Source of the DNA: an uncultured Gemmatimonadales bacterium
GTDB lineage: Bacteria > Gemmatimonadota > Gemmatimonadetes > Gemmatimonadales > GWC2-71-9
Assembly: GCA_963844035.1 (NCBI GenBank)
Contig: CAWJMT010000013.1
Span: 1-13,988, forward strand
Reading direction: 5' to 3'
Length of the DNA: 13,988 bases
Shown: piece after piece, positions 1 to 13,988 of the stretch
Layout: each line of letters begins with the position of its first letter
How positions within the stretch are numbered: the stretch's first letter is position 1
Position numbers and translations under genes: made by a program
Notes under the pieces: generated by a model
Databases searched by the model: none
Told to the model about the DNA's origin: nothing
The model's input: only the letters and a program-made list of their open reading frames with translations

Positions 1-198
1 ACCGCGGTTCTATGCGATGGCGCAGAGGCGTGCGCCACGAGAAGCGGAATTGCGGCAGCACCGCCCTCGATGGCGGCCGCGACGTTGCGAGCCTTGCTCC
101 GCTCGAACAGTCTGCAAGCGGTCTTCTTCACAGCTGCAGCGCCATTTGCCGCCGGCGGCGCCATGCGCGGCACTATCCGCCTGTTTCAGTATCCATGA
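1..198 (+). CDS. CHRD-like protein, paralogue 1 (3' part only; begins before the window)
   Basis: Not in the ORF track. Frame +1 is open from base 1 to TGA 196-198: TAVLCDGAEACATRSG...LQAVFFTAAAPFAAGGAMRGTIRLFQYP*. It shares LCxGxxAC, QxVFFT and GGAMRGT with the proteins at 319-801 and 2829-3337. Confidence 0.85.
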   Translation, partial: TAVLCDGAEACATRSGIAAAPPSMAAATLRALLRSNSLQAVFFTAAAPFAAGGAMRGTIRLFQYP

Positions 199-318
199 GG
201 GCGTAGCTAGGGGTCGGACACCTCCGGCTCCGGATCAATAGAGCCCCCCTTCGGGTATCAGGTTGTCGCTCCCGAATCCGAACGATTGACCTTTTGAACC
301 CCCGACGGTGGAGGAATT

Positions 319-801
319 CTGTTCGCGCGAAGAGTGAAGGCCTTGGCAAAATGCGCAGCGCTCATGGTCGGAGCCGCGTGCGGTGACGACGCAACCCTCC
401 CGGCTGATACCGACTCCTACACCGCGGTGGCCTGGGGCGCGAACGTCATTCCGGTGCGGCCTCCGGTCGACACGTCTGCCAGAGCGTTGATCGACTTCAA
501 CACCGCCACGTTCGCCTACTCGTACTCGGTCGCGGTCCTCCCGCCCGGGATGATCGATTCGATCGCCCTGTACCAGATCGGCGCCGGTCTCGCGCTTCCC
601 AATGAGGCTACGGCGATCCTCTGTTCCGGCGTCGCGGCGTGCTCCGCCCAGAGCGGCACGGCCACGGTGGTAGCGCCGGCGACGGCCGCATCCATCAAGT
701 CCTCGATTCGCCGTTACACAACCCAGGTGGTGTTCTTTACGACCACGGCCCAGAAACCCACGGGCGGCGCGATGCGTGGGACGATGTACACGGGACAGTA
801 G
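319..801 (+). CDS. CHRD-like lipoprotein, paralogue 2 (start CTG 319 or GTG 334)
   Basis: Lipobox-like GAAC followed by GDD. Motifs GANVIP..PVDTSARA, AYSYSV, SIALY, QVVFFT and GGAMRGT parallel the CHRD layout (GxxEVPPVxT...AHIH...YVNVHT...GEIRGQ). GGAGG at 310-314 precedes in-frame CTG-TTC-GCG-CGA, matching MFAR of paralogue 3. Confidence 0.75.
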   Translation: MFARRVKALAKCAALMVGAACGDDATLPADTDSYTAVAWGANVIPVRPPVDTSARALIDFNTATFAYSYSVAVLPPGMIDSIALYQIGAGLALPNEATAILCSGVAACSAQSGTATVVAPATAASIKSSIRRYTTQVVFFTTTAQKPTGGAMRGTMYTGQ

Positions 802-852
802 AAGATTGAGCGATCCGCCGCGGCGGTCAGGGGATCGGTACAGCGCGGTTCG

Positions 853-1854
853 TCAGAAGGCGATGCGGTAGTTGCCCATCACCATCAGGGACTTGCGCCC
901 GATGAACCCGAGCTCGTAGCGCACACCCCAGTGGCGCCCCACGTCCACGGTGCCGCCGAAGAGCATGTTCCAGGGATCGGCGAGCGATTTGTTCAGGGAG
1001 TAGTTCACGACAGTCGTGTCGAGTCCCGAGCCGAGCCGCTGCACGAATTCGTCCACCAGCGCTTTCTGGGCTGGGCCCAGGTCCATGTACCAGGGGGCAC
1101 TCTGGTAGCCGTTGAAGAGGCTGTCTGATCCTGCGGGCAGCACATCCGACAGCTTGATGCTGCCGTTGGTCTCGCTCTCGAGCGCCTGATACATCGTGCC
1201 CAGCCACACCGTGGCGCGCACGTTCTTGTGGCCTCCGAAGCGCACCCTCCGGCCCAGCCTCATACTGAGGATGTTGGCGGGCACCGGGTTGTCGAGCAAA
1301 CTCGAGAAGCCCCATTGATGGTTGAAGTCCACTACGCCGAAGAAATTCCGCATCCCGTACACCCCGGTGATCCCGAACCCACCGACGGCGCCGTCGAAGT
1401 CCGCTCTGGTCTCGAACGCGACCGGCTCCGCGATCCTCACGGTAGTGGTCCCACTGCCGGTGCCCACCATGCCGTACACATTGAGGAACGGAAACAGCCA
1501 CAAATCCATCCGTGCATTGACGAGATCCAGCCGGGCGCTGGCGCCCTCGAACGTGATGAAGCTGACGGGCTGCGGCTCCGCGTTGAACCCGAGGCCCAGG
1601 TTCGAGATCTTGATGTCCTGCCGCATGGAGTAGAAGCCGACGTTGAAGCCGAGCGGCAGCGGCGTCTGGAACCCGCGCTCGATGGCCTTGCGACCCCAGA
1701 TCGGGAAGATCTGGTCGTAGTCCTTGAGCAGGCTGTCGCGCTCCTGCTGGCTCAAGCTCATGTCCGGTTCTTGGGCGGGGAGCGACGCGGGCAGGACGAG
1801 CGCCGCGCCCGCGAGGAGCAGCCCGAGAAAGCGACGGATCGGATGTGGTGTCAT
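853..1854 (-). CDS. uncharacterised outer-membrane beta-barrel protein (333 aa)
   Basis: ATG 1854 overlaps the upstream stop (ATGA). Signal peptide MTPHPIRRFLGLLLAGAALVLPASLPA-QE, amphipathic beta-strand patterns (RMDLWLFPFLNVYGMVG, WGVRYELGF) and a C-terminal aromatic motif GNYRIAF. Confidence 0.75.
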   Translation of the reverse strand: MTPHPIRRFLGLLLAGAALVLPASLPAQEPDMSLSQQERDSLLKDYDQIFPIWGRKAIERGFQTPLPLGFNVGFYSMRQDIKISNLGLGFNAEPQPVSFITFEGASARLDLVNARMDLWLFPFLNVYGMVGTGSGTTTVRIAEPVAFETRADFDGAVGGFGITGVYGMRNFFGVVDFNHQWGFSSLLDNPVPANILSMRLGRRVRFGGHKNVRATVWLGTMYQALESETNGSIKLSDVLPAGSDSLFNGYQSAPWYMDLGPAQKALVDEFVQRLGSGLDTTVVNYSLNKSLADPWNMLFGGTVDVGRHWGVRYELGFIGRKSLMVMGNYRIAF

Positions 1855-2624
1855 GGTTGAGCGGCCGCGGCCTTCGGTCCGCCGATGGGGATGCCCAGGC
1901 CGAGCGCCAGAATGTCGTTCGTGCCCGGCGCGTCGCTGAGCGCGTCGGTGAAGGCGTGGTACCAGTTGGCGCGCAGCCGCAGGCTCTGGAGCCCCGGTTT
2001 TCCCGAGAGCGCGAACTCCGCCAGCACGCTGACTCCCGCGTCCCAGCGATTGACCCGCGACCACAACGCCACGTCGTAGCTCAGATCGTTCTCCCGCGCC
2101 ACACTGCCGGTGTAATGGTCGAACGCCTTCACAACATAGCCGAGTTGCGGCCCAGCCCCGAGCCGCACGCGACCGAAACTTACCTTGGCCAGGATAGGGA
2201 CGGTAACGTACCCAAGCGTGCGCGCCACCGACACATCGCTCGCGACTGCAAAGGCACTGTCGACGTGAGCATCACCGGTCGGAGTGAACGGCAGCCCCTT
2301 GGCGCCCGCCGGGAACTTGAAGGTGAACTCGGGTTGCAGCGAGAAACGGGTCCCGAGCTTCAGCTCCAGGAACCCTCCCACCGCGAATGACCGCAGGCGC
2401 TCCGCATTTTCCAGCCCTGAGAGGGTGGACCAGGCGAGATCGACTTTGATCCCGCCCTGCATTTTCTCGGAGGCGAACTTGTCGCCGAACAGCAGCACCA
2501 GGATCGCCTGGCCCTGGGCGGCCGAGCACGCCGCCACGGCGAGCGTCGCCGTCACCAGCGCGGTGCGACGCCATGCTGGCCACACAGCGGCACGCCGCAA
2601 TCCTTGCATCCCGAGGTTGGTCAT
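1851..2624 (-). CDS. porin-family / outer-membrane beta-barrel protein (PorT/OMP_b-brl_2-like)
   Basis: Signal peptide ending SAAQG-Q. Motifs GGFLELKLGTRFSLQPEF, YVTVPILAK and GAGPQLGY are typical of this barrel family. Alternative start at ATG 2609. Confidence 0.75.
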   Translation of the reverse strand: MTNLGMQGLRRAAVWPAWRRTALVTATLAVAACSAAQGQAILVLLFGDKFASEKMQGGIKVDLAWSTLSGLENAERLRSFAVGGFLELKLGTRFSLQPEFTFKFPAGAKGLPFTPTGDAHVDSAFAVASDVSVARTLGYVTVPILAKVSFGRVRLGAGPQLGYVVKAFDHYTGSVARENDLSYDVALWSRVNRWDAGVSVLAEFALSGKPGLQSLRLRANWYHAFTDALSDAPGTNDILALGLGIPIGGPKAAAAQP

Positions 2625-2637
2625 GAGATTCGGTTCG

Positions 2638-2666
2638 ACACTAATCACCGGGGGTACGAGGGGCAA
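2638..2666 (-). promoter_or_regulatory. putative sigma70 promoter of the beta-barrel gene pair
   Basis: Minus-strand TTGCCC (2666-2661), 17 nt spacer, TAGTGT (2643-2638), 13 nt upstream of ATG 2624. Confidence 0.4.
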
Positions 2667-2828
2667 CCGTACGATGGTGCTACCTAGGTAACCCCGTTGC
2701 CGTCGCGCGTTCCCCGGTGTCAGGTTTCCCTGTGCGGGACGATGGTCTCGTTACCCGGACTACACGAGTCGTGGTCCGCGATCCGTGACAAGAAACCAAC
2801 GCAAGGAGCGTCACTAAAGGAGACTGCC

Positions 2829-3337
2829 ATGTTCGCACGAAGCTCGAAAAAACTGATCGACGGCGTGGCGCTCGCCATCGCCGTGTTGCCCGTTCTCATT
2901 GTGGTGACCGCATGCCACGGCCCCGACTACTGCGATTGCGGGTCGTACGACACGTTCGCAGTAGAGGCAAGGGGCGCAAGGGTCGTTCCCCCCCGACCGA
3001 CACGACCCCCAGAGCCACGGGGATGTTCAACACCAGTTCGCTCGCGTACACGTACGTCGTCTGGACCCCGCCGGCGGGCACCATCGATTCGATTGCTCTC
3101 TACCAGGTTGCTACTGGCGATCCGCTTCCGCCGTCGGCGACGGCGATTCTATGCGCGGGCGTGGCGGCTTGCGCGAGCACCAGTGGCGTGGCGACTCTCG
3201 TGCCTCCGGCGACGTCGGCCACGATAAACACCTCGATGCGCGGGTACGGGACACAGTTGGTGTTCTTTACGACGACGGCTCAAAAGGCCGCCGGCGGCGC
3301 CATGCGGGGGACGCCGTATCCGACCCCGTATGACTAG
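2829..3337 (+). pseudogene. CHRD-like lipoprotein, paralogue 3, split by a frameshift at a C7 tract (pseudogene, phase-variable gene or sequencing error)
   Basis: AAGGAG then ATG 2829 gives MFARSSKKLIDGVALAIAVLPVLIVVTAC (lipobox)...GARVVPP. Homology to paralogue 2 continues in another frame after CCCCCCC 2988-2994 (PTDTTPRATGMFNT...GGAMRGTPYPTPYD*). One extra C gives a 169-aa protein. Hand count: 63/98 identities to paralogue 2 in the core. Confidence 0.8.
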
Positions 3338-3340
3338 GAC

Positions 3341-6298
3341 CTAGGTGCCGGGCGGCGTGGACAGTCGCGCCGCCGCTACCCCCCAGGCCCCGAGGTTGAG
3401 GGTCGCATGCCGGTCGGGCGCAATGCTGAGTGTGCCACTGTTGCGCTCGACCAGATCCACCCGGCGCGCCTGGGCAAAGGTGTACGCGGCGGGCCACACG
3501 CCCACCTGGCGCGACGTGCCCGCCACGTCGAGCAATTTGACGATCGCGCCCTCCCCGTCATCAGCGCGTTTGGCGCCGAGCACCATCGCTCCCGGATCGT
3601 TCACCAGCAAAGCGCTGTCCTTCCCGATCAGCGGACCGGTGCCCGCGCTCGTGAAGGGGGCGCTCACGTACAGCGGGTCGGCCGCTGCCCAGCCGCGGCG
3701 CACCGGCTCCGCTACGTCGCCACCGGTGCCGAGCAGCGAGAGACGAAACCGGCACCGCAGCTCGCCCCCCTGGCGCGCCGCGAAGTTCGCCGCCCAGTAG
3801 TTGTTCATCACGTAGGCGAACAGCGTCCCGTCCGGATCGATCCGCCGGCGCGCCGCTCCGCGGCAAATGTCGTTGAGCGTAAAGAGCGGGGTGTCGGGTC
3901 CGCTCCAGAGCACACCTTCCGTGCCCGCGTGCAGCCACACCCAGTGGGTGTGACAGTACCAATCCCGGCCGCTCCCAGGCTGTTGATCCTGCTCCACCGT
4001 CATCCGGCCGAGCGGTACCTCGACCTCCACGGTGGGCTTGGTGAGGGCGAACGGAAACGCGACGTAGAGCGCTTCCTTCTCGAGCGTCGCCGTCTTGGTG
4101 AATCGGTTCACGATGTCGATCCAGGGGAGCTCGTCGTACAGCGTCACTATCGAGGTCACGGACGGAAAGCCCGTCAATGCGCGCTCGGTCACGAGGCGCA
4201 CGCCGATCCCCGGGAGTCGCTCGCGGCGCGCTTTGACGAGAGTGCTCTGCGTGATCCGCAGCTCGGGTGGCGTGTTCAACCCCTCGCCCCCCGCCTCGGT
4301 CCAGAGCGCGCTGCGGCCGCCACCTGCGGCGTACACGATCTGGTTCAGACCCGACCAGGTGCTCGGGTTCACCCGTTCTTTTCCGTCCGGGCCCTTGAGC
4401 GAGCGGATCGCCCCGCTTCCGGGGTCGAGCGTGACGCGAAACCCACCCGCCTCGGCGTCCAGCGTCTCCCCGTCATCCACCGGCAGACTGGCCGGCCGGT
4501 CGCTCTCGGTGAGCCGGAGATATCCCAGGGCGGGGACATCCCGCATCAATACGAGGGCCGAGCCGTCGGGAAGATCAACGGAAGGGAACTCGCGGTCGCC
4601 GTAGGTAAGACGTCTGCCCGCGCCGAGACGCACCCGGGCGATGTCGCTGCGCGTCCAGCTCGATGCGTTGAAGACGACGCGCCCCATGCCCTTCTCCGTG
4701 CCTTTTCCGATGCGCAACAGTCCGTCGGCGAGCTGCTGCTCGACCGCCGCGCTGGCCGAGTCGAGATAGCGTTGCTTGTAGTGCCACTGCGCCACGGTCT
4801 GCCGGCCCTCGGGGTCGGAGACGCTGGTCCGTGCGCCCCAGGTATGCTCGCCGAACAGCAGCAGGTCTTGCCAGGCGTCACCCCGCTCGGCGGCCCGGTC
4901 TCGAACCCGCACTCCGCCGACGCCGTCGCGCGGCTCGGTGCGGTCGTCCCACAGCGCGAGCAGGTCGGCAGCCCGGGCCGCCAGCTGGAGGCTCCGGAAC
5001 AGCGCGAGCTCGGCAGCGGTGGACGCGGCGCCGTCTTCCTTATAACAGCCGGTGTCACCGCGCCGCACCGGGAGGCGGGTGCCGTAGCGCCGCTCGACCT
5101 CGCGGAAAAAGTCCTCGGCCCGCGCCTGCACGATGTTCGGGTAGGCGAAGCGCCGGTTGAACTCCTCGACGTTGTCCACCAGCCGCTCGTCCACCACTGC
5201 GTTCGTCCCCTGTGCCCCGTGGAGCAACGCGACGTCGTACGGGTAGCCCGGCGACAGCAGCACCGGATCAGACAGCAGCCAGTCGGACAAGCGCCGCGCC
5301 ATGACGTCGGCTCCCTGGTCGAATCCGAACCGCAGCCCGCTGCCGGTGCGCACGCCGCGCCAATGGAGCACGCGGCTGCCGTCCGGACCCTCCCACCAGT
5401 AGAGCTGGGGGTAAGTGGTCCACTGCCCGCTGAGGTGATAGCGCGCTGCGTCGTCGGGGTCGAGCAACGGCACGGCGCGCTCGGGATCCACGCTCGTGGC
5501 GAGGTAGCGGACGCCGCTCGCCGCGAGCAGGCTCGGGAACGTGGCCGGCTGCCCCGGGACGCCGCTGACCTGCGCGCCGGCAAAGGCGAGCCCGCGCTCG
5601 CGTGCCAGGCGCCCCGCGGGCCAGACCAGCCGCGCGTACGTCTCGTGGTCGAGCAACCCGGTGAGCAGGTTCGCGAACAGCGCCTGGAATCCGACCTTGC
5701 CATTGCGAATCGCCTGCAGCAGCCCGTCGACCGCCGGGTCGGACCGATTCTCCACGTAGGAGATCACCTGGTACGCGCACTCGGCCGTCCAGCGAGATGC
5801 GGGGTGCGCGGTCAGGCGGGCAACTGCGGCATCGAGGTTCGCGCGGTGGATCTCGATGCAGCGCTCCTGAAGGTCGGTCGAGCCGATGTCGGTGCGATTG
5901 GAGGCCAGCCAGTACAGCGTCCAGCGGCGTGGCGGGACCACGCGCACACGCGCGCGGGCCACGCGCTTCTTGGCGACTTCGACCTCGATCTGAAACTCGG
6001 ATGGACCGGGGAGGGGCACCCACACTTCGCCCGCGAGCACCGTTCCGGCACCGGTTGGCAGGAGGCCCGCCGTTCCCACCGGGGTGCCGCGGCGGTCGAT
6101 CACCCGCGCGCGGGCGGCGGGCGCGTCCAGCCCGGCGACCGTCACGCGCAGCAGGTTGTTGCGGCCGTCCGGTTGCTGGTACAATGGCGTCGCGCGCGCG
6201 TCGACCGTGACGACACCGCCGCGCGGCGAGCGCACCTCCGGTGCTCCGGCTGCCGCCGTCAATCCCATCCAACCCAGAAAACTGCGACGATCCGTCAT
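3341..6298 (-). CDS. Tat-exported glycoside hydrolase family 38 (alpha-mannosidase)-like protein, 985 aa, apparently degenerate active site
   Basis: Twin-arginine signal MTDRRSFLG with upstream GGAGG. GH38-like motifs TDIGSTDLQ, LYWWEGPDGSRVLHW, LLFGEHTWG, VVFNASSWTRSD, DVPALGY, KEALYVAFPF, VMNNYW and KRADDGEGAIVKL. Confidence 0.85.
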   Translation of the reverse strand: MTDRRSFLGWMGLTAAAGAPEVRSPRGGVVTVDARATPLYQQPDGRNNLLRVTVAGLDAPAARARVIDRRGTPVGTAGLLPTGAGTVLAGEVWVPLPGPSEFQIEVEVAKKRVARARVRVVPPRRWTLYWLASNRTDIGSTDLQERCIEIHRANLDAAVARLTAHPASRWTAECAYQVISYVENRSDPAVDGLLQAIRNGKVGFQALFANLLTGLLDHETYARLVWPAGRLARERGLAFAGAQVSGVPGQPATFPSLLAASGVRYLATSVDPERAVPLLDPDDAARYHLSGQWTTYPQLYWWEGPDGSRVLHWRGVRTGSGLRFGFDQGADVMARRLSDWLLSDPVLLSPGYPYDVALLHGAQGTNAVVDERLVDNVEEFNRRFAYPNIVQARAEDFFREVERRYGTRLPVRRGDTGCYKEDGAASTAAELALFRSLQLAARAADLLALWDDRTEPRDGVGGVRVRDRAAERGDAWQDLLLFGEHTWGARTSVSDPEGRQTVAQWHYKQRYLDSASAAVEQQLADGLLRIGKGTEKGMGRVVFNASSWTRSDIARVRLGAGRRLTYGDREFPSVDLPDGSALVLMRDVPALGYLRLTESDRPASLPVDDGETLDAEAGGFRVTLDPGSGAIRSLKGPDGKERVNPSTWSGLNQIVYAAGGGRSALWTEAGGEGLNTPPELRITQSTLVKARRERLPGIGVRLVTERALTGFPSVTSIVTLYDELPWIDIVNRFTKTATLEKEALYVAFPFALTKPTVEVEVPLGRMTVEQDQQPGSGRDWYCHTHWVWLHAGTEGVLWSGPDTPLFTLNDICRGAARRRIDPDGTLFAYVMNNYWAANFAARQGGELRCRFRLSLLGTGGDVAEPVRRGWAAADPLYVSAPFTSAGTGPLIGKDSALLVNDPGAMVLGAKRADDGEGAIVKLLDVAGTSRQVGVWPAAYTFAQARRVDLVERNSGTLSIAPDRHATLNLGAWGVAAARLSTPPGT

Positions 6299-6427
6299 CG
6301 CAACGTTGTGCCTCCATCGTTCGACGTAGTTCCAAATTGGCATTGAGCAGGGGTGACCCGACACATAGGTTGCCCTACGACCCCAGCTCTAACGATCCAA
6401 TCTCTTCAATATGATGAAGGAGTCCGT

Positions 6428-6901
6428 ATGAAGTGCATGGCATTTGTCCTTGCCGTGTTCGCCATGGCCGGGTGTAAGAAGGGCGAGCAGCCCTCCTCCG
6501 CCGCTTCCGTGCCCGACACGTCCAGCCAGATGATGATGGCCGATACCTCCCACCCGATGATGTCCGACGTGCACATGAGTGCCGATTCGATCAGCGCGGA
6601 GCGGGGAGCGACCCTGTATAAGGACAAGGGGTGCGCCGCATGCCATAACATCGCCAAGGCTGGAGAAGAACCGCACCGGCGTCCCGGCGGAAAGCAGTCG
6701 GGTCCGGACCTGGGCGGCGTCACCGAGCGCCGGGACCGCGGCTGGTTGCGGCGGTGGTTGAAGGACCCGGACGCAATGCGCGTCTCAGACTCGACCGCGA
6801 TCGCGATGACGGCCGAGGCGAAGGGCCTCAAGATGCCGAACATGAAGCTGAGCGATTCGGAGATTGAGGCGTTGATCAACTATCTCGGGGTGAAACAGTA
6901 G
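6428..6901 (+). CDS. lipoprotein class I monoheme cytochrome c (157 aa)
   Basis: GAAGGAG RBS, lipobox MAGC, heme motif CAACH, GPDLGGV..RRDRGWLRRWLKDP and a candidate axial Met in LKMPNMKL. Confidence 0.9.
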   Translation: MKCMAFVLAVFAMAGCKKGEQPSSAASVPDTSSQMMMADTSHPMMSDVHMSADSISAERGATLYKDKGCAACHNIAKAGEEPHRRPGGKQSGPDLGGVTERRDRGWLRRWLKDPDAMRVSDSTAIAMTAEAKGLKMPNMKLSDSEIEALINYLGVKQ

Positions 6902-6908
6902 GCGGCGC

Positions 6909-6936
6909 TTGACGTGCGGGGCGCGCCGGATAGCTT
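6909..6936 (+). promoter_or_regulatory. putative sigma70 promoter for the 41-aa lipopeptide gene
   Basis: TTGACG (6909-6914), 16 nt spacer, TAGCTT (6931-6936). Confidence 0.55.
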
Positions 6937-6992
6937 ACGGCGCGCCCGACACCGCAGTCACCTTCACCATTTCATGAGATGAAGGAGCACGC

Positions 6993-7118
6993 ATGAAGCG
7001 CATCGCATTCGTCCTGGCCCTCGTGGCCATGGCCGCGTGTAAGAAGGCCGAGCAGCCCGCCACCGCCGGCGCCCCTGATACCTCCAGCGCGATGATGGCG
7101 GACACCTCGAAGAAGTAA
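6993..7118 (+). CDS. small 41-aa lipoprotein, paralogue of the cytochrome c N-terminus
   Basis: Not in the ORF track. GAAGGAG RBS, ATG 6993, MKRIAFVLALVAMAACKKAEQPATAGAPDTSSAMMADTSKK*, TAA 7116-7118, lipobox MAAC. Confidence 0.85.
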   Translation: MKRIAFVLALVAMAACKKAEQPATAGAPDTSSAMMADTSKK

Positions 7119-7152
7119 CTGTAGGCGCGCAGCAGCCATTGCCGCGCACGAC

Positions 7153-7181
7153 GCCCGGGCCTCGCGCCCGGGCTTTGCGTT
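7153..7181 (+). terminator. putative intrinsic terminator
   Basis: GCCCGGGC-CTCGC-GCCCGGGC 8-bp stem followed by TTTGCGTT, between convergent genes. Confidence 0.6.
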
Positions 7182-7187
7182 GGTGCC

Positions 7188-8198
7188 TCAGGCGGGGCCG
7201 GTGAAGGGCAGCGCGAAGGGAAGGCTCACCACGCGGGCGTCCCGACCCGCGGCGCGAACCACCATCCCGGCGTCCACCTCCCGGCGCACCATCGCGAGGC
7301 CGATCCAACGGCCTCCACCCGATATGCGCTGCTCGGGAATCCACGCGACGCTGGTCACCCGGCCCGCGTCCCGATCCTGGTAGATCACGCTGCCCACGCC
7401 GTCCGCCGGCTCGGCGTCGAACAACAGTCCACGGAGGTGGCGAGTCACGTGGCCGCGAAAATGGAGGCGCGAGACCGTCTCCTGCCCGGTGTAGCAACCC
7501 TTCGTGAACGACACACCACCCAGCTCCTCCAGCCGGACCTCCTGTGGGATCGTCTTCTCGTCCACTTCGGCACCGACTTGGGGCCATCCGCCGAGGATCC
7601 GCGCGCATTCGAGCGCCACGGGTCCGGCCGCGAGCACTCCGGCCGCCGAGAGCCGCTGAGCGACCGCGGCGGCGGCGGCCGCGGGAGCGGTGACCTGCAG
7701 GACGAACGGTGCCTGGTCACTGGCGCGCGCCACGTCGCATTCGGCGGCGTCGAGAGTCAGGGACAGTACCCGGCCCGCGCTGGGCGGGACCGCGAGGCCC
7801 GCCGCCTGGGCCTTCGCGAGCACCTGGGGCCCGGCCAGCCGGAACACCACAACCTCGTCCGTCCGGTCGCTGGTGCGCGCCAGGCGCGGCGGGATCGAGC
7901 GCGTGAAGATCGTGAACGCAGCCGGCCGCCGGTCGGCGGGCACGGTATAGGTCAGCGTCGTACCCTGCCGCGCAGCCCAGCCGTCCACCACGATCATGCC
8001 CTTGGGGGTGAGCATCGCTCCATAGGTGAACGCGCCGTCACCCGGCTTCTCGATGTCGTTGGTCAGCAGGCCCTGCAGCGATGCCGCCGCCCCCGGCCCG
8101 GCGAGGGTCAGGACGCCGACGTCGGCGCGCGCGAACACGGCTCCCGTTTGCAGCGCCGTAAACAGCACCGGCGTCACGGCGTCGGGGCCGAGCTTCAC
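7188..8198 (-). CDS. ygfZ: YgfZ/GcvT-family folate-binding Fe-S cluster maturation protein (CAF17/IBA57-like)
   Basis: Signature VSFTKGCYTGQE, plus LQGLLTNDI and LTPKG motifs. GTG 8198 overlaps the HAD stop (GTGA). Confidence 0.88.
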   Translation of the reverse strand: MKLGPDAVTPVLFTALQTGAVFARADVGVLTLAGPGAAASLQGLLTNDIEKPGDGAFTYGAMLTPKGMIVVDGWAARQGTTLTYTVPADRRPAAFTIFTRSIPPRLARTSDRTDEVVVFRLAGPQVLAKAQAAGLAVPPSAGRVLSLTLDAAECDVARASDQAPFVLQVTAPAAAAAAVAQRLSAAGVLAAGPVALECARILGGWPQVGAEVDEKTIPQEVRLEELGGVSFTKGCYTGQETVSRLHFRGHVTRHLRGLLFDAEPADGVGSVIYQDRDAGRVTSVAWIPEQRISGGGRWIGLAMVRREVDAGMVVRAAGRDARVVSLPFALPFTGPA

Positions 8199-8869
8199 CA
8201 CACGAACAGCTCGGCCGGTTCGTGGCCGGTGAACGAGTGCCACACCGCGTCTGCCTCCGAGAGGGTCGCCGGATCGTGGCTGGTGCTGAGCATCGTGCAG
8301 CGCAGGCCGGCGGCACGTGCGGCAGCGAGGCCGGGCAACGAATCCTCGATCGCGACCGAGCGGCTCACCGCCAGGGGCCGGCGCGCGGAAAGTGCTGCGA
8401 GGGCGGCCTGGTAGCCTTCGGGGTCGGGCTTACAGCGTGCCACGTCTTCCGCGGCGACGACGACCTCGAAATGGCGGCGCAGGCCGGCGCGGTCGAGCAC
8501 CTGATCGATCTCCCGCCTCAGGGCACCCGACACGATGGCCAGCCGCCAGCCCGCGGCGGCGCGCGACACGAACTCCACCGCGCCCGGGACCAGCGTGAGC
8601 GATTCGGCGATCAGTCGCTCGTAGCGCCGCGACTTCTCGGCGACGAGCGCGTCGAGACGCTGGTCTGCGAGCGGCTTGGCGGCGCGCTGGAACGCGGCGA
8701 CGAATGACATGCGGTCGTTCCAGCCGAGGTACTCCTCGTAGTACTGCGCGCGCGTGAGCGCAATTCCTTCGTCGGCCAGCAGCGCCTCGAGGGTGATGCG
8801 GTGCTGCTCCTCGTCGTCCACGATCACGCCGTTGAAGTCGAACAGGATCGCGCCGCCCGGATCATTCAT
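8195..8869 (-). CDS. HAD-superfamily phosphatase (subfamily IA, beta-PGM/CbbY-like)
   Basis: Motif I FDFNGVIVD, motif II IVSG, motif III KPDPEGY and motif IV IEDSLPG. Confidence 0.9.
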   Translation of the reverse strand: MNDPGGAILFDFNGVIVDDEEQHRITLEALLADEGIALTRAQYYEEYLGWNDRMSFVAAFQRAAKPLADQRLDALVAEKSRRYERLIAESLTLVPGAVEFVSRAAAGWRLAIVSGALRREIDQVLDRAGLRRHFEVVVAAEDVARCKPDPEGYQAALAALSARRPLAVSRSVAIEDSLPGLAAARAAGLRCTMLSTSHDPATLSEADAVWHSFTGHEPAELFVW

Positions 8870-10145
8870 AGAACCCCGCTACGCGATACGACTCGTCCAA
8901 CAGCTCGACCGGATGGCGTGCGCGCGCCGAAATGCCGGCGGCGGCGAGCCCCGCGCCGAGCTGCATCAGACACCCGGGGTTGCCCGTCGCGACGACCTGC
9001 GGCGCCGCCTCGCGCAGCGACGCGAGCTTGGGGCCGAGCACCGCGCGTGACATCTCGGGCTGAACGAGCGTGAACAGGCCGGCGCTGCCGCAGCATTGGT
9101 CGGCGTCAGGCGTCGAGACCAGCTGCAGGACCGGAATCGCCTGAAACAGGCGCAGCGGCGCGTCCGCAATGCGCTGCGCGTGCAGCAAGTGGCAGGGGGG
9201 GTCGTACGCGACCCGGAGGTCCAGCGGGGCGCCGGGCACCGGGCCGCGCTCGGCCAGCAGCTCGGAGACGTCGCGGACCCGCGCGGCGAATTGCTCCCCG
9301 CCGGAGGCGGGGAGCAAATGCCCGTACTCCTTCATTGCCGCCCCGCACCCGGCGCTGTTGACGACGATGGGTGCGTCTCCGTCCCCAAACGCCGCGACGT
9401 TGCGGCGGATGAGCGCCTGTGCCTTCGGGGCGAGCCCCGCGTGTACGTGCAACGCCCCGCAACACACCTGCCCGGGCACCTCCTGCACATCGTACCCGTT
9501 CACCGTGAGCGTGCGGATCGTGGCCGCGTGCACGTGGGCGAAGTAGCCGTCCATGATGCAGCCGCGGAACAGCAAGACGGTTGGGCGGTCGGGCGGTCGG
9601 GCGGTCGCGGATGCTGTGCGCGCTTTGACCGCCTGACCGCCTGACCGCCTGCCCGCCGGTCTTGTCGCCGCGAGCATCCCCATCGCGAACCGCAGCGATC
9701 CCCATCCCGCGAGCCACCCGGGAATCCCGGTCGCGCGTAGCATGCGGCCGAGTGCGTACACCACGCGGGACAGTCCGGGTGTCGTGAAGGCGCTCAAGGC
9801 CGCACGCGCGAGCCAGGGGAGCGGGCGGGCGTCAGCGATCATCTCCCGCGCCGCTTCGAGGCCGCGCCCGTAGCCCACGCCGGACGGGCACACGGGCTCG
9901 CAACCGCGGCACCCCAGGCAGCGATCGAGGTGGGTGGCCACGAACGGATCGTCCGGAGCGAGCTGACCGCGCTCGAGCGCGCGCATCAGCTCGATGCGCC
10001 CGCGGGGGCTGTCGGCTTCGTCGCCCGTGGCGAGAAACGTCGGGCAGGCTTGGAGGCAGAACCCGCAGTGCACGCAGGTGTCGAGGGCCGCGAATCCCCC
10101 CCGCGGTTTGGGGGGGGTGCCTGCAGCGTCAACCGGCACGGTCAT
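8862..10145 (-). CDS. glcF: glycolate oxidase iron-sulfur subunit GlcF
   Basis: Two 4Fe-4S motifs (CVHCGFCLQACP, CLGCRGCEPVCPSGV) and two CCG domains (LFRGC...VCCGA; PCHLLH...CCGSAG...NPGC). It follows glcDE; start ATG 10145. Confidence 0.9.
   Translation of the reverse strand: MTVPVDAAGTPPKPRGGFAALDTCVHCGFCLQACPTFLATGDEADSPRGRIELMRALERGQLAPDDPFVATHLDRCLGCRGCEPVCPSGVGYGRGLEAAREMIADARPLPWLARAALSAFTTPGLSRVVYALGRMLRATGIPGWLAGWGSLRFAMGMLAATRPAGRRSGGQAVKARTASATARPPDRPTVLLFRGCIMDGYFAHVHAATIRTLTVNGYDVQEVPGQVCCGALHVHAGLAPKAQALIRRNVAAFGDGDAPIVVNSAGCGAAMKEYGHLLPASGGEQFAARVRDVSELLAERGPVPGAPLDLRVAYDPPCHLLHAQRIADAPLRLFQAIPVLQLVSTPDADQCCGSAGLFTLVQPEMSRAVLGPKLASLREAAPQVVATGNPGCLMQLGAGLAAAGISARARHPVELLDESYRVAGFYE
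9576..9657. repeat. inverted pair of 8-bp tandem repeats inside glcF
   Basis: GACGGTTG + (GGCGGTCG)x3 at 9576-9607, an 18-bp spacer, then (TGACCGCC)x3 + TGCCCGCC at 9626-9657. The arms are near reverse complements. Confidence 0.9.
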
Positions 10146-11352
10146 CGCTTTCGATCGCGACCGCGAGCGAGTTGCCCGGATCGAAGGTGCTGCGCAGGCC
10201 GGCGACCAGCGGCCCGACCCCCTCGCGGTAGGCACCGAAGTGTCCCACCGCGCGGCGCAGGGGCCAGGGAGCCCGTTCGACGGTGAGCGGCACTTCGAGG
10301 ACCGCGAGGGCGCGCCGCAGGCGCCGTAACCGATCGACCGACGCATCGCCCGCCCACCGTAGCGTGCCGACTCCCGGGCTCGCCGACACCCACTCATCCC
10401 CCACTTGATGCTGGACCAGGTCGAGGAGCTCGTCGCTCGAGTCGGGCAGGCCGCCGATCCGGAACGTGACCGGGCGGGTGGCGAACGTTTCCGCGGCGCG
10501 CATCCAGAACGCGTGCGCTTCCTCGGCGCGCAGCGCGGTGAACAGCCCACCCGTGGCCGCGCGCAGCCCTGCCTCCTCGGCCGCGACGAGCGGAGCTGAG
10601 CCCGCCAGGCGGACGGCGAGCGCCCACCGCTCGCGGCGCGCCAGCGCGGGCGACAAGAGCTCCAACGCGGCCAGCGTCAGGCCGGCGGCGCTGATGTCGT
10701 CGCCCATCCGCGACAGATCCTCGCGCGAGCCCTCGAGGATCAGCGTCTGGTCCACGCGCGGCAGGGCGCGCAACCGCAGGTGCACCAGCACGATCACGCC
10801 GAAGGCCCCGAACCCGCCCGCCTGCATGCGGGTGAGATCGTATCCGGCGACATTCTTCATCACGCGGCCGCCGCTCTGAATCAGGCGCCCGTCGCCGGTC
10901 ACGAACGTCACCCCGAGGAGATGGTCGCGGACCGGGCCGAACCCGTGGCGCAGGGGGCCCGCGGTCGCCGTCGCGATCACGGAGCCGAGGGTGCGGCCCG
11001 CCAGCCCGGGCGGATCGAGCGCGAGCCAGACCCCGTGGTCCGCCAGCTGCTGGCGCAGCTGGTCGCAGCCGATCCCCGCTTCCACGGTCGCCGTGAGGTC
11101 CTGGGGCTGGATCGAGGGGACACGATCCAGCCGCCGCGTGGTAAGGGCGAGGTCGGCGGGCGCGTCGGCCTGCATCCACGTCCCAGCGCCTTCGACCCGG
11201 ACCCGCCAGCCTTCGGCGCGTGCGGTGCCCAGCAACAGCGCGACGCCGTCGGGCGACGCCGGTGCAATCCGCGGCACGCCGTCCGGCGTACCCGTATCCT
11301 CGAGCACGGCGTCCCCGCCGAGCAGCGCACGCACCCGCTCCGCGATCTTCAT
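10129..11352 (-). CDS. glcE: glycolate oxidase FAD-binding subunit GlcE
   Basis: FAD_binding_4 motifs DLTATVEAG, TLGSVIAT, GPLRHGFGPVRD and GGRVMKNVAGYDL, with C-terminal FDP. ATG 11352 overlaps the glcD stop (ATGA). Confidence 0.88.
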   Translation of the reverse strand: MKIAERVRALLGGDAVLEDTGTPDGVPRIAPASPDGVALLLGTARAEGWRVRVEGAGTWMQADAPADLALTTRRLDRVPSIQPQDLTATVEAGIGCDQLRQQLADHGVWLALDPPGLAGRTLGSVIATATAGPLRHGFGPVRDHLLGVTFVTGDGRLIQSGGRVMKNVAGYDLTRMQAGGFGAFGVIVLVHLRLRALPRVDQTLILEGSREDLSRMGDDISAAGLTLAALELLSPALARRERWALAVRLAGSAPLVAAEEAGLRAATGGLFTALRAEEAHAFWMRAAETFATRPVTFRIGGLPDSSDELLDLVQHQVGDEWVSASPGVGTLRWAGDASVDRLRRLRRALAVLEVPLTVERAPWPLRRAVGHFGAYREGVGPLVAGLRSTFDPGNSLAVAIESDDRAG

Positions 11353-12779
11353 GAATTCCGCACTCCGGTCACTCCAGCCCACTCACGACACGCATGCACG
11401 GGGATCACCTTGCCGGGGTTCACGCGCTCCGCGGGATCGAACACGCGGCGCACCGCGTGCATGGCCGCGAGCGAGTCGCCATCGAAGATGTGCGGCATGT
11501 AGCGCAGCTTGTCGAGTCCGATGCCGTGCTCCCCGGTGATGGTGCCCCCCGCGGCGATACACGCTGCCATGATCTCCCCACTCGCCGCCTCCACCCGCTC
11601 CATGAGGCCGGGGGTGCGGCTGTCGAACGAAATGTTGGGATGCAGGTTGCCGTCCCCGGCATGGAATACGTTGCTGACCCGGAGCCGGTAACGCGCGGCG
11701 ATCTCACCGATCATTTCCAGCACGTCGGGCAGGGTCGAGCGGGGAACCACCGCGTCCTGCACTACCAGGTCGCGTGACAGCCGGCCCATCGCACCGAACG
11801 CCTTCTTGCGTCCCTGCCATAGCCGCGCGCGTTCCCCTGCGTCCGCCGCGGTGCGCACCGACCGCGCCCCGTGCGCCATGAGGATCGCGTGCACGCTTTC
11901 CGCTTCCGCCTGGACCGCGGCGTCGTCGCGGCCATCCAGCTCCGTGAGCAGGACCGCGGCCGCGTCGCGGGGATACCCGGCCGCGTACACCGAGTCTTCG
12001 ACCGCACCGATGCACGACTGGTCCATCATCTCGAGCGCCGCGGGCACGATACCGCTCGCGATCACGGCCGACACCGCCGCTCCGGCGGTCCGGAGCGAGC
12101 TGAAATCCGCGAGCAACGTGCGCACCGCCCGTGGCACCGGGAGCAGCCGCACGGCGATGCGCGTGGCGAGGCCGAAATTTCCCTCCGAGCCGGTGAACAG
12201 GCCGACCAGGTCGGGCCCCCAGGGTTCGCCCCCCGGGCTGCCGAGTTGAACCACCTGCCCGTCCGCGAGCACGACCTCGAGCGCGAGCAGGTTGCTGACG
12301 GTCGCCCCGTACTTGAGGCAGTGAGGCCCACCCGCGTTCTCCGCCACGTTGCCGCCGATGGTGCACGCGGTTTGACTCGACGGGTCGGGGGCGTACAGCA
12401 GGCCGTGTGGCGCGGCGGCGGCCGACAGTTTGACGTTCACCACCCCGGGCTCCACCACTGCGAAGCGGTTCACGGGGTCGATCGTGAGGATGCGATTCAG
12501 GCGGGTGAGCACGATCAGCACCGCGCCCTCGCCCGCGAGCGCGCCGCCCGACAGCCCGGTCCCGGCCCCGCGCGGCACGAAGGGCACGCCATGGATCGCG
12601 AGCAGCCGAATGATGGCGATGACCTCGTCGCGGCTGCCGGGAAGCACGACCACTCCCGGGAAGCTGGTGTGGGTCGTCAGCCCGTCCATGGCATACGTGG
12701 CCCGCTCGGCGGTGGCGGTCCGGGTGTGCGCCGGCCCGACGATTTGCGCCAGTGCGTTCACCAGGGCGCGGTCGATCAC
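11349..12779 (-). CDS. glcD: glycolate oxidase subunit GlcD (FAD-linked oxidase)
   Basis: PRGAGTGLSGGA, YAPDPSSQTACTIGGNVAENAGGPHCLKYG, GSEG, NVFHAGDGNLHP and GGTITGEHGIG. GTG 12779 overlaps the upstream stop (GTGA). Confidence 0.92.
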   Translation of the reverse strand: MIDRALVNALAQIVGPAHTRTATAERATYAMDGLTTHTSFPGVVVLPGSRDEVIAIIRLLAIHGVPFVPRGAGTGLSGGALAGEGAVLIVLTRLNRILTIDPVNRFAVVEPGVVNVKLSAAAAPHGLLYAPDPSSQTACTIGGNVAENAGGPHCLKYGATVSNLLALEVVLADGQVVQLGSPGGEPWGPDLVGLFTGSEGNFGLATRIAVRLLPVPRAVRTLLADFSSLRTAGAAVSAVIASGIVPAALEMMDQSCIGAVEDSVYAAGYPRDAAAVLLTELDGRDDAAVQAEAESVHAILMAHGARSVRTAADAGERARLWQGRKKAFGAMGRLSRDLVVQDAVVPRSTLPDVLEMIGEIAARYRLRVSNVFHAGDGNLHPNISFDSRTPGLMERVEAASGEIMAACIAAGGTITGEHGIGLDKLRYMPHIFDGDSLAAMHAVRRVFDPAERVNPGKVIPVHACREWAGVTGVRNS

Positions 12780-13465
12780 GTCGCGGGCTCGATGTGGGGA
12801 CGGGCGCCGCCACGGCCGTTCCGCCCGGCCCGCTCGTGCACCACGGCGCGCTGCTCCGCTTCGACGGTGAGCGGCTCGAGCAGCCGCACCAGCTGGCTCA
12901 GGCGCGCGGTGGTGCTCTGGGTGGCGAGCAGCGCCTGCTTGGCCGCTGCTTCGAGCTCGAGGGCCGCCGCCACGCGGAACGACAGCGCGGCGGGATCGGC
13001 GGGAAGGTCGACCGGTATCGCGGCGTCGTGCCCGGCCAGGGTGCCGAGGGCCTCCGTCAGACCGCGAAACCCGCGGCGCACGGCGGCGGCCAGCGCGCCT
13101 GCCTCGTCCGGCGCCGCGGCGTCGTCGTCGAACTCTTCGACGAGCGCCCGCCGGTAGAGCCGTTCGTCCGGGCACCATTGCAGCAGGCGGAACCGTCGCT
13201 CGCCGGCGGTCAGAATGTCGGACCGCCCGTCGGGGAGCGGGTGACTCGCCTGGATCACCGCCACGCAACCGACTTCGCCCGGGCTCGGCATCGGATCTGC
13301 CCCGGCGGCCGTCCGGGCCGGGACGTAGACGATCCCGAAGCGGCGGTCACCCGCGAGGCAATCGGCCAGCATCTGGCGGTAGCGGGGCTCGAAGATGTGC
13401 AACGCCTGCGGGGCTCCGGGAAACAACACCAGCGGCAGCGGAAAAATCGGAAGCTCACGGGGCAT
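12776..13465 (-). CDS. stand-alone LON peptidase substrate-binding (N-terminal) domain protein
   Basis: LPIFPLPLVLFPG...LHIFEPRYRQMLADC...FGIV, DGRSDI..GERRFR and KQALL. No ATPase or protease domain. Confidence 0.9.
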   Translation of the reverse strand: MPRELPIFPLPLVLFPGAPQALHIFEPRYRQMLADCLAGDRRFGIVYVPARTAAGADPMPSPGEVGCVAVIQASHPLPDGRSDILTAGERRFRLLQWCPDERLYRRALVEEFDDDAAAPDEAGALAAAVRRGFRGLTEALGTLAGHDAAIPVDLPADPAALSFRVAAALELEAAAKQALLATQSTTARLSQLVRLLEPLTVEAEQRAVVHERAGRNGRGGARPHIEPAT

Positions 13466-13472
13466 GGCTAGG

Positions 13473-13478
13473 AAAGTA
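13473..13478 (-). promoter_or_regulatory. putative -10 box of a leaderless transcript
   Basis: TACTTT lies 7 nt upstream of ATG 13465, with no Shine-Dalgarno sequence. Confidence 0.45.
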
Positions 13479-13516
13479 ACCGGGCCCGGAGAGGAGCGGG
13501 GGACCGGCCGGCGCCA

Positions 13517-13550
13517 AGCAAAAGGGTCAGGAGCACGTGCTCCTGACCCC
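13517..13550 (-). terminator. intrinsic terminator downstream of the sigma factor gene
   Basis: Perfect inverted repeat GGGTCAGGAGCA-CG-TGCTCCTGACCC (13524-13549) followed on the minus strand by TTTTGCT. Confidence 0.85.
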
Positions 13551-13576
13551 TGGTACGCGCAGACGTCCTTGGGTGG

Positions 13577-13987
13577 CTAGGCCGCTCTCCAAAATCCCTT
13601 GAGTGCCCGGCCATCCGGCGACTCCCGCAGCTTCTCGAAGGCGCGCTCCCGGATCTGGCGGATACGTTCGCGCGTCACACCCATCAGGGCGCCGATCTTC
13701 TCCAAGGTCATCGCCTCGCTGCCTTCTTCGAGACCGTAGTAGAGATAGAGGATCTTGCGTTCGCGGGGGGTCAGGTACTTGTGGAAGATGCGGTCGACGA
13801 AATCGCGCATCAGCTTGCCGTCGGTGTGTTCCTCGATCTCACCACCTTCTTGTCCGGCAAACCGTTCACCCAAGGTGGCCGCGTCCCGATCGCTGCGATC
13901 AACCGGCGCGTCGAGCGATAGCTCGGCGGCCGTCATCCTTCGGGCGGTTCTAACGTTTTCCACGGAGTCATCGAGCGCCCGCGCGAT
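13577..13987 (-). CDS. RNA polymerase sigma70 factor, RpoD/RpoS family (regions 3-4; 5' part outside the window)
   Basis: Frame open to the window edge (IARALDDSVENV...). Region 3.2 LSLDAPV and region 4 HTH LTPRERKIL..YYGL...MTLEKIGALMGVTRERIRQIRERAFEKLR. Confidence 0.92.
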   Translation of the reverse strand: MARALDDSVENVRTARRMTAAELSLDAPVDRSDRDAATLGERFAGQEGGEIEEHTDGKLMRDFVDRIFHKYLTPRERKILYLYYGLEEGSEAMTLEKIGALMGVTRERIRQIRERAFEKLRESPDGRALKGFWRAA

Positions 13988-13988
13988 C

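What the first reader, a model, noticed from the sequence alone, without database searches (positions are those of the whole stretch)
1..3337. Three-member cluster of a divergent, His-less CHRD-like lipoprotein family with a conserved Cys pair
Seen: three same-strand paralogues (1-198, 319-801, 2829-3337) share TA[IV]LCxGxxAC, QxVFFT and GGAMRGT. Only one is cleanly shown by the ORF track. Paralogues 2 and 3 align gaplessly at about 64% (63/98 by hand); paralogue 1 is more diverged. Known: bacterial CHRD domains carry AHIH, YVNVHT and GEIRGQ motifs. Inference: these are CHRD-fold proteins in which the conserved His positions became SIALY and VFFT and a C-x5-C (possible disulfide) was gained. 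This would be a functionally shifted, locally expanded family of surface lipoproteins that may be undescribed.
Basis: partly seen in the sequence, partly recalled or inferred. Interest (0 to 1): 0.7.

Follow-up and report, generated by a model that had tools for sequence, protein, structure and literature searches.

The report
Histidine-less CHRD lipoprotein family
Three related genes in a Gemmatimonadales bacterium encode small, predicted lipid-anchored envelope proteins that descend from CHRD proteins with a predicted superoxide-dismutase-like fold but lack all three histidines of the likely copper site, so they likely act as non-enzymatic binding scaffolds; one copy is cut by the contig end and one is frameshifted.

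Summary
The three paralogues are real, and p2/p3 match at 63/98 residues. Caveats: p1 is cut by the contig start, and p3 is frameshifted, possibly an error in a noisy assembly. Two antisense beta-barrel genes separate p3 from p2. A fourth paralogue lies on another contig.

The CHRD reading is supported by three results: profile-profile probability 91-98%, a chain of intermediates crossing the Pfam cut-off, and a predicted Cu/Zn-SOD-type barrel. The polar signature (HxH, YxNxH, E, Q) is replaced together while structural Gly/Pro/Arg stay.

One correction: the Cys pair was not gained with His loss. His-bearing relatives have it, including one with the same upstream region, signal peptide and neighbours.

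New here: expanded copies, including p3, carry a CxC just after the lipid anchor (30/36 a Cys pair, against 0/34 ancestral-type). It arose again in a second lineage's tandem array.

The family is narrow (2 of 401 family genomes) and under purifying selection (dN/dS about 0.36). Most likely these are metal-free, disulfide-stapled envelope scaffolds; a Cys-based copper role is the main rival. His-less CHRD has precedent in chordin.

The parts
1..198 (+). Paralogue 1, last 65 codons (Cys pair at 13 and 31, QAVFFT, GGAMRGT); 5' part cut off by the contig start
   Evidence: N-terminal part with lipobox seen in the C32 copy
319..801 (+). Paralogue 2, intact 160-aa ORF from CTG 319 (alternative GTG start 334); predicted lipoprotein with an SOD-type eight-stranded barrel
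379..381 (+). Predicted lipidated Cys21 of p2 (VGAA-C)
   Evidence: A20-C21 conserved in at least 90% of 53 rows; position
565..573 (+). A83-L-Y85: former HxH of canonical CHRD
622..642 (+). C102-x5-C108, predicted disulfide, inherited from His-bearing relatives
724..738 (+). Q136-V-V138-F-F140: former YxNxH
853..1854 (-). Outer-membrane beta-barrel-like gene 1, interrupting the cluster
   Evidence: PF13505 E 7e-4, below cut-off
1851..2624 (-). Outer-membrane beta-barrel gene 2
   Evidence: PF13568 37.8 bits, over cut-off
2684..3341 (+). Presence/absence block carrying p3 and its upstream region; missing from C32 and from L018
2791..2828 (+). Leader with two AAGGAG motifs, shared by expansion-type copies in other loci
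2829..3337 (+). Paralogue 3, frameshifted near 2988-3000; lipobox Cys 2913-2915; domain Cys pair at 3152 and 3170
2931..2939 (+). Tether C-x-C of p3, six to eight residues after the lipobox Cys
3341..6265 (-). GH38-like large gene; conserved right flank of the variable slot
   Evidence: PF01074 E 0.026, weak; synteny

Best explanation
These genes encode predicted lipoproteins of a CHRD subfamily with a predicted Cu/Zn-SOD-type barrel that lack the three histidines of the likely ancestral copper site, and they likely work as metal-free, disulfide-stabilised binding scaffolds tethered in the cell envelope. Shown: homology to CHRD; joint replacement of the polar signature (E43V, H83A, H85Y, Y136Q, N138V, H140F, Q155T, p2 numbering) with structural Gly/Pro/Arg kept; inheritance of the domain Cys pair from His-bearing relatives; purifying selection; one to three copies at a variable slot between an AAA ATPase and a GH38-like gene, plus a single ancestral-type copy divergent from YceI-like genes. 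Inferred: lipidation and export; the His triad of the ancestor binds copper; Ala/Tyr/Val/Phe fill or cover the emptied site; the Cys pairs form disulfides; duplicates diversify to bind envelope partners (proteins or glycans), as chordin's metal-free CHRD domains bind glycosaminoglycans. The ligand is not identified.
For: CHRD link. hhalign: probability 91%, E 1e-6 against 39 canonical domains, while the SOD control was negative; 98%, E 2.6e-13 against A5, which includes signal-peptide columns and three near relatives. Atlas: top three clusters are CHRD, scores 0.86-0.89, lead level. The family profile's next hits in 401 genomes are His-bearing CHRD lipoproteins, 16 of 17. Intermediates: His-less P0075, P0092 and P0082 pass the Pfam CHRD cut-off (26, 39, 43 bits against 24.1), and His-bearing P0089 and P0098 score 86 and 84. 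Fold: AlphaFold pLDDT 82.7; the top 13 of 48,161 chains are all SOD-superfamily, best Z 8.4, rmsd 3.1, 108 aligned, next other fold Z 6.0. The His-bearing control model has the same order of strands and helix and the same top hits, Z 10.8. Site loss: (76 His-less against 41 His-bearing rows). The replacing residues differ between His-less clades (A/Y/F here, R or Q/L/Y in G002), so no new conserved catalytic set is seen. Selection: dN/dS median 0.36, range 0.15-0.65, 91 pairs of 14 genes. Precedents: chordin CHRD has an SOD-like barrel, no metal, and binds GAGs (PMC13382577); a bacterial Cu-only SOD uses an HxH...H triad (PMC9823218).
Against: No ligand, partner or location was tested. Metal binding by bacterial CHRD histidines is itself unproven; my sequence profiles of CHRD and SOD did not align significantly (E 0.07), so the site mapping rests on strand order. 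The window copies have no Pfam CHRD hit, and only 4 of 53 members hit weakly (best E 0.13). Foldseek gave no match at E<=0.001, and Z about 8 is middling. Both flanking genes face the other way, so the neighbourhood gives no operon clue. The tether CxC of most expanded copies is not explained by a plain scaffold. Net charge is near neutral (median +2), so a chordin-like polyanion site is not evident.
Confidence: 0.55

Rival explanations
1. Copper handling moved from histidines to cysteines. The His-less barrel plus tether CxC acts as a lipid-anchored Cu(I) chaperone or buffer, like CCS (a non-catalytic SOD-like domain with a CXC motif; CCS architecture recalled).
For: A tether Cys pair is present in 30 of 36 MF-type copies (22 CxC) and 4 of 4 copies of the G002-type tandem clade, against 0 of 34 ancestral MRTS-type. 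The two CxC groups sit on separate supported branches. CCS domain II is among the top fold hits. c-type cytochromes lie near the ancestral locus.
Against: p2-like (0 of 8, and p2 itself) and p1-like (0 of 4) copies lack the CxC. Spacing varies from 1 to about 13 residues, which suits a disulfide loop. The envelope is oxidising. No copper genes flank the window slot. No Cu/Zn SOD gene was found in G000, which is 84% complete.
Confidence: 0.18
2. Structural envelope protein. Tether cysteines cross-link neighbouring lipoproteins into a disulfide mesh or oligomer, and the barrel is a building block.
For: Extra cysteines lie next to the membrane anchor in expanded copies. A CHRD protein is reported among spore-envelope proteins, with a structural role suggested for ExsM (passages of PMC5335551).
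Against: The family is rare and copy number varies between close strains, which is unlike a core structural layer. Many copies lack tether cysteines.
Confidence: 0.12
3. Relaxed, decaying duplicates of a CHRD gene that lost its function; the cluster is a birth-and-death graveyard.
For: p3 is frameshifted; the C32 copies carry a TAG and an insertion; the second copy in L022 and L023 has the same TAG in two assemblies; p3 is absent from C32 and L018. The other 10 of 10 window genes tested are intact.
Against: dN/dS is below 1 in all 91 pairs, with p3 pairs at 0.21-0.56. There are invariant columns across 53 homologues. The assembly breaks 54 of 134 conserved genes, so p3's shift needs no biological cause.
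Confidence: 0.1
4. The family is unrelated to CHRD and the motif resemblance is chance or convergence.
For: There is no Pfam hit for the window copies and no PDB sequence hit to chordin with the family profile.
Against: There is a continuous series of intermediates, a shared signal peptide, upstream DNA and neighbours with a His-bearing CHRD gene, and matching predicted folds.
Confidence: 0.03

Closest known systems
Bacterial CHRD-domain lipoproteins (Pfam PF07452), especially His3+Cys-pair Gemmatimonadales members (L007/G009, P0089, P0098)
   Same: Signal peptide and lipobox, GxxVxP, R in the helix, GxxRG, domain Cys pair, predicted fold; L007 shares upstream DNA and a divergent YceI-like neighbour.
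   Different: All three His plus E, Y, N and Q of the signature are replaced; Cys spacing is shortened to 5; below the Pfam cut-off; tandemly expanded; tether CxC in many copies.
Human chordin CHRD1-4 (PDB 9RD6, 9QVV, 9IGM; PMC13382577)
   Same: SOD-like Greek-key barrel without metal, non-catalytic; His mostly absent at the aligned positions.
   Different: Four-domain module of a secreted animal protein that binds sulfated GAGs. The family here is single-domain and lipid-anchored, with near-neutral charge; its profile does not hit chordin directly.
Cu/Zn SOD superfamily: M. tuberculosis SodC (1PZS), Cu-only SOD5 (4N3T), D. radiodurans DR_0644 (8ACA)
   Same: Predicted fold, Z 7-8.5 for SodC and SOD5 but only 4.7 for DR_0644; the ancestral HxH...H pattern resembles the Cu-only triad of DR_0644.
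   Different: No Cu or Zn ligands, no Zn or electrostatic loops, no significant sequence-profile match.
CCS/Lys7 domain II and B. subtilis SOD-like protein (1EJ8, 1JK9, 1S4I)
   Same: SOD-like scaffolds among the top fold hits; that they are non-catalytic and that CCS has a CXC motif is recalled.
   Different: CHRD lineage rather than SOD lineage; the CxC lies N-terminal in a lipid tether; no partner SOD was found in G000.

Membership tests
CHRD domain (PF07452) | Score over the Pfam gathering cut-off (24.1 bits) | tested here: not met
   No hit for p1, p2, p3; 4 of 53 members weak, best E 0.13. More basal His-less relatives P0075, P0082, P0092 pass.
CHRD domain (PF07452) | Full-length homology by profile comparison and intermediates | tested here: met
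   hhalign 91% / E 1e-6, 98% / E 2.6e-13; intermediates.
CHRD domain (PF07452) | SOD-like eight-stranded barrel | tested here: met
   Predicted model, top 13 hits SOD-superfamily, element-by-element match to the His-bearing control.
CHRD domain (PF07452) | Direct structural match to solved chordin CHRD | tested here: inconclusive
   Chordin was listed neither for p2 nor for the canonical control model, so it may be missing from the fold library.
Canonical bacterial CHRD | HxH and NxH histidine triad | tested here: not met
   A/Y/F in p2, p3 and the C25 copy; the triad is present in 32 of 32 distinct domains from 31 family PF07452 loci.
Canonical bacterial CHRD | C-terminal GE[IV]RGQ | tested here: inconclusive
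   G150, R153 and G154 kept; E and Q replaced (GAMRGT).
Cu/Zn or Cu-only SOD | His ligands for copper | tested here: not met
   0 of 3 positions are His; 49 of 76 His-less rows have no His anywhere in the scored region.
Cu/Zn or Cu-only SOD | Superoxide dismutase activity | not testable with these tools
   Needs an assay.
Bacterial lipoprotein | Basic N-terminus, hydrophobic stretch, small-small-Cys lipobox | tested here: met
   By inspection: A20-C21 in at least 90% of 53 rows; p3 VVTA-C; p1 LLSG-C in C32; p2 has a non-canonical Gly at -3. No SignalP-type predictor was available.
Bacterial lipoprotein | Lipidation and surface versus periplasmic location | not testable with these tools
   Needs globomycin or palmitate labelling and protease accessibility.
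CCS-like copper chaperone | Cu(I)-binding CXC plus a partner SOD | tested here: inconclusive
   CxC present in p3 and most MF-type copies, absent in p2; PF00080 not found in G000, 84% complete; binding untested.

The most novel reading that the evidence does not exclude
A CHRD lipoprotein lineage abandoned its three-histidine copper site and then, twice independently upon tandem expansion, gained a membrane-proximal CxC. This would make a bacterial, lipid-anchored, CCS-like copper chaperone built from a pseudo-SOD barrel. The His3 orthologue, the His-less form and the His-less CxC form would be a natural series that makes the unknown function of bacterial CHRD domains directly testable.
Probability: 0.18. 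Interest if true: 0.75.

Novelty: new variant of a known kind. Interest (0 to 1): 0.42.

Why it matters
Bacterial CHRD domains have no established function (passages of PMC5335551 and PMC13382577). This lineage supplies matched natural variants: a His3+Cys orthologue, His-less single-copy genes at the same locus, and expanded His-less copies with and without a tether CxC. Comparing them would test whether the CHRD histidines form a copper site and what the barrel does without it, paralleling the metal-free state of animal chordin. The family is invisible to Pfam and NCBIfam, so it is also an annotation gap. Its narrow range and unknown ligand limit the impact.

Tried and rejected
Pfam, NCBIfam and PDB sequence searches of the window copies: nothing.

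GTDB pattern scan with A1: 52 stretches matched a pattern, none confirmed.

Three long proteins among the 50 representative hits (P0084, P0094, P0099) are PKD/SprB/DUF7507-type by Pfam and were dropped as low-complexity matches. L044 was dropped likewise. No search restricted to longer proteins was run; the representative search had no length limit and showed no credible fusion.

Foldseek: no match at E<=0.001, though SODs fill most top rows. Chordin was absent from all fold lists, including the control.

CHRD against SOD profile: not significant. DR_0644 was considered as a possible CHRD member because of 26% identity; it was not found with the CHRD profile, so rejected.

Two separate His losses: suggested, but a single loss was not rejected (p-AU 0.51), so unresolved.

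Raw-read check of the p3 frameshift: no run held more than 0.08 of the words, no RNA holder was listed, and no listed piece bridged the site; uninformative, and not used for habitat.

CsrA control of the GGA-rich leader: PF02599 not found in G000 and no stable shared hairpin. Rfam: only one tRNA in 5 sources. Sigma-70 promoter scan of 180-3450: 0 sites. The 25-nt ancestral leader matched only G000 of 401 genomes.

The 8-bp repeat at the p3 block ends was first read as a recombination site. The right copy is simply the GH38-like stop region, so rejected as a mobile-element signature.

Paper searches CHRD+Gemmatimonad and SOD-like/lacks/copper ligands/lipoprotein/bacterial returned 0. Searches listed no description of a His-less bacterial CHRD subfamily (listings only). 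Hyvonen 2003 was not read.
Full report
Observation. The window is the whole contig G000:C13. Three + strand stretches share the stated motifs, and p2 and p3 match at 63 of 98 residues without gaps. p1 (1-198) is a C-terminal fragment. p2 (319-801) is intact, starting at CTG 319 or GTG 334. p3 (2829-3337) has its signal peptide, lipobox Cys and a C-x-C in one frame and its domain in another, with the shift near 2988-3000. Two antisense beta-barrel genes lie between p2 and p3. A fourth paralogue is on C25. Contig C32 repeats the window at 91-95% identity. There p1 has a signal peptide and LSGC lipobox but is disrupted, p2 has a TAG, and p3 is absent.

Is p3 broken in life? G000 is noisy: 54 of 134 conserved genes compared with two same-genus genomes show a frame change or stop, 62 frameshifts in 173 kb. 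By my arithmetic that is about 0.18 per 500 bp. Many small contigs duplicate large ones at 81-99% identity. Against the error reading, the 10 of 10 other window genes tested are intact, while at least 6 of their C32 copies shift frame. Public runs could not settle it. One copy elsewhere has the same TAG in two assemblies, L022 and L023, so real decay likely occurs at this slot.

Family. p2 finds 58 proteins among 162 candidates; 53 were aligned as A1. A1 against 1.8 billion representatives gives 50 hits, three of them unrelated long proteins. In 401 genomes of the same family, 19 match at E<=0.01. G000 and G002 hold His-less members, and 16 of the other 17 are His-bearing CHRD lipoproteins. 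A genome of the same family is labelled Gemmatimonadales. A metagenome scan gave 11 loci from 169 pattern matches. The family is real but narrow.

CHRD origin. Pfam misses the window copies and hits 4 of 53 members weakly. The link comes from intermediates. Of 25 representative hits scanned, five pass the CHRD cut-off: His-less P0075, P0092 and P0082, and His-bearing P0089 and P0098. Profile comparison gives 91% and E 1e-6 against canonical domains, with a negative SOD control, and 98% against A5. The Atlas points to CHRD clusters at lead level. The canonical profile hits human chordin at E 2e-19, where the His positions are also mostly replaced. The p2 model (pLDDT 82.7) has SOD-superfamily chains in its top 13 places (best Z 8.4, rmsd 3.1, 108 aligned). 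Foldseek alone was not significant. A His-bearing control gives the same secondary-structure order and the same hits. This agrees with the chordin crystal structure, described as SOD-like barrels without metal that bind GAGs (PMC13382577; I saw the abstract, introduction, start of results and passages).

What changed. In an alignment of 76 His-less and 41 His-bearing rows, H83, H85, Y136, N138 and H140 are 41 of 41 in the His-bearing set (grouped by the three His), and E43 and Q155 are 37 of 41. In the His-less set these become mostly A, Y, Q, V, F, V and T. G40, P45, G113, R131, G150, R153 and G154 stay in both. The triad is the rule in canonical domains: 32 of 32 distinct domains from 31 PF07452 loci in this family, and 176 of 184 in a broad set. 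Both counts lean towards His, because the profile was built from His-filtered rows and one scan pattern contained the third His. Five of the broad domains had lost the triad, mostly in long repeat proteins, so His loss is not unique. By strand order the HxH ends strand 4 and the third His ends strand 7, as for the copper ligands of SODs (recalled). A bacterial Cu-only SOD is reported with His74, His76 and His182 (PMC9823218, passages). That the ancestor bound copper is inference.

The Cys pair is older than the His loss. Six His-bearing rows carry it with spacings of 7-14, and both cysteines are invariant across an 11-row His+/His- series. In a 40-row tree, a 99/93 branch separates most canonical domains from the group holding L007, P0089, P0098 and all His-less rows. 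One or two His losses cannot be told apart (p-AU 0.51). The His-bearing G009 gene is divergent from YceI-like genes, like the His-less C25, G002 and L021 genes. It shares their upstream promoter-like and ribosome-binding DNA, read by eye, and their MRTS signal peptide. It is the likely orthologue before the loss.

Two loci. An ancestral single-copy locus lies beside YceI-like genes, a small lipoprotein, a beta-barrel and c-type cytochromes. An expansion slot lies between an AAA ATPase and the GH38-like gene, both facing away. It holds 1 copy in L018, L020 and L026, 2 in L022 and C32, and 3 here. G002 has a separate tandem of three at another site, from a distinct clade (100/100). dN/dS is 0.36 at the median, 0.15-0.65 over 91 non-independent pairs of 14 genes: selected, but loosely.

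An overlooked feature. Of 99 rows, 90 were scored (8 lacked an N-terminus, 1 was a duplicate). A Cys pair follows the lipobox in 30 of 36 MF-type copies: 22 CxC, 6 other spacings, and 2 that the script cut short but one search shows. It is present in 4 of 4 G002-type tandem copies, and in 0 of 34 MRTS-type, 0 of 8 p2-like and 0 of 4 p1-like. The G002 MRTS copy, sister to its CxC copies, lacks it, so the motif likely arose twice. p3 has it and p2 does not.

Mechanism. Most likely (0.55) these are lipid-anchored, disulfide-stapled barrels that lost a metal site and serve as binding scaffolds, diversifying by duplication. No conserved polar replacement set exists across His-less clades, which argues against a new catalytic site. 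Rivals are Cys-based copper handling (0.18), a cross-linked structural role (0.12), decay (0.10) and non-CHRD origin (0.03). No ligand is identified, and oligomeric state could not be predicted.

Novelty. I found no description in eight paper searches (listings, plus passages of PMC3608174, PMC12825985 and PMC5335551). The library omits most subscription papers, including Hyvonen 2003, and no supplements were read. The scan had no note on this sequence. Another reports a different Cys-loop lipoprotein array in this genome. Verdict: a new variant of a known kind, a CHRD derivative that fails the canonical His test; interest 0.42.

Noticed in passing
G000:C32:8200-21677 versus the whole window: The window is duplicated on C32 at 91-95% identity with many frameshifts; 22 contig pairs overlap at 81-99%, suggesting strain mixing or assembly noise.
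   Followed up: partly
G000 genome-wide: 54 of 134 conserved genes appear broken; pseudogene calls in this genome need read support.
   Followed up: yes
L002:6350-6400; L021, L025, L027, L028: About 30 nt spanning the ribosome-binding site and start of the ancestral-type gene are nearly invariant while the proteins diverge to about 50-60% identity; no Rfam match (of these only L002 was scanned).
   Followed up: partly
window 2791-2828: Double AAGGAG leader shared by expansion-type copies; CsrA not found in G000.
   Followed up: partly
window 319-321; L018: p2 begins with CTG where the family has ATG-TTC; L018 also reads Leu there, with Met a few codons later, so a non-ATG or shifted start is conserved.
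   Followed up: no
L002:1-6130; L045:3217-9738; L046:8660-14700: Two to four tandem YceI-like secreted genes with a conserved WWQMSPNLNHLW-type N-terminus, near a multiheme cytochrome-TPR gene and cytochromes c.
   Followed up: no
L047:7512-8900 (G002:C72): Independent tandem of three His-less CHRD lipoproteins with a C-x4-C domain pair and tether CxC, near a tRNA.
   Followed up: partly
L003 (G000:C4:436267-436650): A canonical CHRD gene whose protein has unusual letter make-up; possibly foreign or contaminating DNA.
   Followed up: no
window 3341-6265 (-): 974-aa GH38-like protein with a twin-arginine-like N-terminus (by eye) and only a weak Pfam hit, conserved at about 80% in related loci.
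   Followed up: no
window 6413-6549 and 6978-7108: 137-bp direct repeat at 77% identity: a remnant of the cytochrome c gene start just downstream of it.
   Followed up: no
window 7188-13988 (-): Ordinary run: GcvT-like, HAD hydrolase, glycolate-oxidase-type Fe-S and two FAD subunits, Lon N-domain protein, sigma-70 C-terminus.
   Followed up: no
L118, L125, L133, L139, L151: Individual CHRD domains that have lost the His triad, four of them in long Bacteroidota proteins.
   Followed up: no

Follow-up and report, generated by a model that had tools for sequence, protein, structure and literature searches.

P0001, the 985-residue protein described here, is a GH38 descendant that fails the tests for an active GH38. 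We read it as an exported GH38 pseudoenzyme, a scaffold or adaptor that makes use of surfaces other than the pocket – a reading whose probability we put at roughly 0.6. The narrower claim, that P0001 no longer carries out GH38-type hydrolysis, is on the residues present very probable: lacking the nucleophile, the acid/base and one zinc ligand, the protein is predicted to be catalytically dead. The catalytic residues have gone and yet selection persists, also in relatives that were disarmed separately, and this makes a non-enzymatic job likely.

The gene and its setting

The window – the whole stretch of DNA analysed, 13,988 nucleotides in length – is all of contig C13 from a metagenome bin, G000 (83.7% complete, 3% contaminated); the named relatives of the source are Gemmatimonadales metagenome-assembled genomes. 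C13 is about 90-95% identical to part of a second contig in the same bin, C32, so that a sister population is the probable source of one of these contigs. The copy of the gene on C32 is 93% identical to the P0001 gene and carries two one-base indels. Since small indels occur in 7 of the 13 C32 genes compared, assembly error is suggested rather than decay specific to this gene. The features of the gene and its product, with the basis of each, are as follows.

3341..6298, minus strand: coding sequence of the 985-residue GH38-fold protein P0001 (translation, fold model, structure matches)
6311..6315, minus strand: GGAGG, a ribosome-binding-like site 12 nt ahead of the ATG (sequence; homologues start with the same MTDRR)
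6215..6298, minus strand: predicted Tat signal region, residues 1-28, with D-R-R-S-F-L (conserved R4, R5, F7)
5933..6214, minus strand: N-terminal seven-stranded beta-sandwich domain, residues 29-122 (model strands; columns shared by long and short orthologues)
5039..5932, minus strand: GH38 alpha/beta barrel with disabled pocket, residues 123-420 (profile alignment, model, structure match)
3344..4693, minus strand: C-terminal beta domains, residues 536-985 (model, structure match)

An initial, sequence-only reading of this DNA had reported a whole 985-residue frame with a Tat signal. The frame indeed translates without a single internal stop, and the signal contains a twin-arginine motif (R4-R5-x-F7, at 6278-6289) of which R4, R5 and F7 are conserved at 90% or above in 60 long forms of the protein; the motif is also present in the short forms considered below. 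The hydrophobic stretch is short, and export itself is a prediction.

Neighbouring genes offer no functional pointer. The gene beside P0001 encodes an AAA+ ATPase with weak matches of the chelatase type; this ATPase is kept in three genomes in which no P0001-type gene was found (G078, G012 and G007), and 4 of the 19 short-form loci do not have it alongside. A VWA partner downstream was considered and rejected, the gene after the ATPase being that of an SPFH/Band 7 protein. We looked for an active paralogue beside the P0001 gene and found none; the sole PF01074 match of the genome lies elsewhere and is an ordinary GH38, motifs intact, unrelated and without the P0001 architecture. Contigs from one RNA run cover the P0001 gene, but since they match the window as a whole, at 90-99% identity in 28 of its 30 bins, they may derive from DNA carry-over and are no proof of expression.

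Fold and ancestry

Used as a single query, P0001 has no match in Pfam, NCBIfam or the PDB sequences, and a profile built from its close homologues only likewise found nothing in the PDB. A wider profile was required: one of 142 sequences matches solved GH38 enzymes with E-values down to 2e-32. Most of the 120 homologues listed (64-83% identity to P0001) carry PF01074, the curated cut-off of which is passed by close orthologues, at 30-39 bits, and failed by P0001.

The AlphaFold2 model of P0001 has a mean pLDDT of 93.1, and a Foldseek search with it returned a GH38 at every one of the best 40 ranks listed. The best structural alignment, with 5kbp, spans 754 residues (Z 28.3, rmsd 3.3). Alpha/beta barrel, three-helix bundle and C-terminal beta domains – the elements that mark GH38 fold and ancestry – are all present.

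The active site

The scheme of catalysis in the family provides the point of comparison. In S. pombe Ams1 zinc is bound by H290, D292, D402 and H615, D402 is the proposed nucleophile and D493 the acid/base, while W295, Y460 and D616 bind substrate (PMC7609781); the portions consulted of the reports on the Drosophila enzyme (PMC13204073) and on SpGH38 (PMC2815779) give the same scheme. Roles were assigned to residues of P0001 by sequence-profile alignment to Ams1 and to the E. faecalis GH38, and are putative to that extent, with 92 distant full-length relatives as the reference for column conservation. H485 was matched to Ams1 H615 by a two-residue extension past the end of the alignment, and it also falls on the matching His of 3lvt. 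T365 was placed through the GVDHQP motif of 3lvt and 5kbp, not directly on Ams1 D493; the Asp of that motif we take, by motif, to be the acid/base.

5894..5896, minus strand: R135 (CGC, inside SNRTDIG at 5882-5902), replacing the zinc ligand His (Ams1 H290); His in 92/92 distant relatives
5888..5890, minus strand: D137, zinc ligand position kept (Ams1 D292); Asp in 92/92 distant relatives
5879..5881, minus strand: S140, replacing the stacking aromatic (Ams1 W295; Tyr/Phe in the subgroup); Tyr/Phe in 92/92
5561..5563, minus strand: G246 (GGC), replacing the Asp that is nucleophile and zinc ligand (Ams1 D402); Asp in 92/92
5486..5488, minus strand: D271, a clade-specific change from Asn to Asp; Asp in 13/13 of the clade, Asn in 86/92 distant relatives
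5345..5347, minus strand: T318, replacing the substrate-binding Tyr (Ams1 Y460); Tyr in 91/92
5204..5206, minus strand: T365 (ACG), replacing the acid/base carboxylate; Asp in 78 and Glu in 14 of 92
5039..5041, minus strand: K420, replacing an invariant Trp, with a presumed position in the pocket; Trp in 92/92
4835..4849, minus strand: EHTWG with the kept H485 (fourth zinc ligand, Ams1 H615), in the helical bundle; His in 91/92
3788..3790, minus strand: A837, replacing Thr; Thr in 85/92 relatives

Going by these alignments, P0001 has lost its two catalytic carboxylates, two metal ligands out of four and the aromatic contacts. An active GH38 has His, Asp, Asp and His around its zinc; the corresponding residues here are Arg135, Asp137, Gly246 and His485. 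Gly246 occupies the column of the nucleophile, and Thr365 stands where every one of the 92 relatives has Asp or Glu. An enzyme fold stripped of its catalytic residues is the first mark of a pseudoglycosidase. Nor can chance drift of variable sites be invoked, given that all 92 distant relatives have His, Asp and Asp/Glu in the columns lost.

The codons and coordinates that the sequence-only reading gave for Arg, Gly, Thr and EHTWG are exact, and the register it set by eye agrees with the profile alignment, in which the columns coincide with Ams1 H290, D292 and D402 and with HSHWD, DTFG and DH of the E. faecalis enzyme. Its use of an HSHxD motif needs trimming: Arg does replace the zinc His, but the first His is not diagnostic in this subgroup, being His in only 37 of 92 relatives. 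Losses that it had not named are those at S140, D271, T318, K420 and A837.

Base-calling error is excluded, for the same state recurs elsewhere. The C32 copy has Arg, Gly and Thr codons identical to those of P0001, a metagenome locus (L079) reads CGC, GGC and ACC at these positions, and the Arg/Gly/Thr combination is common to 13 of 121 homologous proteins among the matches listed.

A disarmed clade within an orthogroup

A critical issue is whether the losses are peculiar to P0001. In a tree of 112 long orthologues, built after removal of ten site columns, P0001 belongs to a clade of 13 (support 0.996), all members of which lack H135, Y140, D246, Y318 and D365. The losses are selective. Out of 76 columns conserved at 85% or above in the 92 distant relatives, the clade retains 66 (in at least 10 of the 13 members) and has lost seven as a clade – 135, 140, 246, 271, 318, 420 and 837 – with D365 lost in addition; of the remaining columns two differ in the entire orthogroup and one is variable. 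Orthologues thus share the substitutions, a check that had been proposed together with the original reading, and they do so against a background of retained structural conservation.

Among the 112 long orthologues the five core columns have undergone 7, 9, 8, 12 and 2 changes, whereas 65 further conserved columns have a median of 0 (Mann-Whitney p = 5e-4, a nominal value since neither columns nor sequences are independent). All five core residues are intact in 66 of the 112 and, counted by genome locus, in 56 of 70 (3 of the 56 being partial). Many orthologues may therefore remain enzymes. A congener of the source, G231, has a set of losses different from that of P0001.

Selection on the disarmed gene

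Selection was gauged from Nei-Gojobori estimates of dN/dS on what are GC-rich genes. Between P0001 and the C32 copy the ratio is 0.097 over the whole gene (46 non-synonymous and 154 synonymous differences) and 0.107 over the barrel. Seven neighbouring genes compared between the same two contigs gave 0.037-0.179, a range that excludes four genes with too few changes and one that was misaligned, and within which the P0001 gene falls. In the disarmed clade 26 of 28 pairs gave 0.155-0.272, two near-identical pairs having been dropped, in a set that includes two C-terminal fragments (L077 and L078) whose place in the clade was decided by identity only. Pairs drawn from 82 motif-intact orthologues gave 0.062-0.352. 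At low divergence the barrel of P0001 is somewhat looser (0.107) than that of intact pairs (median 0.058). The dN/dS check put forward in the original reading hence comes out as purifying selection, both against the C32 copy and across the clade; maintenance by selection is the second mark of a pseudoglycosidase.

A sister clade without a pocket

A gene matching that of P0001 is present in 66 of 121 genomes of the family, 26 with the long form by table count and most of the others with patchy matches; in the other 55 it was not found. The patchy matches are intact open reading frames of 711-793 residues (32 examined). These short forms still have a twin-arginine signal, an N-terminal domain and beta domains, but residues approximately 133-150, 163-188, 452-510, 655-680 and 810-840 are missing, and with them the metal loop, the EHTWG stretch and the NNYW loop. 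The family motifs HxDxG, EHTW and NYW are absent from the 19 plus 13 short forms checked, and PF01074 matched none of the four that were scanned. The first structural match of the one short form modelled (pLDDT 88.9) is still a GH38.

Short forms are orthologues by position: all 16 long-form loci have ygfZ before the gene and the AAA+ ATPase after it, and of 19 short-form loci 15 have the ATPase and 10 have ygfZ in those places. A quick mixture-model tree sets them in a clade of their own beside the long forms, by which loss of the pocket appears separate from the loss in P0001, with the caution that long branches could misplace the clade. Seven pairs were close enough for comparison and gave dN/dS of 0.14-0.23, and intact copies extend across at least 16 genera. 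The claim that P0001 is a maintained non-catalytic protein, already made from the sequence, thereby gains from three sides: pocket-specific loss throughout a clade, purifying selection, and an independent clade from which the pocket has been deleted.

The gene has also been lost outright. In G078, G012 and G007 only 0.5-1.4 kb separates the flanking genes, and the profile has no match; G078 is of the same genus as the source and is 98% complete.

A probable passage from enzyme to scaffold

The ancestor at this locus may have been a working exo-glycosidase with a second job. Cutting would then have become optional and the pocket would have decayed, by point changes in the P0001 clade and by loop deletions in the sister clade. 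Arg135 and Lys420 may fill the emptied metal and sugar site of P0001, pairing with the leftover carboxylates. Following its predicted Tat export, the protein would act as a non-enzymatic scaffold or adaptor, binding through the N-terminal beta-sandwich and the outer surface; candidate partners are a protein, P0001 itself or an envelope polymer.

The N-terminal domain draws attention on grounds of conservation. Between long and short forms it is 42% identical and the barrel 26%, an order that is reversed in outgroup pairs (20% and 39%; the outgroups were trimmed and the 20% is a rough figure). Columns shared by long and short forms at 85% or above number 18 of 92 in this domain versus 8 of 228 in the barrel, and 8 of the 17 invariant columns fall within it. 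Of 86 genomes of the family 37 have the domain, in one copy per complete genome, and of 114 genomes belonging to two other families only 4 gave a match, a weak one; leads from an Atlas search with it were all under 0.9, and the label 'Ig-like' would reflect strand count only. Strand alternation suggests that L49, R51, R63, R65, E91 and W93 point outward from the sandwich, although that side could be turned towards the remainder of the protein. The conserved residues might belong to a contact between domains and not to a surface for binding. For a structural role there is a precedent, which is no evidence about P0001, in Ams1: its tetramer forms by way of extra N-terminal parts, according to the part of that report consulted (PMC7609781).

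Several observations weigh against the scaffold reading, among them the many long orthologues with all five core residues and the somewhat looser barrel noted above. The gene is also dispensable, given the 55 family genomes without a match and the adjoining flanks in the 98%-complete congener. Moreover, the retention of D137, E484 and H485 and the near-fixation of R135, G246 and D271 are more than a purely surface role demands. A rival reading makes P0001 a lectin-like pseudoglycosidase, which no longer cuts and holds a glycan – perhaps an anionic one, by way of the new Arg and Lys – in the old pocket. Within the clade D137 (12/13), E484 (13/13), H485 (12/13) and N366 are indeed kept, R135 is found in 12 of 13 members and K420 in 8 of 13, and known pseudoglycosidases retain glycan binding, at least as portrayed in the part consulted of PMC7828330. 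We nonetheless consider this unlikely. The zinc that would bind the 2- and 3-hydroxyls of the sugar is gone together with the equivalents of the stacking Trp and the Tyr, a loss that weakens the case for glycan binding at this site; the residues at 140, 318 and 837 vary freely inside the clade; and the short clade is under selection despite its deleted pocket loops.

Clean loss of the gene from three genomes, many scattered partial losses, the two indels in the C32 copy and the differing losses of the congener would fit a relic in slow decay, its cutting useless, foldable for as long as it is expressed and heading for deletion. That we think quite improbable, since dN/dS of 0.10-0.27 persists out to dS near 1, short forms are intact in so many genera, and the spread of indels over C32 genes points to the assembly.

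Altered chemistry has still more to overcome. If the site were re-wired or worked without metal, with D271, D137, E484, H485 and R135 carrying out another reaction, this would fit the fixation of D271 (13/13), the near-fixation of R135 (12/13) and the retention of H485 and E484, and the parent subgroup already has Thr where solved GH38s carry a sugar-binding Asp. But the six residues to either side of position 246 include no carboxylate, the His-to-Arg and Asp-to-Gly changes are single-base transitions also seen in L018 and P0015, which lie outside the clade, and re-wiring could not apply to the short clade, whose pocket is gone; we regard this explanation as very unlikely. Among the roles offered by the sequence-only reading, then, the scaffold fits best, glycan binding in the pocket has weakened and altered chemistry has found little support. 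That sequencing errors or a misread alignment conceal a normal enzyme, as the lack of matches for P0001 alone and the duplicate status of its contig within the bin might lead one to suspect, we dismiss in view of identical codons in independent assemblies, an alignment free of gaps to 65-83% identical homologues at the His and nucleophile sites, and an unambiguous fold.

Beyond P0001 as a scaffold or adaptor, we tentatively suggest, at somewhat less than even odds, that within a single bacterial family what was a GH38 glycosidase has become an envelope protein dedicated to a non-enzymatic task. The stages – intact, eroded, disarmed and a pocket-deleted form of 770 residues – would survive at one locus, with the new function residing on the N-terminal beta-sandwich and involving a specific conserved partner.

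Comparison with known systems

Pseudoglycosidases are known from other glycosidase families, and a GH38 case was not found described in the literature searched. Our search covered inactive GH38 and Gemmatimonadota, with most subscription papers lying outside it, and returned no described GH38 pseudoenzyme; a preprint on Bacteroides GH38s, in the part consulted, describes only active ones (10.1101/2022.07.15.500217). In this orthogroup a single gene is available in active-looking, disarmed and pocket-deleted form, which makes a matched natural series for asking how an enzyme turns into a scaffold. There is also a practical consequence: a disarmed member of the clade, P0002, is labelled an alpha-mannosidase by its source, from which it follows that glycosidase counts in this bacterial group may overstate the capacity for sugar degradation.

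The solved GH38s – E. faecalis 5kbp/3lvt, S. pyogenes SpGH38 (2wyh), S. pombe Ams1 (6lz1) and the Drosophila Golgi mannosidase II – superpose with P0001 over some 750 residues of barrel, three-helix bundle and C-terminal beta domains, and two of their four zinc ligand positions are kept. P0001 differs from them in its low identity (11-15%), in the replacement of the nucleophile, the acid/base, one zinc His and two aromatic contacts, and in having an additional N-terminal beta-sandwich and a twin-arginine signal. Its parent is a bacterial GH38-like subgroup (HxDxGY, DVP, DN, EHTWG, NNYW; PF01074) with Atlas clusters in Acidobacteriota, Bacteroidota and Planctomycetota. To this subgroup P0001 is 22-34% identical over its full length, all structural columns being kept; the subgroup, unlike P0001, keeps every catalytic column (91-92 of 92).

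As in YKL-39 (GH18), klotho (GH1) and the GH33-like CyRPA of Plasmodium, the glycosidase fold of P0001 has stayed whole after loss of the catalytic residues. Klotho and CyRPA act in protein complexes, as set out in the part consulted of the source for all three (PMC7828330), and by analogy P0001 most likely works in the same way. It differs from them in belonging to another fold family and in being bacterial; its orthogroup differs in that the loss has occurred repeatedly, beside orthologues whose motifs are intact, and in that a sister clade has deleted the pocket altogether.

Gene neighbourhood

The surroundings of the GH38-like gene (3341-6298, minus strand) comprise the following features.

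7188-13465, minus strand: upstream gene run (LON-substrate-domain, glcD-, glcE-, glcF-like, HAD hydrolase and ygfZ-like genes)
6428-6901, plus strand: c-type cytochrome gene, head to head with the GH38-like gene
2912-3337, plus strand: small ORF, related to that at 334-801
1851-2666: beta-barrel gene
853-2064: unannotated ORF
334-801, plus strand: small ORF with a lipoprotein-like Cys

The upstream run is conserved, and remains in loci that do not carry the GH38-like gene. In three relatives (L082, L088 and L151) the match to the neighbouring cytochrome is limited to its first 48 residues, and a related contig from sequencing run X1 skips the gene. On the other side of the GH38-like gene, the small-ORF pair, together with the beta-barrel gene and the unannotated ORF, keeps it apart from the AAA+ ATPase gene in the window's lineage. 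Neither small ORF found a match in Pfam; a similar pair is positioned after the GH38-like gene at L078 and L079.

The entire window (1-13988) is duplicated in a second contig of the same bin, at G000:C32:8200-21677, with approximately 90-95% identity. This duplicate, in which seven of the 13 genes compared carry small indels, probably represents a sister population.

Orthologues and other GH38 genes

A long-form orthologue from a genome of the same genus (L233, on G231:C114, the same record as L213) differs in the residues it has lost, with Pro at residue 135, Gly at 246 and Arg at 485. Orthologues that are 66-68% identical occur in records titled Actinobacteria and Myxococcales (L188 and L208). 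The bin also encodes an ordinary GH38, with no evident signal peptide:

G000:C37:170710-171450: ordinary GH38 (L005), with HTHWD, PDAFG, ADHH and FHD motifs intact

Finally, PF01074 is present in just 12% of the members of a 958-aa ESM Atlas cluster that is rich in Chloroflexota; this cluster may be a further degenerate lineage of GH38.
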